Shown here: piece after piece, positions 1 through 64,000 of the stretch | Layout: each line of letters begins with the position of its first letter | Numbering within the stretch: the stretch's first letter is position 1 | DNA from: Escherichia phage fDHCT2 | DNA length: 64,000 nt | Sequence record: OR427838.1 | Reading direction: 5' to 3' (one strand) | Made by a program: the position numbers and the translations under genes | Notes under the pieces: model-generated | Told to the model about the DNA's origin: nothing | The model's database searches: none | Seen by the model: the letters and a program-made list of their open reading frames with translations, nothing else

Positions 1-255
1 GCCTGGCCCGAAGTCACGGCATACAAAACGAGGGTCCAGTTTACCAGGAACCTGTACTTTCCAACGTTCTTTATTACCATTCAGAATATGAGCATCAATC
101 ATGTTGGTAATTAGTTCACGAACTACAGCACGCACCTTATTACTATAAAGGTCTGATGAAAGAATTTTAAAGACCTTAGGCGAGGCCTGGATAGTAAAGC
201 CTGTGGACTTAGCGCCGTTACCAATGATTTGTTCTTTTTCGGTTTCAATAATCAT
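1..255 (-). CDS. rIIA: rIIA, N-terminal fragment (gene continues beyond window start)
   Basis: minus ATG at 255; translation [17 protein letters not shown]...CRDFGPG matches remembered T4 rIIA N-terminus; runs off window. Confidence 0.8.
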
Positions 256-262
256 ATTTTTC

Positions 263-466
263 TCAATTCAGGTTACGTTTAAAAAGGTCTGCTACTTCAA
301 GGAGCTCGTCCTTAGTAGCGATGTCGTTGAGTATTTTATATCTGATTTCTTTAAAGCGTTCTTTAAAATCCTCAGCTGCATTGATATCAAAAAATCGTTG
401 GATTAACCGGAATTCTTTATGGACGGCTTTATCGAACAAATCAATATTCACTTTAAAGTTTGTCAT
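263..466 (-). CDS. hypothetical small protein (rIIA.1 position)
   Basis: 67-aa ORF directly upstream of rIIA. Confidence 0.5.
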
Positions 467-776
467 TTTTAACTACCTCATGTTGAACATATTCTCTGGT
501 AGAACCGAGTTCAGCCAGAATTCTTCTCATAGAACCCATTGTACTTTTGTGCTCTCTGTGGCGATACAATATCTCCAGAACCTTTTCCTGGACAACAGGA
601 GAGAGCGCCTGGTTATCTTTAATCTTTAAGGCAATAGATTTTACAGCCTTAAGATATTCTAGCCCCTTACCGCTTGTAATCACTACTCCTTCATCTTTAC
701 AGTTACGAATAGCGGTTTCCATAAAGGATAAAGCCAGGTTGTCAGTGTTCACTATACTGTTATCTTGCATAATCAT
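453..776 (-). CDS. hypothetical protein
   Basis: ORF track start 803 is GTG inside promoter; ATG at 776 preceded by GAGGTGAGAAT. Confidence 0.5.
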   Translation of the reverse strand: MIMQDNSIVNTDNLALSFMETAIRNCKDEGVVITSGKGLEYLKAVKSIALKIKDNQALSPVVQEKVLEILYRHREHKSTMGSMRRILAELGSTREYVQHEVVKNDKL

Positions 777-793
777 ATTCTCACCTCTAGATA

Positions 794-823
794 ATCCTAT
801 CACAGTTTTGTTATGTTGTAAAC
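794..823 (-). promoter_or_regulatory. T4-type early promoter
   Basis: minus GTTTAC (818-823), 18 nt, TAGGAT (794-799); upstream of ORF 453-776. Confidence 0.55.
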
Positions 824-826
824 CCC

Positions 827-847
827 GAAAAGGGCCTTGCGGCCCTT
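827..847 (-). terminator. intrinsic terminator downstream of gp39
   Basis: minus AAGGGCC-GCAA-GGCCCTTTTC hairpin plus U-tract. Confidence 0.65.
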
Positions 848-1045
848 AATTATTCAATTTTGTAGACTTGTCCTCGAACTTGATAAAATTCGCCTTCCCA
901 GGTTTCTACCATAATGGTCACATACTCTGCGAACAAAGGTCTCTTCTCGGCCCAGAGATATCCAAATTCACCGGTGGCTAGCGTTATCCAGTACTTTCTC
1001 ATAAAGTCTCCTAATTGTATGGCACTCATGTACCATACATATTTA

Positions 1046-2863
1046 TTACGACATCCAGGCCTTACGGAGTTGAGGGTCGTTCCCGAGGAGCATTTCGAAC
1101 TGTTCTTTCCAATCTTCAGGCAATTGAACTACATCAAATTTAGGGTCTTGAATCATTCGACGGTATTCAGCCTTCTCAAGAGAACCTAGTCCTTTGATAT
1201 AACGAATAGAATGTTTTGGTAGAGAGTCCTTAGCTTTGGTATAACTAGGGACATCATAGAACCATTCTTGTTCTTTACCAATCTGAGCAATAATTACAGG
1301 AGTTTTACAGAATCGTACTCGGCCTTGTTCGAATAATTCAGGCCATTGACTAAAGAAGGCTAACAATGACGGATAAATCGAGCCTGTACCATCCACATCG
1401 GCATCAGTCATAATAGCGATATTACGATAGTTAGTTTTATCTGCAGGTTCGCCAATAACCAGTCCAGTGATTGCACAGATATCAAACAATTCTTTGTTCT
1501 TCATGATATCAACTGCAGGCATACCCCAGGTATTCATAACCTTACCACGTAATGGATAACCGCCTTGAAGGTCTTTATTACGTACTTCAATGAAAGGACC
1601 CATTGCTGAATCACCTTCAGTCAAGAACAGAGTTGTATCGGCATCTTTACCATACATATTGGCTTTAATATGCTTATGGACTTTAGCTTTCAAAGCTTTC
1701 TTAGCGGCTTTTGTTTCTGCTGCTTTTTCGGCTGCTAATTTACGTGCTAAAGCAGCTTCGACGATAGGCATAATCAACCCATCGACCTTAAGAATCATCG
1801 ATGCAATTTTCTTAGCATCAATTTGGATATGGCTACGAATCTCGCCAAACGGGGAGGTCAAACGCTCTTTAGTCTGGGAATCAAAACGCATATTACTCAT
1901 ATCACGAATGAACATTACCATCGTAAGGCATTCTTTAACACGAGCCTTAGTTACTTCAATTCCACGATATTTCTTTTTAATACCAGGCAGAAGGTGCTCA
2001 CAAATGTCATCGAATACACATTCAACGTGGTGTCCACCATTCTTGGTATGGATATTATTTACATACGTCAGTTGACGGAACCCATCCGGAGAAGGAGTAA
2101 ATGCCATCGAAACATTATCAGTTTCTTGGATTACAAAGTCATCACCAAATTGCTTAGCATACTTTTTAAAGTTGCCATCTACTTTTTTACCATTAAAAGT
2201 AAATTGGATATCAGGATAAATTACAGCTAGGGTTTTAAGACGATCTAAAGTAATATCCAGATAAATTTGGGTCAAACTATTTTCTTCGAAATGGTTAAAG
2301 TCTGGAGTGAATATAACCGAAGTGCCTTTATCTTTGGATTTCTTAGTAGTCCAACCTTTGTTTTCCATTCCGTTAGAACAGTTAACAGTAATCTCATTCT
2401 CGCCATCAGAGGTGATGCCTGTGAACAAAACAGAGAAGATATTAGTTAAACTACTACCGACACCATTCATGCCGCCTGTCTTACGCTCAGCGTCATCTCC
2501 AAAGTTACCACCAGCCTTTGGAATAGTCCATGCAGCTACAGGACCCGGAATTTGTTCCCTGTTTTGGTCAGTAACCATTGCTTGTGGAATACCACGGCCA
2601 TTATCGGAAACTGAAACCTGATTATTCTTAATTCGGACATCAATTTTGTTTGCGAATTTAAAATTAGTACGAATAGCTTCATCGACAGAGTTATCAATGA
2701 TTTCGTCAATTAATTTAACTAGCCCTGGAACATAGTTCACCTGGGTAAAATTACCAAACAGGAATCGACCGTGAGCTTCATTAGCACTTGAGCCAATATA
2801 CATCCCACTACGTTTTTTGATATGTTCAATGTCGGACAGTACTTTAATTTCATTCTTAATCAT
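1046..2863 (-). CDS. 39: DNA topoisomerase II large subunit, contiguous gp39+gp60
   Basis: 605 aa; MIKNEIKVLSDIEHIKKRSGMYIGS..., C-terminal ...IMTDADVDGTGSIYPSLL...LRKAWMS matches T4 gp39 and gp60 without interruption. Confidence 0.95.
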   Translation of the reverse strand: MIKNEIKVLSDIEHIKKRSGMYIGSSANEAHGRFLFGNFTQVNYVPGLVKLIDEIIDNSVDEAIRTNFKFANKIDVRIKNNQVSVSDNGRGIPQAMVTDQNREQIPGPVAAWTIPKAGGNFGDDAERKTGGMNGVGSSLTNIFSVLFTGITSDGENEITVNCSNGMENKGWTTKKSKDKGTSVIFTPDFNHFEENSLTQIYLDITLDRLKTLAVIYPDIQFTFNGKKVDGNFKKYAKQFGDDFVIQETDNVSMAFTPSPDGFRQLTYVNNIHTKNGGHHVECVFDDICEHLLPGIKKKYRGIEVTKARVKECLTMVMFIRDMSNMRFDSQTKERLTSPFGEIRSHIQIDAKKIASMILKVDGLIMPIVEAALARKLAAEKAAETKAAKKALKAKVHKHIKANMYGKDADTTLFLTEGDSAMGPFIEVRNKDLQGGYPLRGKVMNTWGMPAVDIMKNKELFDICAITGLVIGEPADKTNYRNIAIMTDADVDGTGSIYPSLLAFFSQWPELFEQGRVRFCKTPVIIAQIGKEQEWFYDVPSYTKAKDSLPKHSIRYIKGLGSLEKAEYRRMIQDPKFDVVQLPEDWKEQFEMLLGNDPQLRKAWMS

Positions 2864-2887
2864 GTTATTTCCTCATGTAGTAGGAGA

Positions 2888-2913
2888 ATATTATCCCATT
2901 TCACTTAAAGCAT
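2888..2913 (-). promoter_or_regulatory. putative MotA-dependent middle promoter for gene 39
   Basis: minus aTGCTTTAAg MotA-box-like (2905-2913), 11 nt, TAATAT (2888-2893); about 25 nt upstream of ATG. Confidence 0.45.
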
Positions 2914-2917
2914 AAAA

Positions 2918-2929
2918 GGGCCGAGGCCC
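2918..2929 (-). terminator. short GC hairpin plus U-tract after lipoprotein gene
   Basis: minus GGGCC-tc-GGCCC followed by TTTTAT, directly after stop at 2930. Confidence 0.45.
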
Positions 2930-3190
2930 TTAATCAAATCGAATGGTCGACTTTTTAAAGAATAACCCAGAACAAACTGTTCCTTCAACCCTTTTACCTG
3001 TCGGCCCTACAGCAATAAAGCCTGTACGCTGGAAATCATCTTCAGAACAGCCGAATAAGTTGTATCCTGTGATTTGGATTTGTTCGTAGCCATTTGCATC
3101 CAATACACGGGTAGCATTATCGGCATCAGTACAACCAACCAACGAAACTGCTAGTACAAGAGCCGCAATAGAACGATTAACATATTTCAT
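2930..3190 (-). CDS. small lipoprotein
   Basis: 86 aa; signal peptide with lipobox LAVSLVGC. Confidence 0.6.
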   Translation of the reverse strand: MKYVNRSIAALVLAVSLVGCTDADNATRVLDANGYEQIQITGYNLFGCSEDDFQRTGFIAVGPTGKRVEGTVCSGLFFKKSTIRFD

Positions 3191-3196
3191 AATTTC

Positions 3197-3373
3197 TCAC
3201 TTAGTTAGCAGGTCATAGAACCCGCCGTTAACATGTTTAGGAGCTGAAACTAACCGAACAGCCAGCCGATGGCAATCAGGGCAAACATCATTATCTCTTT
3301 CAGAGATTTTCTTGATTTTTTCGTATTCTTTTGCACAGTCTTCGGATTGGCATTTGTAATCATAAAGTGGCAT
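3197..3373 (-). CDS. FmdB-family zinc-ribbon protein (58 aa, below ORF-track cutoff)
   Basis: hand translation MPLYDYKCQSEDCAKEYEKIKKISERDNDVCPDCHRLAVRLVSAPKH...; RBS AAGGAA. Confidence 0.55.
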   Translation of the reverse strand: MPLYDYKCQSEDCAKEYEKIKKISERDNDVCPDCHRLAVRLVSAPKHVNGGFYDLLTK

Positions 3374-3374
3374 A

Positions 3375-3761
3375 TTATTCCTTAAAGTGGGCTTTCAACA
3401 TCTGGTAAACGGTCCAGGCTTCAGAATTATTGGAGATAGTGATTTTGGTCAAAGGGAATTCGCTTGGCTCAGATGGAGCTGCGTCTTCAGACTGGTCTTC
3501 GTCTTCACTGTCAACTTCAACCATTTCTGTAAAGAATTTACGCTCACTAGCGTATATAACCATATCTTTATTATCGCCGTAAACCAGGTCGAAGTTGATT
3601 ACGCATCCGTTTGAAATTTTAACCGGGGAAAAACCTTCACCTTCAATAATAACATCGGCTACAATATTATTGATATCTCTACGACGGAATTCAGCTTCTG
3701 CCGCATCATCTTTAAAATAGTACCATTTACCTTTTTCAAATTCGAGTTCTTGATTAAGCAT
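3375..3761 (-). CDS. hypothetical acidic protein
   Basis: track ORF 3375-3854 trimmed to internal ATG 3761 (RBS GGAAGGAAA) to remove overlap. Confidence 0.5.
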   Translation of the reverse strand: MLNQELEFEKGKWYYFKDDAAEAEFRRRDINNIVADVIIEGEGFSPVKISNGCVINFDLVYGDNKDMVIYASERKFFTEMVEVDSEDEDQSEDAAPSEPSEFPLTKITISNNSEAWTVYQMLKAHFKE

Positions 3762-3972
3762 TGTAAGTTTCCTTCCAGAAGTCAGTACCTTCAGCAGTGA
3801 TTTCACGGAACACTGCATAGATAGGGTTTTTATCACCTTGATTTTCGTATACATAAACCGACGTTAAATGAGAAAACGTATCAGAATGTTCCTTTTGAAC
3901 CACGATTAAATCAGGGTTGAACAGAACATCTTCAAATTCTTCACGAGTAGAGTTCACAGTAACTTTAGCCAT
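3754..3972 (-). CDS. hypothetical protein (cef position)
   Basis: 72-aa ORF, RBS GAGAGGAAA, early promoter upstream. Confidence 0.5.
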   Translation of the reverse strand: MAKVTVNSTREEFEDVLFNPDLIVVQKEHSDTFSHLTSVYVYENQGDKNPIYAVFREITAEGTDFWKETYNA

Positions 3973-4002
3973 TTTATTTTCCTCTCGTTTGTTGATAGGG
4001 CA

Positions 4003-4032
4003 ATAATATCACTACCCTACCATAGTGTATAC
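4003..4032 (-). promoter_or_regulatory. T4-type early promoter
   Basis: minus GTATAC (4027-4032), 18 nt, TATTAT (4003-4008), then CCCTATCAAC. Confidence 0.55.
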
Positions 4033-4046
4033 TGTTTTTTTAAACT

Positions 4047-4613
4047 TTATGCAAAATGAATATCAGCGTACTCAACGATAAAGCTCTCAGGAACAACCTT
4101 AAAAGTTCCAAGGAACACGATATTATACAATTTGACACCTTCTTCAACCCACTGGTCGGTGATGTAACCGGACATACTAGTGGTTTCATAAGTCGGACCG
4201 TACTTGCATTTGTATTCAAACGGTTTAGGTGAAACGAAAAAGACACCTTTACCTAATTTCCATTTGAAATCAACGCCGACATGAGATTGGTCAATAGTTT
4301 CAACGTCTTGAGCTACTACGCCACGGATATCATTGCTTTCACATACATACCCATCATGGGATTCAACTTCTTCAACTACAGGAGCGATGTATCCGGTAAA
4401 TTCAGTCGATTCCAAGAATTTAGCACGCACATAACCGAATTGAGTTTCAGTCTGGGGATTTTTAGGAATGATACGAACTTTTACTTCATAATTTTCTTCA
4501 CTGACACCTTCTTTAAGTTGGATGCTAACAACTTCAACTAAACTGCCCGCAGCTTTTGAACGAGACTTTTTGGATACACGAACGATACTGCCGATATCGG
4601 AAATAGTAATCAT
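4047..4613 (-). CDS. hypothetical protein, paralog of 4687-5238
   Basis: 188 aa; shared C-terminal ...TDQW(V/I)E(E/D)GV(K/E)L(Y/L)N(I/V)V...VVP(E/R)S... Confidence 0.6.
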   Translation of the reverse strand: MITISDIGSIVRVSKKSRSKAAGSLVEVVSIQLKEGVSEENYEVKVRIIPKNPQTETQFGYVRAKFLESTEFTGYIAPVVEEVESHDGYVCESNDIRGVVAQDVETIDQSHVGVDFKWKLGKGVFFVSPKPFEYKCKYGPTYETTSMSGYITDQWVEEGVKLYNIVFLGTFKVVPESFIVEYADIHFA

Positions 4614-4655
4614 AATTTTTCTCTCTTGGTTAAAGGTTTATAATCCATGAGAGCC

Positions 4656-4684
4656 ATTATAACATGGCTCTCGATAAAGTAAAC
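4656..4684 (-). promoter_or_regulatory. T4-type early promoter
   Basis: minus GTTTAC (4679-4684), 17 nt, TATAAT (4656-4661); -10 in loop of GAGAGCCA/TGGCTCTC repeat. Confidence 0.65.
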
Positions 4685-4686
4685 TA

Positions 4687-5238
4687 TTAATTCAATACAT
4701 TAACCACTGCACTACGAGGTACTACGCTAAAATCACCAGCATGTACAACGTTCAGGAGTTCAACACCATCTTCAATCCACTGGTCTGTTACCCAACCACA
4801 GATAGGATTATCAAAAGGACGACGGATAGCCACTGCAGCACACAGAAGGTCGGTAGGGTCTTGTTCGACTTCGACTTCACGGAAAAGCCCAAATTCAGCT
4901 TCATAGACTAGGATTTTCTCTACTTTGTTATTATCTAACCGGCGGCCATGTATTACGTAAGATTTAGTAAACCAGTCACTTTTGGCGAATTCTTCAACAA
5001 TAAATTCGCCTTCGCCAAAAACATCAGTCAGAGTTTTATAACCGGAAATCAAGGCCTTAGTTTTAATTTCAGGTTCAACCAGTTTGTAGGTTTTGCCGAT
5101 TTCGATAGTCTGAGTAGTCATAGCGGTTTCCTTAATTTCCAGTGGTTTAACAGGGCATACATAAGTGCTTAAAACATCAAAATCAATCAGTTTAGCTGCC
5201 GGATTCGGGGTGTATTTAGGGTTGTAATTAAATTTCAT
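4687..5238 (-). CDS. hypothetical protein, paralog of 4047-4613
   Basis: 183-aa ORF; see paralog. Confidence 0.6.
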   Translation of the reverse strand: MKFNYNPKYTPNPAAKLIDFDVLSTYVCPVKPLEIKETAMTTQTIEIGKTYKLVEPEIKTKALISGYKTLTDVFGEGEFIVEEFAKSDWFTKSYVIHGRRLDNNKVEKILVYEAEFGLFREVEVEQDPTDLLCAAVAIRRPFDNPICGWVTDQWIEDGVELLNVVHAGDFSVVPRSAVVNVLN

Positions 5239-5744
5239 ATTGTTCTCAATTCAATAAAATCTACGAGTTCGGCATAGGATTTGCGGAACATTACTTGGCG
5301 GTCACCAATGACAACCTCATCTTCAGGTATTTCGTAAACAGCAAGATAGAATCCTTTAGAAGATAATTCTTCACGCTCTTCACGAGTGAACCAGCGCATC
5401 ATATCATACTCGCTGGCAAAAGCAAAATGGTAGAGATTAACAAACCAACCTGGAATATAATCATCACAGCCTTCATAATCAGGCTGGTTCCACTTAGTTC
5501 TAATGCTTTTATTAGAATTTTCCACCAACAAATTGTCTTGACCGGGTAGCGGAATATTTTTATTATTGGTATGGTGGTGCCTAAAATTGGGTCTGTCGAA
5601 ACCTACTTCCAATAACCAGCCTTCACTCCATTCGTCAAATGAGCCTCTATACGGTGTTAATTGGCGGCACTGTAGGTGGGTGATTGCTATGACATCGCTG
5701 TTATCTAAGATACTAAACGATGACTCAACTCGATAAATTTTCAT
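5235..5744 (-). CDS. hypothetical protein
   Basis: 169-aa ORF, RBS GAGGAG. Confidence 0.55.
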   Translation of the reverse strand: MKIYRVESSFSILDNSDVIAITHLQCRQLTPYRGSFDEWSEGWLLEVGFDRPNFRHHHTNNKNIPLPGQDNLLVENSNKSIRTKWNQPDYEGCDDYIPGWFVNLYHFAFASEYDMMRWFTREEREELSSKGFYLAVYEIPEDEVVIGDRQVMFRKSYAELVDFIELRTI

Positions 5745-5771
5745 TTTGTTCTCCTCATGTTGATAGGGTAG

Positions 5772-5800
5772 ATAATATCATGTCATGAGGAGAAGTAAAC
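5772..5800 (-). promoter_or_regulatory. T4-type early promoter
   Basis: minus GTTTAC (5795-5800), 17 nt, TATTAT (5772-5777), CTATCAAC; flanked by CTCCTCATG/CATGAGGAG repeat. Confidence 0.65.
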
Positions 5801-5804
5801 ACTT

Positions 5805-6479
5805 TTATCGATTTTTTACACTTAACGGGTCAGGATTCTCAGGGACATCTTCCAGGCCCAAGGCATAACGTTGAGCATATTTCAGCATCAAGATGTCCTT
5901 GGCACAGTCATGGATAGAGTCATGAGCAACAAAGCCATTCAATGTTCCGTTAGGCAGAGGACACATGCTCAATCCGCGAGTCAGTGAATAGGCTTCGATA
6001 GCCGTACGGATATCACGTTGGTTCCAGAATTTAACCGGTTCTAATTTACTGGTATCAATTTCATTCTCAGGAACACCTTCAGAACGATAAGCATCGCGAA
6101 TAAGGTCGACTAAGATAGGAAAGTCAAATGACATTCCACGACACCACATCTGTGATTTCCACTGGTCTACATCATTTTTACGGCAATATTCTAAGAAGTT
6201 GCCGATGCCGATAGAAGTGCTCACATCCATTTCGGACGGCGCCAGGTTTTTACGTGCTTCGGGCCCTTGTTCTTTCCACCACTGTAAAGTGCTTTTAGAA
6301 AACAGTCGTTTATCACGTTGAGAAGCTAGGTCAAATTTAATACGAAGGCCTCGTTGAGTAAGCTCTTCAAACGTTTCTACTACCTCTGGATTTGGGTCGT
6401 AAGCAATTACGGCTAGGTCAATAACCGCCGCATTTTGGGTAGTGGCAAAGGTTTCGAAGTCAATAATTACATCTTTCAT
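5805..6479 (-). CDS. dexA: exonuclease A (DEDD 3'-5' exonuclease)
   Basis: 224 aa; MKDVIIDFETF... exonuclease motif; T4 position upstream of dda. Confidence 0.85.
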   Translation of the reverse strand: MKDVIIDFETFATTQNAAVIDLAVIAYDPNPEVVETFEELTQRGLRIKFDLASQRDKRLFSKSTLQWWKEQGPEARKNLAPSEMDVSTSIGIGNFLEYCRKNDVDQWKSQMWCRGMSFDFPILVDLIRDAYRSEGVPENEIDTSKLEPVKFWNQRDIRTAIEAYSLTRGLSMCPLPNGTLNGFVAHDSIHDCAKDILMLKYAQRYALGLEDVPENPDPLSVKNR

Positions 6480-6715
6480 TTAACGTACCTCATAAGGTCA
6501 CGGATTTGACCAACGGTGTAGTCTTCAATATAAACTGAAGAGATATTGTCGTCCATTAGACGCTGTATTGCGATAAAATCACTTTCAATCTCTTTAAGAG
6601 AATGCAAGACCTTATGAGCCTTGCCACGGATATTTGTATCGTCTTGGTTGACCTTAATAATATATTCTGTTTCAAATTTCAACTTATAAAATTGGTCTTT
6701 AGTTACTTTAATCAT
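6476..6715 (-). CDS. hypothetical small protein
   Basis: track ORF trimmed to ATG 6715 (RBS GAGGAAAAT) to avoid overlap with dda. Confidence 0.45.
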   Translation of the reverse strand: MIKVTKDQFYKLKFETEYIIKVNQDDTNIRGKAHKVLHSLKEIESDFIAIQRLMDDNISSVYIEDYTVGQIRDLMRYVK

Positions 6716-6722
6716 ATTTTCC

Positions 6723-8054
6723 TCAAACATAGTAGGCATCAGTACGAGCACGAGTAATACTAACATAAGCTAGCTGTGAAGCTAAATTCGCATCAGCCAT
6801 GTGCATACATGGGGTATAGATGAAACTGTTCTGGACAGTAAGACCCTGTGATTTATGGACGGTACTCACCGGAAGAGCCCGAACCTTAGTGAACATTCGC
6901 TTGGCTTTCCAGAAATCAGCCCACTTAGGTTTCTTACCTGTTCCACGCATAGCTTTGTACTCTGTAGCAACCTTAGCCAAGAAATAATGGAACTTCTCAA
7001 CTGAAGCCTCATCGATAACCTTTAAATGCTCTACATAGTACTCGTCGTCTTCATCAACAGATTCTACTTGTAGGTCCCAGTAATTAATCATTTGACGAGT
7101 GCCTACGTCCTTAGCAGACAAGAACAATGAGGTATGATTCACATCCAGAATACGAACCATTTGCCCGTTATTAAAAATGGTTTCAGAGAATTTCTTACCG
7201 TCGTATTCGAGCTCCTTCATAAAAGGCTCTTGCATCACGAGGATTTCACCCTTGATATAAGGTGCATCAGTTTCATAAAGCTTTTTACGAATAATGCTAT
7301 TCAGCTTTTCAACCGATTTATTTGTATAAGCAAACATCCTATTTTCAAATAAGGCATCCGCGTCTTTTACGATGGAAAAATAATTCATCATAAAATCTTT
7401 TAAAGCCGTTTGAGATTTAAAACCATGGACCCCGTGACCTTCGAATATACAATCTCGGAACCATCCACCATTACGGATTTCAGTAGCAACCTCAATGATA
7501 GGGGCATTACTACGCATTACTTCAGTAAGGTGCAGCTGTTTAATTTTAGGATGGGTAAAGAATGGAGACAACTGAGGACTACCATCACTTCCTGGTTCTA
7601 CAGGTTGTAACTGTGCTCGGTCGCCAATCCCTAGTACAGTGCACCATGGTGGAACCGACGCTTCGATAATCTTAAACAACTTGCCGTCAATCATCGAGCC
7701 TTCGTCGACCACAAGAACATTACATTTGCTCAAATCAGGAGCTTCACGCTGTTCAAAAATATCCTGGTCTTCGTATGTAGTCGGGTTAATCTTTAAGATT
7801 CGGTGGATTGTTGATGCTTCTTGGCCTGCGAGTTTCGACAATACCTTCTTGGCCGCGTGTGTAGGTGCGGTCAAAATAACTCCGAGTTCGCCATTCTTGA
7901 CTAAGTGGTCAAGAATAAATTTAGTAAGGGTCGTTTTACCTGTACCCGCAGGACCATTCAATGTAATCCATTCACCCTTACGTCGTTTAATAGCTTCAAT
8001 GATTTCTTTAAAGGCCGTCCGTTGCCCAATATTCAAGTCTTCAAATGTAATCAT
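6723..8054 (-). CDS. dda: Dda DNA helicase
   Basis: 443 aa; ...ITLNGPAGTGKTTLTKFI... near-collinear with remembered T4 Dda. Confidence 0.95.
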   Translation of the reverse strand: MITFEDLNIGQRTAFKEIIEAIKRRKGEWITLNGPAGTGKTTLTKFILDHLVKNGELGVILTAPTHAAKKVLSKLAGQEASTIHRILKINPTTYEDQDIFEQREAPDLSKCNVLVVDEGSMIDGKLFKIIEASVPPWCTVLGIGDRAQLQPVEPGSDGSPQLSPFFTHPKIKQLHLTEVMRSNAPIIEVATEIRNGGWFRDCIFEGHGVHGFKSQTALKDFMMNYFSIVKDADALFENRMFAYTNKSVEKLNSIIRKKLYETDAPYIKGEILVMQEPFMKELEYDGKKFSETIFNNGQMVRILDVNHTSLFLSAKDVGTRQMINYWDLQVESVDEDDEYYVEHLKVIDEASVEKFHYFLAKVATEYKAMRGTGKKPKWADFWKAKRMFTKVRALPVSTVHKSQGLTVQNSFIYTPCMHMADANLASQLAYVSITRARTDAYYV

Positions 8055-8350
8055 GCCAATTTTACTCGCTTAACATATAAAGTGTCTAAAACTAATTTCA
8101 ATTCTCGAGCTCGTTCTTCGGTAGGATATACTGTTTTAGTTTCCCACTTATCAAACCACCATTTTCTAGGTGTGCACACCGTTTCAAGGCGTCCAAGCCG
8201 AAGATACCTTTTTGTTGCCATTTCATAAACGGATAGAGCGGTGTCGGCTCCAATCTTTGTCGAATACAAAGTCACTTCACCGGCCTCTTCCAATGGAATT
8301 TCGTACCCGTCTTTGTCCTTGTGAACTAATACGTATGCATAGTACATCAC
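8051..8350 (-). CDS. hypothetical protein (dda.1 position)
   Basis: 99-aa ORF. Confidence 0.5.
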   Translation of the reverse strand: MMYYAYVLVHKDKDGYEIPLEEAGEVTLYSTKIGADTALSVYEMATKRYLRLGRLETVCTPRKWWFDKWETKTVYPTEERARELKLVLDTLYVKRVKLA

Positions 8351-8351
8351 G

Positions 8352-9086
8352 TTAACCTCTAATCAGTGAAAAAATTGAAGCATTCAGCGGAAGACCTTTT
8401 TTCAACTTCATTTTGTCAATAAAAGAAAGGTGTTCTAAACGCTCCAGACCTTGGATAATTTTATCATACATATCGTAACGCGTTTCTGCTTCAGACAATT
8501 TAAACTTGACGCGCCAATCGGGCCCACCAATTAAAGATTTAAGGCCTTTTTCCATAGTACCGATTGAAGCGTTAGAACCGTGGATACGAGCCTTAACCGC
8601 GATGACAGAAGGGGTCTTATCAGTAGCTCCTGATTTAATAAGGTCCTTAAGACGTTTTTCACGCTTTTTAAGGCCTCTTTGAGTATCTTTAATATTTTTA
8701 ACTATTTTACGAATTTTATAATAGTTATCGGGGGTGACTTTAAAACTATTAGGCATTTTAGAACTACCTGAAATACGGACCGCTAAACGGGTTTGTGCAC
8801 GTTTCAATTCGTCTAGAGACAAATCAGCACGTAAGCTGTTGTACTTAACTTTAACCGGGATTACATTACCTTCAATATAACCGATATCATTATTAAAACG
8901 TTCAAATGAAATCTTATCACTAACTGAATTCTCATCAAAGCGCTCGCCTGAATAAGCACACACCTTTTGTTCGAGAAGTCTACGAACATACTTACTAGAC
9001 AGGTTGAAGTCCTTACCACGTTTTTTGGCGGAAGCTTTAGTGTGTTCGCGACGTTTATAAACCTTTAATTCAAATTCAGGGGTCAT
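8352..9086 (-). CDS. hypothetical protein (srd position) with degenerate HNH-like motif
   Basis: 244 aa; CAYSGERF...ISFERFNNDIGYIEGNVIPV. Confidence 0.55.
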   Translation of the reverse strand: MTPEFELKVYKRREHTKASAKKRGKDFNLSSKYVRRLLEQKVCAYSGERFDENSVSDKISFERFNNDIGYIEGNVIPVKVKYNSLRADLSLDELKRAQTRLAVRISGSSKMPNSFKVTPDNYYKIRKIVKNIKDTQRGLKKREKRLKDLIKSGATDKTPSVIAVKARIHGSNASIGTMEKGLKSLIGGPDWRVKFKLSEAETRYDMYDKIIQGLERLEHLSFIDKMKLKKGLPLNASIFSLIRG

Positions 9087-9126
9087 GATATTTTTCTCAT
9101 CTTACGGACGATTAGTTGATATGTCT

Positions 9127-9155
9127 ATAGTATCACGGTACTCGATAAAGTAAAC
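9127..9155 (-). promoter_or_regulatory. T4-type early promoter
   Basis: minus GTTTAC (9150-9155), 17 nt, TGATACTAT, then AGACATATCAAC. Confidence 0.65.
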
Positions 9156-9224
9156 ACTTTTTTGCTTTAAATTTTCGACGGTATAATGAATCAAGGACTT
9201 TGCCTTTCAATTAAACCGGGTGGT

Positions 9225-9839
9225 TCAGTAAGAAAGAACGGAAAGATTCCAAATGGTGTAATTATTCCATTTAGGATTTCTCTCAATAGAGTCTACGCGC
9301 AGCGTAGTTCCCGCAGGGAACATCATCTCATCTTCATCATTGATTAATTGTAAGTTTGCTACACGGGTAGATTCAGGAAATGCGCCTGGGAACTCTTCAG
9401 GGGGCGCAGCACATAACATTTTAAAGATTTCTTCCTGATAATTGTATACAAATGGTGCATCATTAATACAAAAGATATTAAATGTTCCATAGAAGTTATA
9501 AGATGCAAAATTCCTTGCCACGTTGAAGTCTTTAGAGAAGCTCATTACTCGGTCGAATTCAATTACGGCACCTACACACATTGTGGACTCTAGATACTTC
9601 ATAGTCTTTTTAGATATGCCGCGATAGAGCTTATCAGGCACTACAGAAGTCAGGTTCTTACGGATAATTTTGTTCAGGGTTTCTTGGATGCAATCCGGTT
9701 TATTTTCCATACACTGCCAGAGGGTACTCTGTTCTAAATCAGAATACACCTCATCAATTTCTATCTGAGTATTCTCACGGAAATCATCGCATTTAGCGTT
9801 GTTGATAAATTCTGCTAATTTATGGCTTGGATATAACAT
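9225..9839 (-). CDS. Mod-family ADP-ribosyltransferase (modA/modB-like)
   Basis: 204 aa; R (LYRGIS), S-x-S (SFSKD) and E-x-E (EDEMMF) motifs; T4 modA/modB position. Confidence 0.75.
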   Translation of the reverse strand: MLYPSHKLAEFINNAKCDDFRENTQIEIDEVYSDLEQSTLWQCMENKPDCIQETLNKIIRKNLTSVVPDKLYRGISKKTMKYLESTMCVGAVIEFDRVMSFSKDFNVARNFASYNFYGTFNIFCINDAPFVYNYQEEIFKMLCAAPPEEFPGAFPESTRVANLQLINDEDEMMFPAGTTLRVDSIERNPKWNNYTIWNLSVLSY

Positions 9840-9864
9840 ATTATTCTCCTCAGTCGATAGAAAG

Positions 9865-9894
9865 ATAGTACCACAAGCTTCCTTGCCTGTAAAC
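9865..9894 (-). promoter_or_regulatory. T4-type early promoter
   Basis: minus GTTTAC (9889-9894), 18 nt, TACTAT (9865-9870), CTATCGAC. Confidence 0.6.
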
Positions 9895-10463
9895 TAAAAA
9901 TCCAACATTTTTAAATGAATTGTTTTATACTCGATTTCATACGGGTCTCTTTTGACGGTTTCGATTGCAACAATCTCAAATCGCGATTGGCTGGAGACCA
10001 TGAACTCACATTCAGTTTCAACCATATCATAGAGGTCAATACGAGTTTCATCAATTTCAAGTTCATCTACATTCCCTGCAAGAACAAGGTCGATAGCATG
10101 ATTGTAGTAGTCGAAAATGAACGGTGCATTCCTGAGACTTAAAATGGTTTTGGTTCCATATTCCCATGCCCCTGCGAACTGACGAGCCTGAGAGTATTGT
10201 GTACTAAAAGAAGTAACGCGACCAGGAGACCATTGACAACCTACTGAAAGGAGCTCTAATTGCTCAAGTTCTCTGGTGGTAATCCCGCGATAAAGCTCTA
10301 CAGGAACGGCCGAAGTAACATGCTTACGAACCAGTTTATCGAGGTCGTAATGAAAGTTAGGGTCCTTTTTAGCATCCAGACATTTCTCTAACAAGGCTTG
10401 TTCAGATTTTGAAAATTTGGAATTGATTCGGTCTTGATAAAGACATTTTCGTTCGATATTCAT
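9894..10463 (-). CDS. Mod-family ADP-ribosyltransferase (modA/modB-like)
   Basis: 189 aa; LYRGIT, SFSTQ, ECEFMV motifs. Confidence 0.75.
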   Translation of the reverse strand: MNIERKCLYQDRINSKFSKSEQALLEKCLDAKKDPNFHYDLDKLVRKHVTSAVPVELYRGITTRELEQLELLSVGCQWSPGRVTSFSTQYSQARQFAGAWEYGTKTILSLRNAPFIFDYYNHAIDLVLAGNVDELEIDETRIDLYDMVETECEFMVSSQSRFEIVAIETVKRDPYEIEYKTIHLKMLDF

Positions 10464-10487
10464 ATGACCTCCAGTGATTTAGAGGTC

Positions 10488-10516
10488 ATTATAACATGAA
10501 GGGAGGAGGTGTAAAA
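10488..10516 (-). promoter_or_regulatory. T4-type early promoter with RBS-sequestering repeat
   Basis: minus TTTTAC (10511-10516), 17 nt, TATAAT (10488-10493); repeat ATGACCTC/GAGGTCAT (10464-10489) covers the SD. Confidence 0.6.
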
Positions 10517-10518
10517 CT

Positions 10519-10707
10519 TTATTTTACCCAAGGAGCCCAAGGTGGAGGGTCTAAGTAATAAGAAGCTAGGTCACTAAGGACCTCTTTAGGCAACTTAAAA
10601 CCATGCTTCTGTATAATCATATCAAGCTCATTGACGAGGTCAACAGGCGGCTCCTGAGTTGTTTCAGGCTCAGGATCCGGAATGACGAACATATCAAATA
10701 AGTCCAT
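10519..10707 (-). CDS. hypothetical small protein
   Basis: 62-aa ORF. Confidence 0.4.
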   Translation of the reverse strand: MDLFDMFVIPDPEPETTQEPPVDLVNELDMIIQKHGFKLPKEVLSDLASYYLDPPPWAPWVK

Positions 10708-11198
10708 TAGTAACCACCGATAGGGCCGTACTCGTACATACGAGCTCGCACCTTAGCATCACGAATAGCGTCTTCAGTCATGGTAAAGCGCAATCCAATA
10801 TCAAAGTGCTTCCAAATCTGACGTTCAACTTCAGTAAGGTCTTCGATAGTAGAAATCAAATACGTACGGCCTTTAAGACGTTCATTGGACATTCTATCAG
10901 TATCTTTATAGAAAATATCCATGGTTCCTTCGGCATACGGGTCTGCCGGATAACGATAACCCTTGATATGCAATGCTTCAGCCAGGCTAAAAGGACAATC
11001 TTCAGCAACATCAACATTTTTGTTATGGTAAGCCTTCATCATAATATTTTCAGGCAGCTTAATATCTTTTAATCGTGTTTCTAACTGGGTTATAGAATTC
11101 ATACCATTGTCAACAAAGATAAGACACACTGTAGCATCATAAGGACGCGTTTGTCCGGCAGAATCACGAACAAAGAATTCTAGTTCATAAACTTTCAT
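10707..11198 (-). CDS. hypothetical protein (mrh position)
   Basis: 163-aa ORF; position only. Confidence 0.55.
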
Positions 11199-11352
11199 TA
11201 TGTTTTCCTCTTCTTAGTTTACCTACTAAAGGACCATCCGGAATATTATTTTCTCGGATGTATTTCTCGTTTTCTTCCATCATTTTACTACCAATTTTAA
11301 GAAGCAAATCCAATGCCTCTTTAGCTTGTTTTTCGGCCTCTTCAGTAGTCAT
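11185..11352 (-). CDS. hypothetical small protein (55 aa, hand-called)
   Basis: ATG overlaps upstream stop (ATGA); [35 protein letters not shown]... Confidence 0.35.
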
Positions 11353-11549
11353 GATTTATCCCCATAGATGTCACGCATAATTCTAAGAGCTTCGCGTTCT
11401 AATTTCTTTTCGCGTTCTTCACGGATACCTTTAAGAATCCATTCTTCGGAGTCGCGTTTCATTTCTGCATTGGCTTGGTCTAACCACCCGTCATCAAGAT
11501 AATCGCCAGGACGGTCTAGCCAATCTTTAAGCCATGATAAAGGTTTCAT
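11349..11549 (-). CDS. hypothetical small protein
   Basis: 66-aa ORF. Confidence 0.45.
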
Positions 11550-11884
11550 TAATCACACGAGCCGGACGATGAGTCACAGCTTCCTGAGTCATAAGACGAA
11601 TAAGAAGAATCACCAGTCCAAGAACTGACAGCCGCCGCAACCATAATAGGAGTGGTATCAATATGGCTTGTGCGACGAGCTTCTAGATGTTCTTTTAACT
11701 TTTTAGAATTCAATGGAAGAGCGCCAGGCCCCACATTACCTGCTTTTTCAGGTTGACGGATAACTTCTTCCATCATACCATCGCCCACATAAACATATTC
11801 CCTTAACTTAACGTCTGATGGACTAATAGGAACCGGACCTTCGCCTGGGGTAATTTTGAATAAATTCTTAAGCCACTGAATCAT
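11549..11884 (-). CDS. hypothetical protein
   Basis: 111-aa ORF. Confidence 0.5.
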   Translation of the reverse strand: MIQWLKNLFKITPGEGPVPISPSDVKLREYVYVGDGMMEEVIRQPEKAGNVGPGALPLNSKKLKEHLEARRTSHIDTTPIMVAAAVSSWTGDSSYSSYDSGSCDSSSGSCD

Positions 11885-12078
11885 AGGAAACCTCTCACAA
11901 ATTTTACATCGCCATTGTCTAAGCGGATTTCTGCATTAAATTCTACAGAATTATCTTCATACATCATAAAAGAATGCGTAATAACATCGTCATGATACCC
12001 TAACCCGTATTTAAGCGAAACTTCTTGAGCAATCAAAGCACCTACTGCATTATTAGGTTTAATCCAACGATTTAACAT
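11881..12078 (-). CDS. hypothetical small protein
   Basis: track ORF trimmed to ATG 12078 (RBS GAGGAG), downstream of promoter at 12105-12134. Confidence 0.45.
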   Translation of the reverse strand: MLNRWIKPNNAVGALIAQEVSLKYGLGYHDDVITHSFMMYEDNSVEFNAEIRLDNGDVKFVRGFL

Positions 12079-12104
12079 AGTGTTCTCCTCTATAAGATAA
12101 GACC

Positions 12105-12134
12105 ATCTTAACACGGCCTTCCTAGAAAGTAAAC
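12105..12134 (-). promoter_or_regulatory. T4-type early promoter
   Basis: minus GTTTAC (12129-12134), 18 nt, TAAGAT (12105-12110). Confidence 0.5.
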
Positions 12135-12143
12135 CCTTAAAAA

Positions 12144-12170
12144 CCAAAAAAGGAACCCGAAGGTTCCTTA
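12144..12170 (-). terminator. intrinsic terminator downstream of soc
   Basis: minus AAGGAACC-TTCG-GGTTCCTTTTTTGG. Confidence 0.7.
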
Positions 12171-12173
12171 TAA

Positions 12174-12407
12174 TTAAACTACTGGGGTCGGTGTGAACAT
12201 TGCTGCGTTCTTGGTCTTCCAGTCAGCAGCATCAGTCACTACAGTAGTATAGGCTGCAACGGCCGAAGGGAAAGTCTGATAATGAGAATCTGCAATACGG
12301 TGCTCGTTTGAATAAATCTCAAACGGGACAGACACTTCAACACCTTTAACTTCTTTACCTTCACCAGCTGGATGCGTAAAGGTTTTGATATTAACGAAAC
12401 CACCCAT
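12174..12407 (-). CDS. soc: small outer capsid protein Soc
   Basis: 77 aa; ...YVNIKTF...HYQTFPS... resembles remembered T4 Soc; late promoter upstream. Confidence 0.85.
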   Translation of the reverse strand: MGGFVNIKTFTHPAGEGKEVKGVEVSVPFEIYSNEHRIADSHYQTFPSAVAAYTTVVTDAADWKTKNAAMFTPTPVV

Positions 12408-12438
12408 AATAAACTCCTTTGTTGTTTAATTACAGGTG

Positions 12439-12446
12439 TATTTATA
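12439..12446 (-). promoter_or_regulatory. late promoter TATAAATA (soc)
   Basis: minus TATAAATA about 30 nt upstream of soc ATG, then RBS AAGGAG. Confidence 0.65.
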
Positions 12447-12448
12447 AC

Positions 12449-12970
12449 TTAATAACCTCGGTCTTGACGAGCAAAGTTCTCGGCATTTTTCAGATAATAC
12501 AGTTTAAAGATTTCTTCAGCAGTCAGACCAAGACCTTGGAACATATTCAGAACAAAGTGCAGAATATCAATCATTTCGAATTTAATTTCGAGCTGGTCTT
12601 CAGGAGAGAGTTCGTCAATACGACGATTACGGAATTCGGCATGTTGTGCCTTCCACGGCTTCCACACACTGGATGCGGCTTTCTCACCATTACTCATACC
12701 GCCAAGAGAAGTCAGAAGTTCACGGAATTCATCATCAATATAATCTTTCTGGTTGCGAAGCCAATCAACAACTTGACCTGCTGTAGCTAGTTCATCAGGA
12801 TTGGTGTTGAATTCTGATTTTTCAGTAGCCAAACGAACCTGTAATGATTTCTGCATATCAAGCATAACCTGCAGAGGGTCTTTATCTTCGTGAATCAGAG
12901 CATTAAAATAAGCTTCTTCAGCTTTATCAACACCTGCAATAAGTTGTGAGCATTCGTTAAAGTGTGCCAT
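12449..12970 (-). CDS. 56: dCTP pyrophosphatase gp56
   Basis: start at MAHFNEC (12970, RBS AAGGAAAAA); near-collinear with remembered T4 gp56 (...PLQVMLDMQ...DEFRELLTSLG...). Confidence 0.95.
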   Translation of the reverse strand: MAHFNECSQLIAGVDKAEEAYFNALIHEDKDPLQVMLDMQKSLQVRLATEKSEFNTNPDELATAGQVVDWLRNQKDYIDDEFRELLTSLGGMSNGEKAASSVWKPWKAQHAEFRNRRIDELSPEDQLEIKFEMIDILHFVLNMFQGLGLTAEEIFKLYYLKNAENFARQDRGY

Positions 12971-13060
12971 TATATTTTTCCTTTTCAATTCATTAGTAAG
13001 TTAGATAATTATAAACTGTTAGATTAAAGCGAATAAATATTAATTTAACAGGAGGATAAC

Positions 13061-13261
13061 ATGGGTAGTATTTTTTACCAAATCTGGAAATTGTCCGAAA
13101 AGAAAGACAAGAAAATGATGTTAGGTTTTCTTGCGCTAGACGTGTTCCTTTGGAATCTTCTAGTAGTCCCTGTAGCCGCTAGCCAAGGGATAATTTTACC
13201 AGCGGTTACAATGGAACACGTATTAAGCATAATTGGATTCTTTAGCGGAGTTCCTGCCTAA
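13061..13261 (+). CDS. small hydrophobic protein, plus strand
   Basis: 66 aa; canonical RBS ACAGGAGGATAAC-ATG; no convincing minus ORF in this gap. Confidence 0.45.
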   Translation: MGSIFYQIWKLSEKKDKKMMLGFLALDVFLWNLLVVPVAASQGIILPAVTMEHVLSIIGFFSGVPA

Positions 13262-14286
13262 ATTTTGGAATATTTAGAAAGTCTCATTTTGGCCATTAGA
13301 CCTTGGGCTATATTAGCTTTCATATATGTCAGTACATCATTTATATCAGCTTTATCTTTCATAATCATATCATTTATATCTTTAGAAGGCCATGGAGCCT
13401 TGTCCCAGAATAGAACCCTTTCGCCAGCATCAACTAATCGTTGCATACGCTTAATTGTGTCAGGATGGCGGGGTTCATTGTCCATTACCCAGGCACGAGT
13501 TTCTTTACATGGAACTATAGCCAAATCTAACGACCCACCAGTAATTGCTATTGCATTCGGTACGAATAATGAATCGATAGGACCTTCCATTACCCAGACC
13601 AATTGACGTTCGTCGACTGTATCCATTCCATATATTTTTGTAGCTTGGTCATGAGCTTTTATTGTAATATATTTTTGTGGAGCATCTTTACGCAAGGCTC
13701 GACCCTGAAAACTTTCTATTTGTTTATCCTTATTGAAAATAGGAATAACCAAACGAGGCTCAGGCATTTCTTTAGAATAGGTCCCTGGATTCACAGAGTT
13801 CACCAATGCCGGCCATTCTTTAGTAAACCACAGCCGGTTCCATTTGTTTTCAGGAATGCAACGTAGTGTTACATATTTGATAATAGGATGGTCCTTCGGC
13901 ATTCTATCTAATCGTTCACAGAAATTAAGCTTTTCGATGACAGGCATCTTAGCTTTAATTTTTTCAGATATCTCCACCTTAGGTGCAGCTTGTCTCCCGA
14001 ACGATTGCTCTTTATGTTTCTCAAGAATATATTCTCGATATAAATCCGGCTCATATTCGTATAGATACTTCTTAATTCCTGCTGAATAGTCGCAGTTAAA
14101 ACAGTGCAGCATTACGGAGCCATCATTAGCCGGATAGGCCCAAAAACGAGCTTTGTTCTCATCTTTTTGGGAGTCGCCACATACACGACAACGACAGTTT
14201 AATTTAAAATCACTACCAGTTACTTGTCTGAATTTAGGTTGGTAATTCAAGGCACGTACAGCAAATTCTCTATCGACATATGACAT
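13258..14286 (-). CDS. 61: DNA primase gp61
   Basis: 342 aa; zinc ribbon CRCRVCGD...HCFNC; matches remembered T4 gp61 length and motifs. Confidence 0.95.
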   Translation of the reverse strand: MSYVDREFAVRALNYQPKFRQVTGSDFKLNCRCRVCGDSQKDENKARFWAYPANDGSVMLHCFNCDYSAGIKKYLYEYEPDLYREYILEKHKEQSFGRQAAPKVEISEKIKAKMPVIEKLNFCERLDRMPKDHPIIKYVTLRCIPENKWNRLWFTKEWPALVNSVNPGTYSKEMPEPRLVIPIFNKDKQIESFQGRALRKDAPQKYITIKAHDQATKIYGMDTVDERQLVWVMEGPIDSLFVPNAIAITGGSLDLAIVPCKETRAWVMDNEPRHPDTIKRMQRLVDAGERVLFWDKAPWPSKDINDMIMKDKADINDVLTYMKANIAQGLMAKMRLSKYSKI

Positions 14287-14324
14287 TATTTTTCCTTGGG
14301 CTCTAAATTAATAGAGCCATTATA

Positions 14325-14486
14325 TCATTCGTTTTCGGATTTTTCTTTACGCTTTTTAGATGGGATTTGTTCAGGCCCTTTATTGACGACTGCGCCTGAG
14401 GTAGTTCCGGAGGCAATAGCAGTAGGATTACCACCTGCATCGCCTGCGACCATATCTTCGTTCATAACTTCTTTAAAAGATTTCAT
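14325..14486 (-). CDS. small lysine-rich protein (53 aa, hand-called) behind a late promoter
   Basis: MKSFKEVMNEDMVAGDAGGNPTAIASG...KKRKEKSENE; RBS GGAG. Confidence 0.45.
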   Translation of the reverse strand: MKSFKEVMNEDMVAGDAGGNPTAIASGTTSGAVVNKGPEQIPSKKRKEKSENE

Positions 14487-14499
14487 AGGCTCCTGGCCT

Positions 14500-14507
14500 T
14501 ATTTATA
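14500..14507 (-). promoter_or_regulatory. late promoter TATAAATA
   Basis: minus TATAAATA 13 nt upstream of ATG 14486. Confidence 0.5.
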
Positions 14508-14712
14508 TTACGAAAATAGCTTTATCACCATTTGCATCAGTGACTTCATAGGTATCTTCGTGGTAAAGTGGAATAATCCAAGTCACACCATCATCAGCAA
14601 TAATATGGATAGCTTCTTGGTCTTTTGATATGATTTCATATTCTTCGAATAACTCGAATACAGAAATCTTAGAGCCCGTACACATTGCACTCATATTGTT
14701 CCCTTCTTTCAA
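14503..14712 (-). CDS. hypothetical small protein
   Basis: 69-aa ORF. Confidence 0.45.
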   Translation of the reverse strand: MKEGNNMSAMCTGSKISVFELFEEYEIISKDQEAIHIIADDGVTWIIPLYHEDTYEVTDANGDKAIFVI

Positions 14713-14890
14713 TCAGTTGGCGATGGGCCTTTTTAAGTTTACGAAGCTGGCGCTTAGTCGGCCGTGCAACATAAGCTTGAGTAGTTACTCGCCCAAAAAC
14801 ACCGTACTTAGGTGAAGGAGAATCGATAAAGACTTCCCACTGGCAGGAGTAACCATATACCGCTTTAGAGAATTGAGTTAAAACAAACAT
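14669..14890 (-). CDS. small basic protein, PTKRQ-motif family
   Basis: 73 aa; ...RPTKRQLRKLKKAHRQL...; RBS GAGG. Confidence 0.5.
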   Translation of the reverse strand: MFVLTQFSKAVYGYSCQWEVFIDSPSPKYGVFGRVTTQAYVARPTKRQLRKLKKAHRQLIERREQYECNVYGL

Positions 14891-14891
14891 A

Positions 14892-15326
14892 TTAACCTCG
14901 ATTCATAAAGGCATTAAAAATCTGGTCGTCAATTGAATAAACCGGAGCTTCCAGAATTTTCAACAGACTGTTTTTGATATACTTGCTAGGGATATCCATA
15001 TTAACGCGGCCGTTCAATTCGTTGTCCGGGTGGATATCTTTAAATTCAAACCCATCAAACTCAACCTTGTCCGGAAACCCGTCAGCGAAAAAATAAACCA
15101 ATTGGTGCATTGCATTGAGCGAAAATAATTTAGACTTAACAGCAATAAGTTCTTGCCAATGGTTTAATTCTCTGTTAAGAAGTTTATGAGCCATTGTAAT
15201 TCGATCATCGCTATCAACAAGAAAATAACCTAGGTATTGGTGGTCGTCGCTCCAAAACATCCTGTATGCTTGTGCATTCGGATTTTTACAACGAAGCTTT
15301 TTAATAACCAAAGTTCTGTTAATCAT
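14892..15326 (-). CDS. hypothetical protein
   Basis: track ORF trimmed to ATG 15326 (MINRTLV...) to remove overlap with sp. Confidence 0.5.
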   Translation of the reverse strand: MINRTLVIKKLRCKNPNAQAYRMFWSDDHQYLGYFLVDSDDRITMAHKLLNRELNHWQELIAVKSKLFSLNAMHQLVYFFADGFPDKVEFDGFEFKDIHPDNELNGRVNMDIPSKYIKNSLLKILEAPVYSIDDQIFNAFMNRG

Positions 15327-15327
15327 T

Positions 15328-15621
15328 TTACTCACCTGTAACCTCTTTAACGATGTTTTTGTTATCGAAATTAGCGTCACAATACAAAACATAGTTGTAC
15401 TGCATAACACCTGTTGAAGCTAATTGGTCGGACACTTCTTTAACCATGTCAGGACGGTCACGTTTAGTGATGTTCATGATATCGGCATAAATCTGATGTT
15501 CAACATCAGTTTGGTCGGCAGTCATAGACCACTCACAAAGGTCTTTATCCAATCCGGCCGTTACTGGAGCTGTACCACATGATGCTACGGTAAGAATTGC
15601 TGCGATTAATAACTTTTTCAT
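15328..15621 (-). CDS. sp: spackle-like periplasmic protein
   Basis: 97 aa with signal peptide; T4 sp position between 61 and 41. Confidence 0.7.
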   Translation of the reverse strand: MKKLLIAAILTVASCGTAPVTAGLDKDLCEWSMTADQTDVEHQIYADIMNITKRDRPDMVKEVSDQLASTGVMQYNYVLYCDANFDNKNIVKEVTGE

Positions 15622-15649
15622 TTCAATCTCCTCGTTAGTTGATAGGTCT

Positions 15650-15679
15650 ATAGTATCACCACCATAGACCGTTGTAAAC
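15650..15679 (-). promoter_or_regulatory. T4-type early promoter (sp)
   Basis: minus GTTTAC (15674-15679), 18 nt, TGATACTAT, AGACCTATCAAC. Confidence 0.65.
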
Positions 15680-15680
15680 T

Positions 15681-15920
15681 TTATTTTAACGAATCTTCCA
15701 AATAAATTTTACGGAATTTACGTTTTGTCTGACGAATCTGACGTTTAGTAGGCTTCACAGGAAATTCGAAGAACTCCACGTATTCCTGTTCATAATCATT
15801 ATGACCTACTGAAAGAACTAGTTCCCAGCTGCTTACGGTGCGTTGGATAAACATATTATGCTTACCAAAAGATTTATTCCAAAAAGAACTAGGAGTTGGC
15901 TTCATTAGTACAATATTCAT
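15681..15920 (-). CDS. small basic protein, PTKRQ-motif family
   Basis: 79 aa; ...KPTKRQIRQTKRKFRKIY... Confidence 0.5.
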   Translation of the reverse strand: MNIVLMKPTPSSFWNKSFGKHNMFIQRTVSSWELVLSVGHNDYEQEYVEFFEFPVKPTKRQIRQTKRKFRKIYLEDSLK

Positions 15921-16061
15921 TTATTCCTCGCCTTCATGTTTATGAGCAATTTCTTCGAATTCGTTGTCACAGTCTATACAGGTTGCATTGTCCCAAGCAT
16001 CAAATACTGCTTGGTCTTCGCGGACCGAACAACCACATACTACACATTCTACTTCTTCCAT
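15921..16061 (-). CDS. small zinc-ribbon protein (46 aa, hand-called)
   Basis: MEEVECVVCGCSVREDQAVFDAWDNATCIDCDNEFEE...; stop abuts next ATG. Confidence 0.45.
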   Translation of the reverse strand: MEEVECVVCGCSVREDQAVFDAWDNATCIDCDNEFEEIAHKHEGEE

Positions 16062-16265
16062 TTAGATTTCCTCAATGCGGGCATCATATTCAAAAACTTT
16101 ATTGTCATTAACAAAGGCTTTCACCAGTGCATTATTCACTTCTGCATACTGCACTGTAACCCATTCAATCATTTTTTGGTCACTAACATCCAGCGCAGTT
16201 TCTTTGGTAAACATATTACCGTTTTCAAACCAACCAATAAATACTACGATCTCTAATTTAAACAT
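16062..16265 (-). CDS. Dmd-like small protein, copy 1 (tentative)
   Basis: 67 aa; ...FIGWFENGNMFTKE...WVTVQYAEVNNALVKAF...; T4 dmd position; RBS GAGGAAATCTAA-ATG. Confidence 0.6.
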   Translation of the reverse strand: MFKLEIVVFIGWFENGNMFTKETALDVSDQKMIEWVTVQYAEVNNALVKAFVNDNKVFEYDARIEEI

Positions 16266-16460
16266 TTAGATTTCCTCAATACGTGCATCATGTTCATAAA
16301 CTTCTACGTCATCAACATAGGCCTTAACCAAAATACTATTGACTTCGGCGAATTGGGTAGTCACCCACACAATATCATTTTCACGTACTGAAGCTTCTTT
16401 GGTAGTGGTATCACCGTTATTAAAACAGCATACAAATTTTACCTTAACCAATTTAGACAT
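16266..16460 (-). CDS. Dmd-like small protein, copy 2 (tentative)
   Basis: 64 aa; same ...ARIEEI C-terminus; identical RBS/start junction. Confidence 0.55.
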   Translation of the reverse strand: MSKLVKVKFVCCFNNGDTTTKEASVRENDIVWVTTQFAEVNSILVKAYVDDVEVYEHDARIEEI

Positions 16461-16778
16461 TTAGATTTCCTCGCAGAAGGCCCATTCAGCATGATAAACC
16501 GTAGCGCCTTTAGTATCATTTAAACAAACCACATCCACCGGAGCAATTACACGATAAAGACGAGGTTCTCCTCCCACCGAACGAGCAGCTCGTCCAGCAT
16601 AAATCTTAGCCAAACCAATGTCCTCAGTAAAGAACACACGATTCAAGTTTTTCTTACGACCCGTTTCAGACAGAACTCCTGTTTCCTCAGGAGGACAAAG
16701 CATATTACCAATATTAGCAACACTACAACTTCCATGGTAATACACTTTATATTCCGCTTTACAGTCGATGGTTTTCAT
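16461..16778 (-). CDS. hypothetical protein
   Basis: track start 16790 is TTG; ATG 16778 with RBS GGAGAACAAA; motifs YYHGS and RLYRV. Confidence 0.5.
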   Translation of the reverse strand: MKTIDCKAEYKVYYHGSCSVANIGNMLCPPEETGVLSETGRKKNLNRVFFTEDIGLAKIYAGRAARSVGGEPRLYRVIAPVDVVCLNDTKGATVYHAEWAFCEEI

Positions 16779-16802
16779 TTTGTTCTCCAAGTTGATAGGT
16801 CC

Positions 16803-16831
16803 ATAGTATCATGCCTACAGGAGAAGTAAAC
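16803..16831 (-). promoter_or_regulatory. T4-type early promoter
   Basis: minus GTTTAC (16826-16831), 17 nt, TGATACTAT, GGACCTATCAAC. Confidence 0.65.
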
Positions 16832-16840
16832 CATTAAAAC

Positions 16841-16862
16841 AAAAAAGGAGCCGAAGCTCCTT
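16841..16862 (-). terminator. intrinsic terminator downstream of gene 41
   Basis: minus AGGAGC-TTCG-GCTCCTTTTTTG; overlaps gp41 stop. Confidence 0.7.
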
Positions 16863-18300
16863 AAAATTTGATAGATGCTGCTAAATCATCTAAATCGCTT
16901 CTATTAACACGCGACTGGCGATTGACCTCTGCTTGGCGGTTCATTTCACCTGTGGCCTCACGAACGGTGTTCACTGGGCCTGGGTTGGAATCGTCTTCAA
17001 CTTCGTACCAACGTTGATTTCCTTTCTTAACACCAATCTTAAATTTGTTGTAGTAGCTCTTATCACCATAACGAGATTTAAGCTGCTTAACCATCTGCAT
17101 ACCCATCTGAGCAAATTCTTCTGTCTCGACCACACCCAACATGAAGTCTGCGGTATGTGCAATACCAAAGGATTCAGCAATATCAGCCATATCGATTTCG
17201 GCTGCAACGTTCGCGCCACGAGTAGTCTGGGCTGCAGTCCACAGCAATAATTTCTTCTCTACTGCAAGTCCACGTAGTTCTTCAGCAACCATCTTAATCA
17301 ATCCGTAACTGTTTTCAGAGAAAACTTTCGTACGAGACGATGCACAGATGGCCAAGTAGTCAACGATAACGACCTGTGGGACAAAGTTTTGTTTGAGCTT
17401 GTATTCGTTTAATAATGCACGGAATGTATCGGCATTCGCACCGCCGGTAGGATACTGTTTAATCTTTAAACGACCTAAGGTAGCAGTTGAACGCCATTTA
17501 TCCATCTTAGCTTTATATTCAGGCCACGAGACATGACCATCATCGATATCATCCAGTGATACATCCAGAAGGTTGGCATCGATACGCTTAGCACATACTT
17601 CCTCTGCCATCTCCATGGAGATATAAAGAACATCGTAACCCGATTGAAGGTAATCAGCAGCCAATGAACAAAGACCAAGAGACTTACCTACGTTTGTTCC
17701 TGCTAACAATACGTTTTCAGTACCAAACTCGGCGCCGCCCTTGGTAATCTTATTCAGAATATTAAGACGGAATGGAACCTTACGTGCTTTATCGGAATAA
17801 CTTTTGAATCGTTCTTCATAGTCATCCATCCAGTCATGACCTAATTCAGAATCGAAACAAATCGATAATGCATCACGCATGATATCTGGAATAGCACCAA
17901 TACCTGGAAGTTTTCTATTTTGTTGCTCAACCGGAAGGTCGGCATTAGTTTGGATTTCAATGATTTTTGAAGTTGCATTATACATCGCTGCTTTCTGAAC
18001 GTATTTCTCCGTCTCTTTAACCAACCATTCTTGGTCTTCAGGTCCGGCATTCAGCGAACTTAAAAGCTCTTTAGCGCCTTGGTGTTCAACTTCTGAAAGC
18101 GTACTGTTATCTAATGCAATGCTCAGCGCGTTCTTAGAAGGCACTGCATTATATTCATTGACATGTTTTTTAATTTCTTTGAAAAGGGTCTTTGCAGGAC
18201 CCTGGTCAAAATAAGAATCATTCATATAAGGCCAGACCTTAGTGAAATAATCACTATTGCCTAACAGTTGAGCCAAAATAGTTTCTACCACTTCCACCAC
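16861..18300 (-). CDS. 41: replicative DNA helicase gp41
   Basis: 479 aa; Walker A GTNVGKS; DnaB-like; T4 synteny. Confidence 0.95.
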   Translation of the reverse strand: MVEVVETILAQLLGNSDYFTKVWPYMNDSYFDQGPAKTLFKEIKKHVNEYNAVPSKNALSIALDNSTLSEVEHQGAKELLSSLNAGPEDQEWLVKETEKYVQKAAMYNATSKIIEIQTNADLPVEQQNRKLPGIGAIPDIMRDALSICFDSELGHDWMDDYEERFKSYSDKARKVPFRLNILNKITKGGAEFGTENVLLAGTNVGKSLGLCSLAADYLQSGYDVLYISMEMAEEVCAKRIDANLLDVSLDDIDDGHVSWPEYKAKMDKWRSTATLGRLKIKQYPTGGANADTFRALLNEYKLKQNFVPQVVIVDYLAICASSRTKVFSENSYGLIKMVAEELRGLAVEKKLLLWTAAQTTRGANVAAEIDMADIAESFGIAHTADFMLGVVETEEFAQMGMQMVKQLKSRYGDKSYYNKFKIGVKKGNQRWYEVEDDSNPGPVNTVREATGEMNRQAEVNRQSRVNRSDLDDLAASIKF

Positions 18301-18614
18301 CTCTTAGATTTAATTTTATCCAGTTCTTCTTGTATTTGCATTGTAACACATTTTTCTACATGAAGCGCTAGCTCTTCTTTTCGGTCTTCGGAAGGTGTTC
18401 CGAAATCAACCGACACTTTTCCATCTTTCTCAATAACAATATTCATCACATAAACGATGTGAGCAGTGCCATCGGGTAAAGTAAGCATAATTTCCTGCTT
18501 AACCGAACCCATTGACTTACGGATTATATCTAATGATTTCTCATAATAACGAGGGTCACTAGGACCCTCTTCGGTATCTTTAACAAAATTATCTAAATCA
18601 GATAAATCAGTCAT
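18285..18614 (-). CDS. hypothetical protein at gene 40 position
   Basis: 109-aa ORF between uvsX and 41. Confidence 0.55.
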   Translation of the reverse strand: MTDLSDLDNFVKDTEEGPSDPRYYEKSLDIIRKSMGSVKQEIMLTLPDGTAHIVYVMNIVIEKDGKVSVDFGTPSEDRKEELALHVEKCVTMQIQEELDKIKSKRWWKW

Positions 18615-19788
18615 GATCGCTCACAAAATTCATATTTTCTAAATCGTTTTCTATATCAGCGGCGCTTTGGGTATTTCCACCTAATTTAACAGCAACGTTC
18701 TTAGAGACACGAGAGTTAATAAGGTCGTTCACCGCATCGTCAACTTCTTTAATAGAATTAATTGCACCGAGCTTATACTTATTCTCGATTGCTTCACGGA
18801 ACGGAGCATGTTTAAACAGCGGTCCCCAGAACTCGACACAATCGGTAGCTTTAGCACGCCATGATTTTTCTTCTTGAACCATTTCACCTGTGGTTTCGTC
18901 AAGGAATGCACGATTATACCAACCAGCTTTAGGTTTCACAACAAAGCCAATATCAGTAGCCATTTCAAGCAATCCACTGAATGGGTCGATACCACCTTCA
19001 AAGTTCACAGTAATTGGGAACGTTGATTTCTCTTTAACAGTACGAGATTTTTCGGCCTTCAGGGTGAAGTCATAACCAGTGAGCTCGGTGCCATCTTTAA
19101 CCTGACGTTTAGAGATAAAGAATACGGTAGAAGCAGAGTACAGAATACCGGTACCGCCACCCATAATCTCTTTAGGATACATTCCACCAATTTCCATAGC
19201 CGTATGGTTAATTGCTACACAAGGGATATCCTTGATGGTCAGATAAGGTGTTACGATACGGAACAGAGATTTCAGTGACTTAGCACGGGTCATATCACCT
19301 ACAACTTTCTCGTTCAAAGCATCTTCGGTTTCTTTCTTAGAAGCGGTGTTACCGATGGAGTCGATAAAGATAATAACCTTTTCACCACGAGTAATTTCTT
19401 CTAATTGGTTGGTCATGTCAACCTTCAGTTGTTCAACTGACTGGATTGGCGTATGAACCACACGTTCCAGGTCAACACCCATTGAACGGAAATAAGATTC
19501 TGAAGCACCGAACTCAGAGTCATAGAACAAGCAAATTGCGTCTGGATATTTCTTCATATATGCTGCAACCATGGTAAGTCCAAACAATGTTTTAAAGTGT
19601 TTAGATGGAGCAGCAAAGATTGTCAAACCTGATTGTAAGCCTGCATTCAACGCACCACCCAATGCAATATTCAGCATAGGGATACGAGTAGGAACTTCGT
19701 CACGACCATTAAACAATTTGGATTTGGTCAGGTCGGCAGTCATTTTAGAAGTAGAAGCTTTAATCAAACGGGATTTTAAATCAGACAT
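18607..19788 (-). CDS. uvsX: UvsX RecA-like recombinase
   Basis: 393 aa; MSDLKSRLIKASTSK... near-identical to remembered T4 UvsX N-terminus. Confidence 0.95.
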   Translation of the reverse strand: MSDLKSRLIKASTSKMTADLTKSKLFNGRDEVPTRIPMLNIALGGALNAGLQSGLTIFAAPSKHFKTLFGLTMVAAYMKKYPDAICLFYDSEFGASESYFRSMGVDLERVVHTPIQSVEQLKVDMTNQLEEITRGEKVIIFIDSIGNTASKKETEDALNEKVVGDMTRAKSLKSLFRIVTPYLTIKDIPCVAINHTAMEIGGMYPKEIMGGGTGILYSASTVFFISKRQVKDGTELTGYDFTLKAEKSRTVKEKSTFPITVNFEGGIDPFSGLLEMATDIGFVVKPKAGWYNRAFLDETTGEMVQEEKSWRAKATDCVEFWGPLFKHAPFREAIENKYKLGAINSIKEVDDAVNDLINSRVSKNVAVKLGGNTQSAADIENDLENMNFVSDHD

Positions 19789-19840
19789 TATATTTTTCCA
19801 TAGGCATCATTATATTTTACTCACGTTTTAAGATAGGGTA

Positions 19841-19870
19841 ATTATATCACTTCACATTTACAGCGTTAAA
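19841..19870 (-). promoter_or_regulatory. possible weak promoter upstream of uvsX
   Basis: minus GTGATATAAT then TACCCTATCTTAA; -35 only CTTTAA-like. Confidence 0.3.
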
Positions 19871-20759
19871 GGACCACGTCCTCATAACTTGGCATTTCGT
19901 GCTCAGAATGGATATGGGCGCCGAAATAAATGAATTCAGCTAGACCAGGATGGAATACTAAACCTGGGTTCTCATGATAAATGATATGAGGTCTTGATTT
20001 CAGAATCTGATAATATTCAACCTTACTTGGTTTGAATTTAATAATCTCTACATCAGGACGATAGTCTTCACGCTTAAATGAATCATTCGGGTCGGTGATA
20101 TAAAGACGAGCACCTTCAGCCGCAGCTTGGTCTACAACTCTTTCGAATTGATAACACTTATCCGAAATACGGAATGGGTGGAAAATACCATCAATTTTAA
20201 TAGGCGCTAGACCTTCAGAGTAACGCTCAATTACTGCCGGATTAATTACCTTTTGGTCTACAAAAATCTTATCAGAGGACGCACCTCGTGACACCAGGAC
20301 GTCTTTCTGACATTGGTTCAAGACTGTAGTATAAATCGAACGTTCAACTGAAGACACGTCGGTATCAATAAACTCATCGATGTAATAACGAGGAACTTCA
20401 GGGTCCATTGTAATGTTAAAGTTGAATTGTACAGTCTGAGCACCATCATAACCAGTGATATCGGTTACTAATCCCGAGCAGTCATAGTATTCGATTAACG
20501 AATCAACGACAAACTCATTTTCGGACCAAAAATGTTTACGGGTCTCATAAGCATTTTCTTTATACCAAAGCGGCACGAAATTCAGTTCAGGAAATAATTC
20601 AATACATTCTTTGATATCGCTCGAATTTCTAGGATAAGCCAGATAATCACCTGGGCAAGCACGGTTTAAATGGAGTTGGAAATTACCGTCCTTAAGGACG
20701 GCATATTCACCTGTTTCGTAACTACGCATACTGAAAATAGGAACGATAAACAAACTCAT
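19866..20759 (-). CDS. hypothetical protein at the T4 bgt position (candidate transferase)
   Basis: 297 aa; no resemblance to remembered T4 beta-glucosyltransferase; function inferred from context only. Confidence 0.6.
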   Translation of the reverse strand: MSLFIVPIFSMRSYETGEYAVLKDGNFQLHLNRACPGDYLAYPRNSSDIKECIELFPELNFVPLWYKENAYETRKHFWSENEFVVDSLIEYYDCSGLVTDITGYDGAQTVQFNFNITMDPEVPRYYIDEFIDTDVSSVERSIYTTVLNQCQKDVLVSRGASSDKIFVDQKVINPAVIERYSEGLAPIKIDGIFHPFRISDKCYQFERVVDQAAAEGARLYITDPNDSFKREDYRPDVEIIKFKPSKVEYYQILKSRPHIIYHENPGLVFHPGLAEFIYFGAHIHSEHEMPSYEDVVL

Positions 20760-21454
20760 TTCAGGAATCCTCGAACGTAGTCAAAATCACGTTCAAATAC
20801 GTGTGCACTAACCATAGTATGGGAATACGTACCCAGACCAACACCACACTGTTCAGCAATAAAGGCCATCAGTTTACCCTGCAGATAGAAATCCAGCTGC
20901 ATAACGATAGCACAGTTCTGTGAACGCATATGAGTATGTGCATACAGACGTCCATCACGAATATAATATGTTACCGAATCGGTACATGGATATTCTAGGG
21001 ATTCGTCAGAATCAAGGAGGGCTTGGTCTTGTTCTTGGAGAATTTGGAACACAACTCGTCTCGAGTTAGGCTTTTCTTTAAGCTCTTTAAGTAGGGCTGG
21101 GAGTTGGGCCACAATTCGAGGTCCATAGAAAGTGTTGAAGTTTGCAGGCAATACGTCACTTTTCGGCTTATCAATGAACTTAGCAACATTAGGGTATTCC
21201 TTAAATGCTTCGGCAGCGTCAGTACCACCAGAAATCATAAATTTCCAAAAGGATTCGGCATATTCATAACTGATACGATTGATACGTGGGTCGGTGAATT
21301 TATAGGTGCTGGCATCCAGTACTTCTATAGAAGCAGAACCAATTTCATAACAACGTCCGATACGAGAATCAACTGCAAACTGTGGAGCTTCCAGGATTTC
21401 TTCGTTCATTTGTTTAAATGCATTTTCAAAACTAACAGCGGTAATGTGTTTCAT
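20756..21454 (-). CDS. 42: pyrimidine hydroxymethylase, thymidylate-synthase fold (gp42-like)
   Basis: 232 aa; ...PCTDSVTYYIRDGRLYAHTHMRSQN... aligns with T4 gp42 ...MCTNTVQYLIRD...NMRSND... Confidence 0.8.
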   Translation of the reverse strand: MKHITAVSFENAFKQMNEEILEAPQFAVDSRIGRCYEIGSASIEVLDASTYKFTDPRINRISYEYAESFWKFMISGGTDAAEAFKEYPNVAKFIDKPKSDVLPANFNTFYGPRIVAQLPALLKELKEKPNSRRVVFQILQEQDQALLDSDESLEYPCTDSVTYYIRDGRLYAHTHMRSQNCAIVMQLDFYLQGKLMAFIAEQCGVGLGTYSHTMVSAHVFERDFDYVRGFLK

Positions 21455-21987
21455 TTATTCACCTTATTTTCAATATATTCGTTCAGACGTTTTAATTCTA
21501 CCATATCAACATTAAGCAAATTATTATGGCCGTCATGATTTAAGATTTTAAACACGTTTTCAAAACATGTTTCGTATTGCTGGATAGTTAGGTTGAACTC
21601 ATCTTTGGTTAATTTAATAAGGTCATCTTCGAAGTCTTCATCTAATGGATTACGGGTTAAAATAACCTCGATAACGTTAAATTCGGATTTAAACCCTTTC
21701 CAATCTTCCAGTTCTACATAAGGGTCCATTTCACCACGAAGGAATCCTGAGTAAACAATATTACTTGGATAACCACGGTCAAGGATGTAAACGAAATTAG
21801 GGTCTAAAAACTTATACAACGTCTCGACTAAAGCCTTATCATTATCAGTTCCTAATGAAATACACTTGCCATTAATCTTTTTAGGAAAATCAATAAGGCG
21901 GTATTTCTTATTGGATAACAGATTTTTAATTAAAGTGGACTTCCCGGAATTATCTGGGCCGTCTATAACAATGATTTTTGGATTCAT
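21451..21987 (-). CDS. P-loop kinase (thymidylate-kinase-like)
   Basis: 178 aa; Walker A IVIDGPDNSGKSTL. Confidence 0.7.
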   Translation of the reverse strand: MNPKIIVIDGPDNSGKSTLIKNLLSNKKYRLIDFPKKINGKCISLGTDNDKALVETLYKFLDPNFVYILDRGYPSNIVYSGFLRGEMDPYVELEDWKGFKSEFNVIEVILTRNPLDEDFEDDLIKLTKDEFNLTIQQYETCFENVFKILNHDGHNNLLNVDMVELKRLNEYIENKVNK

Positions 21988-22382
21988 GGATGATAGGCCT
22001 TATAACTATCAAGAGTTCCTTCACGAACCAATTCTTTAAAGTGGTCTGGACGGATTGCTCGGTCATCGATGATAAAAGTATAACTCGGCTTGTGTGTAAG
22101 CAAATTGTGATATTTCAATCCAATTTTTTCAAGGTTCTTAACCAATGCAGGAACTACTTCAACCAAGATTCGACCTGGGCCACATGAAGTCATGCCACGG
22201 GCAGTGAATAATGTAATCTCGTACCCTTCATCATAAAGCTTATTAATCATGGACACCATTTCGGTGTCCGGTTTAAAGTTCTCATAATCACGGTCATGGT
22301 TCCAAATCGTGATTGTGTTATCGATATCAAAACATAAATGTGGTTTATTTTCTACTCGATGCGACATTAAATTTTCTTCCAT
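21984..22382 (-). CDS. small HAD-superfamily phosphatase
   Basis: 132 aa; motif I FDIDNTIT. Confidence 0.65.
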   Translation of the reverse strand: MEENLMSHRVENKPHLCFDIDNTITIWNHDRDYENFKPDTEMVSMINKLYDEGYEITLFTARGMTSCGPGRILVEVVPALVKNLEKIGLKYHNLLTHKPSYTFIIDDRAIRPDHFKELVREGTLDSYKAYHP

Positions 22383-24040
22383 TGTTTGTGGAGTTCAGTA
22401 GAACCTGTAGGTTTATATTTTACACCAGTTTCCTGGTCAAGCAAAACCCACTTATCAGGACAACGAGTAATAATTTGAGCCGTGATAGGGTCACGAACTT
22501 CATCGACAAATTCACCAGTAATAAGCTTACGCTTACGAGGATGCCGCTTCAGCAGCACACTCAGTTGGTACAAACCGTTATAATAAGCACCCAGAGCTTT
22601 CAGAGGGTTATTCTTAAAGTAACCTGCCAGCGCCATCCAAATAACAGCAATCCAGAGCTTGTGCTTAAATGTGCACATAGGAATATCGTCTAAAGGCATA
22701 ACCTTTTCAATATCAACGAATACACGAGTTCCATTACGAGTTAATCCACCCCATAGAGGGTCTGAGTTAAATTTGTCATAGCCATCGATAGAATAAAGCA
22801 CCTTAGCTTCATCATAAATCGCAGGGCCTTTAGAACTATTACCGAAATAACCACGTGGGTCGATGATTTTAATATCACCTTCGTCCGACAGCATAATATT
22901 ACTGTAGTGCGGGTCACCATGAATAAGTTGGTACGGTTCTTTATGTTCAGACAGAATTTCTAATGCATGGCGGAGAAGTTTTTCAGGGTCGCCTACTTTG
23001 AAATCGTTGACATGGGTAATGCCCTGTGGAGCAAAGCCTTCAATCAATCCGGCAATAGAAGCATTACGAATAAGGACCTTGTCCAATACTTCTTTCTTAA
23101 CATCGGAATACCATTGTTCATCGGACGGATTATCAATAGTTCCACCAAATGAACGTAATGCACTAATGACCTTATAAACCATGAGGACTTTAGTTTCTTT
23201 GGACATAAACCGGTAGGCATCTGCCATGGTCCGACCAAAGATACGTTCCATTTTAATGAATTCGCCTGGAGAAAAGTCTACAATGCTAGGAACGAATTCA
23301 GAATCAATAGAATTATACCAATTGATTTCTTTAGATTGAATTTCTTTACCTAAATCGTTAGTTGGTACTTTAATAGCCAGATTCTCAGTGAACTCTAATT
23401 TATTAAATTCACGGTTAATTTCAGAATCTTCATGGGCCTTAGCCAGTTTCAATTTGTCACCGACATCAACCACAAAGTCCAGCTTACGTTCAGTCAAATG
23501 GACCATCGAATCCAGGTTGTCTGCAAGGTCTTCGCCATAATTAGAACGGTCGAAACCTGTCCAATTAGCCACCTGATACAAACCAACCACACCACCGCCA
23601 GTACCAATTTCACGCAAGTACGGTTCTTCAAATGTAAAACGACAGTCGGTCCCATAGGTATAACAGTAGTCGTTATCCCACTCAACTTTATGACCTTCAG
23701 GAATAATATCACACCAGTTAAACAAGACATTATGCCCAATGATATCTTCAGCAATGCAATCGATAGCATGAGCTGAACCATTAGCAACATCAACGTTACG
23801 AATAGTGAATTTAGGCTTATCACCAGTAATCATGTTAATGGATTTGATATAGCCTTTAACGAGGTCGTTAAATTTGCTGTGAATAACCAGAATAATTTCA
23901 TCTGATTGGTTACTATACAAATCATACAAATGCTTTAATACCGTATGTTGTTTGTAGTTAACCAATACCTTCGGGATTTCGTTAGTAATTGGATACAACC
24001 GTGAGCCAAGACCCGCGCCTAAAATAACAACCTTTTTCAT
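22367..24040 (-). CDS. bifunctional sugar-1-phosphate nucleotidyltransferase / kinase
   Basis: start at MKKVVILGAGLGSRLYPIT (RBS GAGGAA); C-terminal LIHGDPHYSNIML...IIDPRGY kinase motifs. Confidence 0.8.
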   Translation of the reverse strand: MKKVVILGAGLGSRLYPITNEIPKVLVNYKQHTVLKHLYDLYSNQSDEIILVIHSKFNDLVKGYIKSINMITGDKPKFTIRNVDVANGSAHAIDCIAEDIIGHNVLFNWCDIIPEGHKVEWDNDYCYTYGTDCRFTFEEPYLREIGTGGGVVGLYQVANWTGFDRSNYGEDLADNLDSMVHLTERKLDFVVDVGDKLKLAKAHEDSEINREFNKLEFTENLAIKVPTNDLGKEIQSKEINWYNSIDSEFVPSIVDFSPGEFIKMERIFGRTMADAYRFMSKETKVLMVYKVISALRSFGGTIDNPSDEQWYSDVKKEVLDKVLIRNASIAGLIEGFAPQGITHVNDFKVGDPEKLLRHALEILSEHKEPYQLIHGDPHYSNIMLSDEGDIKIIDPRGYFGNSSKGPAIYDEAKVLYSIDGYDKFNSDPLWGGLTRNGTRVFVDIEKVMPLDDIPMCTFKHKLWIAVIWMALAGYFKNNPLKALGAYYNGLYQLSVLLKRHPRKRKLITGEFVDEVRDPITAQIITRCPDKWVLLDQETGVKYKPTGSTELHKQWKKI

Positions 24041-24100
24041 TATCTGTTCCTCAAGTGAATGTAGGTACATTATACACTATTTTTAATAAATTGGTATTGC

Positions 24101-24601
24101 TTAAATCTTATCTTTACCGATTTCAATACACTGTTCTATTGCCGCCGGTACTTTGGTCTTGAGCTTATCGATTTGTTTCTTATAATCACGAGCTTTACCG
24201 AAGCTCTCGGTTTCGAGCATTTCGTAATAACGAGCCTCGTGGATGGAAATCTGTAGATTGATATGGTTTACGCACATCGCATACAGTTTCTGCTTTTTGT
24301 ACAAATCATCTTGACGCTTCATTTCTGCCTGGTGTTTGGCTAGTACCGCTTCACGCTTAGACTCTTGTTCACGTTGGAATTCGATTTCCCTTTGAGCATA
24401 TTTTGCACAGTTATTACCGCATTGATTATTAGCTCGGGTATACACAAGTCCGGAACCAGCACGGAATTTCATTTCGCCATCGAATTGTTTCTGTTCAGCT
24501 GCGATACGAGCTTTACCAACTTCATCAGCCGAAACTGCATCGCCATATTGGACCGCGCAACCTGATAGGAGCATACTCATTGCGATAATTAACTTTTTCA
24601 T
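24101..24601 (-). CDS. lipoprotein
   Basis: 166 aa; MKKLIIAMSMLLSGC lipobox. Confidence 0.6.
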   Translation of the reverse strand: MKKLIIAMSMLLSGCAVQYGDAVSADEVGKARIAAEQKQFDGEMKFRAGSGLVYTRANNQCGNNCAKYAQREIEFQREQESKREAVLAKHQAEMKRQDDLYKKQKLYAMCVNHINLQISIHEARYYEMLETESFGKARDYKKQIDKLKTKVPAAIEQCIEIGKDKI

Positions 24602-24608
24602 AATATCC

Positions 24609-24746
24609 TCAATTAAAACAGTTATACTTAATTTGTGCTATAAGAATAATCCATCCAATGATGAGTGTCGGAATCATTGGTGGAATTGCCACTGCCCAAT
24701 AAACGGTAAAGGCAGCCATTATAAGAAATAAAATAATTATCTTCAT
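24609..24746 (-). CDS. small membrane peptide (45 aa, hand-called)
   Basis: MKIIILFLIMAAFTVYWAVAIPPMIPTLIIGWIILIAQ...; ATG overlaps imm stop. Confidence 0.4.
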   Translation of the reverse strand: MKIIILFLIMAAFTVYWAVAIPPMIPTLIIGWIILIAQIKYNCFN

Positions 24747-24979
24747 TGTTTAACGATAATGATTTGTGCGTTTGATTTACGTTCAGCGACGATAGCCCAG
24801 ATTAAAGCCACTACCCAACCAATCATCGTCCACCCTAACAGGAGATTAAGGAAGAAAATTCCTACATTACTACGAGTGCCTCGCAGAAGGGCTAAAATCC
24901 ATGGTAAAAAGTAACCGATGAACATAATAACCAGAGAACCAAATCCTAAAACACCAGCACTAACGATTAAAGCTTCCAT
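24743..24979 (-). CDS. imm: superinfection immunity protein Imm
   Basis: 78 aa, two TM helices, ...LLLGWTMIGWVVALIWA...; T4 position before gene 43. Confidence 0.7.
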   Translation of the reverse strand: MEALIVSAGVLGFGSLVIMFIGYFLPWILALLRGTRSNVGIFFLNLLLGWTMIGWVVALIWAIVAERKSNAQIIIVKQ

Positions 24980-25009
24980 TGTAATTTCCTCATGTAGTTG
25001 ATAGGAAGG

Positions 25010-25039
25010 ATACTACCACGTTCCTTGTGGTATGTAAAC
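25010..25039 (-). promoter_or_regulatory. T4-type early promoter (imm)
   Basis: minus GTTTAC (25034-25039), 18 nt, TAGTAT, CTATCAAC. Confidence 0.6.
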
Positions 25040-25041
25040 AC

Positions 25042-27753
25042 TTAAAAGTCGAACATATCAAATAATGTTGCTTTTTTCTCGTAGTCGATTTTAGCAGACT
25101 CAGTAAAACCAGTCAGAGGCTTGATAAAGGTCTTTTGGAACAGTACGTTGTAGTCCATCCAACGGAGGACTTGGTCACGAATCTGAATCGGAAGTTCAAT
25201 ACCTGACGGCCACGCCATACAAGCTTCACCAAAAGGGTTGCCTTCTTTAAGCGGCAGCACATATACCTTTTCACCATCAACGATACGAGGCATGGTCAAA
25301 TCACCTGCAGAAGCACGCATGTAAGCTAAGCAACCTTTGATGTGATACGGACATTTAGAACCAGGGAAACCGCCTTCATTATATTTCTCGATGTTGTTAG
25401 CACTGGATACTGCAGCAATGCTTACATAGTTTAGTTCGTTAAATTCCTTATTAAACTGTTTGAAATACTCTTGCAAAGAGGCCTCGCCTTCTTGAAGCAT
25501 ACGACGGATACATTCTTTCAGTGCTTTCTGAACTGCTTTAGGTGTACTTGATTTCTGGGTTTCGAGGCCCATGATTTTCAAGTGTGGTTCGGCATAACGA
25601 GTACCTTCCATGTCCCAAACGTTCAGTGCATAACGTTTCTTGCCTGTCCAGAATCCACCAAGACCTTTAGAACCAAGTGGAGGACCAGCGATAGCTTCTC
25701 GGTCCATGAACATCAAGTGCTGTTTATTGTTCATGTATTCGCACATCTCACGGAAGCCTGCATCAATAGCCGGTTCCATACGTTCACGTGCAAATTTATC
25801 TAAGAAATCAACCCAGTGGTTAGTATCACGGAATTTATCTTCGCCTACTTTATTGATGATTGCGTCAGCCTTAACATAAATGGAGTCAGTATCACCATAG
25901 AGCACGAACTTCTGGTTTTCAGTCTTGCACACACCATTCAGATATTCGTTAACCTTACGTTCAATCCATTGGAGGGCCATTTGACCAAACAATGTGATTG
26001 CAGTCGCGTTCCTGAGGTCATAGTAACGGAACCATACGTTACCAAGTGCACCATAAAGGGAGTTGATAAGCAACTTACGGTTAATCTGAGCAGTCATACC
26101 TGCGACTTCAGTACGTTCGGCTTTGAACAACATTTCTTTTAAAGAAGATGCTGACAATTTTTTAATCTGAGCTTTGATTTCGTCAGAGAAGTCGAAACGA
26201 TAATCGATATCCAGTGGGCTATCAACAGACGGATTAGGATTTTCTAATGCTTCCTTAATTAACTCACCATTACGTTGAGCTGCAAGCATATAACCTTTAT
26301 GTTCTTTACGCTGTAAGAACACCTTCGTGATTTCTGTAGGAATCACGCCATCACGGTCTTTATAGTACATCATGCCGTTAGGAGAGCAACTGTAGGTGTC
26401 GCTAGGACGCGGAGCAGTTCCGGCAATATATTCATGTATCGGTGCGTTAGCGAATGTCCCTGCGATGGTCTCTGGGCTTATATTCACTTGTCGAATGATA
26501 CTCGGGTACAGAGATGTAAGGTCGAAACTCATTACATATTTGTACGCGTTAGGAATAGGTTCCTTAACGAAAGCACCTGGATAAGGTTGAACCGCATGCG
26601 ATTTGGCCTGAGGAATAACTTTACCCTGTTCTTTAAGGCTATTAAAGATAATAGCGTCCCAAGTCTTAATTGGACTGAACACCGACTGAATCTGCATCTT
26701 GGCATAGTAACCCATGTCCAGACTAAGAAGAATGAACTGGCGTTTCATATCAATCTGCACAACACGATATACGTCGATAATGTTATAGGAAATATATCGT
26801 TGGTGGTTCGTCTCACGTAACTTGGAGATAGGACCATCATATTTCAACTTACCTACTTTCAATTCATATTCAGAAACATAATCCAGAGAATAAGAAGGCT
26901 GGTTGGTAAAGCTGAATTTTTTATAAAGGTCGATATAATCCAGAACAGAGATACCGAACAGTGTAATAATTTCACGAACACCGTACATATTCTCGATAAC
27001 TTTAACACGAGTCTTACGATGCGGGCTTAATCGCTTAGCAGTGTTCTCACCAAACAGATTTTTCAGACGGTTATAAACGTATGGCACGTCAAATGATTCA
27101 ACGTTCCATCCAGTCAAAATCACAGGAGTTTTCTGTTGCCAGAAATTCAGATACTCAAGCATCATTTCTTCTTCAGAATTAAACGGAAGATAAACGATTT
27201 TGTCAATGATTTCTTGTGGAACTTCGTCACCACCTTCGTCTTGGAGTTTCTCAGCGATTTTAATCGACCACTCTTCGACCGTACCATAAGGTGAAACTAA
27301 AAGGTCAAATACATAGAATTTATCATCAATCGAGTCGTAGTGAGTAATGGCATCGATAGGATGTTTAGCCTGAGCAGGTTCAGGGAATCCATCAGGGGAT
27401 GTTACCTCGATGTCGAAGTTAGCAATACGAATCTTGGAAGAATCATACTTGATTTCTTTACGATAGGTATCAGACAAATAGGCTAATTTATAGTCGTCCA
27501 TACCAAGGGCTTCGAGACCCATATCGTCCATGCGCTTCATCCACTGAGAAGCATCGCGCATTGAATTGAATTCTTTCTTAACACAGCCCTTACCGTAGAT
27601 GTCAATATATTTTACGGCTTGCTCTGGGTTAGCATGCATAAACATTGTAGGCTTGTATGGAACTTCACGACTACGTTCGTTACCATTTTTATCGATGTAA
27701 CGTTCGAGAATATTATCACCGATTTGTTCGACTGTCAAATAGAATTCTTGCAT
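25042..27753 (-). CDS. 43: DNA polymerase gp43
   Basis: start at MQEFYLTVEQ (27753, RBS AAGGAAA); collinear with remembered T4 gp43 to ...LFDMFDF. Confidence 0.97.
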   Translation of the reverse strand: MQEFYLTVEQIGDNILERYIDKNGNERSREVPYKPTMFMHANPEQAVKYIDIYGKGCVKKEFNSMRDASQWMKRMDDMGLEALGMDDYKLAYLSDTYRKEIKYDSSKIRIANFDIEVTSPDGFPEPAQAKHPIDAITHYDSIDDKFYVFDLLVSPYGTVEEWSIKIAEKLQDEGGDEVPQEIIDKIVYLPFNSEEEMMLEYLNFWQQKTPVILTGWNVESFDVPYVYNRLKNLFGENTAKRLSPHRKTRVKVIENMYGVREIITLFGISVLDYIDLYKKFSFTNQPSYSLDYVSEYELKVGKLKYDGPISKLRETNHQRYISYNIIDVYRVVQIDMKRQFILLSLDMGYYAKMQIQSVFSPIKTWDAIIFNSLKEQGKVIPQAKSHAVQPYPGAFVKEPIPNAYKYVMSFDLTSLYPSIIRQVNISPETIAGTFANAPIHEYIAGTAPRPSDTYSCSPNGMMYYKDRDGVIPTEITKVFLQRKEHKGYMLAAQRNGELIKEALENPNPSVDSPLDIDYRFDFSDEIKAQIKKLSASSLKEMLFKAERTEVAGMTAQINRKLLINSLYGALGNVWFRYYDLRNATAITLFGQMALQWIERKVNEYLNGVCKTENQKFVLYGDTDSIYVKADAIINKVGEDKFRDTNHWVDFLDKFARERMEPAIDAGFREMCEYMNNKQHLMFMDREAIAGPPLGSKGLGGFWTGKKRYALNVWDMEGTRYAEPHLKIMGLETQKSSTPKAVQKALKECIRRMLQEGEASLQEYFKQFNKEFNELNYVSIAAVSSANNIEKYNEGGFPGSKCPYHIKGCLAYMRASAGDLTMPRIVDGEKVYVLPLKEGNPFGEACMAWPSGIELPIQIRDQVLRWMDYNVLFQKTFIKPLTGFTESAKIDYEKKATLFDMFDF

Positions 27754-27811
27754 TTCATTTCCTTTATAGACGAGTGATTGTCTTTTGTTTGTTGATGAAT
27801 CATTATACTCC

Positions 27812-27833
27812 AAAAAGGGACCGAAGTCCCTTT
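27812..27833 (-). terminator. hairpin terminator upstream of gene 43
   Basis: minus AAAGGGAC-TTCG-GTCCCTTTTT, followed by GGAGTATAATG. Confidence 0.6.
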
Positions 27834-27835
27834 GC

Positions 27836-28051
27836 TTAAATTTCTATTGTTTGACGTTTAATGGTTGAATTACCATCTTCGTCTTTAGTTTTAATCATAG
27901 CCTGGAAGACTTTCTGACCTGGATGTAGCAACTTATGGAGTTCTTTTTGAAATTCTATTTGGAGCTCTTCGGAAAGGTCAAAAACAGTTTGAGTTGGTGA
28001 AAGTCCGTATACCTCTTTAAGACGTTCACACATTTCAATTTCAAGAATCAT
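27836..28051 (-). CDS. hypothetical small protein
   Basis: track ORF trimmed to ATG 28051 to avoid overlap with regA; weak RBS. Confidence 0.4.
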   Translation of the reverse strand: MILEIEMCERLKEVYGLSPTQTVFDLSEELQIEFQKELHKLLHPGQKVFQAMIKTKDEDGNSTIKRQTIEI

Positions 28052-28052
28052 A

Positions 28053-28415
28053 TTAATTACCGATGGTATACTTAGACAGTAGTTCCCAGTCATTTTTCTG
28101 CTTAAAGGAAATGACACGGAAATTATTAGTGATTTCGAACAGCTCAGAGTCGTCTACGATATCAATCAGTCCCCAGTCCTTAAGAAGCTGGGCGATAGAA
28201 TCACGGCGTTGGTAGTCTTCACCATCGATATCTACCTGGCGACCGTCCATACGCAACATCTCTTTAAAGTGGACAATATAATACCGTCCTTGCTTTTGCA
28301 AAATGTGGCAGGATTGATATAGTTTCTTTTCTTTATTATTAGCGATACCCATACGAGTCAGGGTCTCTTTCACTTTTAGGAAGTCTTCAGGTTGCTTCAG
28401 AGTAATTTCAATCAT
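28053..28415 (-). CDS. regA: translational repressor RegA
   Basis: 120 aa; MIEITLKQPEDFLKVKETLTRMGIANNKEK... near-identical to remembered T4 RegA. Confidence 0.95.
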   Translation of the reverse strand: MIEITLKQPEDFLKVKETLTRMGIANNKEKKLYQSCHILQKQGRYYIVHFKEMLRMDGRQVDIDGEDYQRRDSIAQLLKDWGLIDIVDDSELFEITNNFRVISFKQKNDWELLSKYTIGN

Positions 28416-28421
28416 TTTAAT

Positions 28422-28994
28422 TTACCATTCCAATGCTTTCTTTTTCAAGTCTTTTTGTTCTTTCACATTTTTAGTTACGGATTTCAGGAACTCGTCCGTA
28501 ACCAACCCTTTCATCTTCTTAAGCATCGCCGGAAGATGGCCTTTAATTTTATAAGTCTCGAGATAACGATAAGCGTCATCATTATTAATTGAATGGTATT
28601 TCATCAATAAACGAGTAATAAAAACTACACTAACTTCATCATCATGGGCCTTAGCCCATTTACCAAATCTCTTACCCTTAGGAACAGCATGTAAAAGATA
28701 GTTGAAGTGACTTTGGTCGTCAAGTTTAAGACAGTTAACCATCGCGGCTTGCATAATGCAATCTACGTGTTGGCTCAAACTATTATCTAGCCAAAATTGA
28801 TTATAGTTTTCTGATTGAGCCAAGTTACGTTGGTTCTTACCATACGTGATGTCGTTCATAATGGCAAACAGTTCGTTTTCAGCCTTTTCTTTAAATGAAT
28901 CGGCTAAGGCTTGAATAGCAGCGTCGTTACGTTGTTTCCAAGCAACTTCATGTTCATTCAGTTCAACGTCATCATCAAAAAGACTTATAGCCAT
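28422..28994 (-). CDS. 62: clamp loader small subunit gp62
   Basis: 190 aa; T4 synteny regA-62-44-45. Confidence 0.9.
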   Translation of the reverse strand: MAISLFDDDVELNEHEVAWKQRNDAAIQALADSFKEKAENELFAIMNDITYGKNQRNLAQSENYNQFWLDNSLSQHVDCIMQAAMVNCLKLDDQSHFNYLLHAVPKGKRFGKWAKAHDDEVSVVFITRLLMKYHSINNDDAYRYLETYKIKGHLPAMLKKMKGLVTDEFLKSVTKNVKEQKDLKKKALEW

Positions 28995-29944
28995 TGGAGC
29001 TCCAGAGCAAGTTGGATAAACAGATAAGTCAGGTGAATTTCTGGGTTAGCAGCAATACCGTGGTATTGGTTATTTTCACCGACAATTTCGTACATTCTAA
29101 CAATGCTTGGCCCAGGCAATTTACCATAGAGTTCGTTAGCCAGCGACATAATAAAGTTGGAATAATCATTGACATGACGTGGAGCTAATGCACGGAGTTC
29201 TTTAAAGTTTTTATCTTTCAGTGCGGCCACTACTTCATCAATAGGCGAATTGGTATTCATTACAATACTCAAAATGCCTGTATCGATTTTACCACTTGAG
29301 GAATAACGGTCTAGTTGGTTAATTGTTTTACGGAAGTCAGGGAAGTTTTGTTTAACTAAAGCAGCAATAACTTTAAGGTCTTCGACTTCGATATTTTCGT
29401 TTTTACAAATTGCTACTGCACGATGAATCATTTCTTTCATCATGGCAGTTTGGTCAGCTGGAGTGGCTTCACCAAATTTAATTACACGGCAACGAGATTG
29501 AAGTGGACCGATAATACCATCAATATTGTTTGCTGTAATAATTACAGAACAGTTTGAGGAATAGGCCTCTAAGAATGAACGAAGGTGGCGTTGAGCTTCA
29601 GCAACACCAGCACGGTCGAATTCGTCAATAACAATTACCTTACGTTTACCTTCGATAGATTTAGAAGATGCAAAACGAGTAAGTTCGTTACGAACGAAAT
29701 CAATACGGCAGTCAGAACCGTTAACAAACAACATGTCTGAATTTGTATCAGCACACAATGCTTTAGCTACGGTAGTTTTACCTGTGCCTGGTGAAGCAGA
29801 GACTAGGATAATGTTAGGGATTAGGCCCTTATTAACAATTGCTTGGAGAGTTTCTTTATCATGAGCAGGCAGAATACATTCAGATAAAGTACCTGGACGA
29901 TATTTCTGTTCGAACATGAATTCATTATTATTTACTGTAAGCAT
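28985..29944 (-). CDS. 44: clamp loader ATPase gp44
   Basis: 319 aa; Walker A SASPGTGKTT, Walker B VIVIDEFD. Confidence 0.95.
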   Translation of the reverse strand: MLTVNNNEFMFEQKYRPGTLSECILPAHDKETLQAIVNKGLIPNIILVSASPGTGKTTVAKALCADTNSDMLFVNGSDCRIDFVRNELTRFASSKSIEGKRKVIVIDEFDRAGVAEAQRHLRSFLEAYSSNCSVIITANNIDGIIGPLQSRCRVIKFGEATPADQTAMMKEMIHRAVAICKNENIEVEDLKVIAALVKQNFPDFRKTINQLDRYSSSGKIDTGILSIVMNTNSPIDEVVAALKDKNFKELRALAPRHVNDYSNFIMSLANELYGKLPGPSIVRMYEIVGENNQYHGIAANPEIHLTYLFIQLALELQWL

Positions 29945-29981
29945 ATTAATTTCCTCAGGTTTGTTTTTACATTATACTCCA

Positions 29982-30000
29982 AGGGAGGAATATCCTCCCT
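29982..30000 (-). promoter_or_regulatory. stem-loop between genes 45 and 44
   Basis: AGGGAGGA-ata-TCCTCCCT 8-bp stem; minus strand continues TTGGAGTATAATG. Confidence 0.4.
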
Positions 30001-30005
30001 ATGCT

Positions 30006-30704
30006 TTAGAACGAGTGGCTTGAGCCTGCTTCCATGGCCAATACATAAGAAGCTTGTGAACCTTCAAACTTAGCTGCAAAACGAGCATCCTGACCTTCAC
30101 CGCGGGCCCATAACAACACATGATAATCGGCTGGCATCATTTTCATATTGGTTTTGTTAATGATGAACTTAAAGTCAGGACCATCATGGTCAGCTACTAC
30201 CAAAGAATACAGTGGACGAGTTAATTCTTTATCGTCGACTTGTTTATAACCGTTGATAACAATTTTACCATCGTCTACAGTGATTGCAAATGTATCAATA
30301 CTCAGACCAGAGGACACTCGCATCAGCTGCTGGTAATCTTCGGCTTTAAGGTCGAAAATAACTTCAGCCACAGGGAACGGGATAGCTTTGCTTGGGAATG
30401 CGATTGTGCTTGGGTCAGCAATAGGCCACTTAATTGTTGAACGTTGGTCTTTAATAATTAATGTGGTTTGGTCTTCACTTACCGAAACTTCAGCACTTTC
30501 CGATACCAAAGACAGAATACTTAAGAAGCCATTCAAATCATAGATTGCTGCTTCGATATCGAAGGTGTCGCTTACAGTGGCTTCACCATAACTTGCACCG
30601 GTAACAGATCGGGTCAGAATGGTGTTACCTGGTTTAAGCATAATGCCTGGGTTAATACCGGAGAAGTTTTTAAGAATGTTCAGGGTTTCTTTAGAGAATT
30701 TCAT
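30006..30704 (-). CDS. 45: sliding clamp gp45
   Basis: 232 aa; collinear with remembered T4 gp45. Confidence 0.95.
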   Translation of the reverse strand: MKFSKETLNILKNFSGINPGIMLKPGNTILTRSVTGASYGEATVSDTFDIEAAIYDLNGFLSILSLVSESAEVSVSEDQTTLIIKDQRSTIKWPIADPSTIAFPSKAIPFPVAEVIFDLKAEDYQQLMRVSSGLSIDTFAITVDDGKIVINGYKQVDDKELTRPLYSLVVADHDGPDFKFIINKTNMKMMPADYHVLLWARGEGQDARFAAKFEGSQASYVLAMEAGSSHSF

Positions 30705-30728
30705 AATGTTTCCTTATCAAGTCAAAAA

Positions 30729-31142
30729 TTAAGCAATAACGATCATTTGTTTACGGATTGATTCAGGCAGAGATTCAATATACTCTGGAATCTGGGAAGC
30801 AACAATAGCGCCGGCTTCAAGCAACTGCTCATCAGGGTCGACGCAATAATCATCTTCTAAACGTTCAGAACCGTCGCGGTCGATAACAAGTTTAGCACCT
30901 GCAGCCAGTGAATCATTATAATGGCGACGCATAATTTCTACCCACTTATCAGATACGTCGTTATCAATAATACCGTAGAGCATGAACTTAGTTTCTTGTG
31001 GAAGAGACTGCAATCGACGTGCGGAGTTGGTATCAATATTCAGTACCCATGATTTACGGATACGGTTCTGATTATGTGGGTTGGAATCAGTACGGATTGT
31101 TTTAACTTGGATATCTTTAACGGTAATAGCGTTAGCAAACAT
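30729..31142 (-). CDS. rpbA: RNA polymerase binding protein RpbA (by position)
   Basis: start chosen at MFANAITV (31142); T4 synteny 45-rpbA-46. Confidence 0.6.
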   Translation of the reverse strand: MFANAITVKDIQVKTIRTDSNPHNQNRIRKSWVLNIDTNSARRLQSLPQETKFMLYGIIDNDVSDKWVEIMRRHYNDSLAAGAKLVIDRDGSERLEDDYCVDPDEQLLEAGAIVASQIPEYIESLPESIRKQMIVIA

Positions 31143-31172
31143 AATATTTTCTCTCATTTGGTTGGTAGATGT

Positions 31173-31196
31173 ATTATAAATCAATATTTTAAAGCA
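31173..31196 (-). promoter_or_regulatory. putative MotA-dependent middle promoter
   Basis: minus gTGCTTTAa (31190-31196), 11 nt, TATAAT (31173-31178). Confidence 0.5.
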
Positions 31197-31202
31197 CTTA
31201 AT

Positions 31203-31394
31203 TTAATCAAAGTATTCATAAACGAACCAGGCAGGGTTCCTGTTCGACATGATTCTATCATACTCTGACTTGAAAGCATTTCGGAGATAATCTTCAGTAA
31301 CAAGATGTTCGTCACCAGAGAAGTTATTAACTAAAACATACCGCTTTAGTTCAGGAACGGCCAACAAATGCTGGCCTGTTATAAAATCACTCAT
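31203..31394 (-). CDS. hypothetical small protein (45.2 position)
   Basis: 63-aa ORF. Confidence 0.45.
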   Translation of the reverse strand: MSDFITGQHLLAVPELKRYVLVNNFSGDEHLVTEDYLRNAFKSEYDRIMSNRNPAWFVYEYFD

Positions 31395-33073
31395 TCCATC
31401 ACCGTGAATCGTCCAACTTTCTTCATTTGAAGATGCTGGCCATAAGCTTGTGGGTCATGGTCTCGGTGAGAGATAATGAACACGTTCGTATCCTCAAGGC
31501 TATTCAAGATGGTTGCAATGGTCTTAACGCCTTCAGCGTCAGTAGCGCTGTCAAAAACTTCATCAAGAATTAACGTGCTGATATTAACACCTGATACCTT
31601 AGAAGCAATATCACGCCATGTAAAAAGTAGTGCGATATCAATACGTGCTTTCTCACCCTGTGAAAATGAAGCATAACTAAAGTCTTCACGTCCACGTGAT
31701 TTAATCGTCTCATTGAACTCTTCGTCTAGGGTAAAGACGTAGTCGGCTTCCATAATCTTCAAATAAGAATTTATTTGCTTATTAAAGATAGGAATGTATT
31801 TCTTAATAATGGAACCTTTAATACCTGTATCCTTCAACATTTCTGTCAGAATTCCACGATGATATTTTTCCATTACCAATGACGATTTAGTAGAGACGAT
31901 TTTATCAAGCTCTGCTTGAAGCGCGGCAATCTCTTCGGCATTACTTACGAACTCAGCAGCGGCTTGGTCGATTAATACTTTAACCTTTTTAGCTTTCTCT
32001 ACGGCAGTAATGGCTTGCTGCTTATGAGTAGCTATCTGAGATTTAATACTCAATGCTTTATTACGTTGTTCGGTTACTTGGTCCTTAATGAGCTTGAGTT
32101 CTTGGTACTGCTCGTTAATCTTATCTAAAGATTTTTGAAGCTCAAAGTTCTTATCCTTAATTTTAGTAAGGATATTTCCGTGCTCTTCTAGCCCTTGCAT
32201 ACATGTAGGACAGCTGCCACCAGTTTCGTATAATTTCACGACCTTAGTAAAGGTTGCCATATCATTCTTGATTGCAAATCCTTTATTGCTCAGGTCACTC
32301 ATGGAGTTGCTAGGGTCATCATCGACGACGACATTGAGTAATTCATCAGTTAGTTTTTCTATATTGCCCTTCGCAGTCCTGGCTTCTTTAACGAGCTCGT
32401 CATACATTACTTGTAGTCTTGCTGCGTTCTCGCCAGATAATTTACGTTGACGTTCTTCGTTGTCATTATAAATTTTAATCTGTTGGGTAATAGAATCCTG
32501 TTTAACGTCTATCACCTGGATTTGGCTATTAGTCTCACGAATCAGAGATTTGTTCAACTTATCCATATCCGCTAGTACAGAAACCTCTAAAAGGTCTTCC
32601 ACCAGCTTTCGACGCGCTGGGGTTGACAAACCCATGAAGGGGGTATACCCTGCCGTGCCAAGAACGACAATCTGTTTGAAGCTTGCATAGGACATTCCGA
32701 TAAGCTGTTCAAATTCTGCTTGGAAGTCTTTACTGCTGGCAGATTCATCAAGACGTTCACCGCCACAAGAGATTTCAAAAACGTTCGGTTTTTGCCCACG
32801 TTTGATGTAGTATTCTTTGCCATCATATTCCATCCACAGTTCGACCAAAAGGTCTTTCTTGTTACTTGAATTAATCAACTGCCCTTTCTTAACATCGCGA
32901 AAAGGCTTACCAAACAGAGCAAATGTTACGGCTTCAAGGAATGTTGATTTCCCTGCACCATTTTTACCAGTGACTAAGGTCTTTTGGACCTTATCAAGTT
33001 GGATTGTAATAGGTTGCTGGCCTACCGACATAATATTTTTATACGTTACTTTCTTTAACTTAAACGTTTTCAT
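31391..33073 (-). CDS. 46: recombination nuclease subunit gp46 (Rad50/SbcC-like)
   Basis: 560 aa; Walker A TGKNGAGKST; coiled-coil middle. Confidence 0.95.
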   Translation of the reverse strand: MKTFKLKKVTYKNIMSVGQQPITIQLDKVQKTLVTGKNGAGKSTFLEAVTFALFGKPFRDVKKGQLINSSNKKDLLVELWMEYDGKEYYIKRGQKPNVFEISCGGERLDESASSKDFQAEFEQLIGMSYASFKQIVVLGTAGYTPFMGLSTPARRKLVEDLLEVSVLADMDKLNKSLIRETNSQIQVIDVKQDSITQQIKIYNDNEERQRKLSGENAARLQVMYDELVKEARTAKGNIEKLTDELLNVVVDDDPSNSMSDLSNKGFAIKNDMATFTKVVKLYETGGSCPTCMQGLEEHGNILTKIKDKNFELQKSLDKINEQYQELKLIKDQVTEQRNKALSIKSQIATHKQQAITAVEKAKKVKVLIDQAAAEFVSNAEEIAALQAELDKIVSTKSSLVMEKYHRGILTEMLKDTGIKGSIIKKYIPIFNKQINSYLKIMEADYVFTLDEEFNETIKSRGREDFSYASFSQGEKARIDIALLFTWRDIASKVSGVNISTLILDEVFDSATDAEGVKTIATILNSLEDTNVFIISHRDHDPQAYGQHLQMKKVGRFTVME

Positions 33074-33294
33074 GTATTGTTCTCACGAATTGTTTGTTCA
33101 GCATATTCTAGCATTTCTTCGGAAGAAGCAAACACGTCGTCAAGTTCCATGGCCCATGAAACACCTTCAGAATATTCAGAAGTGACATACATAGTTCCGG
33201 TATACCAAGAACCATCCACGTCCCATTCTACATTACCGAACCAGCCATCGCCAATATGAAAATCATGTTTATACATTTTCATCATTATAAGCAT
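33070..33294 (-). CDS. hypothetical small protein
   Basis: 74-aa ORF. Confidence 0.5.
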   Translation of the reverse strand: MLIMMKMYKHDFHIGDGWFGNVEWDVDGSWYTGTMYVTSEYSEGVSWAMELDDVFASSEEMLEYAEQTIRENNT

Positions 33295-33532
33295 CCTTGA
33301 TGCATGATTCAGCCATATGGATTAATGTTTCTGGAGTATCATCTACCATTACATTAAAGCTAAATTCCACAGCCCAATCGGTAGCAACATAAACTTTAAT
33401 AAGCTCGTTGGTATCACGAGTGCTCACCGCTTCAAACCAGAACTTAATTGTATTCGGTTCGTTATCATCATCTAGAACCAGGCAGTCATGCTCAAGCTCA
33501 AGACCCGATTTTTTGAATTCATCTAATGTCAT
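33269..33532 (-). CDS. hypothetical small protein
   Basis: 87-aa ORF. Confidence 0.5.
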   Translation of the reverse strand: MTLDEFKKSGLELEHDCLVLDDDNEPNTIKFWFEAVSTRDTNELIKVYVATDWAVEFSFNVMVDDTPETLIHMAESCIKDAYNDENV

Positions 33533-34551
33533 CGCGTAACCTCATTATAAAGTTGTGCAGCCATGGTTTTGAGGGCCTTAACGTCATCTTCGGTATGTCC
33601 ATCTGGTAAAGCATCGATATAATCATACATCATATCCAAGAGGGACTTAACTTCATCTTCCTCTTCAGAATCATCGATATCAACGCTGTTATCTACCTTA
33701 GACACAATACGTAAAGAGTGAACAACCTTTTCAAGCTCTGATTCGAACTTAGTAAGACCGTCATCGATTTTATCGACTATAACACGAACTGCGATATTTG
33801 TAAAATCTTTGTAATCGATAGTCGCGTTAGGATAATGAATCTTACGATGCCAACAGGTTTCATTAATGATGAAATCCATTTTATGAGTTTCGGTATCGAA
33901 AATCCAGAAACCACGAGGGTCGTTCTCATCACCTGCAGTCAGGGTCCATGGAGTACCAATGTACTTAACGTTTGCTGCATCAGAAATAGTGTGGAAGTGG
34001 CCTGACCAAACTTGCTTATACTTTTTAAGGAAATCAGGTTCTAAACCATGGGATTTCATTCCTTTATAGAAATAGAAACCATTTAATTCCCAATGCCCAA
34101 TACAGAAATCTGCTGTGGTATTTTTGATATGGTCCATGATATCGGTCGTGTTTTCTTCACACATCCATGGAATCAAATCAATTTCGGTGCCATCAAAGTT
34201 AACCGTAGTAGGTTTTTCAATAACCTTGATATGGTCATATTTACCCAGAACTTCAGAAGCAGCATTAGGAGTCAAGGTATTTTTGTAGTGCATATCATGA
34301 TTACCAACAACGGTATACATGGTAATGCCATTAGCTTTAAGCAAATCAGAGATTTCGCGAGCGAATTCCATGCACTTGTGGGTAATTGCTTTACGAACAT
34401 CAAAGATATCACCGTATTGAATCCATACAGTAATGCCATTTGCTTTAGAATAATCAATAGCGTCTTGGATACCTTGACGTTGGATATTTTGTACCCACAC
34501 ATCATCAGCCTTAACTCCAAGGTGCCAGTCACCGGTGTTTAATATTTTCAT
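33529..34551 (-). CDS. 47: recombination nuclease subunit gp47 (Mre11/SbcD-like)
   Basis: start at MKILNTGDWHLG (34551); phosphoesterase motifs; collinear with remembered T4 gp47. Confidence 0.95.
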   Translation of the reverse strand: MKILNTGDWHLGVKADDVWVQNIQRQGIQDAIDYSKANGITVWIQYGDIFDVRKAITHKCMEFAREISDLLKANGITMYTVVGNHDMHYKNTLTPNAASEVLGKYDHIKVIEKPTTVNFDGTEIDLIPWMCEENTTDIMDHIKNTTADFCIGHWELNGFYFYKGMKSHGLEPDFLKKYKQVWSGHFHTISDAANVKYIGTPWTLTAGDENDPRGFWIFDTETHKMDFIINETCWHRKIHYPNATIDYKDFTNIAVRVIVDKIDDGLTKFESELEKVVHSLRIVSKVDNSVDIDDSEEEDEVKSLLDMMYDYIDALPDGHTEDDVKALKTMAAQLYNEVTR

Positions 34552-34691
34552 AAGCCAAGCGCCGTTATCGAAATACAAAATAAAATTATTGAAATGAACC
34601 CGTCAGAAGTGGAAAAGAATCCTATCCAACAAGCTCTTGTGAATGTGTAGAATGCCATGAATAACACGACATATCCTAAAAATAATTCCAT
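34548..34691 (-). CDS. small membrane peptide (47 aa, hand-called), coupled to gene 47
   Basis: MELFLGYVVLFMAFYTFTRACWIGFFSTSDGFISIILFCISITALGL; RBS GAGGAGAACAT; stop overlaps gp47 ATG. Confidence 0.45.
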   Translation of the reverse strand: MELFLGYVVLFMAFYTFTRACWIGFFSTSDGFISIILFCISITALGL

Positions 34692-34734
34692 ATGTTCTCC
34701 TCAGTTGGTTCATTTTATCATCCGAATATAAAGC

Positions 34735-34757
34735 AAAAAAGGAGCCTAAGCTCCTTT
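34735..34757 (-). terminator. intrinsic terminator
   Basis: minus AAAGGAGC-TTAG-GCTCCTTTTTTGC. Confidence 0.65.
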
Positions 34758-34977
34758 ACCAATTAATACACCGTACAGAGGTTCGTGATTAGACCTGAAC
34801 TTGATAGGCTTATAGGTAATAGTACCTTCATTTTCCGCTTTAATACGAGCAGCTTCAAATTTAAGTATCATCTCATTTTTGTCAGATTTAATCTTATCAA
34901 AATCCGTCGAATTCGTCATTCATAAAACCTCTTAAACTTTTTCGTATTCGTCATTCATTAGCCTGCAGTCCATGTTA

Positions 34978-35178
34978 TCATCGCTGCCACCATTTCTTAA
35001 GTTGATGAGAATCTACCCAAACCTTGGCTACAGGTTCAATCTGAAAAATTCCATCAGAATACTGACCAACCATTTTGTATTCGGTTTCGGACTGCTTAAT
35101 ACAGATATTACCGTATGAGCGAAGTCTGAAAGCGGCTCCAACAAGAAGCCGTTTAAAGGGTTTATTTACTAAGGCCAT
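34978..35178 (-). CDS. hypothetical small protein
   Basis: 66-aa ORF. Confidence 0.45.
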   Translation of the reverse strand: MALVNKPFKRLLVGAAFRLRSYGNICIKQSETEYKMVGQYSDGIFQIEPVAKVWVDSHQLKKWWQR

Positions 35179-35473
35179 TGACGATTTCCCAAATTTGTTT
35201 GCGGGTAGATTCCCACATCAATTGAACAAGTTCATCAGTAACAGGTTGACGGTAAATACCGCGTAATTTAATTAAAGCGTACTTATATGCTTCAAAGTTG
35301 TTTTCAAGTACAGCGCCTTGGGCATGGAGATTTAAACGACGGATTTCACGAGCATTCTTCTTAAGAATCTTAGCCGCTTGCGAATTAGCTTCTTTAATAT
35401 TGTGCTCTTCTAAACGTTGCTGGGCTTCTTCAATTTGCTCATCAGTCAATTGAGAAATGTCATGGCTTTGCAT
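35162..35473 (-). CDS. hypothetical protein
   Basis: 103-aa ORF. Confidence 0.5.
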   Translation of the reverse strand: MQSHDISQLTDEQIEEAQQRLEEHNIKEANSQAAKILKKNAREIRRLNLHAQGAVLENNFEAYKYALIKLRGIYRQPVTDELVQLMWESTRKQIWEIVNGLSK

Positions 35474-35474
35474 A

Positions 35475-35741
35475 TTAATCCTTTGGAGTCAATTCGATAG
35501 TGAAGTAGAAATTAGCGTTCTCAACATGATAACGATAATCTACGTTATTGTCAGGAGAAGTGAATTCAATATTCCTGACGTTAAGTGGGTCAATATCAAT
35601 AGGAAGGCCTTTAACATCCCGTAATATCAATTTAATAAAATAAGGGAGTGCTTCGAAGTCTTCCATTCCATCTAAAAGTGGAGTGATATTAATCTGATGT
35701 TCCATATAAAAAATCCAGTTCGCCAACTTTAGGTTCGGCAC
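35475..35741 (-). CDS. hypothetical protein
   Basis: 88-aa ORF. Confidence 0.5.
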
Positions 35742-36246
35742 TCTTATCAGACCCTGGTGCTTTAGTTAAAGAGGTTTCATACTGTGTCATTTTATCGTAG
35801 ATATCTTGGATAAAGGTTTCATCTGCAATACCTACCATATCGTCATCATTACTGTCATAGACATTATGGACGAAGTAGCTGTATTTCTTTGCCATTTCTT
35901 TACGTTCTTTCTTGATACGCTGAACAAAGGCATTAAAACAAGCCATAGTGATATATGCATGTGGGTTGTCGTATTTTGTTTCGTCGAAGTTGTGAAGACC
36001 TTTAATAGAAGCTTCGATTCCATCAGCAATCATTTCTTGCTTCCAGGATTGGGTATACCCGGAGAAGTTGAAACGCTTAGAAAGGCCTTCAGCAATGAGC
36101 ATAATAGCCAAGCCGATAACATCGTTCTGACGAACTATTTTATTAGGATCGGTATTTTCTCGGAGCTCTGTTTTCCACTGGGTAATGGCTTTCAGAAGCT
36201 CCTTATTATTTACATAGTTATTTTTAGTCAGTTTAATTTCGGTCAT
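35689..36246 (-). CDS. 55: late sigma factor gp55
   Basis: 185 aa; ...YVNNKELL...KTEL...[56 protein letters not shown]... near-identical to remembered T4 gp55. Confidence 0.95.
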
Positions 36247-36277
36247 TGTTACCTCAGATAACTCAAATCATAGGTCT

Positions 36278-36312
36278 ATTATATCATAGTATTTGAAGAC
36301 CCGTTTAAAGCA
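36278..36312 (-). promoter_or_regulatory. putative promoter region upstream of gene 55
   Basis: minus aTGCTTTAa (36306-36312), 14 nt, TACTAT; overlapping TATAAT (36278-36283) then AGACCTATGATT. Confidence 0.4.
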
Positions 36313-36576
36313 TCAACGGAGTAAGCAATAAGCCTGAAATACTGTTTCAAGAATTTTTTTGAACTCTTCAAAGGAAGGGGCCCCTTCAAACCCTTGGCTT
36401 TGAATGTAAAGGCAGAATTGTTGGTAAAGAACCAAATATTCGGATTGATTATATTTGGAAATATGAGACTTCCACACTTCAGAAGTCTCTCCGCAAATAA
36501 ACTCAACATTCATATAGTTATCTATTAAGAAAAATCCTAAGCCTTCATAAGCTAATGTTATGGATACAGGCGTCAT
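36313..36576 (-). CDS. hypothetical protein
   Basis: 87-aa ORF. Confidence 0.45.
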   Translation of the reverse strand: MTPVSITLAYEGLGFFLIDNYMNVEFICGETSEVWKSHISKYNQSEYLVLYQQFCLYIQSQGFEGAPSFEEFKKILETVFQAYCLLR

Positions 36577-36839
36577 TGTAGGAATCTGGCTCCTTCTAGT
36601 GCATCATCAAGATTATCAAACTCATCAACGTAATCAATACCGCCGACCTCATCTTTAGCGTATAGCCAGTACTGTTTAAATTCATATTCAATAATAAAGT
36701 GGTCACCCTCAATCTGGAGAACCCCATCACTATTAAATTGAACTGCATAACCGGTAAAGCGGACATCATTCAAGAGTTCTTCTTTCATAGCAATCATTTC
36801 CAAGTTTTTATCGTAATTAGAGAGTTTTATTTTAATCAT
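36573..36839 (-). CDS. hypothetical protein
   Basis: 88-aa ORF. Confidence 0.5.
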   Translation of the reverse strand: MIKIKLSNYDKNLEMIAMKEELLNDVRFTGYAVQFNSDGVLQIEGDHFIIEYEFKQYWLYAKDEVGGIDYVDEFDNLDDALEGARFLQ

Positions 36840-37080
36840 TTAAATAATCCTCAAATTCATTTAATGTCATGCCTTCGTCCCAAGCTATTTTAGGATCGGG
36901 CATTTTCATATAAGTGGTCTTAGAGCTTATAGGAAATATCCTGAAATCGCGATGACTTCCACTTAACATATTAGCCGCTTTTATAATAGTTTCACTATTA
37001 TTCATCATAGGGGTACGTTGGAAACCGGCTAAAGCTTTAAGGACTATTATAACCGATACATCTTCAGGCAAATTACTCAT
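36832..37080 (-). CDS. hypothetical protein
   Basis: 82-aa ORF. Confidence 0.5.
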   Translation of the reverse strand: MSNLPEDVSVIIVLKALAGFQRTPMMNNSETIIKAANMLSGSHRDFRIFPISSKTTYMKMPDPKIAWDEGMTLNEFEDYLND

Positions 37081-37406
37081 TTCGCAGCCTTAACAATTTT
37101 CAGGTCAACGAATTTTTTCTTACGTTGATTCTTCATACGACGGATGGTTTTGTCTGTGATTTCACCTGGCTGCCAAGCTTTAGATTCAACACCAAAGGCG
37201 GCCACATCAAACTCGTCGAGAATATATTGAACCAGGATTTCACGAATACCGTTCTTACCAATTTTTTGGTCTTTAGAGTGCATGATTGGTAACAGTTCAG
37301 CAACCCATTGGTCAAGAACCTGAGGAGTTACAAAGCCGGTTTTCATCAGTTCGTTAACTTTATCGAAAGCGAAAGAGTTCAGTACGTTTTTAATAGCTTG
37401 TGACAT
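37077..37406 (-). CDS. hypothetical protein
   Basis: 109-aa ORF behind early promoter. Confidence 0.5.
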   Translation of the reverse strand: MSQAIKNVLNSFAFDKVNELMKTGFVTPQVLDQWVAELLPIMHSKDQKIGKNGIREILVQYILDEFDVAAFGVESKAWQPGEITDKTIRRMKNQRKKKFVDLKIVKAAK

Positions 37407-37445
37407 AATAATTTCCTCAGTTTAAAATTTATAATCCATGGGACC

Positions 37446-37475
37446 ATTATACTCGGGTCCCAAGAGTTTGTAAAC
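37446..37475 (-). promoter_or_regulatory. T4-type early promoter
   Basis: minus GTTTAC (37470-37475), 18 nt, GAGTATAAT; -10 in loop of GGGACC/GGTCCC repeat. Confidence 0.6.
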
Positions 37476-37675
37476 TATTTTTGTGCTAATGCGCCTTTCC
37501 AACCTTCATACATCATTGCGGCCGATATTAATATTGCTCCTGAGCATTTTGAATATTTGTTATTCCAAAACCAGTTTAGAAAAACTTCATCATCAATACC
37601 TTGGGCTATCATATTTTCAAAGAACTGACGTCGAGATTCAGCAATTCGCTGTGATAATTTAGATTCAGGATTCAT
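37475..37675 (-). CDS. hypothetical small protein
   Basis: 66-aa ORF. Confidence 0.45.
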   Translation of the reverse strand: MNPESKLSQRIAESRRQFFENMIAQGIDDEVFLNWFWNNKYSKCSGAILISAAMMYEGWKGALAQK

Positions 37676-37807
37676 TTAAATTTTCCAGTTACCGTGTTTA
37701 TCAATGAATTTAATCCAGTCATTTACTGACCACGTGGTTGTATCGCCCTTTGGACTGACATTTAAAGTGTATAGTCCTTGCTTAAAAAGCATCCGTTTGA
37801 TATTCAT
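37676..37807 (-). CDS. hypothetical small protein
   Basis: track ORF trimmed to ATG 37807 (RBS GAGGAAAAT). Confidence 0.35.
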   Translation of the reverse strand: MNIKRMLFKQGLYTLNVSPKGDTTTWSVNDWIKFIDKHGNWKI

Positions 37808-37814
37808 ATTTTCC

Positions 37815-38108
37815 TCAGCTGTAACGATAGCATTCGTTTGATTTACGTTTTGCAACTTGATGAGAAGTATTGTAATCAGGTTCATCGTCGTTGTAAACAT
37901 CTTTTTTCAGCTTTCTCACTTCTTTACGAAGCTGGCGATTCATTTCATTCTTAACTTCAGAATCAACACCGCGCATACGTTTCCACTTGTCGGAACGGAA
38001 GATATTTTCTTCAACTCGTTCCTGACTTACGCCGTCTGGTGCTTTACGGCGTCCGGAATAATAAAAATCTTTTACAGACAATTCTTTACGACGGATAGTT
38101 TTACCCAT
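37815..38108 (-). CDS. hypothetical basic protein
   Basis: 97-aa ORF. Confidence 0.45.
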   Translation of the reverse strand: MGKTIRRKELSVKDFYYSGRRKAPDGVSQERVEENIFRSDKWKRMRGVDSEVKNEMNRQLRKEVRKLKKDVYNDDEPDYNTSHQVAKRKSNECYRYS

Positions 38109-38110
38109 AG

Positions 38111-38365
38111 TTACCTCAACAGTTTGTATCCAATAAGATTTTTAATGTACTGGATGTCTTTGACATCCAAATCCAACTTAATATCTTTCAAGCGCTCAGC
38201 CAGAGTAAGAAATGTTACTCGCTTCCAATTCTTAACCGGACAGCAATAAGTTTTCGGCCCGTTAGCGATTTCAATATTTTTATCTGTGGCGGTGATAAAA
38301 ATCAAACGTTCATCATCAAGATTAAGGGTGATGACATTTTTCATTGAATGTAATTTCAGGCTCAT
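38111..38365 (-). CDS. hypothetical protein
   Basis: 84-aa ORF. Confidence 0.5.
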   Translation of the reverse strand: MSLKLHSMKNVITLNLDDERLIFITATDKNIEIANGPKTYCCPVKNWKRVTFLTLAERLKDIKLDLDVKDIQYIKNLIGYKLLR

Positions 38366-38544
38366 AATTTAATTTCCTTGGCTATCGAACAAAACAAACT
38401 ACGGTCACATACCATCATTGGAATATTTCTATGGTCCAGTACACGATACCATACGTCTGAATCGCTAGCAGCAATTACACGAACCGCACGCCCGTTTACC
38501 AAATAATACTGGTCGGCTTTAATTTCTTTATCTTGGATAGTCAT
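38362..38544 (-). CDS. hypothetical small protein
   Basis: 60-aa ORF behind early promoter. Confidence 0.45.
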   Translation of the reverse strand: MTIQDKEIKADQYYLVNGRAVRVIAASDSDVWYRVLDHRNIPMMVCDRSLFCSIAKEIKL

Positions 38545-38573
38545 AATGTTCTCCTCATGTGTTGATAGGATAG

Positions 38574-38602
38574 ACTATAACACGTGAGGAGAGGAAGTAA
38601 AC
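38574..38602 (-). promoter_or_regulatory. T4-type early promoter
   Basis: minus GTTTAC (38597-38602), 17 nt, TATAGT, CTATCCTATCAAC; flanked by CTCCTCATGTG/CACGTGAGGAG repeat. Confidence 0.6.
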
Positions 38603-38603
38603 A

Positions 38604-38921
38604 CTAATCTTCAATTAAATCTCGGTCATAACCAAGTTCAATCAAAAGTGCTTTAAAAGCAGGAATATTTTCTATTTTCTTATTATCAACAAAGATGACA
38701 GGATAGCGTATAGCTAAGCTCTTGAAGCCGGCCCGTTTGGCCAATGATACTATAAGAGGCTTGTCATATACTGCGCCTGACAGCGTCCGGTTAATCACAG
38801 GATAGAAAGTATGTGGGATAGAAAGGGAATTTAGGAGCGATAGAACAGCAATGCACCCTGGACAGCGCATGACTGTCTCAGGGATACCGTAAATCTCAAT
38901 TTTAGTTAACTTTTGGTCCAC
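38604..38921 (-). CDS. thioredoxin/glutaredoxin-fold protein
   Basis: 105 aa; CPGC redox motif. Confidence 0.55.
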   Translation of the reverse strand: MDQKLTKIEIYGIPETVMRCPGCIAVLSLLNSLSIPHTFYPVINRTLSGAVYDKPLIVSLAKRAGFKSLAIRYPVIFVDNKKIENIPAFKALLIELGYDRDLIED

Positions 38922-39198
38922 AGGAAATAACTCCTTGGTAGTCCCAAGTTTTTAGAACTTCGTCTTCATTAGTTCCATATGGGACGTAAATCTGGATAAG
39001 GAACCCAGTATCATCAAAAGAGAAGTAGACAGTAGGTTTAATACCATGAATCTCTGACAGAGCATAGATGTCCTTGAGGTCGTCTTCCTTACCTTTAAAG
39101 AATTCAGGGTTCAGGTCACAGTCATGGAAGTACCAATCATCACCAAACTTGTCCCATGCGGTCCAATTCAAAGCTACATATTCTTCAAAACGTTTCAT
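38902..39198 (-). CDS. hypothetical protein
   Basis: 98-aa ORF. Confidence 0.5.
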   Translation of the reverse strand: MKRFEEYVALNWTAWDKFGDDWYFHDCDLNPEFFKGKEDDLKDIYALSEIHGIKPTVYFSFDDTGFLIQIYVPYGTNEDEVLKTWDYQGVISCGPKVN

Positions 39199-39410
39199 TC
39201 TTTCACCTTCATCATTTTTGCTATAACACTATGAACAGCCTGGATTCGTTTGTTGAACTCAGACCCTTCAAGACCTTTTTCAGTACTCAGCGCACCAATA
39301 ATAACGAACAGCAATCCAAATGGGATGGCCAGGATTAAAAGGCACACGATAAACAGAACTAATGTAATATTGGCCAGGATATCAGAAACAGCATTACGAA
39401 ATTTATTCAT
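39195..39410 (-). CDS. small membrane protein
   Basis: track start 39422 is GTG; ATG 39410 (MNKFRNAVSD...); one TM segment. Confidence 0.5.
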   Translation of the reverse strand: MNKFRNAVSDILANITLVLFIVCLLILAIPFGLLFVIIGALSTEKGLEGSEFNKRIQAVHSVIAKMMKVKE

Positions 39411-39535
39411 TAAAGAACCCACATATTAGTTACAACAAATAACCATTGAGCAGGATACTCAACACCCATAATACGCACTGCATCGTTCAGAGATTCAGCT
39501 AGAGCATAGAATGTGTAGCCATAAAAATTAATCAT
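39410..39535 (-). CDS. hypothetical small protein (41 aa, hand-called)
   Basis: MINFYGYTFYALAESLNDAVRIMGVEYPAQWLFVVTNMWVL; ATG overlaps gp49 stop. Confidence 0.35.
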   Translation of the reverse strand: MINFYGYTFYALAESLNDAVRIMGVEYPAQWLFVVTNMWVL

Positions 39536-40005
39536 TTAAGCGATTTCCTCAGTTGTTTTTTAAATGAATCGACCATTTGTTTCTTTGTGTCAGATTCATT
39601 ATAAGTCATTCCATGTGAAAGCATTTCAGCAATCATTTCTTCCTTACCTAATCTACTGAACTCTTTGGTTTTATCAGGAACGAAATTAGGATGGATATTG
39701 TTTTCAGTGTAATCAGATTTCAGATAGACCAGCAAATTCTCTAACCATTCGAGGTAGTCAACGTTTTGACCTTTAAGACCAGAACGGTTGAACTTATGCT
39801 TCATTTGTCCTTCTGCAGCATTGCACAGGTTACATAGTAAACCACGAACCTTACCGGCTTTCGGCCCATTCAATTCATGGTCGTGGTCAAGGTGGTTACT
39901 TTGAACATCAGGGTTTAATTCACGTTTACAAATCAAACACTTACCATGTTGTACATCATAAAGTTTTTGTTTTTCTTCTTTGTATAGTTTGCCAGTCAAC
40001 AACAT
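39532..40005 (-). CDS. 49: endonuclease VII gp49 (Holliday junction resolvase)
   Basis: 157 aa; MLLTGKLYKEEKQK...CLICKRELNPDVQSNHLDHDHELNGPKAGKVRGLLCNLCN... near-identical to remembered T4 gp49. Confidence 0.95.
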   Translation of the reverse strand: MLLTGKLYKEEKQKLYDVQHGKCLICKRELNPDVQSNHLDHDHELNGPKAGKVRGLLCNLCNAAEGQMKHKFNRSGLKGQNVDYLEWLENLLVYLKSDYTENNIHPNFVPDKTKEFSRLGKEEMIAEMLSHGMTYNESDTKKQMVDSFKKQLRKSLK

Positions 40006-40006
40006 A

Positions 40007-40040
40007 ATAAACCCTTACCATTATTAGATAAGGGTATTTA
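40007..40040 (-). promoter_or_regulatory. hairpin at gene 49 start, possibly with late-promoter-like AATAAATA
   Basis: imperfect repeat AAACCCTTA / TAAGGGTATTT immediately upstream of ATG. Confidence 0.35.
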
Positions 40041-40134
40041 TTAATATCCTAATAGTTTAGCAGTGCAACTTAGCACTAACAACAATCCGAATAAAACGAC
40101 TCCGACCCAAAATACCGTAATAAGATCATCCATA

Positions 40135-40311
40135 TCAGACCCCGTAGAACGAGCGATGTAACCGTTTAAATTGACGAATCATCTTTTTGGTAGGACGGGT
40201 GTATAACCCTACACAGGTGGCCATAAACTGGTCAGTAGGACTTCCTTTGATAAGAAGTTTCCAGACCTTGTCACCATTTAACTTTTCAGTATAGACTAAT
40301 ACAGTTTTCAT
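40135..40311 (-). CDS. small basic protein, PTKRQ-motif family (58 aa, hand-called)
   Basis: MKTVLVYTEKLNGDKVWKLL...YTRPTKKMIRQFKRLHRSFYGV. Confidence 0.4.
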   Translation of the reverse strand: MKTVLVYTEKLNGDKVWKLLIKGSPTDQFMATCVGLYTRPTKKMIRQFKRLHRSFYGV

Positions 40312-40484
40312 CAGAACGCCTTATCAGCAAAGCGAAGTTGGGCTTCAAGCCAATGGATATAATCCGCTGCAGCAGAAATCAAAGCAGATTCTTCATCAGG
40401 TAACTTACGAGAATCCGACAACTCGTAAAGCGAATGTTCAATCAGACGGCCTTTATGACGGCCGATTTCAATTTTGGTACTCAT
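40311..40484 (-). CDS. hypothetical small protein (57 aa, hand-called)
   Basis: MSTKIEIGRHKGRLIEHSLYELSD...; early promoter upstream. Confidence 0.4.
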   Translation of the reverse strand: MSTKIEIGRHKGRLIEHSLYELSDSRKLPDEESALISAAADYIHWLEAQLRFADKAF

Positions 40485-40524
40485 ATCCAAACCCCATATC
40501 GATTAAATCATTGTTTGAAGGTTC

Positions 40525-40554
40525 ATTATACTCTATTTCGGAATCGTTGTAAAC
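40525..40554 (-). promoter_or_regulatory. T4-type early promoter
   Basis: minus GTTTAC (40549-40554), 18 nt, GAGTATAAT (40525-40530). Confidence 0.6.
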
Positions 40555-40600
40555 CGGTTCCTCTGGCTCGGTAGTTTTCCACCGAGCGACATACCATGGC

Positions 40601-40978
40601 TTAACGGTCACACCACCAACTACTTACTTCAAAATCAGGTTCACCGTGTTCCCAGTACCAAGGGCCGACTGGGTGCCAATCGCCATGTTCATCTTCTTCA
40701 AATTCTTCAGATTCAAGCCCAACATATTGCCATTGGACTTCATAAGCAGTACCACCGATTACAACGGTGTTCTCGCCATATGGGTGAGCTACAGCAAAGT
40801 CTATACCTTCTGCTTTAGCCAGCCAAACCATATATTCGTATAGTTTATATTCCAGGTCATCTTCGATGCCATCACCTAGAAAAATGGTTTGTTCGTTTAA
40901 TTCAATCATTTGAAGTTCCAGAATGAAGCACCAACCAGAAATAAAGGCCAACAAATCATAGACGTCAGCCACCAACAA
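40601..40978 (-). CDS. hypothetical protein
   Basis: 125-aa ORF. Confidence 0.5.
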   Translation of the reverse strand: MLVADVYDLLAFISGWCFILELQMIELNEQTIFLGDGIEDDLEYKLYEYMVWLAKAEGIDFAVAHPYGENTVVIGGTAYEVQWQYVGLESEEFEEDEHGDWHPVGPWYWEHGEPDFEVSSWWCDR

Positions 40979-41063
40979 AAATCACCGGAATCATCTAATT
41001 TAGCTAGGGTCTTAGCATAACCAATACCGATGATAAGATATAAAACAACCAACATTAATTCAA

Positions 41064-41327
41064 TCATTTGAAATAAGCTCGCAGTTGGTCAAAGCCACCA
41101 ATATGACTTCCATCCGGAGCAAATACCTGAGGCATAGTCAAACCCACCTGAGATTCGCGACCAAGAGCAGTCAAGAGTTCAGCAATCTTCTCATCATCAA
41201 ATACACCTTTTTCAGGCATCACGTTAATGAATTCGTAAGGTTGTTTCTTAACATCAAGCAGACGTTTGGCATTATCACAGAAAACACAGCGGTGAATATT
41301 TGAATCGTAACCATAAACTTTAAACAT
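41064..41327 (-). CDS. nrdC: thioredoxin NrdC
   Basis: 87 aa; MFKVYGYDSNIHRCVFCDNAKRLL... near-identical to remembered T4 NrdC. Confidence 0.9.
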   Translation of the reverse strand: MFKVYGYDSNIHRCVFCDNAKRLLDVKKQPYEFINVMPEKGVFDDEKIAELLTALGRESQVGLTMPQVFAPDGSHIGGFDQLRAYFK

Positions 41328-41328
41328 T

Positions 41329-41580
41329 TTAAATTCCTAATATTTGTTTGAATGCTTCAGAACGGTCGAGTTCTGTTCCATATTTTTCCATGTGCTCATA
41401 TTTTAAATCATACACATCAGACAGTATATTATTATACGAACGAGTTAAAGCAGATTTTAAAACTGAATAACTGTCCGGAAATTTACCATGCTCTTTATAA
41501 TAAGCTAGAGTAAGTTCGCGGACTGCCTTATCGGCAGCCTCTACATATTCTTTACGCTTTGCCATTTTCGTCTCGCTCAA
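41329..41580 (-). CDS. hypothetical protein
   Basis: 83-aa ORF. Confidence 0.5.
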
Positions 41581-41773
41581 ATCGGTGTTTACAATGACGG
41601 CATTTGTACTGAAGCGGATTGTGTCGCCAACAAGTCAATTGGACCTGTTCAGTTCCACATTCAGGACAGTTTGGAACATTCTTAGAAGCTCGTTCGCGAC
41701 GTTCTACAATTTTAATAATTTGATTCCAATCAGGAATAGTTTGGTCGATATCATCGGCTAATTGGTATTTCAT
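41552..41773 (-). CDS. small zinc-ribbon protein
   Basis: 73 aa; CPECG...CRHCKH. Confidence 0.5.
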
Positions 41774-42780
41774 TTCAACAGCTCCAGAGCTTGTTCAAGA
41801 CGGTCTAAACGATTGGTAGACTCTTCCCAAAGTTTCTTGGCGGCGGTATATTGCCCGGTCAGTTTTTTGTTAATAGCAAGGGCATCTTTATATGCTTTTT
41901 CTAAGGCAACGACTTCCGGTAACTTGGATTTAGTAATTGGTGTAGGGGCCATGATAGGGCTGTTCAAGTCGTTAATCAAGTCTTCTAATGTAGCAGGCTC
42001 TTTATCAGTGTTCACAATTTCCTCACATTTTTCTTGGTAAATTTCAGCATCAGTTTTTGGAACGGGGCATTTGATTTCGCGAACTGTTACCAAAACTTCA
42101 TATCCTTTCCAGCCTAAGTGGTGTTTAACTTCTTGGGTCTCATATTTCTCTACTGTATCCATCAAAGCTAAGGCTTGTTCGATAGTATTCAAGGTATCGT
42201 AAGCAATATCTTGATACTTTACAACTTCCGCATCATCTTTAGGTTTCCTATTAGGTGACCAAATAACAGAAATAATAGCTTTTCCTTTATAACTATTTGT
42301 TTTAATCATGCAATTAGCCATCGGGTGAATAGTACGACAATCACCGGAAACTATAGTTTTAGAGGCCGCTTTGAGAATTAATGCAGAGTTAGCCTTGAAT
42401 TCGGTAACCCAACGTTGCGGAAATAAACTACTAGGGTCCATACCTTTAATTTTGATATAACTTTTTATGGTATCACCAAACCATTTGTAGCTAACAGCAT
42501 GGCTAGAACCCGGATATTTCTCTTTACCGAACTCAGAAAGGATGTCCTTATTGACCAGTCGAGAAAGCAGTCGAGAACCTTTAAATGTATCTACGATATC
42601 AGGAATAAACAAACGACCCGCTATCTTTTCGATTTCAGCTTTGAAACAGCGCGATAATGCATCATCAATTTGGTCGACCCATTTATTGATATTAGAAACT
42701 ATTACCACATATGGGGTTAATGGAGGGGTATTGGCAGTGATATACGTAGTAAAGGCATTGATGTATTCAGTACGGGTCAT
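41770..42780 (-). CDS. hypothetical protein
   Basis: track ORF trimmed to ATG 42780 (RBS GAGGAG) because early promoter occupies 42809-42838. Confidence 0.55.
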   Translation of the reverse strand: MTRTEYINAFTTYITANTPPLTPYVVIVSNINKWVDQIDDALSRCFKAEIEKIAGRLFIPDIVDTFKGSRLLSRLVNKDILSEFGKEKYPGSSHAVSYKWFGDTIKSYIKIKGMDPSSLFPQRWVTEFKANSALILKAASKTIVSGDCRTIHPMANCMIKTNSYKGKAIISVIWSPNRKPKDDAEVVKYQDIAYDTLNTIEQALALMDTVEKYETQEVKHHLGWKGYEVLVTVREIKCPVPKTDAEIYQEKCEEIVNTDKEPATLEDLINDLNSPIMAPTPITKSKLPEVVALEKAYKDALAINKKLTGQYTAAKKLWEESTNRLDRLEQALELLK

Positions 42781-42808
42781 GATATTCTCCTCAGCAGTTG
42801 ATAAAAGG

Positions 42809-42838
42809 ATTATACTCCATCCGTCCTTGGATGTAAAC
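42809..42838 (-). promoter_or_regulatory. T4-type early promoter
   Basis: minus GTTTAC (42833-42838), 18 nt, GGAGTATAAT, CCTTTTATCAAC. Confidence 0.65.
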
Positions 42839-42839
42839 A

Positions 42840-43733
42840 TTATTTTAGAGCTAATACTGCCGCGCGAAGCTTGTCACGCTGGATTTCCATATTCTTGATG
42901 CGAATCAATACGTCTTGAATACTCTTTTTCTCATCTTCGATCTGACCATTTAAACGGTGGATTGATTCCTGGAGGTGGTCCTCATGATACTTCTCGATAG
43001 GTTTCATCGTAGGGTTAGTAACAACCAAAGAATTATCAGGTTTAATTTTCCAATGATACGGTTCTGAATTGAATGGACTCGGCACAGCCGTGGTTTTGAA
43101 TTTGTCATAAGTAGCATACTGGCCTACAGGCCCATATGACGCGGTGGAGATTCGACGTTCCATTTGTGGGTCCTTTTGTTGTGGTTGATAAGGCGCATAA
43201 GACAAAAGATATTCACGAGTTAGTTTAACATTAAAATACACTGCATCAGGCCGCCCGGAACAATCAGCATATTCATCTGTTGTAACCTTATATGATTCTA
43301 CTGCCTTAATACGAGTCATTGCCTCTCTGAATAAGGTTTCGAATGCTTCACGAAGGGCCTTATTGCCTTTTGAGGTGGGACGGAAACGAACTTGAATACC
43401 GTCAGGCAGAATATTAATGACCAGGTTACGAGCCGTAAAATTAATATTTTTGATATTAACAGGAACCGTAGAAATACGTCCTGCAGTAGCCAAGAGGTCT
43501 TTAATATTAGCTCGTAATGTCGCGCCAAATAAATGAGCTGGGCTACGGCAATAATCGTTCAAAGAACTAATATAAGTTCCTTTACGGCCTACGCCGTAAG
43601 TGTAGTTACCATTACGAATCTGACCAAAGTCTGCTAACCGGTCAATAGCGATACGACGAGTAGTGTCATGGTCGTATATAGAGTATTCTTTACGCGTTTT
43701 AATGTTCATATTAAAGTCCAAATAATTTTTCAT
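42840..43733 (-). CDS. hypothetical protein
   Basis: 297-aa ORF. Confidence 0.55.
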   Translation of the reverse strand: MKNYLDFNMNIKTRKEYSIYDHDTTRRIAIDRLADFGQIRNGNYTYGVGRKGTYISSLNDYCRSPAHLFGATLRANIKDLLATAGRISTVPVNIKNINFTARNLVINILPDGIQVRFRPTSKGNKALREAFETLFREAMTRIKAVESYKVTTDEYADCSGRPDAVYFNVKLTREYLLSYAPYQPQQKDPQMERRISTASYGPVGQYATYDKFKTTAVPSPFNSEPYHWKIKPDNSLVVTNPTMKPIEKYHEDHLQESIHRLNGQIEDEKKSIQDVLIRIKNMEIQRDKLRAAVLALK

Positions 43734-43911
43734 AGAGTTTAGCTAAAGGCCAAGTCACAATAGAAACTATTCCAAATAAAGCAAGCACCGGCCAAATAAA
43801 GGTAGCGAATACTGCTTCGCCACCTGAGCTAATTTCCATATGTTTGCGGCCAATCAGAACAGTAATGAATCCTAATGCAAGGTACAGAAGAATAAAACCT
43901 GCGATTTCCAT
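43711..43911 (-). CDS. small membrane protein
   Basis: 66 aa, two hydrophobic segments. Confidence 0.45.
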   Translation of the reverse strand: MEIAGFILLYLALGFITVLIGRKHMEISSGGEAVFATFIWPVLALFGIVSIVTWPLAKLYEKLFGL

Positions 43912-43913
43912 AA

Positions 43914-44753
43914 TTAATCCTTAAGAAGATTTAGGATATCGATATATTTCTGACGTTCGGCCTTAGCTTTAGCATTCAGACCAGAGAGTCGGAAAATCTC
44001 ATCATCTTGTTGCTGAATTGTAACATTCAAGCAAGTAAGCAAATTGCTAAAATACTCGATTTGAGCTTGATGTTTCTCATTGCTGCGCACTGGTACAGGT
44101 TCTGGTTTAGGAGCTTCTGGGTGCTCTTCAGCCAGGTCTTTAATTTTATAAAGTTTAATACGCTGACCTGCTCCAGTTTCGGCATCACCAAAACTAAGAA
44201 CACCGCGGCATTCCAGTACAGACAACGCCAAACGAAGATGGAATTTCCAGTTTTCGTATTGACATCCACTAAAAGAAGAAATACTGTATTCACCTTCATT
44301 TTGACCTTTAATAACATTAAATAGTTTATAATCTAAAGAATTATTGGTTTTAAATGTCATTTGTTTATCAAGACCTTTTGCAAGTCGAGCACCAAGAGCC
44401 AGTAGACGTCGTTGGTTGGCATGAAGGTCTTGAACAACTTCGTCAAATGACATCACCGGGATTAAACGACCATAAAGGTCGTAGCCTTTGTTATAATTTT
44501 TAAGAATAATTTTGGCATTAGCACGAGACAACATACCCGTTTTACGAAGAGTTTTCATGACTCGGTCTTCTAACGTAAACGAACCTTTAGTCTTGTCAAA
44601 GATTTTAGTGAAGTCATCTTTAACAGTACAAACGTTGAACTTGTCCCACATCATATATAGAACCTTTTCAACTACTTCTTTAGAACTCGGAATACGACCA
44701 AATTTAACAACTTTTTTAACTTCAGAACGAATTTGATTAATTGCCTGTGACAT
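43914..44753 (-). CDS. hypothetical protein
   Basis: 279-aa ORF; RBS GAGGAAA. Confidence 0.55.
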   Translation of the reverse strand: MSQAINQIRSEVKKVVKFGRIPSSKEVVEKVLYMMWDKFNVCTVKDDFTKIFDKTKGSFTLEDRVMKTLRKTGMLSRANAKIILKNYNKGYDLYGRLIPVMSFDEVVQDLHANQRRLLALGARLAKGLDKQMTFKTNNSLDYKLFNVIKGQNEGEYSISSFSGCQYENWKFHLRLALSVLECRGVLSFGDAETGAGQRIKLYKIKDLAEEHPEAPKPEPVPVRSNEKHQAQIEYFSNLLTCLNVTIQQQDDEIFRLSGLNAKAKAERQKYIDILNLLKD

Positions 44754-44790
44754 AATAATTTCCTCAGTAAGTAATTAAGAACCTAGAACC

Positions 44791-44812
44791 ATTATACCAT
44801 CCTTGGTATAAA
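44791..44812 (-). promoter_or_regulatory. possible promoter: -10 inside TTATACCA/TGGTATAA repeat
   Basis: minus GGTATAATGG; no GTTTAC -35. Confidence 0.3.
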
Positions 44813-44816
44813 GCGT

Positions 44817-45341
44817 TTATGCGAGAACCGTCTTTAAACGCTCTTCAAATTTCTGAAGCAGAGCTTGGCGTTCAGCTCGTTGTGATTTGTACTGCTCGAT
44901 ACGACCTGAAGTGAGGGCGTACTGTTCGTTTACTGATTCCCGCATGAATTCAGGAATCTCTTTACAAGCTTTGATTTCGTCAAACTTATCAATAACAGCT
45001 TGTTGTTCAGCAATCAGATTATCGAAATAAGCGATATCAGATTTAACGTTTGCCAGGTCGGATTCAGTAGGCATTAAACGTTTGTTACGTTCAGCTTGAT
45101 AAGCTTGATTGTTTTCACGACTCCAGTGAAGAGTACGTTTTTTGTTAGTGTTTTTATAGAGCTCTACAATACCAACTGAATCGATGACTGCAATCCAGTT
45201 CCAATGGCTTTTGTAAATCTCTCCTCCAGATACGGTAATCTCATTACCACAAGCAACATCGTTAAAGAACTTGCTTTGTTTTTCAGATTTGAAATTACCG
45301 TTGTTGAAATTAATCAGTGAAAAAATATCTTTAGCGTTCAT
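44817..45341 (-). CDS. hypothetical protein
   Basis: 174-aa ORF. Confidence 0.55.
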   Translation of the reverse strand: MNAKDIFSLINFNNGNFKSEKQSKFFNDVACGNEITVSGGEIYKSHWNWIAVIDSVGIVELYKNTNKKRTLHWSRENNQAYQAERNKRLMPTESDLANVKSDIAYFDNLIAEQQAVIDKFDEIKACKEIPEFMRESVNEQYALTSGRIEQYKSQRAERQALLQKFEERLKTVLA

Positions 45342-45367
45342 GATAACCTCCAGTAGTTGATAGGTCT

Positions 45368-45396
45368 ATAGTATCATTTCTACTGGAGATGTAAAC
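45368..45396 (-). promoter_or_regulatory. T4-type early promoter
   Basis: minus GTTTAC (45391-45396), 17 nt, TGATACTAT, AGACCTATCAAC; flanked by CCTCCAGTAG/CTACTGGAG repeat. Confidence 0.65.
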
Positions 45397-45398
45397 AA

Positions 45399-45740
45399 CT
45401 AATAAAAACTTTTTTCACCTGCTTGCCCACTAAACCATGCGGATTGAGTGTTCTCTTTCCGTTGGTGTTTAATACGAATAAGGTATTCGTTCCTGATGGC
45501 GCAGAGTTCATCTCTGAAGTCGACTGCCAACTTAACCTGCTTACGGTCTAGATTTATTAAGGCCTGGGTCTTCGCGGCCAAGGCCAGTCTCTTGTAGTCT
45601 CCTTCTTCACAATCGGTTTTGTAAACCTTCTCGGCGAATTGGTGTTTAAATTCATTATCATAGTCTTCAATAGACTGTTTCATGGCATTAGAGTATTTCA
45701 ACTCTGCTTTTATAAGGTCATAACTAAATTGTTCGAACAT
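45399..45740 (-). CDS. hypothetical protein
   Basis: 113-aa ORF. Confidence 0.5.
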   Translation of the reverse strand: MFEQFSYDLIKAELKYSNAMKQSIEDYDNEFKHQFAEKVYKTDCEEGDYKRLALAAKTQALINLDRKQVKLAVDFRDELCAIRNEYLIRIKHQRKENTQSAWFSGQAGEKSFY

Positions 45741-45750
45741 AATTTCACCT

Positions 45751-46731
45751 TTATTTCAGAAGTGTAACTTCAGCGATTTCGCTCCAGTCATTTTTATCGG
45801 TGGCAATGAAGTCCGCCAGATAAAGAGCCGTACGTAATGATACGTTACGAAGACGAGATACATTGGCCTTCATCCATGCTAGAGCTTGATAAGTCTCAGC
45901 ATCAGTCAGACCTCGGTTTTGCATCATATCAGTGGACAGGATAACGTCTTCAACACGAACCATAATCTCTTCATTCGAGTGAACTCCGAGGTCTAAGTAA
46001 ACTGAACGAGATACTAAAGCCTGGAGGTGTGGAGCAAGTTTAGTGCCACGTTCTAATTCACGGTCAATATCAACGTTGGTGATGAACACGATGGTGCCTT
46101 CATATTCGAATTCTTTATCGATATTTTTATCATCGAGGTAAGAACTTGAAGTGCTCCAGCACACCTTACGTTTTTCACCGGTATCCAATGCCGCTTTTAA
46201 CAGGTTCAGGATATCCATATCAGAGAATACATCGACATCATCGATAAGAAGAACACTATTAGGGCCGCGGTTATTCCAAAGCTGCTCGTAAAGACCGATT
46301 CCACTAATCTTTCCGTTGATTGATTTATATTCGATAGTTTCATTTTCGTGGGCATTCTGTAATGCTTTATCCAAAGAATACGTTTTACCAATACCTGCGG
46401 CACCAGAGATGATAAGGGAACGAATTTTACCATCGATGATTCCGTTAGTCATCATGTTCATTACTTTAAAACGTTTGTTGATGCGGTGTTTCATTTCTTC
46501 AGCGGATTCAGTAACCACTACAGGAGCTTCAGCACCTTCCATTTCAACATCACATTTGAACACCCATATACCACGTTCAACACCATCAATCTGTACGAAT
46601 ACCTTACCATCACCGAGGTGAGCTTCGGATTCATGAATTTTGTTAGGGAACCAGGTTTTACCTGAACTCATGAACGTACCAGAGATTTCATTACCGCGAT
46701 AGATACCTTTGTTGATTTTGATAGTTAACAT
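45751..46731 (-). CDS. P-loop ATPase
   Basis: start ATG 46731 (RBS GGAG); Walker A SGAAGIGKTY, Walker B LLIDDVD. Confidence 0.6.
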   Translation of the reverse strand: MLTIKINKGIYRGNEISGTFMSSGKTWFPNKIHESEAHLGDGKVFVQIDGVERGIWVFKCDVEMEGAEAPVVVTESAEEMKHRINKRFKVMNMMTNGIIDGKIRSLIISGAAGIGKTYSLDKALQNAHENETIEYKSINGKISGIGLYEQLWNNRGPNSVLLIDDVDVFSDMDILNLLKAALDTGEKRKVCWSTSSSYLDDKNIDKEFEYEGTIVFITNVDIDRELERGTKLAPHLQALVSRSVYLDLGVHSNEEIMVRVEDVILSTDMMQNRGLTDAETYQALAWMKANVSRLRNVSLRTALYLADFIATDKNDWSEIAEVTLLK

Positions 46732-46768
46732 TATATTCTCCGTTTCACTCAGTAGATTTGATAGGTCC

Positions 46769-46797
46769 ATAATAACATGCTCTACGAGGTTGTAAAC
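46769..46797 (-). promoter_or_regulatory. T4-type early promoter
   Basis: minus GTTTAC (46792-46797), 17 nt, TATTAT, GGACCTATCAAA. Confidence 0.65.
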
Positions 46798-46812
46798 ACT
46801 TTTTTGCACTAA

Positions 46813-46840
46813 ACCCAAAAAAGGACCCCGAAGGGTCCTA
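46813..46840 (-). terminator. intrinsic terminator
   Basis: minus AGGACCC-TTCG-GGGTCCTTTTTTGGG. Confidence 0.65.
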
Positions 46841-47062
46841 AATTGCGCTCCAATAATTATGGAAGCGGATATTATTGATAGCCCAGTTAATACAACGTCT
46901 TATCTGCTTAGTCGTAGGCTTGCATACGTACTTGAAATTGATTCTTCTACCGGTTTCTCTACAAACTACTTCAAGATACCAACGACAGGTTTTATGAGGT
47001 CTTCCATATGACAGGAAAACCTTGATTTCTTCTTTAACGGTAATAAGAGTTGTGGTTGTCAA
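46838..47062 (-). CDS. hypothetical small protein
   Basis: 74-aa ORF. Confidence 0.45.
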   Translation of the reverse strand: MTTTTLITVKEEIKVFLSYGRPHKTCRWYLEVVCRETGRRINFKYVCKPTTKQIRRCINWAINNIRFHNYWSAI

Positions 47063-48074
47063 GATACACCTCTTCGACGAACTTGTCCCAGAACTTCATG
47101 TCCACCTTCGCAGGCATACCGTTCTTAGCAGCCCAGATGGCATTAGTTTCGACTTCATCAACTATAGCTTCAAGTTCAGCCTGCACATCTTTAAAAGCAT
47201 GTAACCCCTGTTTGATTTCAAGGATAAATGGCGCAGTACGTAAAGGGTATTGAAGGTCACCAGTTTGATAGATTTCCTTCAACTGGTATCCGGCCCTATA
47301 AGCATGACTCAGAGCTTTCCAGTCAATACCTTCATTGGCTTCTGCCTTACGAGCACGTTCACCATATTCGGCGTCAAGCTTATTCAGAGATTGCTTGAGC
47401 TCGATTAATGACAAAGTAGTCTGATATTTACGTCCGAGAACAGTATAGAACGTTTGTGGGCCTGTTTTCTCATGGTTATGGAATACCCATTCACAGAATT
47501 CGTTTTCAGGGAGTCGATGTTTGATATCTTCTACCTTAGTGCGACGTTGTTTAGTGGAACCATCTTCTTGATAATCGACCCACTGTTCAGGAATCTGGTT
47601 AACAATTGCCAGTACACCACGTAAAGCGGCCAGACGAGAACCTTTAACACCATATTTAGAAGCTTGCTTACGGACGTACCCTAAATAGGCTTTCATGTTG
47701 GTTGTATAGAAACGCGAACGGTTGTCTTGGATAAATTTCCATACGTCAGGTAAATCAGATTTAACCACCATTTCAGGTGGGGTGTGGAGCATATCCAGAG
47801 CAACGGTTTCGCCATCAGCAGCCAGTTTAAAGAAATATTTCAGGCTATAAAGCTCATGGTCAACATCATCTTTAGTGTTTTTGGAAGCAGTGTTATTCGT
47901 GTTCAGGTTGGTATGGTTCATAGCCGTACCTAACAGAATATCACGCGGATGTGGAACAAAGATTTCTTTAAAATCGATATCAGATTCCGGAGTACTTGTT
48001 CCATAAAGGTGGCTACCGAAGTAGCCTTTCATAACTGTTCTCATTCTTTGTTCTCGAAGTGGATTACAGGACAC
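47034..48074 (-). CDS. nucleotidyltransferase-fold protein
   Basis: 346 aa; GSHLYGTSTPESDIDF (G-S...D-x-D NTase signature); start uncertain. Confidence 0.6.
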   Translation of the reverse strand: MSCNPLREQRMRTVMKGYFGSHLYGTSTPESDIDFKEIFVPHPRDILLGTAMNHTNLNTNNTASKNTKDDVDHELYSLKYFFKLAADGETVALDMLHTPPEMVVKSDLPDVWKFIQDNRSRFYTTNMKAYLGYVRKQASKYGVKGSRLAALRGVLAIVNQIPEQWVDYQEDGSTKQRRTKVEDIKHRLPENEFCEWVFHNHEKTGPQTFYTVLGRKYQTTLSLIELKQSLNKLDAEYGERARKAEANEGIDWKALSHAYRAGYQLKEIYQTGDLQYPLRTAPFILEIKQGLHAFKDVQAELEAIVDEVETNAIWAAKNGMPAKVDMKFWDKFVEEVYLDNHNSYYR

Positions 48075-48493
48075 ATCTTAGATTTACGAGCTTTAATGTA
48101 TTGAATAACGATATTTTCTTTAGTTTCTCGGCCTTCACGCTCAGCTTGAATACGTTGCCATTCCTTTTCTTCTCTACGGGCATCATACCATGCGTGTAAA
48201 TTCATCGCACCAAATGCCAAACCAATGGATAGCGCAATAATAAGAGCTATTGCAATCAACCCTAAAACAAACCCTAGACTCAACAGAACAGGAGTACTTA
48301 ATACAAAGAAATGCTCTAATACACCAGCTCCTGCAACAGTTAATCCAAAAAGCGTACTACCTGCAACAACAGCACAAGCAAAACAAGCCCAAATCATTTT
48401 CCAGAAATATGCACATAAAGAGTGTGGTCGAGAATGGCTGTCATAAAAATGGTCGTGTAATTTAACGTGCCAAGAGTTTGAATTGATAATCAT
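48041..48493 (-). CDS. membrane protein
   Basis: 150 aa, multiple hydrophobic segments. Confidence 0.5.
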   Translation of the reverse strand: MIINSNSWHVKLHDHFYDSHSRPHSLCAYFWKMIWACFACAVVAGSTLFGLTVAGAGVLEHFFVLSTPVLLSLGFVLGLIAIALIIALSIGLAFGAMNLHAWYDARREEKEWQRIQAEREGRETKENIVIQYIKARKSKMCPVIHFENKE

Positions 48494-48503
48494 AATATTT
48501 TCC

Positions 48504-49064
48504 TTAAGAGTTCATAGTTGGGATAACAGAGTTCAGATAAGAGACTAAAACTTTTAGCTCGTCTTTAGTAAATACAACTTCACTTTCACCGTCATGTCTT
48601 TGGACAATGGACAACAAATCACGACCCTGATGTTGATACACGGATAATTCGGTATCATAATCCAGTTCTTCTTCATCACCTTCAAATGTTTCACTAGAAC
48701 GAATTACAGCATCTTGTCCAGGGACTTTCCATTCAACTTCTGGCTTGCATTCTTCCTGGAAGAGTTTGAAAATACATTTAAAGAAATTACTAGAATCGCT
48801 AATGCTTAGGCATTCCGTATCAGTTTCGATATTAAACCCGTTGTCATGGTTATAAATCTGGGCCCACATATCATCATTAATATCAAATACACCTCTAAAA
48901 CTACCATTAAGATATTCGTGTTTGTCCAAAACCTTTAAATCGTAAAGTGGTTTGATATCTTGGATAGTCAGTACGATTTTATCGTCTTCTTGTGAAAGCA
49001 CAATTGCATTATCAACTACTTCAGCGGTCAGGTCACCAAACAGCCCAGATGTTTCAATAATCAT
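48504..49064 (-). CDS. hypothetical acidic protein
   Basis: 186-aa ORF. Confidence 0.55.
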   Translation of the reverse strand: MIIETSGLFGDLTAEVVDNAIVLSQEDDKIVLTIQDIKPLYDLKVLDKHEYLNGSFRGVFDINDDMWAQIYNHDNGFNIETDTECLSISDSSNFFKCIFKLFQEECKPEVEWKVPGQDAVIRSSETFEGDEEELDYDTELSVYQHQGRDLLSIVQRHDGESEVVFTKDELKVLVSYLNSVIPTMNS

Positions 49065-49074
49065 TTTCCGTTCC

Positions 49075-49257
49075 TCATTTCACATTTTGTTTAATAAAAT
49101 TTAACAACTCTTTAAGAGCTTCATCTTCTTCTTTAGAAAGCCTGCTGCATTCACTAGCTGGGTAATCATTGCAAAACGCAGTTTCAAATCTAGCAACTGT
49201 ACCTGCATAGGCCTCGATAAGCTCTTCAAGCTTTAAATGTTTTTCTTCGGTTTTCAT
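49075..49257 (-). CDS. hypothetical small protein
   Basis: 60-aa ORF. Confidence 0.45.
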   Translation of the reverse strand: MKTEEKHLKLEELIEAYAGTVARFETAFCNDYPASECSRLSKEEDEALKELLNFIKQNVK

Positions 49258-49260
49258 AAA

Positions 49261-49458
49261 TCACCGGTTATGTTTTAAAATACTATAAAGCTCTTCGACC
49301 TGGCTCGCATTCAGACAAATCATATCATTTTCTTGTTGGAGCGTAATTCCACCTTTTTCTTCCCAATCTTTAACAAAGATGTCATCGTCAGATTCTTCAA
49401 CATCTGCCAAGAGGACAATAATACCGTCTTCAGAATTACCACTTGGGTCGTATAACAT
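49261..49458 (-). CDS. hypothetical small protein
   Basis: track ORF trimmed to ATG 49458 (RBS GAGGAAA). Confidence 0.45.
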   Translation of the reverse strand: MLYDPSGNSEDGIIVLLADVEESDDDIFVKDWEEKGGITLQQENDMICLNASQVEELYSILKHNR

Positions 49459-49577
49459 TACAGTTTCCTCGCTAACCATGAAAAGAATAAACCAATTAAA
49501 ACAGGCCCTATAAGCATTGTTAACCAAGCCCAGGGTTCTAAGTAATAAATCATCTCATACTCCTGTGCCATCAGCCA

Positions 49578-49760
49578 TTATGCTTTCAACTCATTAAGAT
49601 ACTCAACCAATGCAGCTTTAGAATTAGCCAAATCTCGTTTACACTGCTCTATTCCGGAATATGAATAGCCTTCACAATATTCAACGGCCAGGTCATTGGA
49701 TGCGTTTTCAATGTGCTGGGCGAGTTTAAGGATTTGTTCAATCTGTTCAGTAGTTAACAT
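49578..49760 (-). CDS. hypothetical small protein
   Basis: 60-aa ORF. Confidence 0.45.
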   Translation of the reverse strand: MLTTEQIEQILKLAQHIENASNDLAVEYCEGYSYSGIEQCKRDLANSKAALVEYLNELKA

Positions 49761-49764
49761 AATA

Positions 49765-50001
49765 TCACCAGTATTTGTTGATAGTAGAAATTAATTCTTG
49801 GGCTTGGGTGGTTTTCAGTTTACATCCACAACCCTTTAATGTGTCTTTAAGGAGCCACGGTTCCTTGAGCTCGCCCTTTTCTAGACGAATTCTGTATCCT
49901 CGATAATCAGCGAAGATACTTCGGTCGTCGAATATCTTAATCTCAAGGATACGACCGTTGATTTCATATTCTAATGAAACCGTAGTACTTGTAAGTTTCA
50001 C
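49765..50001 (-). CDS. hypothetical small protein (GTG start)
   Basis: 78 aa; GTG 5 nt after GAGGAG; early promoter upstream. Confidence 0.45.
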   Translation of the reverse strand: MKLTSTTVSLEYEINGRILEIKIFDDRSIFADYRGYRIRLEKGELKEPWLLKDTLKGCGCKLKTTQAQELISTINKYW

Positions 50002-50029
50002 ACCGTTCTCCTCATTAGTTGATAGGTCT

Positions 50030-50058
50030 ATAGTATCACGTTCCTAGAGGATGTAAAT
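50030..50058 (-). promoter_or_regulatory. T4-type early promoter
   Basis: minus ATTTAC (50053-50058), 17 nt, TGATACTAT, AGACCTATCAAC. Confidence 0.6.
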
Positions 50059-50065
50059 ACCTAAA

Positions 50066-50096
50066 CGAAAAAAGGTCCCACCGAAGTGAGACCTTT
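50066..50096 (-). terminator. intrinsic terminator
   Basis: minus GGTCTCAC-TTCG-GTGGGACC (one G-U pair) then TTTTTTCG. Confidence 0.7.
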
Positions 50097-50098
50097 GA

Positions 50099-50482
50099 TT
50101 ATTCTAACGTTAACAAATATTTAGTCTGGTAAAAGACCCCAGTGATATCGTCCAAAGTCGACTGGATGGCCTTAGGAAGGGTAACATAGATTTTATCAGA
50201 TGCTTTAAGAAGCTCGTCAAGGAAATCTACAGGGTCCTTAGGCAAGTCTGAAGCAGACGGTAATGATGCTTTATATTCTTTGCCACTGAATCCAAGATAT
50301 TGCTCACTAAATTGGTCCAGCGGTCCTTGAACTTCTACATAATAGAAGTCATACGCTTTGTGTCTTGCATAGCTTTTGGTTTCTAAATGGGCTGACTTAA
50401 AATAGGCTAAAGAAACCAGTAGCCAACCAATATAAGAATCCACTTCAGACCCTCGACCGGGTACGAAATCATTGAACTTCAT
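50099..50482 (-). CDS. hypothetical protein
   Basis: 127-aa ORF. Confidence 0.5.
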   Translation of the reverse strand: MKFNDFVPGRGSEVDSYIGWLLVSLAYFKSAHLETKSYARHKAYDFYYVEVQGPLDQFSEQYLGFSGKEYKASLPSASDLPKDPVDFLDELLKASDKIYVTLPKAIQSTLDDITGVFYQTKYLLTLE

Positions 50483-50762
50483 CTTCCACCTTCATTAGTT
50501 TTGCATAACGCTCTCCGATGGCACGACCCTCAATTGAGCACGCTTCTATAGTCCGACAACTTGATATCTTCCAAGAAGCCGTAACATAGGCCCAATAGTC
50601 TTCGGAGGCCTTTATGCTAGGTCTACTCATTTGCGCATAAACAGGCATCGCACTACTAGCAAATGCATCCATCAATTTATCGTGAGTATTATTTGCTAGT
50701 GAAACTGTAGGGCTTAAACATCCTGCCATAAGGATACAAGCCGCTGTACGGAAAATATCCAT
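50469..50762 (-). CDS. putative lipoprotein
   Basis: 97 aa; ...ILMAGC lipobox-like. Confidence 0.5.
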   Translation of the reverse strand: MDIFRTAACILMAGCLSPTVSLANNTHDKLMDAFASSAMPVYAQMSRPSIKASEDYWAYVTASWKISSCRTIEACSIEGRAIGERYAKLMKVEDEVQ

Positions 50763-50854
50763 ACAAAAGTCCTTTGTTGTTTTATACTATTTGCCTTTCG
50801 GCCTTAACCGATAGCGATTACCAAAAGCTAAAGCTCTACGGTTAGTATTATTAT

Positions 50855-51133
50855 TTATAGCTTTTTAAGCTTACGACAATAAGAATAGAACACGTCGTTA
50901 AAATTATGCTCAACCCAATTCCTCTGTATAGGCGAGGTAATGGAAAGCATATAATGGGCTTTAATTAAATCCATCCCATTTTTATTAGGACATTCTTTAT
51001 TATTAGCATTATACGTCGCCGCTACAACCTCTATCTCTCTTTTGTAAGCCACATCATCCATGATAGGCGAAAGAACAATATAAGAAATAGCCACAGCGAA
51101 CGCTAGAATTAAAATCTTTGAATTTAGGTCCAT
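50855..51133 (-). CDS. small membrane protein
   Basis: 92 aa, N-terminal TM. Confidence 0.5.
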   Translation of the reverse strand: MDLNSKILILAFAVAISYIVLSPIMDDVAYKREIEVVAATYNANNKECPNKNGMDLIKAHYMLSITSPIQRNWVEHNFNDVFYSYCRKLKKL

Positions 51134-51140
51134 AGTACCC

Positions 51141-51713
51141 TCAACTCGTTATTTCTATCCAGTGCTTCCTGCACAATGACACGTAAGAATCGTTGCCACC
51201 TATAGAAACTTGGGCTCCGTCCTTAATTGCGACACCATCTTGGACCCTAGCAGTCATAGTAGCTTTACGGCCGCAATGGCACACACCTTTGTACTCAACG
51301 AGTTTATCTGCCGTAGCGAGTAATTCAGCAGAACCAGGAAACAGTTTACCCTGAAAATCAGTTCTTAGCCCATAGCACATAACTGGAACATTATAATTGT
51401 CTACTATCTTTGCCAGTTGTTTTATCTGTGCAGGTTCTAAGAACTGCGCTTCATCCACAAATACACAGTGGATATCTTTTTGAGATTCAGCCCAACGATA
51501 GAACTCGTATAGGTCCATATCCGGAGTCACTGCATTAGCCTCTTGACTAATCCCTATACGAGACGAAATGGTATGGCTTGATTCTCTATTGTCTATCGCA
51601 GGCTTTAAAAGGAGCACGCCCATACCACGTTCTTTGTAGTTATGAGCTGCCGTTAGCAATGAAGCGGTCTTACCTGAGTTCATTGCCGCATAGTGAAACA
51701 TCAAACTTGCCAT
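51141..51713 (-). CDS. tk: thymidine kinase
   Basis: 190 aa; MASLMFHYAAMNSGKTASLL... near-identical to remembered T4 Tk. Confidence 0.95.
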   Translation of the reverse strand: MASLMFHYAAMNSGKTASLLTAAHNYKERGMGVLLLKPAIDNRESSHTISSRIGISQEANAVTPDMDLYEFYRWAESQKDIHCVFVDEAQFLEPAQIKQLAKIVDNYNVPVMCYGLRTDFQGKLFPGSAELLATADKLVEYKGVCHCGRKATMTARVQDGVAIKDGAQVSIGGNDSYVSLCRKHWIEITS

Positions 51714-51722
51714 ATCACCTTC

Positions 51723-51929
51723 TTAAAGCGTATTCACATAAGCAATTAATTCGTTTTCTTTCTCATCAAATCTATTAGCAAATTCTTCCAGATGTTCGGC
51801 ATCTATCGGGCCATATTCATCGTAAAAAGCGTTTGCTTCTGTATGCTCATCCAAAAGCTCATGGATAAGCTCAAACAATTTATCTTTCTGTTCTTTACTC
51901 AGACTCATAACCATTGCACCTTTAAGCAA
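51723..51929 (-). CDS. hypothetical small protein
   Basis: 68-aa ORF. Confidence 0.45.
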   Translation of the reverse strand: MLKGAMVMSLSKEQKDKLFELIHELLDEHTEANAFYDEYGPIDAEHLEEFANRFDEKENELIAYVNTL

Positions 51930-52117
51930 TATTCTTCTACATGCTGTTTACGTTTATTTTTATCTATAAAAGTATATTCAACATATTCACCGATATACCA
52001 TTTATCAGTGTTGTGTTGACTTTTTATAGGGCATTTAGTTACTCGGGTTTCGGTCCAGCGCCGAATAATTTCAGCTTTATTTTTAGGGTCAAATGGATGC
52101 GGGTAATGTGCTTTCAT
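51905..52117 (-). CDS. hypothetical small protein
   Basis: 70-aa ORF. Confidence 0.45.
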   Translation of the reverse strand: MKAHYPHPFDPKNKAEIIRRWTETRVTKCPIKSQHNTDKWYIGEYVEYTFIDKNKRKQHVEEYCLKVQWL

Positions 52118-52568
52118 AATCCACCACTATTAAATCAATATCAGGAGTAAACATGTCGATTAATTTAGAAACCTTGTCCCAATCGCCGCCAGCAATACCA
52201 CAACCTATGCGCGGAATATAAATTCTTGGTTTAAACAAAAGGGTTTCTGCTTGTAGATTTAATTCTATCATACAGTTTACTAAAGCACCGTAATCAAGAT
52301 TAGGGCCTGGTTCGTATTGTGTGTATAAATTATAGCACATTGCAAATCCATTAGGCTTATGTTTAAAAGCAATAGACATATCACCCAATTTATCTCGAGA
52401 GCCGTATTCGGTAGTAGTCTTATCAATTTCTAAAATTTTAGGATAAGCCTTAGCCAATTGTCCAGCTACACCTGAACCCATAGTGTGAAAACAATTACAC
52501 CCATGTGCAATAATATTACCTTGGAGAAACAGGGCGACGATATCGCCCTTAATATAATCAATAATCAT
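52089..52568 (-). CDS. macro-domain (ADP-ribose binding/processing) protein
   Basis: 159 aa; ...NIIAHGCNCFHTMGSGVAGQLAKAYP... typical macro signature. Confidence 0.7.
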   Translation of the reverse strand: MIIDYIKGDIVALFLQGNIIAHGCNCFHTMGSGVAGQLAKAYPKILEIDKTTTEYGSRDKLGDMSIAFKHKPNGFAMCYNLYTQYEPGPNLDYGALVNCMIELNLQAETLLFKPRIYIPRIGCGIAGGDWDKVSKLIDMFTPDIDLIVVDYESTLPASI

Positions 52569-52921
52569 TTAGAGTTTAGCCCTCGATTGTAAGAGTCAAC
52601 GAGTCTGTCTACCATAGACGCGCACATTTCTTTGTACTTTTTATCAGACGGAACACATTCAGTAACGTTTAGACGTTGCTCGTATCTTTTAGAAAGAGTT
52701 TTCTCTTTCATTCGGCGATGCTCGACGTCGTTCTGTCCATCTTTAAAAGCAGCTGTTATTTTTGAACTGAATTCAATAATACATTCAGTATTACTAGGAT
52801 GACAATAATCTTTTGCTGTACGGGTAGCATACTCGACAATTGAATTATTGCTATCATCAACTTGTGACGCTAATACTCCCGGAGCGATCAACATAAGCGC
52901 TATAGTCATCTGTTTAATCAT
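52565..52921 (-). CDS. secreted hypothetical protein
   Basis: 118 aa; signal peptide. Confidence 0.5.
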   Translation of the reverse strand: MIKQMTIALMLIAPGVLASQVDDSNNSIVEYATRTAKDYCHPSNTECIIEFSSKITAAFKDGQNDVEHRRMKEKTLSKRYEQRLNVTECVPSDKKYKEMCASMVDRLVDSYNRGLNSK

Positions 52922-53461
52922 TTAATATACCGCCTCAAACATCTTTTTAGATTTTAGGTAATTGGCCTTTTCTAGAACTTCAGAAGCATATTTACTGCCT
53001 GCTTTGACGTCCCAGCCCGCATTATAAGAAGCAATCGCTTTTCTCAGGTCACCTTTGTGAACACCAATCCAATAAGACAGTTCAATGTAGGCCCAAGAGG
53101 CACTGTTCTGTCGTTTTTGGACCATACGGATTATTTCTTTATCAGACATCTTCCAACCTACCTGTTGAACACGACTTCTTAACGTAGGCAAGTAATTTTG
53201 GAACATGCCATAAGCATGGTGCTTATCTTTATTTAAACCCTGATTAATTCCGGCGGATGATTCCTGCCATAGTAATCCGGCCATGATATATCCTAATCCT
53301 TTTTGATTAGGGTTTTCTTTGAACTTTCCCGACTTTTGGTATTGTTCACCGAAAGCATACGCATAATGTAAATTATCGAGTTGTTCATTACTGAAAGTAG
53401 GCTCTACGCTATGGGCAGACATACTAACTGTCAATAGTAAAGTGGCTAATACTTTTTTCAT
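52922..53461 (-). CDS. lytic-transglycosylase-domain protein with signal peptide
   Basis: 179 aa; WQESSAG, GMFQ and ASYNAGW motifs. Confidence 0.65.
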   Translation of the reverse strand: MKKVLATLLLTVSMSAHSVEPTFSNEQLDNLHYAYAFGEQYQKSGKFKENPNQKGLGYIMAGLLWQESSAGINQGLNKDKHHAYGMFQNYLPTLRSRVQQVGWKMSDKEIIRMVQKRQNSASWAYIELSYWIGVHKGDLRKAIASYNAGWDVKAGSKYASEVLEKANYLKSKKMFEAVY

Positions 53462-53473
53462 GAGACCTCATTA

Positions 53474-53932
53474 TTAAAGATAGATTACTTTCGTGCTGGT
53501 TTTACCTTCTAAACGTTTAGAGTTAACAAATGCCATACGACATTTTAATGAATATCCTTTATCAGGATGTTTACGATCTACGGTCATACCTAGCCATAAG
53601 GTTTTATCGGTAATTTCGAGACGCAATGGACGATACACTTTACCAGGGACAATTTCGGATTCTACATCAGGCAGAGGTTCCTGGATTAAGAATTCATGGA
53701 TTTCTTTAACATGGTTATGGAGTTGCTTGAATAAAGCAAAAACGTATTTTTCGTCGATTTCACGTTGGATAGCACGGTCCAACAAGTGATTAGAGTACTT
53801 AATAAAGAAAGCTGGGACACCGCTCTTGATGGCGGCTTTTTTGATGGACGCGTTAAGTTCACGAAATTCGGTTTCGAACTGACGACGTAATTTGTTGCGG
53901 CGGATGAATACTTCTGAATTAATTTCTGACAT
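53474..53932 (-). CDS. regB: endoribonuclease RegB
   Basis: start at MSEINSEVFIRRNKLRR (53932, RBS AGGAGA); collinear with remembered T4 RegB. Confidence 0.9.
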   Translation of the reverse strand: MSEINSEVFIRRNKLRRQFETEFRELNASIKKAAIKSGVPAFFIKYSNHLLDRAIQREIDEKYVFALFKQLHNHVKEIHEFLIQEPLPDVESEIVPGKVYRPLRLEITDKTLWLGMTVDRKHPDKGYSLKCRMAFVNSKRLEGKTSTKVIYL

Positions 53933-53960
53933 TTTGTAATCTCCTGTAGTTGATAGGTTT

Positions 53961-53989
53961 ATAGTATCATGTCTACAGGAGATGTAAAC
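53961..53989 (-). promoter_or_regulatory. T4-type early promoter (regB) with RBS-sequestering repeat
   Basis: minus GTTTAC (53984-53989), 17 nt, TGATACTAT, AAACCTATCAAC; perfect 11-bp repeat ATCTCCTGTAG (53939-53949) / CTACAGGAGAT (53973-53983). Confidence 0.7.
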
Positions 53990-53993
53990 AGCT

Positions 53994-54272
53994 TTAGTAC
54001 TTTTCTTCCGGTTGGAACACGGAACGACAAGCCCACATACTAGCTTCTTTAAGACGGTCAATTGCATTACGAATCTGGGTAATGCGTTCATGAGCCTGGT
54101 CTAGTTCTTGTTCAGAAACCTCTTCGGTATCTAAGTTCATATAATAGGTAACATGTTCTTCTTCTAGAGCTTTAAACATCAGCCCTAACCGAACTTCAGC
54201 ATCTTTAATGGCATTCACTTTACCGATTTTATCGTCGGTATGTGGCTTGTAACCTTTGATATCTTCAATCAT
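53994..54272 (-). CDS. hypothetical protein
   Basis: 92-aa ORF. Confidence 0.5.
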   Translation of the reverse strand: MIEDIKGYKPHTDDKIGKVNAIKDAEVRLGLMFKALEEEHVTYYMNLDTEEVSEQELDQAHERITQIRNAIDRLKEASMWACRSVFQPEEKY

Positions 54273-54487
54273 TTCACTTCCTCATCAGATGCAATATCAT
54301 ATTCTACAAAACGAAGGCCATCGTATCCACCACTAACAGAGATATACGTAGTCGGGTAAACAATTTCTTTACCATTCCATTGGCCGCCGTCCCAACATTC
54401 CAAAAAGCCTTGTTCGCCTTGTTCGTGGAACCAATCAACAAACATCTTCAGAGCTTCATCAGAGCCTTCAATTGCCAATTTAGACAT
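54269..54487 (-). CDS. hypothetical small protein
   Basis: 72-aa ORF. Confidence 0.45.
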   Translation of the reverse strand: MSKLAIEGSDEALKMFVDWFHEQGEQGFLECWDGGQWNGKEIVYPTTYISVSGGYDGLRFVEYDIASDEEVK

Positions 54488-54776
54488 ATTTCTTCCAGCC
54501 AGAAATCATATGAATCTCTTGGTCGTATGTCAAGAGACTACGAGTTATAATACCCTTACAAGGCCCTGAGATGAACTCGAGAGTGAAGTAAGGAACCTGT
54601 TTCATTAATCGGATACTAGGAGCATGACATCTAAAACGAGAGCCCTTAAAGGGCCCTGACATGAATACATATTCTAATGGATAGAAATAAGCATATTCGA
54701 AATTTGCAGTAAGGTCCTCTCTTCGAACCTTACGTGAGAAATAACAGAACTCAAAAAGTTCTTCATCAGTCATCAT
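54480..54776 (-). CDS. hypothetical protein
   Basis: 98-aa ORF. Confidence 0.5.
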   Translation of the reverse strand: MMTDEELFEFCYFSRKVRREDLTANFEYAYFYPLEYVFMSGPFKGSRFRCHAPSIRLMKQVPYFTLEFISGPCKGIITRSLLTYDQEIHMISGWKKYV

Positions 54777-55300
54777 TGCATTCCTATCACAAAGAACAGC
54801 GGCAGAGGTTTAGAACCCTGGCACATAAATTTGTTAATCATTACCTGGTAAGCTTCATAGAACTTATCCATCGATGGAAGGCGCATTGGCTCTTCGATAA
54901 TAATCAATAATCGAGTAACTGATAGACCACGATACTTATGGAAGTTATCTTCGTCTAAAAATGATCGCACGGTATCATATACAATAAACCCAGGACCTTC
55001 TACTTGAAGATGTGGATGAGCCTTAGAAACCCTTTTTATTACATTACAGATTTCGCGTGACCGGTGCGAAGAACTCGACATAACAATCACATCATTACCC
55101 TTGGAAACCCAATCAGCTGCGAACTGGGCAAGGGCACTTGTTTTACCTGTTTGGCGCCCGCCGTCAAGTCGAAGAGTACCAAACTCTTGCATTCTTGAAG
55201 TAGGTTCGTACCAGGTGTATTGGTTTGAGTCTAAACGTTCAATGGCGCGTTCAGCGAAGGCGTGCATTAAGGTTAGATAAATGGGAGTTAAAAATTTCAT
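54773..55300 (-). CDS. hypothetical protein with P-loop-like motif
   Basis: 175 aa; GGRQTGKTS. Confidence 0.55.
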   Translation of the reverse strand: MKFLTPIYLTLMHAFAERAIERLDSNQYTWYEPTSRMQEFGTLRLDGGRQTGKTSALAQFAADWVSKGNDVIVMSSSSHRSREICNVIKRVSKAHPHLQVEGPGFIVYDTVRSFLDEDNFHKYRGLSVTRLLIIIEEPMRLPSMDKFYEAYQVMINKFMCQGSKPLPLFFVIGMQ

Positions 55301-55460
55301 AGTGGTCTCTTAGTTGTGGGGCCATTCCTTGGCACATAATTCATCCATGTATCCGTATGTAAACCCTTTACCGCACTTGGGCTCGACCTTATTACAGGTA
55401 GGGAAAGGTCCATCACTCAGAGGACGCGACGTTCATGAGGAGAGGGCCGGCTTGCCTTTA

Positions 55461-55760
55461 TTAGAAAGAACCAGAACCTCTAATTGTGTTCTGGCGACCT
55501 TTATTTTCCAATTCGGAATGGTCGATTTCGTAGGCTTGTGCTACACCAAAAGCCTTTTTAACTTTAGCTAAAGAGCCTTTAGATGTAACAATATTAAAAG
55601 TATTACCTTTGGTAAAATCAACCAAATCCACTTGTACACCTTGTTTACCGAGGCTTGCTACAATAGCATCAACATATTCTTGGTCTAAGGTGCCTTGGAC
55701 GCCTATTTGGAATGCTTTAGGAGCTTTGGCTTCTGTAATAAATTCTTGATAAGTTTTCAT
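55461..55760 (-). CDS. internal protein with capsid-targeting N-terminus
   Basis: 99 aa; N-terminal MKTYQEFITEA shared with the two IP genes below. Confidence 0.6.
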   Translation of the reverse strand: MKTYQEFITEAKAPKAFQIGVQGTLDQEYVDAIVASLGKQGVQVDLVDFTKGNTFNIVTSKGSLAKVKKAFGVAQAYEIDHSELENKGRQNTIRGSGSF

Positions 55761-55784
55761 ATTATTCCTTAAGTTGATAGAAGT

Positions 55785-55814
55785 ATTCTACCACGGATTT
55801 AATTAAGCGTAAAT
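55785..55814 (-). promoter_or_regulatory. T4-type early promoter
   Basis: minus ATTTAC (55809-55814), 18 nt, TAGAAT, ACTTCTATCAAC. Confidence 0.55.
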
Positions 55815-56219
55815 AGCCTTGCCATAGTGTTTGTACCAGGTAGGACGTTGTGCAATTTTTTCATCCAAACGGGCTTGTGAAATAGCGATAGAAGCTTCGT
55901 GAGGAACATAATCACCACGGAATTCCTGAGGAATATCACTAATGTCCTGGACTGTAGTATCCTTGATATTAAAGCCACGTTTTAAACATTCGGTTATAAG
56001 CTCGATTTGACGCTTACGTAAAAATTCAAGCTTATCGTAAAAGAATGTAACATGGCCTGTACCAAGGATAAAAGTAGGGCTGATTTTAAAATCACGAACG
56101 CGTTTACCGTTAGCAACATGCTTACGAACTGCACCGAAAACACGTGGTAATTCACGATATTCAGCCATTAAGTGTTGGTCAGCCAATTCAGATACTAAGG
56201 TAAGGTTGATACGAGTCAT
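55803..56219 (-). CDS. denV: endonuclease V (pyrimidine dimer glycosylase) DenV
   Basis: 138 aa; [34 protein letters not shown]... near-identical to remembered T4 DenV. Confidence 0.97.
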
Positions 56220-56248
56220 TTTAGTGTTCTCCGTGTTTGTATGAGAAC

Positions 56249-56277
56249 ACTATATCACAGCTATCGTAAAAGTAAAC
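56249..56277 (-). promoter_or_regulatory. T4-type early promoter (denV)
   Basis: minus GTTTAC (56272-56277), 17 nt, TGATATAGT; GTTCTC/GAGAAC repeat covers SD GGAGAAC. Confidence 0.6.
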
Positions 56278-56279
56278 TA

Positions 56280-56582
56280 TTATTTACCTTTAATTGCTTT
56301 AGCTGCTTCGGTAGCCGCTTGCTGAAGGTCATCCATAGTCATGCCGAACTTAGAAGCAAAGTTATCAATTTTCTTTTCGACAGAATTCAAAGGCTTGGCC
56401 TGTTTACCTTCATTAGCGCCAGGAAGAGCGAGAATACGCTCTTTGTCAATATAAAGGCTTACAAGTTTCTTACGGTCTTTATCGGACAAATCATGAAATG
56501 AATGAGCCTTTTTATTTATAGCGGCTTCTAATTTACCCGCAGTTACGCGGGCTTCAGTGATAAATTCTTGATAGGTTTTCAT
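56280..56582 (-). CDS. internal protein (IPII-like) with capsid-targeting N-terminus
   Basis: 100 aa; MKTYQEFITEARV...; T4 ipII position. Confidence 0.7.
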   Translation of the reverse strand: MKTYQEFITEARVTAGKLEAAINKKAHSFHDLSDKDRKKLVSLYIDKERILALPGANEGKQAKPLNSVEKKIDNFASKFGMTMDDLQQAATEAAKAIKGK

Positions 56583-56623
56583 ATGTTTCCTTTAAATGTA
56601 AATAGGCCTAAGTATCGGCCTTA

Positions 56624-57220
56624 TTAATTACCACGGGCTGCATTAGCAACGGCGTAAGCGTACTGAATATTAGCGTCTTTAAACGTACCTTTAGAGGTAT
56701 CTATTTCTGCCTTAAAGCCGCCTTTAGCCATAACATCGGCAAATTCTTTACGGAAAGCCATTGCATCAAGACCTTTCCATGATGATTTGTGCTTGGCAAA
56801 TTCAAGACCAGCGAAGTTGACAGCCTTAGCCAATTTATTATCAATAGTCCATTTACCTGCTTTAGGTACAACTACCGGGCCTTTTTGTTTAGAGAACAGT
56901 TTTAAATTCCAGCGACGAAGGTCGCCGTCAGCTTTAACAAAAGCTGCGTCCAAGTTACTAGCAACAACATCCTGAATATGGCCAAATTTAAGCCCATCAG
57001 CTTCAATATTTAGGTCGTTACGCCAGCGAAGTCCTTCCCAGGCGAAAGCTTTAAAGTCAGAAGCTTTTGTAGCTAAATACCGTTCAATAGGAGCTGTTTT
57101 AGCGTCAAAACCATTTCCTGGGTTGTCAACGCCGTTTCCTCGGTAGGTCCACTCATCTTTATTAATGCCTTGGACCTTTCCTACAGAAGCTTCGGCGATA
57201 AATTCTTTATACGTTTTCAT
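56624..57220 (-). CDS. ipIII: internal protein IPIII-like
   Basis: 198 aa; MKTYKEFIAEA...; size and position match T4 IPIII. Confidence 0.75.
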   Translation of the reverse strand: MKTYKEFIAEASVGKVQGINKDEWTYRGNGVDNPGNGFDAKTAPIERYLATKASDFKAFAWEGLRWRNDLNIEADGLKFGHIQDVVASNLDAAFVKADGDLRRWNLKLFSKQKGPVVVPKAGKWTIDNKLAKAVNFAGLEFAKHKSSWKGLDAMAFRKEFADVMAKGGFKAEIDTSKGTFKDANIQYAYAVANAARGN

Positions 57221-57273
57221 ACGGGTTCCTTAAAGGTAAATATTTTAATTAGTCTGTTCAAGTAACTGTATAT

Positions 57274-57302
57274 ATACTATCACAATTCTAGGAGATGTAA
57301 AC
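57274..57302 (-). promoter_or_regulatory. T4-type early promoter (IPIII)
   Basis: minus GTTTAC (57297-57302), 17 nt, TGATAGTAT. Confidence 0.6.
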
Positions 57303-57306
57303 TGCT

Positions 57307-57795
57307 TTATCTATAAGCAGCCCAAGTACCTGTTTTAAATGTTGAAATCACGCGCTTAGCACGATTAGGAGTTTGTTTATACCAACGGGATTGAGCCAGG
57401 TTAACTGCGGCATCATCCCAACGTTTCTGTTGGAGCATACGCAGAGAGTTGGTAAATCCTGCTACACCAGCTTCGCCCATTTGGAAGACCATGTTAATTA
57501 AAGCACAACGACGAACTTCGTCCAGCACATCATAAACAGGTTTCAATTTAGGATTACGCAGAATAGCTCTACGAGCATTATCAACCGACCGGTTAAAGAG
57601 TTGTTCTGCTTCAGCCATAGTAATACGACCATTACAAACTCGACCCATAAGCTTATCAAGTTCAGCGCGGGCAACATCTTTAGATGGGTTCTTGGTAACT
57701 AACTGGCCAATACCAATAGTCCAATAACCTTCAGTGTCTTTATAAAGATTTAAATCAAGACCTTCGTCTTGACGTAACATATCAAAAATATCCAT
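57307..57795 (-). CDS. e: lysozyme (endolysin) e
   Basis: 162 aa; ...DEGL(D/R)[13 protein letters not shown]...; catalytic Glu/Asp/Thr context conserved with remembered T4 lysozyme. Confidence 0.97.
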
Positions 57796-57797
57796 AA

Positions 57798-57825
57798 TAC
57801 CTCCTGAGTATAGGAGGTATTTATA
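57798..57825 (-). promoter_or_regulatory. late promoter TATAAATA plus RBS-sequestering hairpin of gene e
   Basis: minus TATAAATA (57818-57825); repeat TACCTCCT/AGGAGGTA (57798-57819) pairs SD in transcripts from upstream. Confidence 0.7.
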
Positions 57826-58275
57826 TCAAAAGAGCGAATCTAAAACCTTAAACATCGACGGGCCCATGACATATTTCCATTGTGGACGTTTAATCAAGGC
57901 AAAAGCATCGAATTCAGGAATCGTACGACCATCAGGGAACGTATGGTAAGCTGTACATTTGCAATCCTTGAACTGCTCGTGTTCGACAGGCACAGTATAT
58001 AAGAACAGGTGTAGATTCTTATTGCTAGAATATTTGAACTCACCTAGGTCTTTCAGGAATGCAGGATCGTATGCCGTGAATCCAATCTCTTCTTCGGTTT
58101 CACGCATTGCGGCTTGAATAGGCTCTTCGCCTGGTTCTACATGACCTTTAGGAATGTCCCATTTATGACGCATGTTCTCTGGATTACGAGAGCCTGTTAC
58201 ACGACCCATAACTAGTTCTTTATCAACGGTCATGAACAAAATACCGGCAGATAGTTCTTTCACTTTCTTACTCAT
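57826..58275 (-). CDS. nudE: Nudix hydrolase NudE
   Basis: start at MSKKVKELSAG (58275); Nudix box GHVEPGEEPIQAAMRETEEEIG. Confidence 0.85.
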   Translation of the reverse strand: MSKKVKELSAGILFMTVDKELVMGRVTGSRNPENMRHKWDIPKGHVEPGEEPIQAAMRETEEEIGFTAYDPAFLKDLGEFKYSSNKNLHLFLYTVPVEHEQFKDCKCTAYHTFPDGRTIPEFDAFALIKRPQWKYVMGPSMFKVLDSLF

Positions 58276-58504
58276 CGTCTCGTTTCCATGATTGGTTAAA
58301 AATATCTTGCATAATAATTTGAAGTCTATTTTCTGATGATGGACTTTCACTATCAGACACTTGAAGCATATAGTCACCAATAGGACAGAACATATCCATA
58401 TCGCTTTCTAAGTCTTCTTTAATTTTCTCTTCTGATGTTCCGGTGTCATAGGAATACAGATAAGAATCACATGACTCAGATTTAATATAAATTGCAATAC
58501 TCAT
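58268..58504 (-). CDS. hypothetical small protein
   Basis: 78-aa ORF. Confidence 0.45.
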   Translation of the reverse strand: MSIAIYIKSESCDSYLYSYDTGTSEEKIKEDLESDMDMFCPIGDYMLQVSDSESPSSENRLQIIMQDIFNQSWKRDDE

Positions 58505-59094
58505 TTACGGCATTCCTTAATAAACTCATTTAAATTATGTTTGTTTTTACCTTCGTCGTAAAGACGTTGTTGACGACGTAAACGCCATGGCATTTCAATA
58601 GCCAAGCACCAAATACTTAAAGCAGCGCCAGCTGTGAAAAGATTCATTAATCCGGCGCCAATAATAGTTCGTTCTAGCGCATCATTCCAGTTAGCATCGA
58701 TTAAAAATGAACTCAACACTAACATTGGAAGTAAAGTAATAAAATACGCTACAACATATCGTCCGAACGTAAGCCATTCAGTATCGATGAGCTTAGCCTT
58801 TCCATCTTGGAGACAAATATACTTATCGTCAGTGCGGGTGATTTTCTTTACCGGTTGCCAACCATTTACGATATAACCCATTCTGAACTCCTCAATTAAA
58901 AGCTGTTTCATTTCGGCAGTACAACCTGACCAATCTATTGTACTGGCTGAAATTCCTTCATCACCGTCATCGATATTTCGCCAGGACTTTTTAATAATCA
59001 TAGTCTCACCACTTGGGATAATAATTCCGGCATTTTCCGACCGACGGATGAAGTTTGTATCAATACCCATACAACCAGGTTCATAAAGGGCCAT
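58501..59094 (-). CDS. membrane protein
   Basis: 197 aa; TM segments. Confidence 0.5.
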   Translation of the reverse strand: MALYEPGCMGIDTNFIRRSENAGIIIPSGETMIIKKSWRNIDDGDEGISASTIDWSGCTAEMKQLLIEEFRMGYIVNGWQPVKKITRTDDKYICLQDGKAKLIDTEWLTFGRYVVAYFITLLPMLVLSSFLIDANWNDALERTIIGAGLMNLFTAGAALSIWCLAIEMPWRLRRQQRLYDEGKNKHNLNEFIKECRK

Positions 59095-59780
59095 TACCAG
59101 CCCTCCATAGGAAATTCCAGATATACTTGAGCATTAACGCGGATTTCATTTGTAATCTTTTTAACACGGTCGGTATTACGAGACACACGACCAAACCAGC
59201 GCCACCCGTTACTTACTGCACGAGAACCTGTATGCCATGTTTGCCAATCAAACTGGAGTAACGTGCGGTCAGGAGCATCCCACTTGGTTAATTCATTGGA
59301 CTCAATTTTTTCCAGAACTTCTTTATGCCACTGGCGATAGATAAGTTCGCCTTCAGGAATCTGACTGAACTGTGCAGTTCCGGTTGCAAAATGAGTAGGA
59401 CACACATCAGCATTAACAAGACCAAGAATATGTTCAGAATGGTATCGAGGATTATCATAATCAGGTTGCCCTGCGGTAATAAAGTGTTGACCCACCGGAA
59501 TATCTGGACGTGGTACATCATCATGGTGGAAGCCTGGAATTGCAGGGTACCAGCCGGGCATTAACATGTGTACACGGGAATCAAATACGCATTCAACGGC
59601 TTTCCACTCATCAGGGAGATTAGTAATAAAGCTACGAGTAATAGGACCACCATTTTGTGCAGCAAAATTCAAATCACAGTTAAAGAACATAGGCTCGTTT
59701 TTAATATCATCATTAGAAATATGACCTGCAAAACCACCTACTGCACGAGCTTTAGAATTAAAAGTTTTTGGACCGTTCAT
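59094..59780 (-). CDS. hypothetical protein
   Basis: 228-aa ORF. Confidence 0.55.
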   Translation of the reverse strand: MNGPKTFNSKARAVGGFAGHISNDDIKNEPMFFNCDLNFAAQNGGPITRSFITNLPDEWKAVECVFDSRVHMLMPGWYPAIPGFHHDDVPRPDIPVGQHFITAGQPDYDNPRYHSEHILGLVNADVCPTHFATGTAQFSQIPEGELIYRQWHKEVLEKIESNELTKWDAPDRTLLQFDWQTWHTGSRAVSNGWRWFGRVSRNTDRVKKITNEIRVNAQVYLEFPMEGW

Positions 59781-59794
59781 AATATTTTCCTCAC

Positions 59795-60007
59795 TTACTT
59801 TTTATTGAAAAAGTACATTTTACCTTTAGGAGATAAGGATACACGAAGGGCGTTACCAATACCAACTGAACATTTAACCAGGTCAGCAGATTTCAATTCA
59901 CCAAATGCTTGACGAAGGTCTCCATCACGAGTGTTAACCATCAGGCATTTAGCACCAGCTGCACGAACTTCGTTTAACATGTTGATTGCTTGGTTAGAAA
60001 GTTTCAT
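59795..60007 (-). CDS. hypothetical small protein
   Basis: track ORF trimmed to ATG 60007 (RBS GGAG), downstream of promoter 60045-60073. Confidence 0.45.
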   Translation of the reverse strand: MKLSNQAINMLNEVRAAGAKCLMVNTRDGDLRQAFGELKSADLVKCSVGIGNALRVSLSPKGKMYFFNKK

Positions 60008-60044
60008 TTTATTCTCCATTTCACTCTGTTGTTTTGATAGGTCT

Positions 60045-60073
60045 ATAGTATCACACCTATAGACCTTGTACAC
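60045..60073 (-). promoter_or_regulatory. T4-type early promoter; -10 inside a 10-bp palindrome
   Basis: minus GTGTAC (60068-60073), 17 nt, TGATACTAT; AGGTCTATAG/CTATAGACCT (60039-60066). Confidence 0.55.
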
Positions 60074-60085
60074 TGTTTTGTGCAA

Positions 60086-61045
60086 TTATTTTTCGAAAGG
60101 ACGAATTAAATGATGGTTATCTTGGAAACGCTTGATGTAGTCGTTTTCACCTAAAGTCTTATACATATTCACTACAGCTTGGTAGTTTTCCCAGGCGTAC
60201 TCGCGGAACCAACCTGAAGTGATTGAGGTACACACTTTCTCAAGAGCCATATAAAAACTTAATGATGGTGAAATATTGAAGTCATTAGGAACCTGTGAAC
60301 GTTCTAGTGCCAGGACACAAGTTTCTTCATATACACCAGCCAGTTTAATAGCTTCAGGCAAAGCCTCGAACTTCTCACGAGAGGTCATGACTTCAGAACC
60401 TTCCTTCATATAAAAGGTATATGCAGGGCGTCCAGCCAATGCTACTGCTTCATGAATAGAGTCATGGTCCAGCGTATAAATGGTATCATTAAAGAACGAT
60501 GATTTGTTTACGTCCAATTTAGGGTGAGAATAGCTCAACGTTTCTTTTTGACGTTGCAACATAATTTCCCGGAGTTCTTCGTTCAGGGTGATACCTTTAT
60601 TACGAAGGTATTTGATGTGGGACATAGTTTTCAAGAAGAACGGATTATTCTTCAGGAAACGATGAGAGGTTTTGATAGCCAGACAGATATCAGGGGTTGC
60701 CCAATAGAAACCAGTAAGACGGTCCTTTTTAATATGATTTTCAGCATATTTCAGGAGACGATAACTTGAAGTGAAATCTTCGTCTTGAAGCTCGCCAGTA
60801 ATTTCTCGTACGTTAGTCAGAGCACGGACAATATAAGCTTCAAAATAGGTTTCTTTACCATTGTACATACATTTAAAGGCCTGGACATCAGGGTTATCCA
60901 CAGGAACATGAGCGCCGAACATCCGGGCTTTAAAGTGATTCCATGAGCCTTGGTCGGCAATGAAATCCCAATCAGAATTTTCGATATGCTTACTTTCAAT
61001 CAGACCAGCGTGGTGCAGTGCACGAGAACCAATAACTAGCATCAT
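60086..61045 (-). CDS. hypothetical protein
   Basis: 319-aa ORF; RBS GAGGAAAAT. Confidence 0.55.
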   Translation of the reverse strand: MMLVIGSRALHHAGLIESKHIENSDWDFIADQGSWNHFKARMFGAHVPVDNPDVQAFKCMYNGKETYFEAYIVRALTNVREITGELQDEDFTSSYRLLKYAENHIKKDRLTGFYWATPDICLAIKTSHRFLKNNPFFLKTMSHIKYLRNKGITLNEELREIMLQRQKETLSYSHPKLDVNKSSFFNDTIYTLDHDSIHEAVALAGRPAYTFYMKEGSEVMTSREKFEALPEAIKLAGVYEETCVLALERSQVPNDFNISPSLSFYMALEKVCTSITSGWFREYAWENYQAVVNMYKTLGENDYIKRFQDNHHLIRPFEK

Positions 61046-61058
61046 AATATTTTCCTCA

Positions 61059-61226
61059 TTAATAAAGACGAGTTACTTCATATTTACCCAGTTCAGATTT
61101 TTTTGCTTCAATACGCGTTGCGGCTAGATTAGCAGCCTCTAGTGAAGAAAATTGGACCACTTGGGAAGTATTCTGCCTTACGCCACCTTGTGGGTGAGTA
61201 ACAAAAACAATAAGAACATTATACAT
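61059..61226 (-). CDS. hypothetical small protein (55 aa, hand-called)
   Basis: MYNVLIVFVTHPQGGVRQNTSQVVQFSS...; RBS GAGGAAAA. Confidence 0.4.
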   Translation of the reverse strand: MYNVLIVFVTHPQGGVRQNTSQVVQFSSLEAANLAATRIEAKKSELGKYEVTRLY

Positions 61227-61247
61227 AATATTTTCCTCAGAGTAAAC

Positions 61248-61487
61248 TTAAATTTCAGCAACGTAATCGTTATGCAATTCCCACATATCATCAGAATTAT
61301 TCTTAATGATAGGAATTATCTCATTAGAGATTTCTTCTGCATAAGGGTCATTGATACAGTGGGCATCTTCAAAACGAACACCGTAATCAGACTTCTTATA
61401 GGCAAAGCCATAAATCTTTTTAAACTTGGCACGACTAATTCGTACCGGCTCATCAGACTTATCAGACAATGGAGAGTAATACCACAT
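61248..61487 (-). CDS. hypothetical small protein
   Basis: 79-aa ORF; RBS GAGGAG. Confidence 0.5.
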   Translation of the reverse strand: MWYYSPLSDKSDEPVRISRAKFKKIYGFAYKKSDYGVRFEDAHCINDPYAEEISNEIIPIIKNNSDDMWELHNDYVAEI

Positions 61488-61514
61488 ATGTTCTCCTCAT
61501 GTTTGTGTAGGGTA

Positions 61515-61544
61515 ATAGTAACACAAGTTTTTAGAGTTGTACAT
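61515..61544 (-). promoter_or_regulatory. T4-type early promoter
   Basis: minus ATGTAC (61539-61544), 18 nt, TACTAT (61515-61520). Confidence 0.5.
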
Positions 61545-61860
61545 CACTTCTGCAATATTCTAAAAATAATTTATCGTTGTCTACGGTATCCCAACGACGC
61601 CAAGATGGGTTCCAGACCAAAGCGTTGTCACCACAATCATTGAGCTTAAAATGGTCGTAGTACATAGCTATGCGTCTAGTCTCGTCACCGGAGAACCCTA
61701 GTATAGGCTCGCCGTGGGTATGATACATATGATGGTGCATTGAGAGGTCACATTTATAAAACATCTCACGTTTACCACGGACGAACAAGAAAGCTTGCCC
61801 ATTCATATAGAATTCTTTATCCGTTTTCAAAAGATATTTGAATACCGAATCTTTGTGCAT
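61531..61860 (-). CDS. hypothetical protein
   Basis: track ORF trimmed to ATG 61860 (RBS AGGAGG). Confidence 0.5.
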   Translation of the reverse strand: MHKDSVFKYLLKTDKEFYMNGQAFLFVRGKREMFYKCDLSMHHHMYHTHGEPILGFSGDETRRIAMYYDHFKLNDCGDNALVWNPSWRRWDTVDNDKLFLEYCRSDVQL

Positions 61861-61890
61861 AAGTCCTCCTACCACATCCATGTGATTAAA

Positions 61891-62118
61891 TTATTTTCCT
61901 AACGAAATACGGGTAGGTTTTTTACCAAAATAGTCTTCATAAGAACCATCTAAACGACCTGCTTTAGACCGACAATATGAATCGTACTTTTTGTAATAAG
62001 TCATCTCAGTATTATAACGCGGGTGTCTATCAGCCATAATAATACTTAATGGCCAACCTTTGGCATAATCGCGAAGACTGTTTATTTTACGAATGTATCT
62101 TTTCTTTAATTTTAGCAT
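61891..62118 (-). CDS. hypothetical small basic protein
   Basis: 75-aa ORF. Confidence 0.45.
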   Translation of the reverse strand: MLKLKKRYIRKINSLRDYAKGWPLSIIMADRHPRYNTEMTYYKKYDSYCRSKAGRLDGSYEDYFGKKPTRISLGK

Positions 62119-62336
62119 GAGCTCGGATACCAGATTTTACCATCAGAACGAGCAACGAAGGTTCTGCCGGCTTCTTCGCCGTAACAAGAGCTATTCAGCC
62201 AATCTTCAAGACGAACTTCACCATCATAATCATCAAGCTCAACACCAAAATCTTGTGCAGAAGCCATATCTTTTACTTTCTTATACAGCGCAGCCAGTTC
62301 AAGAGCAGCTTTTTCTAATTCATTAATATCAGACAT
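62112..62336 (-). CDS. tandem small-protein family member 5 (C-terminal ...WYPSSC)
   Basis: 74 aa; RBS AAGGAAA. Confidence 0.55.
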   Translation of the reverse strand: MSDINELEKAALELAALYKKVKDMASAQDFGVELDDYDGEVRLEDWLNSSCYGEEAGRTFVARSDGKIWYPSSC

Positions 62337-62345
62337 TTTATTTCC

Positions 62346-62576
62346 TTAGCAAGACATAGAGGAGTTAAACCAGAAACCCTGGCCATCATTGATACCGTAA
62401 TCACTGCGAATCCAGTCATATTCTTCGTATTCTTCGCTAGAAGCCGGAATATAACGCTGGAAACGGTCTGCGGCGTGTAAATTAAAAATTTCGCCGGTTT
62501 TATCGGCCAGCTGCTCACCTTCACAGATTAGTGCACGGATTTGGTCTTCGATTTCTTTAACAGTTTTAGAAGTCAT
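62346..62576 (-). CDS. tandem small-protein family member 4 (C-terminal ...WFNSSMSC)
   Basis: 76-aa ORF. Confidence 0.55.
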   Translation of the reverse strand: MTSKTVKEIEDQIRALICEGEQLADKTGEIFNLHAADRFQRYIPASSEEYEEYDWIRSDYGINDGQGFWFNSSMSC

Positions 62577-62585
62577 TTTATTACC

Positions 62586-62783
62586 TTAGCATTCGTAAGA
62601 GGAGGACACCCAAGAGGTACCACTAATTGTAATACAACCATTATAAAGCGTGATATGACGTTCCAGGTCACGAACACCGTCGATATAGATATCAGCTTCT
62701 TCGCGTTCTTCTTTACAAATCTGGATAACGTTTTCAATAGCTGCGGCTGCAGTACGGATTGCACAATCTAGTTCACGAGACAT
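62586..62783 (-). CDS. tandem small-protein family member 3 (C-terminal ...WVSSSYEC)
   Basis: 65-aa ORF. Confidence 0.55.
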   Translation of the reverse strand: MSRELDCAIRTAAAAIENVIQICKEEREEADIYIDGVRDLERHITLYNGCITISGTSWVSSSYEC

Positions 62784-62792
62784 AATAATTCC

Positions 62793-63074
62793 TTAACATT
62801 CAGAAGAAGAGGATACCCATCCACCATTTTCTAGGCTGGTAGTGTAATCATGTTGGTTTACAATAGCGTACTGAGCTTCACCGTATTCTTCCCAGTGGGC
62901 CAGGTCAGCTTTCAAGGCGCCAGGAGAATAATAGTCACCGCCCATACCGCGAGCAGGGTATATATTAAAATGAGTCTCATATTTGTTGGCAATTTCCTCG
63001 GCACGACGAATAGCTTTATGGATATCATTTACTGCAGCAGCCAGCTCTTTATTTTTACGGTAATCATTCATCAT
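62793..63074 (-). CDS. tandem small-protein family member 2 (C-terminal ...WVSSSSEC)
   Basis: 93-aa ORF. Confidence 0.55.
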   Translation of the reverse strand: MMNDYRKNKELAAAVNDIHKAIRRAEEIANKYETHFNIYPARGMGGDYYSPGALKADLAHWEEYGEAQYAIVNQHDYTTSLENGGWVSSSSEC

Positions 63075-63083
63075 AGCGTTTCC

Positions 63084-63374
63084 TTAGCACATTGCCGAAG
63101 AGGAGACCCAAGCACCAACTGTAACGACGCCATTTTCAACTTCACCACCATTGTTTTCAATTTCATCTTTAAACCACTGGGAGCATTCATAACCAACAGG
63201 GTAGTATGTACGTCCTGAGCCATAATCACCTGTTCCGAATTGAATACCGTACTTATCGGCAATAGCTTCACATTTGGATTCGATGGTATCCACTTTATTC
63301 AGAAGAGCATAGATAGCCTTTTCTGCAGATTTCTCGTCATTGTATTCAGGGATTTCAATTTCAATTTTATTCAT
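63084..63374 (-). CDS. tandem small-protein family member 1 (C-terminal ...WVSSSAMC)
   Basis: 96-aa ORF. Confidence 0.55.
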   Translation of the reverse strand: MNKIEIEIPEYNDEKSAEKAIYALLNKVDTIESKCEAIADKYGIQFGTGDYGSGRTYYPVGYECSQWFKDEIENNGGEVENGVVTVGAWVSSSAMC

Positions 63375-63757
63375 GATTTACATTCCTTAATAAAGGTTTC
63401 AAGGTCATTACGTTTGGTTTGTTTTACATACTCATTATAATTAGCCATCTCTAAAGCATATCTCTTTTTACGTGGCTTGTTTATCCTATTGGTGTTGATA
63501 ATATCCAAGACCAGAGGGATAAAGTATCCTATTAAAGCTGGAACCCAAATCCAGGCAAGGTTCAATTCAAATAGGTTTTGTGTCGTATCATTAACGACTC
63601 CACCAGCAATTAGTCCAACAAATCCGGCAATCGTACCAGTGACAAGTCCAGCGAATAAAGAAATAGCGATATCATAATCTGCTAATGCGTAACCAGGGTC
63701 GGTTTTACTAGGCTTATACATTTTGGACCTCTTTGGCGTATTCGCGGCATTCAGCAA
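63371..63757 (-). CDS. membrane protein
   Basis: 128 aa; TM segments. Confidence 0.5.
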   Translation of the reverse strand: MLNAANTPKRSKMYKPSKTDPGYALADYDIAISLFAGLVTGTIAGFVGLIAGGVVNDTTQNLFELNLAWIWVPALIGYFIPLVLDIINTNRINKPRKKRYALEMANYNEYVKQTKRNDLETFIKECKS

Positions 63758-63953
63758 TAAAACGATTAAGCTTACGTTGTTGTTTACGACTTTCTAATGT
63801 GTATTCGTTGGCTAAAATAATAAGCTCATCTTTATCGTAGTTTTTGATATCCGAATAACTCGGACGGCGGTCGACCATTCCAAATACATCACCATTTTCT
63901 AAAGCTACATAGCATACTAAATGGTAATCATCGTCTGCCATATTAAGAAGCAC
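63714..63953 (-). CDS. hypothetical small protein
   Basis: 79-aa ORF. Confidence 0.45.
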   Translation of the reverse strand: MLLNMADDDYHLVCYVALENGDVFGMVDRRPSYSDIKNYDKDELIILANEYTLESRKQQRKLNRFIAECREYAKEVQNV

Positions 63954-64000
63954 ACAATCAGCGCTCTCGTTTAAAGAATATACTGAATAACGTAGTCCGG

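Follow-up and report, generated by a model that had tools for sequence, protein, structure and literature searches.

The motB and motB.1 genes of a Dhakavirus-like phage: paralogs through a C-terminal barrel

Two neighboring open reading frames (ORFs) on the minus strand of the window, by which we mean the whole 64,000-nucleotide stretch of DNA analyzed here, encode proteins that end in a similar block and begin quite differently. Did they arise by a local duplication followed by divergence, and does each have its own early promoter, as the original prediction held? The two frames themselves are exactly where it had placed them, at 4047-4613 (188 amino acids plus stop) and 4687-5238 (183 amino acids plus stop).

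Two genes with one common block

Megablast, the ORF listing and family scans identify the window as a Dhakavirus-like T4-type phage, with vB_EcoM_FB, QL01, AnYang, IME08 and WG01 at 90-93% nucleotide identity across the full 3.6 kb. According to the ORF listing and family scans, the pair lies inside a minus-strand early-gene block comprising gene 39 (1046-2863), 39.1 (2930-3190), 39.2 (3197-3373), goF (3375-3854 as the longest ORF), cef (3754-3972), the two frames, a 169-residue gene at 5235-5744, dexA (5805-6479), dexA.1 (6476-6766) and dda (6723-8054). This order is kept in IME08 and in T4, and the IME08 annotation names the three middle genes motB, motB.1 and motB.2. The third, the upstream partner of motB.1, matches phrog_1106 (E 3.4e-52), and its orthologue in contig L007 matches PF26820.

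The pair is already described, and is an ordinary published feature of T4-like phages. Son et al. 2021 (PMC7827196) reported that T4 MotB and MotB.1 have a common conserved C-terminal domain and different N-terminal domains, proposed a duplication origin for the two genes and counted 40 other phages that carry both. Their supplementary tables include MotB and MotB.1 of IME08, QL01, WG01, JS98 and JS10, all close relatives of the window. A full-text literature search for 'MotB.1' returned only this article and that of Kim et al. 2025 (PMC12152347).

The product of the first frame matches the whole PF17613 profile with 206.1 bits (the gathering cut-off of this Pfam family is 25 bits) and phrog_1671 with an E-value of 2.7e-70. 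It is 93% identical to IME08 MotB and 62% identical to T4 MotB, the protein described by Patterson-West et al. 2018 and Son et al. 2021 and classified in PF17613; between N-terminal domains, identity to T4 rises to 73%. Shared with T4 MotB are the KOW-type N-terminal domain, including the SRSKAAG segment, the C-terminal domain, the place between motB.1 (upstream) and cef (downstream), and an early promoter of its own. By these comparisons the frame at 4047-4613 is the orthologue of T4 MotB. The window protein is longer, with 188 residues against 162, and carries a 24-residue insertion in the linker between its domains.

The second protein matches phrog_2333 over its full length (residues 1-183 against profile positions 1-210, E 4.5e-87), a family that T4 MotB.1 also matches (E 1.8e-68), and it matches PF17613 only at profile positions 119-153, the C-terminal third, with 34.7 bits. 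It is 49% identical overall to T4 MotB.1 (UniProt P39415, 'uncharacterized 13.8 kDa protein in motB-dexA intergenic region'), but identity differs sharply between domains, at about 24% for the N-terminal and 85% for the C-terminal one; the latter is also 82% identical to that of RB68 and contains the MotB.1-type signature DPTDLL...GWVTDQWIEDGVELLNVVHAG...VVPRS. Since its N-terminal part is only 10-17% identical to the KOW-type domain of MotB, the protein shares a domain with MotB without being its orthologue. The gene lies directly downstream of motB.2 and directly upstream of motB, the slot of T4 motB.1, with the same PHROG assignment (2333) and a start likewise packed tightly behind motB.2. 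The first 43 residues are a leader that T4 MotB.1 lacks, and the T4 protein aligns only from about residue 45. Many Tequatrovirus genomes also have the long form found in the window, with 63-91% identity to it.

The similarity between the two window proteins is confined to their C-terminal regions. BLASTP aligns residues 147-180 of MotB (MSGYITDQWVEEGVKLYNIVFLGTFKVVPESFIV, 4074-4175) with residues 146-179 of MotB.1 (ICGWVTDQWIEDGVELLNVVHAGDFSVVPRSAVV, 4702-4803) without a gap, with 18 of 34 residues identical (53%), 76% positives and an E-value of 3e-11. The core consensus is G(Y/W)(I/V)TDQW(V/I)E(E/D)GV(K/E)L; the motif originally noted is therefore real, except that it begins with GY in MotB and with GW in MotB.1. 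In a shuffle test, the Smith-Waterman score of the full proteins was 108, against 31.6 +/- 5.0 for shuffled sequences (z 15.1), and not one of 2000 shuffles reached it. The first 140 residues of each, compared in the same way, scored 28, where shuffled sequences averaged 29.1 (z -0.2), bearing out the claim that the N-terminal halves differ. We also compared family alignments, built from 26 and 32 database homologs, with hhalign: 52 columns were aligned with a probability of 98.7% and an E-value of 3e-16, residues 129-181 of MotB.1 matching residues 117-182 of MotB with an insertion of about 12 residues on the MotB side. This C-terminal domain was the sole match, and no N-terminal similarity was found even profile to profile.

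Could such a short block, 34 residues in the pairwise alignment, reflect chance or composition instead of common descent? The BLASTP, shuffle and hhalign statistics lead us to reject this explanation, which also has to contend with two proteins that both score above a curated Pfam cut-off and with a block kept in hundreds of phages; we give it practically no credence. The original prediction had named random identity outside a short motif as evidence against duplication followed by divergence: identity outside the block is indeed random, so that this reading has to be amended, and the block itself is significant. MotB and MotB.1 are true paralogs, through the C-terminal barrel only, over about 55-80 residues. 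At the DNA level, 63 of 114 columns of the core are identical between the genes (55%), so the duplication must be old. No further copy of the block or of either domain was found in the 64-kb window.

Promoters and asymmetric transcription

We scanned the whole window with the T4-type early-promoter pattern GTTTAC-N15-18-TANNNT and obtained 21 matches, 20 of them on the minus strand, where 3.7 were expected. Two of these matches fall in the motB region. One, at 4656-4684, lies within the 73-nucleotide spacer between motB.1 and motB, and consists of GTTTACT, 16 nucleotides and TATAAT (4656-4661) preceded by TG. The other, GTTTACT, 16 nucleotides and TATTAT at 5772-5800, precedes motB.2. The ATG of motB.1 overlaps the stop codon of motB.2 in the sequence ATGA (5235-5238), leaving no spacer, and the last 180 nucleotides of motB.2 contain no match at the scan threshold. 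The original idea of a separate early promoter for each paralog therefore holds for motB but not for motB.1, which lies behind the motB.2 promoter. The element at 5772-5800 is the sole candidate promoter for motB.2 and motB.1, and this arrangement indicates that motB.1 is read as a second cistron, co-transcribed with motB.2, while motB is served by an early promoter of its own.

The layout in T4 is alike. Promoters are present only before motB.2 (GTTTAC-N17-TACTAT) and before motB, and the gap between motB.2 and motB.1 is 10 nucleotides; in three Tequatrovirus relatives it is 2 nucleotides.

A perfect 9-bp hairpin with arms at 4664-4672 and 4649-4657 overlaps the motB promoter, the two together spanning 4649-4684, and its RNA fold has an energy of -21.4 kcal/mol (z -3.96). 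A promoter and hairpin occupy this position in T4 too, although the stem has another sequence. Such arrangements recall the PeSL (promoter-early stem-loop) cassettes of Arbiol et al. 2010 and Comeau et al. 2014, suggested as mediators of shuffling among T4-type genomes (PMC4122927), for which the consensus TTTACW-N17-TAYWAT was given for the T4/PST pair (PMC4122927). The element between motB.1 and motB has both components, a TTTACW-N17-TAYWAT promoter and an overlapping stem-loop, and the window and T4 both match the PeSL arrangement.

Within motB.1 there is possibly a second translation start. The codon for Met40 (5119-5121) is preceded at 7 nucleotides by the sequence AAGGA (5129-5133), and Met40 and LEIKE are invariant in 26 homologs. 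The promoter scan gave no match at threshold for this putative internal start. The leader in which it lies is itself conserved: the alignment of leader DNA shows a reading frame kept across genera, with insertions and deletions in multiples of three, and residues 17-34 form an 18-residue motif (LIDFDVLSTYVCPVKPLE, 5137-5190) conserved in the 26 homologs.

Predicted folds and function

We modeled both proteins with AlphaFold2 from the family alignments and compared the whole models with the PDB using Foldseek. The MotB model (pLDDT 73) has a barrel at residues 1-68, a disordered stretch at 71-109 (pLDDT below 50) and a second barrel at 110-188. Together with the T4 alignment this delimits a KOW-type N-terminal barrel (residues 1-68, 4410-4613), a disordered linker (69-109, 4287-4409) and a C-terminal barrel (110-188, 4050-4286). 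In the MotB.1 model (pLDDT 67), residues 1-42 are disordered (pLDDT below 50), 44-122 form a barrel with one helix, and 130-183 form another barrel. From the model and the 26 homologs we distinguish a disordered but conserved leader (residues 1-43, 5110-5238), an N-terminal beta-barrel (44-125, 4864-5109) with strands predicted at 50-53, 78-86, 93-100, 105-112 and 119-121 and a helix at 61-74, and a C-terminal barrel (126-183, 4690-4863).

Independently, both models retrieved the tandem Tudor domains of 53BP1 and UHRF1, Agenet and SAWADEE domains, and KOW6-7 of DSIF. All of these matches are marginal, with E-values of 7e-4 to 5e-3, TM-scores of 0.25-0.40, rmsd of 11-15 A and 9-16% sequence identity; the low TM-scores arise from the undefined orientation of the domains to each other. 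At the level of fold the best match is a tandem of SH3-like barrels, as in tandem Tudor, Agenet and KOW6-KOW7 modules, without any sequence relationship. The resemblance is a marginal one, seen in predicted models of moderate confidence, and would concern architecture only, not membership in these eukaryotic families. Sequence searches of the PDB returned no match for MotB and only chance-level matches for MotB.1, the best being a protein kinase family protein (E 0.006), with the designed cage TIP60 at E 0.27-0.58.

For the C-terminal domain, Son et al. 2021 (PMC7827196) proposed an OB fold of the cold-shock DNA-binding type on HHpred evidence. Our whole-model comparison was dominated by SH3-like barrels, with one CspC-containing entry at rank 9 (probability 0.51). 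For the N-terminal domain of T4 MotB.1, Kim et al. 2025 (PMC12152347) described an LSm-like beta-barrel common to GoF and Frd.2. The bent antiparallel beta-sheet barrel of this family is also what is predicted for the N-terminal domain of the window protein, although the published assignment concerns T4-type MotB.1 and not the window allele. Residues 44-127 of the latter match the goF family phrog_622 (E 1.9e-5). A direct comparison with the GoF of the window was not significant, either by hhalign with shallow alignments (E 0.39) or by BLASTP (E 0.79), and the sequences suggest a link to GoF weakly at best. MotB gave no match to GoF either. Searched against BFVD, the MotB.1 model retrieved MotB.1 relatives, including T4 P39415, and, more weakly, MotB-type proteins with KOW domains.

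What might the shared barrel do? Two reports on T4 MotB (PMC6070864, PMC7827196) describe a protein with tight but sequence-independent binding to DNA, which is recovered together with H-NS and StpA, acts on DNA coated by them, is toxic in excess and doubles the burst size. By analogy, the C-terminal barrel may be the part that makes contact, with nucleic acid or with a nucleoid protein, while the N-terminal module sets the target; MotB.1 would then probably use the same barrel for the same kind of contact as MotB, redirected by its own N-terminal module. In T4, deletion of motB.1 left burst and latent period normal, the protein ran as monomer and dimer, and it was without effect on the reporter used (Kim et al. 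2025, PMC12152347). Judging by these T4 experiments, MotB.1 is dispensable in the laboratory.

Relatives and the history of the pair

A profile search of 1.84 billion representative proteins returned only 18 clusters, which means that the family is narrow. Copy number at the locus, which the original prediction proposed to compare among related phages, is indeed variable: Kanagawavirus has one gene, RB68 has three PF17613 genes in tandem, and in RB69 two copies of motB accompany one motB.1 and a 29-residue remnant (Son et al. 2021, PMC7827196).

A single family gene lies between motB.2 and cef in the Kanagawavirus phages PEi20, Kosakonia 305 and CIP9 and on the metagenomic contig L009. In a joint alignment, the N-terminal domain of this Kanagawavirus-type protein is 37-40% identical to that of MotB and 16-18% identical to that of MotB.1, whereas its C-terminal domain is closer to MotB.1 (60-70%) than to MotB (41-43%). 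At the same locus, and with the 18-residue motif in the linker between its domains, one gene thus joins the halves that the window divides between two paralogs, a MotB-like N-terminal and a MotB.1-like C-terminal domain. The 24-residue insertion in the linker of window MotB aligns with this linker motif. In Son et al. 2021 (PMC7827196), PEi20 and CIP9 fall under 'motB.1 only', and we noticed no discussion of the mixed nature of these proteins in that article. Such combinations are also seen in P0263 and P0266. The sole family gene on its contig, lying between motB.2 and cef, P0263 encodes a MotB-type KOW domain, a linker motif like the MotB.1 leader and a MotB.1-type C-terminal domain; in P0266, a KOW domain is followed by a C-terminal domain whose core is like that of MotB.1 and whose insertion is like that of MotB.

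A MotB.1-type C-terminal domain joined to a MotB-type N-terminal domain in the same slot is what duplication of a whole gene predicts. Simple tandem deletion cannot yield the Kanagawavirus combination, because motB.1 precedes motB on the coding strand. On our reading of these alignments, the Kanagawavirus single gene favours a whole-gene duplication followed by replacement of an N-terminal domain. An ancestral gene with a KOW domain, a linker and the C-terminal domain would have been duplicated in tandem. In the downstream copy, motB, the KOW domain would have been retained, and change would have fallen on the C-terminal domain, which diverged and received an inserted hairpin; in the upstream copy, motB.1, the C-terminal domain would have stayed of the ancestral type, and another barrel would have taken the place of the lost KOW domain. 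The single-copy state of Kanagawavirus may be ancestral or result from secondary loss, since the DexA proteins of the window, T4 and Kanagawavirus are roughly equidistant (all at 63-71% identity); for the same reason we dropped the use of Kanagawavirus as an outgroup on DexA identity.

Replacement also accounts for the state of the N-terminal domains better than ordinary divergence, in which the two halves would be one ancestral domain that has drifted beyond recognition after duplication of the whole gene. A small SH3-like beta-barrel is predicted for each N-terminal domain, and both full models retrieve the same tandem-barrel structures, as drift would have it. However, a common domain leaves no trace even between profiles, and while the N-terminal domain of MotB is still recognizably that of Kanagawavirus, that of MotB.1 compares with it at the level of random sequence. 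Among MotB.1 proteins with 75-85% identity in the C-terminal domain, the N-terminal domains are mutually unrelated, at 16-37% identity, which drift cannot account for over so short an evolutionary distance, and the C-terminal domain is found behind at least three unrelated types of N-terminal domain, in two- and three-domain variants; near-identical domains with unrelated partners argue for replacement or insertion, not for gradual change. The 18-residue motif, moreover, changes sides with the allele: ahead of the N-terminal domain in the window protein, it follows this domain and immediately precedes the C-terminal one in RB68 MotB.1, whose residues 97-113 match residues 18-34 of IME339 MotB.1 (E 2e-8). 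Drift of a single domain is, to our mind, highly improbable. Of the original prediction, the duplication remains plausible, as Son et al. 2021 had likewise proposed, but the N-terminal halves appear to be different exchangeable modules and not diverged versions of one.

If modules are exchanged, illegitimate or cassette-mediated recombination could also have fused a copy of just the C-terminal segment of a motB-like gene with a gene for a GoF-like barrel that already lay in the same hyperplastic region, with no duplication of the whole gene. This would explain why similarity is limited to the C-terminal 52-60 residues. The N-terminal domain of MotB.1 does match the PHROG family of goF, which lies two genes away; N-terminal domains are visibly shuffled in the motB family, and a PeSL-type promoter and hairpin stands between motB.1 and motB. 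Against such a capture, proteins that combine a KOW domain with a MotB.1-type C-terminal domain exist in the very same genomic slot, and they have the linker motif ahead of that domain in common as well. We regard capture as unlikely, more plausible all the same than simple drift. Duplication with N-terminal replacement belongs to the overall explanation in which we place considerable confidence: motB and motB.1 of a Dhakavirus-like phage, paralogs in their C-terminal region, with asymmetric transcription and with the history and function proposed above.

The pair is a published case of modular evolution in the dispensable early region of T4-type phages and offers little beyond correct annotation. 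Our additions are modest: the predicted co-transcription of motB.1 with motB.2, the swapping of N-terminal halves and the mixture of MotB and MotB.1 domains in single-gene relatives. They do offer a concrete route to asking in which domain the activity of MotB towards DNA and H-NS resides, and what the role of MotB.1 is.

The motif FDxDxxxxYxxxxKP(L/I)E is conserved and, in one model, that of window MotB.1, predicted to be disordered. Tentatively, and with rather more doubt than conviction, we suggest that each paralog keeps the complementary half of an ancestral gene of the Kanagawavirus type, composed of KOW domain, motif and C-terminal domain (MotB the N-terminal half, MotB.1 the C-terminal one), and that the motif is a portable docking peptide on either side of which barrels have been inserted. 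Should it bind a host factor such as H-NS or StpA, the family would be a natural domain-swap series on a nucleoid-targeting scaffold.

Other variants illustrate the range of the family. On contig L007, from a near-identical phage with the same gene order, motB.1 encodes a three-domain protein of 249 residues, 87% identical to that of the window over 92% of its length, with an extra segment of about 82 residues at the N terminus in place of the first 16. P0255 has two N-terminal domains in tandem. One of the 18 clusters of the profile search, a protein of 1459 residues with 12 repeated weak stretches (P0265), was discarded as an unrelated repeat protein. The shortest variant, P0268, is a 43-residue remnant in which the first 14 residues of MotB.2 are joined to the last 29 of MotB.1.

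Promoter and hairpin upstream of motB

The early promoter of motB is overlain by a perfect 9-bp hairpin (stem GAGAGCCAT, loop gttata, stem ATGGCTCTC), the two together spanning 4649-4684 on the minus strand, and the spacer that holds both elements has a predicted RNA folding energy of -21.4 kcal/mol (z -3.96). Together, promoter and overlapping hairpin form a promoter-terminator cassette of the promoter-early stem-loop (PeSL) type. T4 likewise carries a promoter and hairpin in this spot (L002, the T4 locus, 2746-2782): the position is equal, whereas the stem has a different sequence (GGGACC...GGTCCC).

Across the whole window, we found 21 matches to GTTTAC-N15-18-TANNNT where 3.7 were expected, all but one of them (20/21) on the minus strand. 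This bias fits a long region of leftward early transcription. One early-promoter match, GTTTACAAACTCTTGGGACCCGAGTATAAT (37446-37475, minus strand), resembles the T4 motB element, being almost identical to GTTTACAAACTCTTGGGACCAGAGTATAAT, the promoter/hairpin upstream of motB in that phage. Judging by this resemblance, the T4 cassette would recur in fDHCT2 at a different locus.

Copy number and variant forms in the motB family

In phage RB68, a third PF17613 gene, RB68_010 (3730-4149 in its locus, L003; 139 aa, 72 bits), directly adjoins motB on its downstream side, and this phage therefore has three family genes in tandem. Variation also affects MotB.1 itself. A phage contig from a metagenome (ENA k141_78148, 170.7 kb; L007) has the gene order of the window and encodes a MotB.1 of 249 aa (3001-3750 in L007), 87% identical to that of the window, in which an additional N-terminal segment of about 82 residues, with no PHROG match, stands in place of the window protein's first 16 residues. 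At the sequence level, the difference between the two genes amounts to an indel of about 200 nt at the 5' end. Two further forms came from the representative-protein search. In P0255 (251 aa), two tandem MotB.1-type N-terminal barrels precede the C-terminal domain. P0268 (43 aa) consists of the N-terminal 14 residues of MotB.2 fused to the C-terminal 29 residues of MotB.1; it is a putative deletion remnant, comparable to the 29-aa RB69 peptide known from the literature.

Candidate starts of motB.1 and goF

Met40 of motB.1 is a candidate internal start (5119-5133, minus strand), with AAGGA 7 nt upstream; codon and AAGGA are both invariant among 26 homologs, and T4 MotB.1 can be aligned only from about residue 45 of the window protein. 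A shorter MotB.1 isoform beginning at Met40 is possible.

The longest goF ORF (3375-3854, minus strand) encodes 159 aa and has about 100 nt in common with cef. GoF homologs in the databases measure 110-145 aa, plus one 85-aa fragment, and their alignment begins at internal Met32 of this ORF (start near 3761); the real gene product is probably about 128 aa long. The Kanagawavirus goF genes of PEi20, Kosakonia 305 and CIP9 (L010, L011 and L012; positions 3229-4083), annotated at 255-269 aa, are roughly twice as long as their counterparts in the window and in T4, which suggests a further domain gain or fusion within the barrel family.

Follow-up and report, generated by a model that had tools for sequence, protein, structure and literature searches.

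In a Dhakavirus (JS98-like) genome, of which a 64-kb stretch was analysed (referred to here as the window), an open reading frame (ORF) of 66 codons lies inside the gap between gene 56 and the primase gene 61. The gap spans positions 12971-13257 (287 bp) and is bounded on its left by the start of gene 56 at 12970 (MAHFNEC..., per the annotation of phage WG01). The features of the locus are as follows.

12449..12970, minus strand: gene 56 (dCTPase), left neighbour, from the WG01 annotation
13008..13034, minus strand: MotA-box-like middle promoter for gene 56 (ATTCGCTTTA, 11 nt, TATAAT), a pattern match to the consensus only
13032..13039, plus strand: T4-type late promoter motif AATAAATA, a sequence match ending 21 nt upstream of the ATG
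13050..13055, plus strand: Shine-Dalgarno sequence AGGAGG, 5 nt upstream of the ATG
13061..13261, plus strand: coding sequence of the 66-aa protein (T4 dam.1 orthologue; PHROG 2024), with an ATG start, from the ORF list
13258..13261, both strands: convergent stop codons of the small ORF and primase gene 61, overlapping by 4 nt
13258..14286, minus strand: gene 61 (DNA primase), right neighbour, convergent with the small ORF

The small ORF sits on the strand opposite the surrounding early genes. In the near-identical phage WG01, which carries its own annotated copy of the protein (YP_009323228.1), all annotated neighbours are on the minus strand, and Salmonella phage vB_SalD_ABTNLS3 encodes a 100% identical protein. 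The sole minus-strand ORF within the gap (13075..13230; 51 aa) has no Shine-Dalgarno site and its frame is broken in several relatives. The plus frame is open in 31 of 31 family representatives, all of which have GGAGG, GGAG or GGTGG at the Shine-Dalgarno position. The 4-nt stop overlap with gene 61 recurs in T4, WG01, Marfa, CF1 and moskry, extends to 24 nt in ZX14 and is replaced by small gaps in JD18 and CGG4-1. A tblastn search with T4 Dam detected no dam gene in the 64-kb window (best E-value 0.68), nor does the window hold a paralogue of the small protein. An earlier sequence-only reading of this DNA had described a 66-aa plus-strand ORF with a canonical ribosome-binding site (RBS) in a gap of about 290 bp, opposite in strand to all its neighbours and facing no RBS-bearing ORF on the minus strand, at a locus from which dam is missing; on all of these points it was correct.

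The further claim that the locus differs from that of T4 holds for dam and segF but not for the small ORF, as T4 possesses a homologous 66-aa ORF on the plus strand (17738-17938), within its 310-bp dam-61 gap. The two ORFs have in common the 4-nt stop overlap with gene 61, the type of RBS, an upstream ATAAATA and the motif W-N...P-x-A...G...P, whereas the left neighbour of the small ORF is dam in T4 and gene 56 in the window. Unannotated in the T4 reference NC_000866, the T4 copy is called dam.1 in T4T (ADJ39749.1, HM137666). The placement of oriA and gene 69 at this locus proved mistaken: T4 oriA is annotated at 16763, within the 5′ end of gene 56 rather than in the 56-61 gap, and gene 69 is absent from the current T4 annotation. 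Mosigvirus and Jiaodavirus likewise have the gene order 56/small ORF(+)/61 with no dam. The stretch separating gene 56 from the small ORF serves as a variable cassette site, occupied by dam in T4, by mobE in IME08 and by hypothetical genes in Marfa, ZX14 and CF1.

The small ORF is the Dhakavirus orthologue of T4 dam.1 and belongs to PHROG 2024, an uncharacterised family of phage proteins. Its product matches phrog_2024 over the full length (E 9.1e-28; residues 1-64 against profile positions 1-64 of 65), as does the T4 protein. BLASTP aligned only 25 residues of the window and T4 proteins (40% identity), and the N-terminal third comes in two sub-types, MGSIFYQIWKL... in the Dhaka, Marfa, Kanagawa and Gelderland group versus MVQKLMALVNAIKG... 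in T4, Mosigvirus and Gaprivervirus; the two occur in tandem in Gaprivervirus. At the protein level, tblastn showed conservation of the window ORF across 294 phage records; for the T4 version of the family the number is 699. Many T4-type genera preserve the reading frame, the Shine-Dalgarno site and a location flush with the 3′ end of gene 61. A synteny check against T4-like genomes, which had been suggested together with the sequence-only reading, located the gene at this place, on the plus strand and running towards the end of the primase gene, in at least nine genera (Dhakavirus, Marfavirus, Gaprivervirus, Kanagawavirus, Gelderlandvirus, Jiaodavirus, Moonvirus, Mosigvirus and Tequatrovirus). 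Among 46 IMG/VR primase loci of T4-type phages, 32 have the gene beside gene 61; since it is missing from this position in the other 14, including those of CC31-like phages, it is probably dispensable.

The codons of the ORF are under purifying selection. Between genera, synonymous sites are saturated (pS 0.75-0.93) at a pN of 0.12-0.33, the values for the window ORF against Marfa being pS 0.76 and pN 0.12. Within genera, dN/dS amounts to 0.12-0.25 across those compared and to 0.12-0.19 in the genus of the window ORF. Protein-level homology moreover extends to relatives whose DNA is beyond alignment, and an Rfam scan of 12400-14400 gave no match above chance. The small ORF is thus almost certainly a real protein-coding gene.

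With regard to its transcription, AATAAATA is the variant of TATAAATA with A in the first position, and 26 of the 31 family representatives, which span many genera, have (N)ATAAATA 20-41 nt ahead of the ATG. ATAAATA is rarer than expected in the window (9 copies found, 26.0 ± 5.2 expected), and other copies lie upstream of soc, lysozyme gene e, endonuclease VII gene 49 and the 61.1 homologue. In T4, soc, e and 49 are late or late-promoter genes. A TATAAATA-type element of the gp55/gp33/gp45-dependent class that marks T4 late genes lies shortly upstream of the small ORF, and the A(-13) variant is the commonest among listed T4 late promoters (9 of 50; PMC2988020). Going by this putative promoter, the gene is likely to be transcribed late. 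Back to back with it, the MotA-like element deviates by one mismatch from the consensus (a/t)3TGCTT(t/c)A-N11-13-TAnnnT. A crude consensus scan of 12300-14400 revealed no excess of sigma-70-like sites, and a similarly crude scan of the same interval revealed no intrinsic terminator-like site on either strand.

Hydropathy, charge distribution and the helix-loop-helix model from AF2 (pLDDT 68) indicate that the product is probably an N-in membrane protein, divided into three segments.

13061..13114, plus strand: residues 1-18, basic amphipathic N-terminal segment (MGSIFYQIWKLSEKKDKK), predicted to be cytoplasmic (charge, AF2)
13115..13183, plus strand: residues 19-41, single strong transmembrane helix with W31-N32 and P37 (hydropathy, AF2)
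13184..13258, plus strand: residues 42-66, conserved turn G43-x3-P47, then a short hydrophobic helix containing E52 (AF2, conservation)

Residues 1-20 have a net charge of +3 and a hydrophobic moment of 1.26, with a short AF2 helix at residues 3-10, and the basic cluster ahead of the transmembrane helix is kept across the family; the cytoplasmic placement of the N-terminus follows from the positive-inside rule. The hydrophobic character first read from the sequence was borne out, the best 19-residue segment (residues 20-38) having a Kyte-Doolittle mean of 2.05, and AF2 placed a helix at residues 14-41 (block pLDDT 78-82). W31, N32 and P37 are invariant in the family and A39 is nearly so. The core W-N ... 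P-x-A ... G-x3-P is complete in the window protein (W31, N32, P37, A39, G43, P47), with every column invariant or nearly so. Past residue 42, where the net charge is -1, AF2 modelled a loop (42-50) and a helix (51-62) of about 12 residues, which would be too short to cross the bilayer; residues 42-66 are accordingly predicted to be periplasmic or interfacial. Neither Pfam nor NCBIfam assigned a family to the window, T4 or Gaprivervirus protein, and a PDB sequence search produced only chance matches to acetylcholine-receptor transmembrane helices (E 0.27-0.6). In a Foldseek search of the AF2 model against BFVD, family members were the only significant matches; two '3TM holin' entries scored E 6.7-8.7, which is not significant.

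A profile search of 1.84 billion representative proteins returned 18 clusters only, the distant ones in late regions of siphoviruses or prophages. These relatives form an enterobacterial siphovirus-type prophage family (83-112 aa), of which the C-terminal 43 residues (helix, turn and tail) are homologous to the T4-type family and share with it the motif [WY]-N...P...G..LP..P-[LV]-[DE]; hhalign of the T4-type family with the 96-aa prophage family gave a probability of 97.7% (E 1.6e-12). Unlike the T4-type proteins, the prophage proteins have an additional N-terminal amphipathic or hydrophobic helix and a polar linker, and their genes adjoin no primase but lie near a tail-tip gene, a T4-type lysozyme gene, a SegE-like endonuclease gene and p180/p109. 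A T4-type lysozyme gene is found ~0.5-1.5 kb from the relative in 13 of 16 such loci and in 4 E. coli loci. The neighbour of the prophage lysozyme gene encodes an Rz- or XhlA-like protein of 88-95 aa that combines a transmembrane segment with a coiled coil. The tightest linkage of the prophage gene is to p180 (weakly 'minor tail protein') and p109, both of unknown function, and to the tail-tip region. One example from an E. coli prophage, WP_000579857.1, is encoded next to mipA and labelled only 'hypothetical protein' in RefSeq.

The top Pfam match of the prophage relatives was repeatedly PF11351 (GTA_holin_3TM), always collinear, over ~75 residues, at 11.6-20.5 bits, every family score being below the gathering score of 24.8 bits. 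The window protein gave no match to PF11351 at E <= 10, and none of 19 T4-type members matched it; a cyanophage protein labelled 'GTA-like holin' scored 28 bits against the prophage profile. Members of the family resemble PF11351 proteins in being small late-phage membrane proteins, whereas the window protein has one clear transmembrane helix rather than three. ICP1 ORF135-139, taken as an interval that includes the experimentally tested holin TeaA, showed neither an hmmscan match to PF11351 nor similarity to the family profiles. With these ORFs lacking matches, the PF11351 lead could not be anchored on TeaA, itself tied to PF11351 by remote homology (PMC7182436); Pfam describes PF11351 as a holin for the release of gene-transfer agents (GTAs).

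Taken together, we favour, at a probability of roughly 0.55, the explanation that dam.1 is a conserved late gene for a small inner-membrane protein, with a part in lysis as its least certain element. Transcription would start at a gp55-type late promoter (AATAAATA, 13032-13039), which would confine expression to the time after DNA replication and send the transcript antisense into gene 61. The 66-aa product would then enter the inner membrane and span it with a single helix, the basic N-terminus staying cytoplasmic and a C-terminal tail of ~25 residues lying at the periplasmic face; the invariant W-N pair, the helix P-x-A and the G-x3-P turn could provide a surface for self-association or for a partner membrane protein. 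In the weakest step, the protein would act in envelope events late in infection, most likely as an accessory that is either holin-like or involved in the timing of lysis. This lysis-linked role is our best guess and a candidate only; it is suggested by the distant prophage relatives, which are encoded near lysozyme in the late operon and bear a weak resemblance to GTA-type holins. The prophage context is equally compatible with a tail or entry role.

The protein would not be the main holin, because T4-type phages have holin T, and T4 t mutants fail to lyse, so that it cannot be a sufficient one. Compared with canonical small holins and pinholins (phage 21 S68, T7 gp17.5), it is alike in size (~65-70 aa), in its membrane location with at least one transmembrane domain (Kyte-Doolittle 2.05; AF2 helix 14-41), in a polar transmembrane residue favouring oligomerisation and in predicted late expression. 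It differs from them in lacking a dual-start motif and a charged hydrophilic C-terminal tail, its last 24 residues being hydrophobic with a net charge of -1 and its basic cluster N-terminal. Its gene is away from the endolysin gene in T4-type genomes, which already encode holin T. In the window, lysozyme gene e starts near 57.8 kb, ~44.5 kb off, and endolysin adjacency applies loosely to the prophage relatives only (0.5-1.5 kb). The product also resembles type I toxin peptides (Hok, TisB, Ldr) in being a small hydrophobic single-helix peptide encoded opposite a transcribed strand. It is set apart from these by belonging to a phage late gene with a strong RBS and by its greater length (66 aa) and conserved predicted periplasmic tail. 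Crude scans of 12300-14400 found no dedicated antisense RNA gene or terminator, and Rfam gave no match.

Of the other roles considered, one is that of an inner-membrane protein for superinfection exclusion or entry blocking, which would hinder DNA injection or envelope damage by incoming phages with a logic like that of T4 Imm or prophage exclusion proteins. A small protein predicted to be bitopic would suit this role, and the genes of the prophage relatives lie at the very end of the prophage, downstream of the tail-tip gene and by accessory genes of the moron type (such as DUF3800, RelA_SpoT and DUF2188), a setting in which exclusion genes are often found. However, the T4 exclusion genes imm and sp are expressed early, whereas the conserved late-promoter motif predicts late-only expression, and Pfam, NCBIfam and PDB searches gave no similarity to known exclusion proteins; we therefore regard exclusion as unlikely. 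Unlikely, too, is a place in a tail or virion-assembly module, as a membrane-associated helper of p180 and p109 whose lysozyme neighbour in prophages would be incidental. The homologue, p180 and p109 do occur together beside the tail-tip gene in both orders (homologue-p180-p109 and p180-p109-homologue), p180 matches phrog_1924 'minor tail protein', albeit weakly (E 7e-8 to 7e-4), and a late promoter would suit a morphogenetic gene. Yet T4-type phages carry the small gene without detectable p180 or p109, a tblastn search with p188 found a single record, DCP80 (classed as Gaprivervirus), whose matching region is in siphovirus-type gene order, and the 'minor tail protein' label is built on weak matches only.

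A function at the RNA level would have the late plus-strand transcript act antisense to the 3′ end of the primase mRNA and to read-through early transcripts, shutting them down or processing them late, with the peptide being secondary. The late-promoter motif is directed into gene 61, the stops overlap by 4 nt with no intrinsic terminator-like site in 12300-14400, and tight convergence with gene 61 is kept in most T4-type genera; T4 late transcripts of either polarity have been documented (PMC2988020). This is nonetheless improbable as the primary function, given the strong purifying selection on amino acids alongside saturated synonymous sites, the siphovirus-type prophage homologues with no primase nearby and the absence of any overlap between ORF and gene 61 in JD18 and CGG4-1. 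An antisense effect may exist in addition, but it does not explain the conservation. Finally, it is highly improbable that there is no gene and that the frame arose by chance in a conserved non-coding control region, an origin or promoter like T4 oriA (the alternative that the sequence-only reading had named for itself): the gap does contain the late-promoter motif and the MotA-like middle promoter for gene 56, and the curated JS98, IME08 and T4 reference records lack the ORF, but codon-level selection contradicts such an origin (dN/dS 0.12-0.25 within genera; synonymous saturation with pN 0.12-0.3 between them), the plus frame is intact in each of the 31 representatives, some of which have the other frames interrupted, protein homology reaches relatives with unalignable DNA, T4 oriA is annotated elsewhere, inside gene 56, and no Rfam family matches.

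As a sequence feature the small ORF is an ordinary gene, of unknown function according to PHROG 2024, and it is already on record: hundreds of T4-type genomes list it as a hypothetical protein, T4T has it under the name dam.1, and PHROG 2024 is its family. A search of the literature that took in T4 Ribo-seq and unannotated T4 genes found no transcript, protein or phenotype data for any family member. The T4 reference (NC_000866/AF158101), JS98 and IME08 records do not list this gene despite its clear purifying selection and its conserved late-promoter motif, and genome-wide T4 studies based on those annotations therefore miss it. Few other late-strand genes lie within the early replication-gene region. 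The invariant polar motif, the predicted membrane location and the relatives in prophage lysozyme regions make it a cheap and well-defined candidate for a role in lysis timing or at the envelope, of modest interest in that the T4 lysis system is considered well understood. A bolder version, that dam.1/PHROG 2024 is an unrecognised late lysis component of T-even-type phages, either holin-like or a modulator of the holin or of lysis timing, with a distant kinship to GTA-type holins, and shared with enterobacterial prophages in which it is possibly the actual holin, appears doubtful; if true, one conserved player, unannotated in the T4 reference genome, would have to be added to the textbook account of T4 lysis (T, RI, RIII, E, spanins). 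As for existing labels, 'holin family protein' and 'Holin' (EAWsc9, OE5505) have no Pfam or NCBIfam model match behind them, and the GenBank labels 'dCTP pyrophosphatase', 'DNA packaging ATPase' and 'thymidylate synthase' on this ORF are misannotations.

The stretch belongs to a Dhakavirus, a JS98/WG01-like T4-type phage, and its positions 12400-14300 are 95% identical to IME540 and 93-95% to JS98, WG01, QL01 and others. The sequence-only reading had described a 66-aa plus-strand ORF with a ribosome-binding site in a gap of about 290 bp between genes 56 and 61, and the following features bear this out:

13061-13261, plus strand: small ORF, ATG start, 66 codons
5 nt 5' of the small-ORF ATG, plus strand: ribosome-binding site AGGAGG
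12449-12970, minus strand: gene 56 (dCTPase), left neighbour
13258-14286, minus strand: primase gene 61, right neighbour

From gene 56 start to gene 61 stop the interval measures 287 bp, most of which the small ORF fills, and its stop codon overlaps that of the primase gene by 4 nt. In the record of the near-identical phage WG01 every annotated neighbour is on the minus strand, so the ORF does run opposite to them, as had been proposed. WG01 lists its copy as hypothetical protein YP_009323228.1; the JS98 and IME08 records carry it without annotation.

A tblastn search with the peptide, a check suggested by the sequence-only reading, matched 294 phage records, with identities of 94-100% in Dhakavirus, 77% in Klebsiella phage Marfa, ~70% in Gaprivervirus, 59% in Enterobacter phage ZX14 and 57% in Salmonella phage CGG4-1, falling to about 30-35% in Jiaodavirus, Moonvirus and other Gelderlandvirus. 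The synteny comparison suggested alongside found, in every genome inspected, T4 included, a plus-strand ORF of 63-74 aa directly beyond the 3' end of gene 61, the two genes converging. When IMG/VR was scanned by primase alignment and an HMM of the small protein applied to the 46 loci, the gene occupied the position adjoining gene 61 in 32; in the other 14, CC31-like phages included, the HMM recognised nothing there. Only the plus frame stays open in all 31 representatives. Nei-Gojobori counts between the window and Marfa gave pS 0.76 and pN 0.12, i.e. saturated synonymous sites and little non-synonymous change, and dN/dS within genera is 0.12-0.25. Family columns W31, N32 and P37 are invariant, with A39, G43 and P47 nearly so. 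Both the window protein (E 9e-28) and its T4 counterpart (E 5e-31) align along their entire length with PHROG 2024 ('unknown function'); Pfam, NCBIfam, PDB and Rfam returned no match. We regard the small ORF as a real gene (probability about 0.95), which is catalogued already but uncharacterised; a non-coding artefact is essentially excluded.

In the T4 reference, the order is gene 56, dam, an unannotated 310-bp gap and gene 61. This gap holds a plus-strand 66-aa ORF (17738-17938) that has an AAGGAGG ribosome-binding site and, as in the window, overlaps the stop of gene 61 by 4 nt; the two ORFs have a core motif in common (LLWNFILSPVAIAHGVNIPVVT vs FLWNLLVVPVAASQGIILPAVT). The T4T record names it dam.1, and the counterpart is entered as a hypothetical protein in hundreds of records from Tequatrovirus and Mosigvirus. 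Since T4 has the small ORF too, it does not replace T4 content, and the earlier idea that it sets this phage apart has to be dropped. Where the locus does differ from T4 is the variable cassette separating gene 56 from the ORF: it is dam in T4 and empty here; dam had rightly been called missing, T4 Dam having no match in the whole 64-kb window. Nor does T4 carry oriA and gene 69 at the small-ORF locus, as had been supposed: the reference annotates oriA within the 5' end of gene 56 and does not list gene 69. Elsewhere, the interval holds mobE in IME08 (locus L058, 782-1438) and further genes for hypothetical proteins in Marfa, ZX14 and CF1, and nothing is inserted in Mosigvirus or Jiaodavirus. 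It is an insertion hot spot. Marfa (locus L005, 1-1484), dhabil and dhaeg each have two ORFs labelled dCTP pyrophosphatase, and an insertion there may be flanked by parts of a split or partly duplicated gene 56; in dhabil and dhaeg the small ORF itself bears one of the two labels. The same mislabel occurs in CGG4-1 and SEA1, and others read 'DNA packaging ATPase' (MY02, SAKp28, VAC36), 'thymidylate synthase' (SHP1, 04086) or 'holin' (EAWsc9, OE5505). In an IMG/VR locus (L057, 1501-2579), the match to the window primase is limited to residues 1-296 (82% identity), the sequence beyond differs and the small ORF is absent; an insertion or rearrangement may have occurred at the primase 3' end.

Candidate expression signals in and around the locus are:

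13032-13039, plus strand: late-promoter motif AATAAATA, ending 21 nt 5' of the small-ORF ATG
1046, 12445, 13033, 14506, 16237, 40041, 50858, 56519, 57824: ATAAATA copies in the window
13034-13008, minus strand: MotA-box-like middle promoter for gene 56, ATTCGCTTTA-11 nt-TATAAT, a consensus match only
14499-14506, minus strand: perfect TATAAATA, ending 13 nt 5' of the ATG of the 61.1 homologue
14325-14486, minus strand: ORF of the 61.1 homologue, 53 aa

The T4 late promoter is TATAAATA, with an A-first variant at 9 of 50 listed T4 sites (PMC2988020). ATAAATA is avoided in the window (9 copies vs 26.0 ± 5.2 expected, an about threefold depletion), which fits selection against spurious late promoters. 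One copy lies 5' of the small ORF; others lie 5' of the 61.1 homologue and of three genes that have late promoters in T4, namely soc, lysozyme gene e and endonuclease VII gene 49. Most copies stand 11-32 nt upstream of ORF starts. Among 31 family representatives, 26 have a late motif 20-41 nt 5' of the ATG that deviates from TATAAATA at no more than one position; Marfa, ZX14 and a group of 175-kb phages match it perfectly. Of the other five, three have ATTAAATA and two are the second, promoter-less copy in a tandem pair. From these motifs we infer transcription from a gp55-dependent late promoter, and the small gene is likely late-transcribed; the literature searched yielded no transcript data for it. 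The MotA-like promoter and the late motif stand back to back on opposite strands and share 3 nt. The T4 oriA is said to take the gene 56 transcript as primer, and the MotA-like site could therefore be the equivalent of the oriA origin promoter. The perfect motif at 14499-14506 lies amid an early-gene cluster, directed at gene 61, and may be a late promoter for 61.1.

The product is hydrophobic, as predicted: one strong hydrophobic segment (residues 19-41; Kyte-Doolittle mean 2.05) follows an amphipathic, basic stretch (residues 1-18; net charge +3 over residues 1-20) and precedes 24 moderately hydrophobic C-terminal residues (43-66; net charge -1). AlphaFold2 (19-sequence alignment; mean pLDDT 68) modelled a short helix 3-10, a long helix 14-41, a loop 42-50 and a helix 51-62, and a fold search with this model returned family members only. 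By the positive-inside rule, the protein would be a bitopic, N-in, C-out inner-membrane protein with an interfacial C-terminal helix; an N-in membrane protein is probable. The invariant Trp-Asn pair in the transmembrane helix suggests helix-helix association.

A profile search with the family matched 18 clusters among 1.84 billion representative proteins, the distant ones outside T4-type phages coming from ~20-50 kb siphovirus-type phage contigs and enterobacterial prophages, an E. coli example of which adjoins mipA. By alignment search, an 83-112-aa version, named 'hypothetical protein' in every case, is common in Escherichia, Klebsiella, Serratia, Pectobacterium and Yersinia genomes; hhalign aligned the T4-type and prophage families over transmembrane helix, turn and tail (97.7% probability, E 1.6e-12). 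The usual prophage order is tail-tip gene, 88-95-aa protein, T4-type lysozyme, SegE-like endonuclease, two proteins of unknown function (p180/p186 and p103/p109), the homologue and accessory (moron-type) genes; a second arrangement runs endonuclease VII, homologue, p180, p109, lysozyme. The 88-95-aa protein combines a transmembrane segment with a coiled coil and weakly matches Rz-like spanin, holin and XhlA families. In 13 of 16 siphovirus-type/prophage loci and in 4/4 E. coli loci the homologue has a lysozyme gene at a distance of 0.5-1.5 kb; many of these loci are closely related, and together they amount to about three independent arrangements.

The best Pfam match of the prophage relatives is repeatedly PF11351 (GTA_holin_3TM), collinear over ~75 residues at 11.6-20.5 bits, below the cut-off of 24.8; no T4-type family member matched it. 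PF11351 has been linked by remote homology to TeaA, an experimentally supported ICP1 holin (PMC7182436). ICP1 ORF135-139, an interval presumed to include TeaA, gave no PF11351 match (hmmscan) and no similarity to the family profiles. A cyanophage protein annotated 'GTA-like holin' scored 28 bits against the prophage profile. The holin connection is a lead rather than a result. Unlike typical holins, the small protein lacks a charged C-terminal tail, and in T4-type genomes its gene does not adjoin the endolysin (e is ~44.5 kb away in the window); moreover, T is the essential holin of T4 and the small gene is absent from some T4-type genera. These points disfavour holin identity.

Tentatively, no other single function is as likely as an accessory one in lysis or late envelope events. 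The prophage context, in which the gene is tightly linked to p180 and p109 close to the tail-tip gene and sits at the end of the prophage, would suit a role in the tail, in entry or in exclusion roughly as well as one in lysis; superinfection exclusion is rather unlikely, and a role in the tail module unlikelier. A late transcript would run antisense into gene 61, and scanning both strands around the small ORF revealed no terminator-like site; a primary action as antisense RNA is improbable. An accessory lysis role would make a testable hypothesis for a gene noteworthy also for its absence from the T4 reference annotation and for its conserved late-promoter motif within an early region.

The mipA-adjoining siphovirus-type prophage (E. 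coli loci L081-L084, and L087 at 20000-24000), often degraded and riddled with IS elements, carries a T4-like e-type lysozyme, a SegE-like GIY-YIG endonuclease and a PHROG 2024 relative together, and related contigs carry endonuclease VII; this gathering of T4-like genes suggests gene exchange between its lineage and T4-type phages. Escherichia phage DCP80 (PQ671644.1, locus L080, 18671-29111), a 141-kb record classed as Gaprivervirus, has a siphovirus-type block (a 1,252-aa protein, endonuclease VII, p180, p109 and endolysin) and matches the small protein at two places; the record has the look of a chimera or a mixed assembly. In Gaprivervirus phages, namely VR25, VR26 and their relatives (L006 1295-1701 in VR26, and L024-L026), the small gene is present as a tandem pair of paralogues: the first copy is T4-type and has an ATAAATA motif to itself, and the second, 8 nt downstream, is Dhaka-type and has a ribosome-binding site only. 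In L024 the second copy reads as an N-terminally truncated 46-aa ORF.

What the first reader, a model, noticed from the sequence alone, without database searches (positions are those of the whole stretch)
14325..14507. Late promoter and a 53-aa lysine-rich ORF inside the early primase-helicase region
A perfect TATAAATA lies 13 nt upstream of an unlisted 53-aa ORF (MKSFKEVMNEDMVAGDAGGNPTAIASG...KKRKEKSENE) with a GGAG RBS. Late expression in this early region suggests a virion or late-acting protein inserted among replication genes.
Basis: seen in the sequence. Interest (0 to 1): 0.4.

Follow-up and report, generated by a model that had tools for sequence, protein, structure and literature searches.

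The report
Capsid-protein mimic gene 61.1 with late promoter
The small ORF is the conserved T4-family gene 61.1. It carries its own late promoter here and copies the cleavage site and "N-fist" tip of the major capsid protein, so it is probably an unrecognised protein of the phage head precursor that the head protease cuts.

Summary
TATAAATA lies at 14507..14500 (- strand), followed by 13 nt containing GGAG, then a 53-aa ORF (14486..14325). The window is a JS98-like Dhakavirus, a T4-type phage. The ORF is not new: it is gene 61.1, annotated in JS98, IME08, RB69 and T4, found in more than 1,400 phage records, and of unknown function.

New here:
- **Late promoter.** A late-promoter motif recurs just upstream of 61.1 homologues in several lineages with different flanks (10/35 distinct upstream regions versus 5/381 control ORFs). 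The 13-nt spacing equals that of T4 lysozyme's proximal late promoter. T4 itself lacks the motif.
- **Capsid-protein similarity.** Residues 2-46 align without gaps to major capsid protein gp23 residues 57-101 (profile versus PDB: gp23 only, E = 8e-7). The invariant Glu10 falls on the gp21 protease cleavage site (Glu65), and residues 11-38 fall on the "N-fist".

Best reading: a late-made small protein that enters the prohead and is cut by gp21. This is inferred, not shown. T4 omics class the transcript as early and did not detect the protein. Moderately interesting.

The parts
14500..14507 (-). TATAAATA, a T4-type late promoter element (gp55-dependent; positions -13 to -6). It overlaps the TAA stop (14505..14503) of the upstream ORF.
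   Evidence: Invariant in Dhakavirus relatives while adjacent synonymous sites vary. Recurs upstream of 61.1 homologues in 5 distinct sequence contexts.
14494..14494 (-). Predicted late transcription start (an A, 6 nt after the motif). It would give an 8-nt leader, 5'-AGGAGCCU-AUG. Inferred, not mapped.
   Evidence: The motif occupies -13..-6 relative to the start (PMC1524935). The geometry is the same as the T4 gene e proximal late promoter, tataaata-13 nt-ATG.
14490..14493 (-). GGAG Shine-Dalgarno sequence, 3 nt before the ATG.
14325..14486 (-). Gene 61.1 (53 aa plus stop).
   Evidence: Under purifying selection.
14457..14486 (-). Codons 1-10, MKSFKEVMNE. A propeptide resembling a capsid-targeting sequence. 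It ends in the family-invariant Glu10, the putative gp21 cleavage site.
   Evidence: Glu10 aligns with gp23 Glu65.
14373..14456 (-). Codons 11-38, DMVAGDAGGNPTAIASGTTSGAVVNKGP. A paralogue of the gp23* N-fist (gp23 residues 66-93).
   Evidence: The N-fist is defined as gp23* residues 66-91 in PMC7136217.
14328..14372 (-). Codons 39-53, EQIPSKKRKEKSENE. A variable tail with a conserved K/R cluster (K44 is invariant) that aligns with gp23 ..MVRR (residues 98-101).
14299..14318 (-). Stem-loop GGCUCUA-UUAAUU-UAGAGCC between 61.1 and primase gene 61. There is no T-run here. It may mark the 3' end of, or stabilise, a short late 61.1 mRNA, and/or lower translation of gene 61.
   Evidence: z = -3.7; 0 of 200 shuffles fold as well. 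Other lineages have a hairpin of different sequence at the same place, and L016/L018 add a T-run that makes it terminator-like.
13258..14286 (-). Gene 61 (DNA primase), the conserved downstream neighbour. Context only.
14503..14694 (-). Upstream small ORF (JS98 orf28 / RB69 orf033c-like; phrog_3249). Its stop codon lies inside the promoter motif. Context only.

Best explanation
The ORF is gene 61.1 of a JS98-like T4-type phage. It encodes a three-part mini-protein:

1. An N-terminal decapeptide (MKSFKEVMNE) of the same type as the capsid-targeting sequence and gp21 cleavage sites of the internal proteins and of gp23.
2. A 28-residue paralogue of the gp23 'N-fist'.
3. A short tail with a KKRK cluster.

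Proposed mechanism:
- Late in infection, gp55-RNA polymerase starts at about 14494 from the TATAAATA. The resulting short mRNA begins at the Shine-Dalgarno sequence, as at T4 gene e's proximal late promoter.
- The protein is made together with the head proteins. It enters the assembling prohead using the same contacts as the interior-facing gp23 N-terminus and the internal-protein targeting peptides.
- The prohead protease gp21 cuts it after Glu10, leaving a peptide of about 4.3 kDa.

What is shown: the sequence elements, their conservation, the homology and the promoter enrichment. What is inferred: late transcription, prohead targeting, cleavage, and what the mature peptide does. Layered confidence: real gene about 0.97; functional late promoter about 0.7; head-associated and gp21-processed about 0.45.
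For: Identity and reality of the gene:
- It is annotated as 61.1 in relatives and matches phrog_1823 at E = 2.5e-31.
- tblastn finds it in 1,413 phage records.
- Synonymous changes outnumber non-synonymous ones.

Promoter:
- Perfect TATAAATA lies 13-27 nt upstream of 61.1 homologues in five different sequence contexts.
- TATAAATA is present in 10/35 distinct upstream regions versus 5/381 control same-strand ORFs (Fisher p = 1e-8). NATAAATA is present in 16/35 versus 9/381.
- T4 late promoters with equally short spacing exist: gene e at 13 nt and gene 19 at 14 nt. Late promoters directly at the ribosome-binding site of e, soc and 49 are an established design (PMC3014915).
- In this window, soc and e carry the same motif.

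Homology to gp23:
- PDB searches hit only T4 gp23: single sequence E = 0.0078 over residues 58-96; family profile E = 8.3e-7.
- Pairwise BLASTP gives 40% identity over 45 ungapped residues, E = 2e-8.
- Glu10 is invariant, is preceded by a hydrophobic residue at P3, and aligns with gp23 L-T-E65|A66.
- The nucleotide sequences are scrambled at synonymous sites (53-64% identity), so selection on the protein maintains the likeness, not recent gene conversion.
- The 61.1 core is slightly but significantly closer to its own genome's gp23 than to other genomes' gp23: 15.8 versus 15.3 of 29 residues, permutation p = 1e-4. One example is a lineage-specific N-to-K change present in both proteins of L053.

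Targeting-like N-terminus:
- In this window only the three internal-protein homologues and 61.1 fit the pattern. The same holds in 65 kb of T4.
- T4 61.1 shares its first 22 nt with ipI.
- The reference targeting sequence is MKTYQEFIAE. It is cleaved once, and any protein fused to it is encapsidated (bioRxiv 10.1101/2021.01.19.427310).

Biological plausibility:
- Before capsid expansion the gp23 N-terminus lies inside the prohead and probably contacts the scaffolding core (PMC9546572).
Against: - T4 has no TATAAATA upstream of 61.1, only TATGAATA. RB43-like and some other lineages also lack the motif.
- In T4 the 61.1 transcript is classed early and the protein was not detected (PMC9697503 Table S2). 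However, ipII and ipIII are also classed 'early' by transcript in that study.
- The papers read on T4 head structure mention no such peptide. PDB holds no chain matching 61.1 other than gp23.
- In this window P3 is Met (M-N-E), not the Leu/Ile of the textbook L/I-x-E site. T4 has I-K-E.
- Unlike the internal proteins, the peptide is not basic (pI 6.2; T4 5.5).
- The TATAAATA overlaps a stop codon in an A+T-rich junction, so part of the TAAATA signal may come from that context.
- The enrichment and co-variation tests are not corrected for relatedness, and the co-variation effect is small.
- AlphaFold predicts the module to be disordered, which gives no independent support.
Confidence: 0.5

Rival explanations
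1. Cytoplasmic mimic or decoy. 61.1 is a soluble mimic of the gp23 N-terminal segment that acts in the cell, not in the particle. It might titrate a host or phage factor that recognises nascent gp23, such as a chaperone, a defence sensor of the capsid protein, or gp21 itself. The late promoter would only raise its dose when gp23 is made.
For: - The T4 transcript is early and the protein was not seen among detected proteins.
- The motif shared with gp23 is maintained by selection, with weak co-variation.
- gp23's first quarter is known to be read by host factors (Gol/EF-Tu/Lit; PMC3014915).
- The module is predicted to be disordered, which is typical of a peptide ligand.
Against: - The homology covers gp23 residues 57-101. 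From memory, not verified here, the Gol core lies mostly beyond that.
- The conserved cleavage-site Glu and the targeting-like N-terminus have no role in this model.
- No defence or anti-defence context is present. PADLOC was not run.
Confidence: 0.2
2. Free N-fist acting on the capsid shell. After cleavage the peptide docks into N-fist binding sites of the expanded capsid, for example where gp23 N-fists are absent or disordered (next to gp24 vertices or the portal). It could also compete with gp23 N-fists, tuning expansion, stability or Soc binding.
For: - The N-fist contacts four subunits and helps form the Soc site. N-fists of the five portal-distal gp23 subunits are disordered (PMC9958956, PMC9546572, PMC7136217).
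- 61.1 co-occurs with N-fist-type gp23, and the motif is absent from distant gp23.
- Only 52 clusters exist in 1.84 billion representative proteins.
- There is weak co-variation with the phage's own gp23.
Against: - The near-atomic T4 head reconstructions discussed in those papers report no unassigned peptide.
- gp24's own N-terminus fills the inter-capsomer role at vertices.
- T4 did not yield a detectable protein.
Confidence: 0.12
3. Fortuitous motif. The TATAAATA is a by-product of the stop-codon and A+T-rich junction (GTA ATA TAA ATA). Gene 61.1 is expressed only from early or middle read-through as in T4, and its role is tied to the replication module, for example ribosome delivery to gene 61 or a primase accessory.
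For: - The motif count in the window is at the chance level.
- The motif overlaps a stop codon.
- T4 lacks it, and in T4 61.1 ends 2 nt before gene 61.
- The position immediately upstream of primase gene 61 is conserved, even in highly divergent contigs.
Against: - There is 30-fold enrichment of the perfect motif upstream of 61.1 homologues, in different contexts and at different spacings.
- The spacer to gene 61 is variable and carries a hairpin, so translational coupling is not conserved.
- This model does not explain the homology to the gp23 cleavage site and N-fist, or the targeting-like N-terminus.
Confidence: 0.15

Closest known systems
[quoted passage not shown]
   Same: - The N-terminal decapeptide follows the same pattern (M-K-S/T-F/Y-x-E-hydrophobic-hydrophobic-x-E).
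- In this window and in 65 kb of T4, only the internal proteins and 61.1 have it.
- T4 61.1 is identical to ipI over its first 22 nt (7 aa) and matches 7 of 10 residues of IPII/III.
- The Glu at the cut position is invariant.
   Different: - It is far smaller (43 aa after cutting) and not basic (pI 6.2 versus highly basic internal proteins).
- It lies next to primase gene 61, not at the ip loci.
- The body of the protein is a gp23 N-fist paralogue.
- Encapsidation and cleavage have never been shown.
- In many phages the module is the C-terminus of a protein of about 155 aa rather than N-terminal.
[quoted passage not shown]
   Same: - 40% identity over 45 ungapped residues.
- gp23 is the only PDB hit.
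- The cleavage Glu is in register.
- The motif has the same phyletic range.
- There is weak co-variation within genomes.
   Different: - It has no HK97-fold body, so it is not a capsid protein. The 'major capsid protein' labels on some homologues are misnomers.
- The two sequences are anciently diverged at the nucleotide level.
T4 late genes embedded in early transcription units (e, soc, 49, I-TevI), with a late promoter directly at the ribosome-binding site
   Same: - TATAAATA is 13 nt from the ATG with the Shine-Dalgarno sequence at the 5' end of the transcript. This is exactly the layout of T4 gene e's proximal late promoter.
- The gene is on the same strand as the early genes.
- soc and e in this same window have the motif.
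   Different: Those genes have an inhibitory hairpin that hides the ribosome-binding site in early read-through RNA (PMC3014915). Here only a 4-bp AGGC/GCCU stem is predicted, and the fold is no better than shuffled sequence (z = -1.07).
alt.-1 / alt.-2 of T4 (small ORFs derived from a partial duplication of the 5' part of a head-protein gene)
   Same: This is a precedent for a small ORF that is a remnant or paralogue of the N-terminal part of a gp21-processed head protein (annotation in the T4 record).
   Different: Those ORFs are T4-specific and adjacent to their parent gene. 61.1 is old, widely conserved, under purifying selection, and about 90 kb from gene 23.

Membership tests
T4-type late promoter (gp55/gp33/gp45-dependent) | TATAAATA at -13..-6 on the coding strand | tested here: met
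   A perfect match at 14507..14500 on the - strand. The consensus and its position are given in PMC1524935.
T4-type late promoter (gp55/gp33/gp45-dependent) | Placed a short distance upstream of a gene start, within the range of mapped T4 late promoters | tested here: met
   The gap is 13 nt. T4 e has 13 and 26 nt, gene 19 has 14, gene 51 has 17, and most others have 21-28.
T4-type late promoter (gp55/gp33/gp45-dependent) | Conserved in relatives beyond the neutral expectation | tested here: met
   Invariant in Dhakavirus loci while neighbouring third codon positions vary. Found in 10/35 versus 5/381 regions (p = 1e-8) across lineages. Not corrected for phylogeny. Absent in T4 and RB43-like phages.
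T4-type late promoter (gp55/gp33/gp45-dependent) | A late, replication-coupled transcript starting about 6 nt downstream | not testable with these tools
   No transcriptome is available for this phage. The T4 data (early class) concern a genome without the motif.
Gene 61.1 family (phrog_1823; long form phrog_2086) | Full-length profile match | tested here: met
   phrog_1823 E = 2.5e-31 over residues 1-53. phrog_2086 matches its C-terminal 48 positions at E = 1.2e-16.
Gene 61.1 family (phrog_1823; long form phrog_2086) | Position immediately upstream of primase gene 61, downstream of helicase gene 41 | tested here: met
   Window, JS98, T4, RB69, RB43 and the divergent recoded contigs.
Internal head proteins bearing a capsid-targeting sequence (IPI/II/III type) | N-terminal peptide of about 10 aa resembling MKTYQEFIAE | tested here: met
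   MKSFKEVMNE has 5 of 10 residues identical to this phage's MKTYKEFIAE, plus conservative S/T, F/Y and M/I changes. T4 61.1, MKTFKEFIKE, has 7 of 10. Only the internal proteins and 61.1 match the pattern. The pattern was written after seeing 61.1, so the test is partly circular.
Internal head proteins bearing a capsid-targeting sequence (IPI/II/III type) | gp21 cleavage site (Leu/Ile-x-Glu, cut after Glu) | tested here: inconclusive
   Glu10 is invariant and aligns with gp23 Glu65. P3 is Ile, Leu, Met or another hydrophobic residue across the family, and Met in this window. No cleavage data exist.
Internal head proteins bearing a capsid-targeting sequence (IPI/II/III type) | Highly basic, DNA-associated mature protein | tested here: not met
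   The mature peptide has 6 K+R against 6 D+E and pI 6.4. The T4 form has pI 5.0. Only a KKRK cluster is basic.
Internal head proteins bearing a capsid-targeting sequence (IPI/II/III type) | Present in proheads and virions and injected with the DNA | not testable with these tools
   No proteomic report was found. T4 whole-cell proteomics did not detect it.
Major capsid protein gp23 (HK97 fold) | HK97-fold A, P and I domains | tested here: not met
   Only gp23 residues 57-101 are matched. The protein is 53 aa and has no Pfam or NCBIfam hit.
e/soc/49-type translational occlusion | The ribosome-binding site is sequestered in early read-through RNA and freed in the late transcript | tested here: not met
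   The MFE of the 126-nt upstream context is -21.5 kcal/mol against -18.4 +/- 2.9 for shuffles (z = -1.07). Only a 4-bp stem flanks the Shine-Dalgarno sequence.

The most novel reading that the evidence does not exclude
61.1 is a free-standing 'N-fist' that co-evolves with the major capsid protein. After gp21 cleavage the peptide occupies or competes for N-fist docking sites, or for the scaffold or protease site used by the interior-facing gp23 N-terminus. It would then be a previously unseen trans-acting component that tunes prohead maturation, expansion, Soc binding or head-length determination in all N-fist-bearing T4-type phages. The forms of about 155 and 240 aa would be small polyproteins cut by the prohead protease.
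Probability: 0.15. Interest if true: 0.7.

Novelty: new member of a known kind. Interest (0 to 1): 0.5.

Why it matters
The T4 head is one of the best-studied assembly systems, and its list of prohead-protease substrates is regarded as complete. Gene 61.1 is conserved throughout the non-cyanophage T4-type phages but is listed as 'no function identified' (PMC1524935).

If 61.1 is a gp21-processed paralogue of the gp23 cleavage site and N-fist, three things follow:
- It adds a component to prohead maturation.
- It gives a natural second example of a capsid-targeting peptide, which is useful for T4 nanoparticle engineering that relies on that sequence.
- It offers a handle on what the interior-facing gp23 N-terminus binds before expansion.

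It also corrects misleading 'major capsid protein' labels on small ORFs in many phage records. Finally, it shows that the temporal class of a conserved gene can differ between T4 (no own late promoter) and its relatives.

Tried and rejected
- **Profile libraries.** Pfam and NCBIfam gave no hit for the short or long form, apart from a sub-threshold chance match.
- **Structure.** AlphaFold2 of the 154-aa long form with a 20-sequence alignment gave mean pLDDT 64 and pTM 0.42. Only the first 70 or so residues are confidently helical, and the 61.1 module is disordered. Foldseek against PDB found nothing (best E = 4).
- **RNA occlusion.** An RNA structure hiding the ribosome-binding site, as at gene e, is not supported.
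- **Sigma-70 promoter.** None was detected at the motif.
- **Recent gene conversion with gene 23.** Rejected. Nucleotide identity is 53-64% and synonymous codons differ.
- **Literature.**
  - 'gp61.1' appears in two papers, only as an annotation.
  - No paper links 61.1 to the head or to the targeting sequence.
  - Miller 2003 was not available.
  - Virion-proteome papers checked (fHyAci03, Morganella MP1, Sullivan 2010) do not mention it.
- **Published late-promoter predictions (Nolan 2006).**
  - The RB69 site at 15279 belongs to soc, not 61.1.
  - The 44RR site at 17513 falls inside the 5' part of the 61.1 ORF, and the RB43 site at 17714 falls just downstream of it. Neither has a clear motif, so I did not use them.
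- **Protein representatives search.** It was repeated without that row.
- **gp23 locus search by protein.** It returned mostly distant marine gp23. I replaced it with a degenerate DNA pattern for GPAV[MI]GMVRR.

Full report
**1. What is there**

On the - strand the window reads ...GTA ATA TAA ATA AGG CCA GGA GCC T ATG AAA... The elements are:
- TATAAATA at 14507..14500.
- A 13-nt spacer, AGGCCAGGAGCCT, with GGAG at 14493..14490.
- ATG at 14486.
- An ORF of 53 codons ending with TGA at 14327..14325.

The motif overlaps the TAA stop (14505..14503) of the preceding small ORF. The 110-aa ORF on the opposite strand (14296..14628) is the usual antisense shadow.

**2. Where we are**

The stretch 13200-15500 is 97% identical to Escherichia phage LHE83 and about 95% identical to JS98, IME08 and other Dhakavirus members of the Tevenvirinae. 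In JS98 the same ORF is annotated as gene 61.1, 'similar to T4 gp61.1'. T4 and RB69 annotate it too.

The gene order in JS98 is 41 (helicase) ... dmd, 61.4, sp, orf30, orf29, orf28, 61.1, 61 (primase), 56, soc. The ORF matches phrog_1823 over its full length (E = 2.5e-31). tblastn finds it in 1,413 phage records from Escherichia, Klebsiella, Shigella, Aeromonas, Acinetobacter, Yersinia and other hosts.

Between lineages, synonymous codon differences outnumber non-synonymous ones (window versus L010: 21 versus 6 in 47 codons). It is therefore a real, selected gene. [quoted passage not shown] It was 'unlisted' only because it is short, and it was not inserted here. It is an old resident of this position.

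**3. Is the late promoter more than chance?**

By count alone it is not. There are five TATAAATA in 64 kb against 6.5 +/- 2.6 expected. Position tells more:
- All five are on the transcribed strand.
- Three lie 13-31 nt before an ORF start: soc (12439-12446, 31 nt), 61.1 (13 nt) and lysozyme e (57818-57825, 22 nt).
- soc and e are the textbook late genes embedded in early units (PMC3014915).

The motif lies at -13..-6 (PMC1524935), so the predicted start is A14494 and the leader is 5'-AGGAGCCU-AUG. This very short leader is not a problem. T4 gene e's proximal late promoter has exactly the same layout (tataaata-cttaggaggtatt-ATG, 13 nt), and gene 19 has 14 nt.

The comparative evidence is the strongest. 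I collected 57 IMG/VR loci encoding 61.1 relatives. The findings were:
- The motif and spacer are invariant in Dhakavirus loci while the adjacent codons of the upstream ORF vary at third positions.
- A perfect TATAAATA is also present upstream of 61.1 homologues in four other sequence contexts with different spacers (L010-12, 16 nt; L016-18, 13 nt; L028, 24 nt; L056-57, 27 nt).
- Among distinct upstream regions, TATAAATA occurs in 10/35 versus 5/381 control same-strand ORFs from the same loci (Fisher p = 1e-8).
- NATAAATA, the relaxed consensus reported for several T4 relatives, occurs in 16/35 versus 9/381.

These counts are not corrected for relatedness. T4 itself has TATGAATA and no perfect motif anywhere between dam and gene 41. 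RB43-like phages have none. I put the probability that the window's motif is a working late promoter at about 0.7.

A hairpin that occludes the ribosome-binding site, as at e and soc, is not supported (z = -1.07).

**4. What the protein is**

Searching PDB sequences with the ORF returns only T4 gp23, residues 58-96 (E = 0.0078). A 17-member family profile again returns only gp23 (E = 8.3e-7). Pairwise BLASTP gives 18 of 45 identities with no gaps, 61.1 residues 2-46 against gp23 residues 57-101 (E = 2e-8).

The alignment is in register with gp23 maturation. The family-invariant Glu10 lies on Glu65 of L-T-E65|A66, where the prohead protease gp21 cuts. Residues 11-38 (DMVAGDAGGNPTAIASGTTSGAVVNKGP) lie on AEIGGDHGYNATNIAAGQTSGAVTQIGP. 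That segment is the 'N-fist', gp23* residues 66-91 (PMC7136217).

According to the structural papers:
- This part of gp23 is disordered and inside the unexpanded prohead, where it probably contacts the scaffolding core.
- Head-length mutations map to it.
- After expansion it is externalised, contacts four subunits and helps form the Soc binding site (PMC9546572, PMC9958956).

The likeness is not due to recent gene conversion. The 87 aligned nucleotides are 53-64% identical, and identical amino acids mostly use different codons. Selection on the protein therefore keeps the two alike.

I paired 61.1 and gp23 from the same contigs (41 pairs, 25 distinct). The 61.1 core is slightly closer to its own genome's gp23 than to others' (15.8 versus 15.3 of 29; permutation p = 1e-4). 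Suggestive cases include an N-to-K change plus NIGP shared only by the two proteins of L053, and GDSGYNA shared by the two proteins of the Cronus-like L049. The effect is small and reflects few evolutionary events.

The T4-type N-fist motif is absent from distant (marine and cyanophage) gp23. The 61.1 module is rare, with only 52 clusters (all 50-251 aa) at E <= 1e-3 among 1.84 billion representative proteins. The two therefore appear to share the same narrow phyletic range.

**5. The N-terminus**

[quoted passage not shown] That sequence is cut once by gp21, and any protein fused to it is encapsidated (bioRxiv 10.1101/2021.01.19.427310).

- Scanning every ATG-initiated peptide of at least 25 aa in the window on both strands for M-K-[ST]-[YF]-x-E-[FVILM]-[ILMV]-x-E returns only four hits: the three internal-protein homologues (55461..55760, 56280..56582, 56624..57220) and 61.1.
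- In 65 kb of T4 a similar pattern returns only IPI, IPII, IPIII and gp61.1.
- T4 61.1 (MKTFKEFIKE) shares its first 22 nucleotides with ipI.
- Divergent metagenomic short forms keep an aromatic-x-x-hydrophobic-hydrophobic-x-Glu motif before MVAGD. Two of them read ..IVEAEISGD and ..FLKEAEVSGD, almost the gp23 site itself.

I wrote the pattern after seeing 61.1, so its specificity is supportive rather than independent.

**6. A longer relative**

In many T4-type phages (RB69-like, Salmonella S16-like, Klebsiella, Acinetobacter, Yersinia TG1, RB43) the module is the C-terminal third of a protein of about 155 aa (phrog_2086). The junction is conserved...PLFE|DMVAGDSGG. This is again a hydrophobic-x-Glu site.

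Some forms of about 240 aa carry a second FKQFVE-type motif after the basic cluster, followed by another domain. That arrangement looks like a small polyprotein. The short form's N-terminus corresponds to the segment ..KEIFKELPLFE of the long form. The N-terminal domain of the long form is helical but matches nothing known.

**7. Best explanation and its weak points**

Taken together, 61.1 most likely encodes a small late protein that enters the prohead and is cut by gp21 after Glu10. Its entry would use the same determinants as the gp23 N-terminus and the internal-protein targeting peptides. In this phage it would be made from its own late promoter. The hairpin at 14299..14318 (z = -3.7) perhaps delimits a short monocistronic late mRNA. 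Other lineages have a different-sequence hairpin at the same site, and L016/18 add a T-run.

Everything after 'sequence elements, conservation, homology' is inference. The points against are:
- T4 lacks the promoter.
- T4 omics class the transcript as early and did not detect the protein (PMC9697503 Table S2). However, ipII and ipIII are also 'early' by transcript there.
- The head-structure papers I read report no extra peptide.
- P3 is Met in this window.
- The mature peptide is not basic (pI 6.4), so it is not an IP-like DNA-binding protein.

The rivals are a cytoplasmic mimic or decoy of the gp23 N-terminus, a free N-fist acting on the shell, and a fortuitous motif on an early gene. None is excluded.

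**8. Comparison with known systems and verdict**

- The promoter meets the sequence, spacing and conservation criteria of a T4 late promoter.
- The gene is a member of the known 61.1 family.
- It works like, but cannot yet be filed with, the internal proteins that carry a capsid-targeting sequence. The basicity criterion is not met, and encapsidation and cleavage are untested.
- It is not a capsid protein, despite the automatic 'major capsid (domain-containing) protein' names on some homologues.

The gene and its automatic capsid-like label are known. In the papers I could search, I found no description of its reading as a gp21-site plus N-fist paralogue with a targeting-like peptide and a recurrent private late promoter. 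I rate it a new (candidate) member of a known kind, with interest 0.5.

Noticed in passing
L037-L041 (IMG/VR UViGs 3300006521_000001, 7000000488_000014, 7000000072_000002, 3300008305_000003, 3300019471_000109); e.g. L037 2495-2671: In these T4-like contigs the 61.1 homologue has two in-frame TAG codons, and the gp41 helicase upstream is broken by in-frame stops whose identity was not checked. This suggests T4-type phages with TAG recoded as a sense codon. Gene order there is 41 - 61.1 - 61 - 56 with nothing in between.
   Followed up: partly
window 14287-14324 (- strand); also L010, L016, L018, L029: A strong stem-loop lies between 61.1 and primase gene 61, and the extended fold pairs the gene 61 AUG region (z = -3.7). 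Other lineages have a hairpin of different sequence at the same place. In L016/L018 a T-run follows it, making an intrinsic-terminator shape. A conserved TATAAT sits just before the hairpin.
   Followed up: partly
window 55461-57220 (- strand): Three internal-protein homologues lie in a row (99, 100 and 198 aa), with capsid-targeting sequences MKTYQEFITE (two of them) and MKTYKEFIAE. A perfect TATAAATA (56513-56520) lies inside the middle ORF, 293 nt upstream of the denV-like ORF.
   Followed up: no
window 16062-16265 and 16266-16460 (- strand): Two adjacent small ORFs are 54% identical paralogues, and both end in DARIEEI (E = 2e-21). By position one should correspond to JS98 dmd (the antitoxin-like inhibitor of RNase LS). 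If so, this is a tandem dmd duplication.
   Followed up: partly
window 16845-16862 (- strand): A terminator-like hairpin, AAGGAGCUUCGGCUCCUU followed by UUUUGUUUUA, straddles the stop codon of helicase gene 41 (16861..16863). The genes from dmd to 61 may therefore depend on their own promoters.
   Followed up: no
L203 (RB69 NC_004928) 4818-5284: RB69 annotates the long-form 61.1 as two overlapping ORFs (RB69p031, 92 aa, 'gp61.1'; RB69p032, 63 aa). RB69-like contigs L013/L014 have one intact 155-aa ORF. This points to a frameshift or sequencing error in the RB69 record, or a real split.
   Followed up: no
P0141, P0161, P0158; L028 2198-2935: Relatives of about 150-250 aa carry a second FKQFVE / FKAFME cleavage-like motif directly after the basic cluster, followed by a conserved C-terminal domain (..SFSFKS.G.N..VVEA..). 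This may be a multi-part polyprotein cut by the prohead protease. L028 also has a terminator-like hairpin plus a perfect TATAAATA upstream.
   Followed up: no
window 50852-50859 (- strand): Another TATAAATA overlaps the stop codon of an ORF (50855..51133), the same arrangement as at 61.1. Here it lies 89 nt from the next ORF start (50762, a 97-aa protein whose N-terminus looks lipoprotein-like by eye).
   Followed up: no
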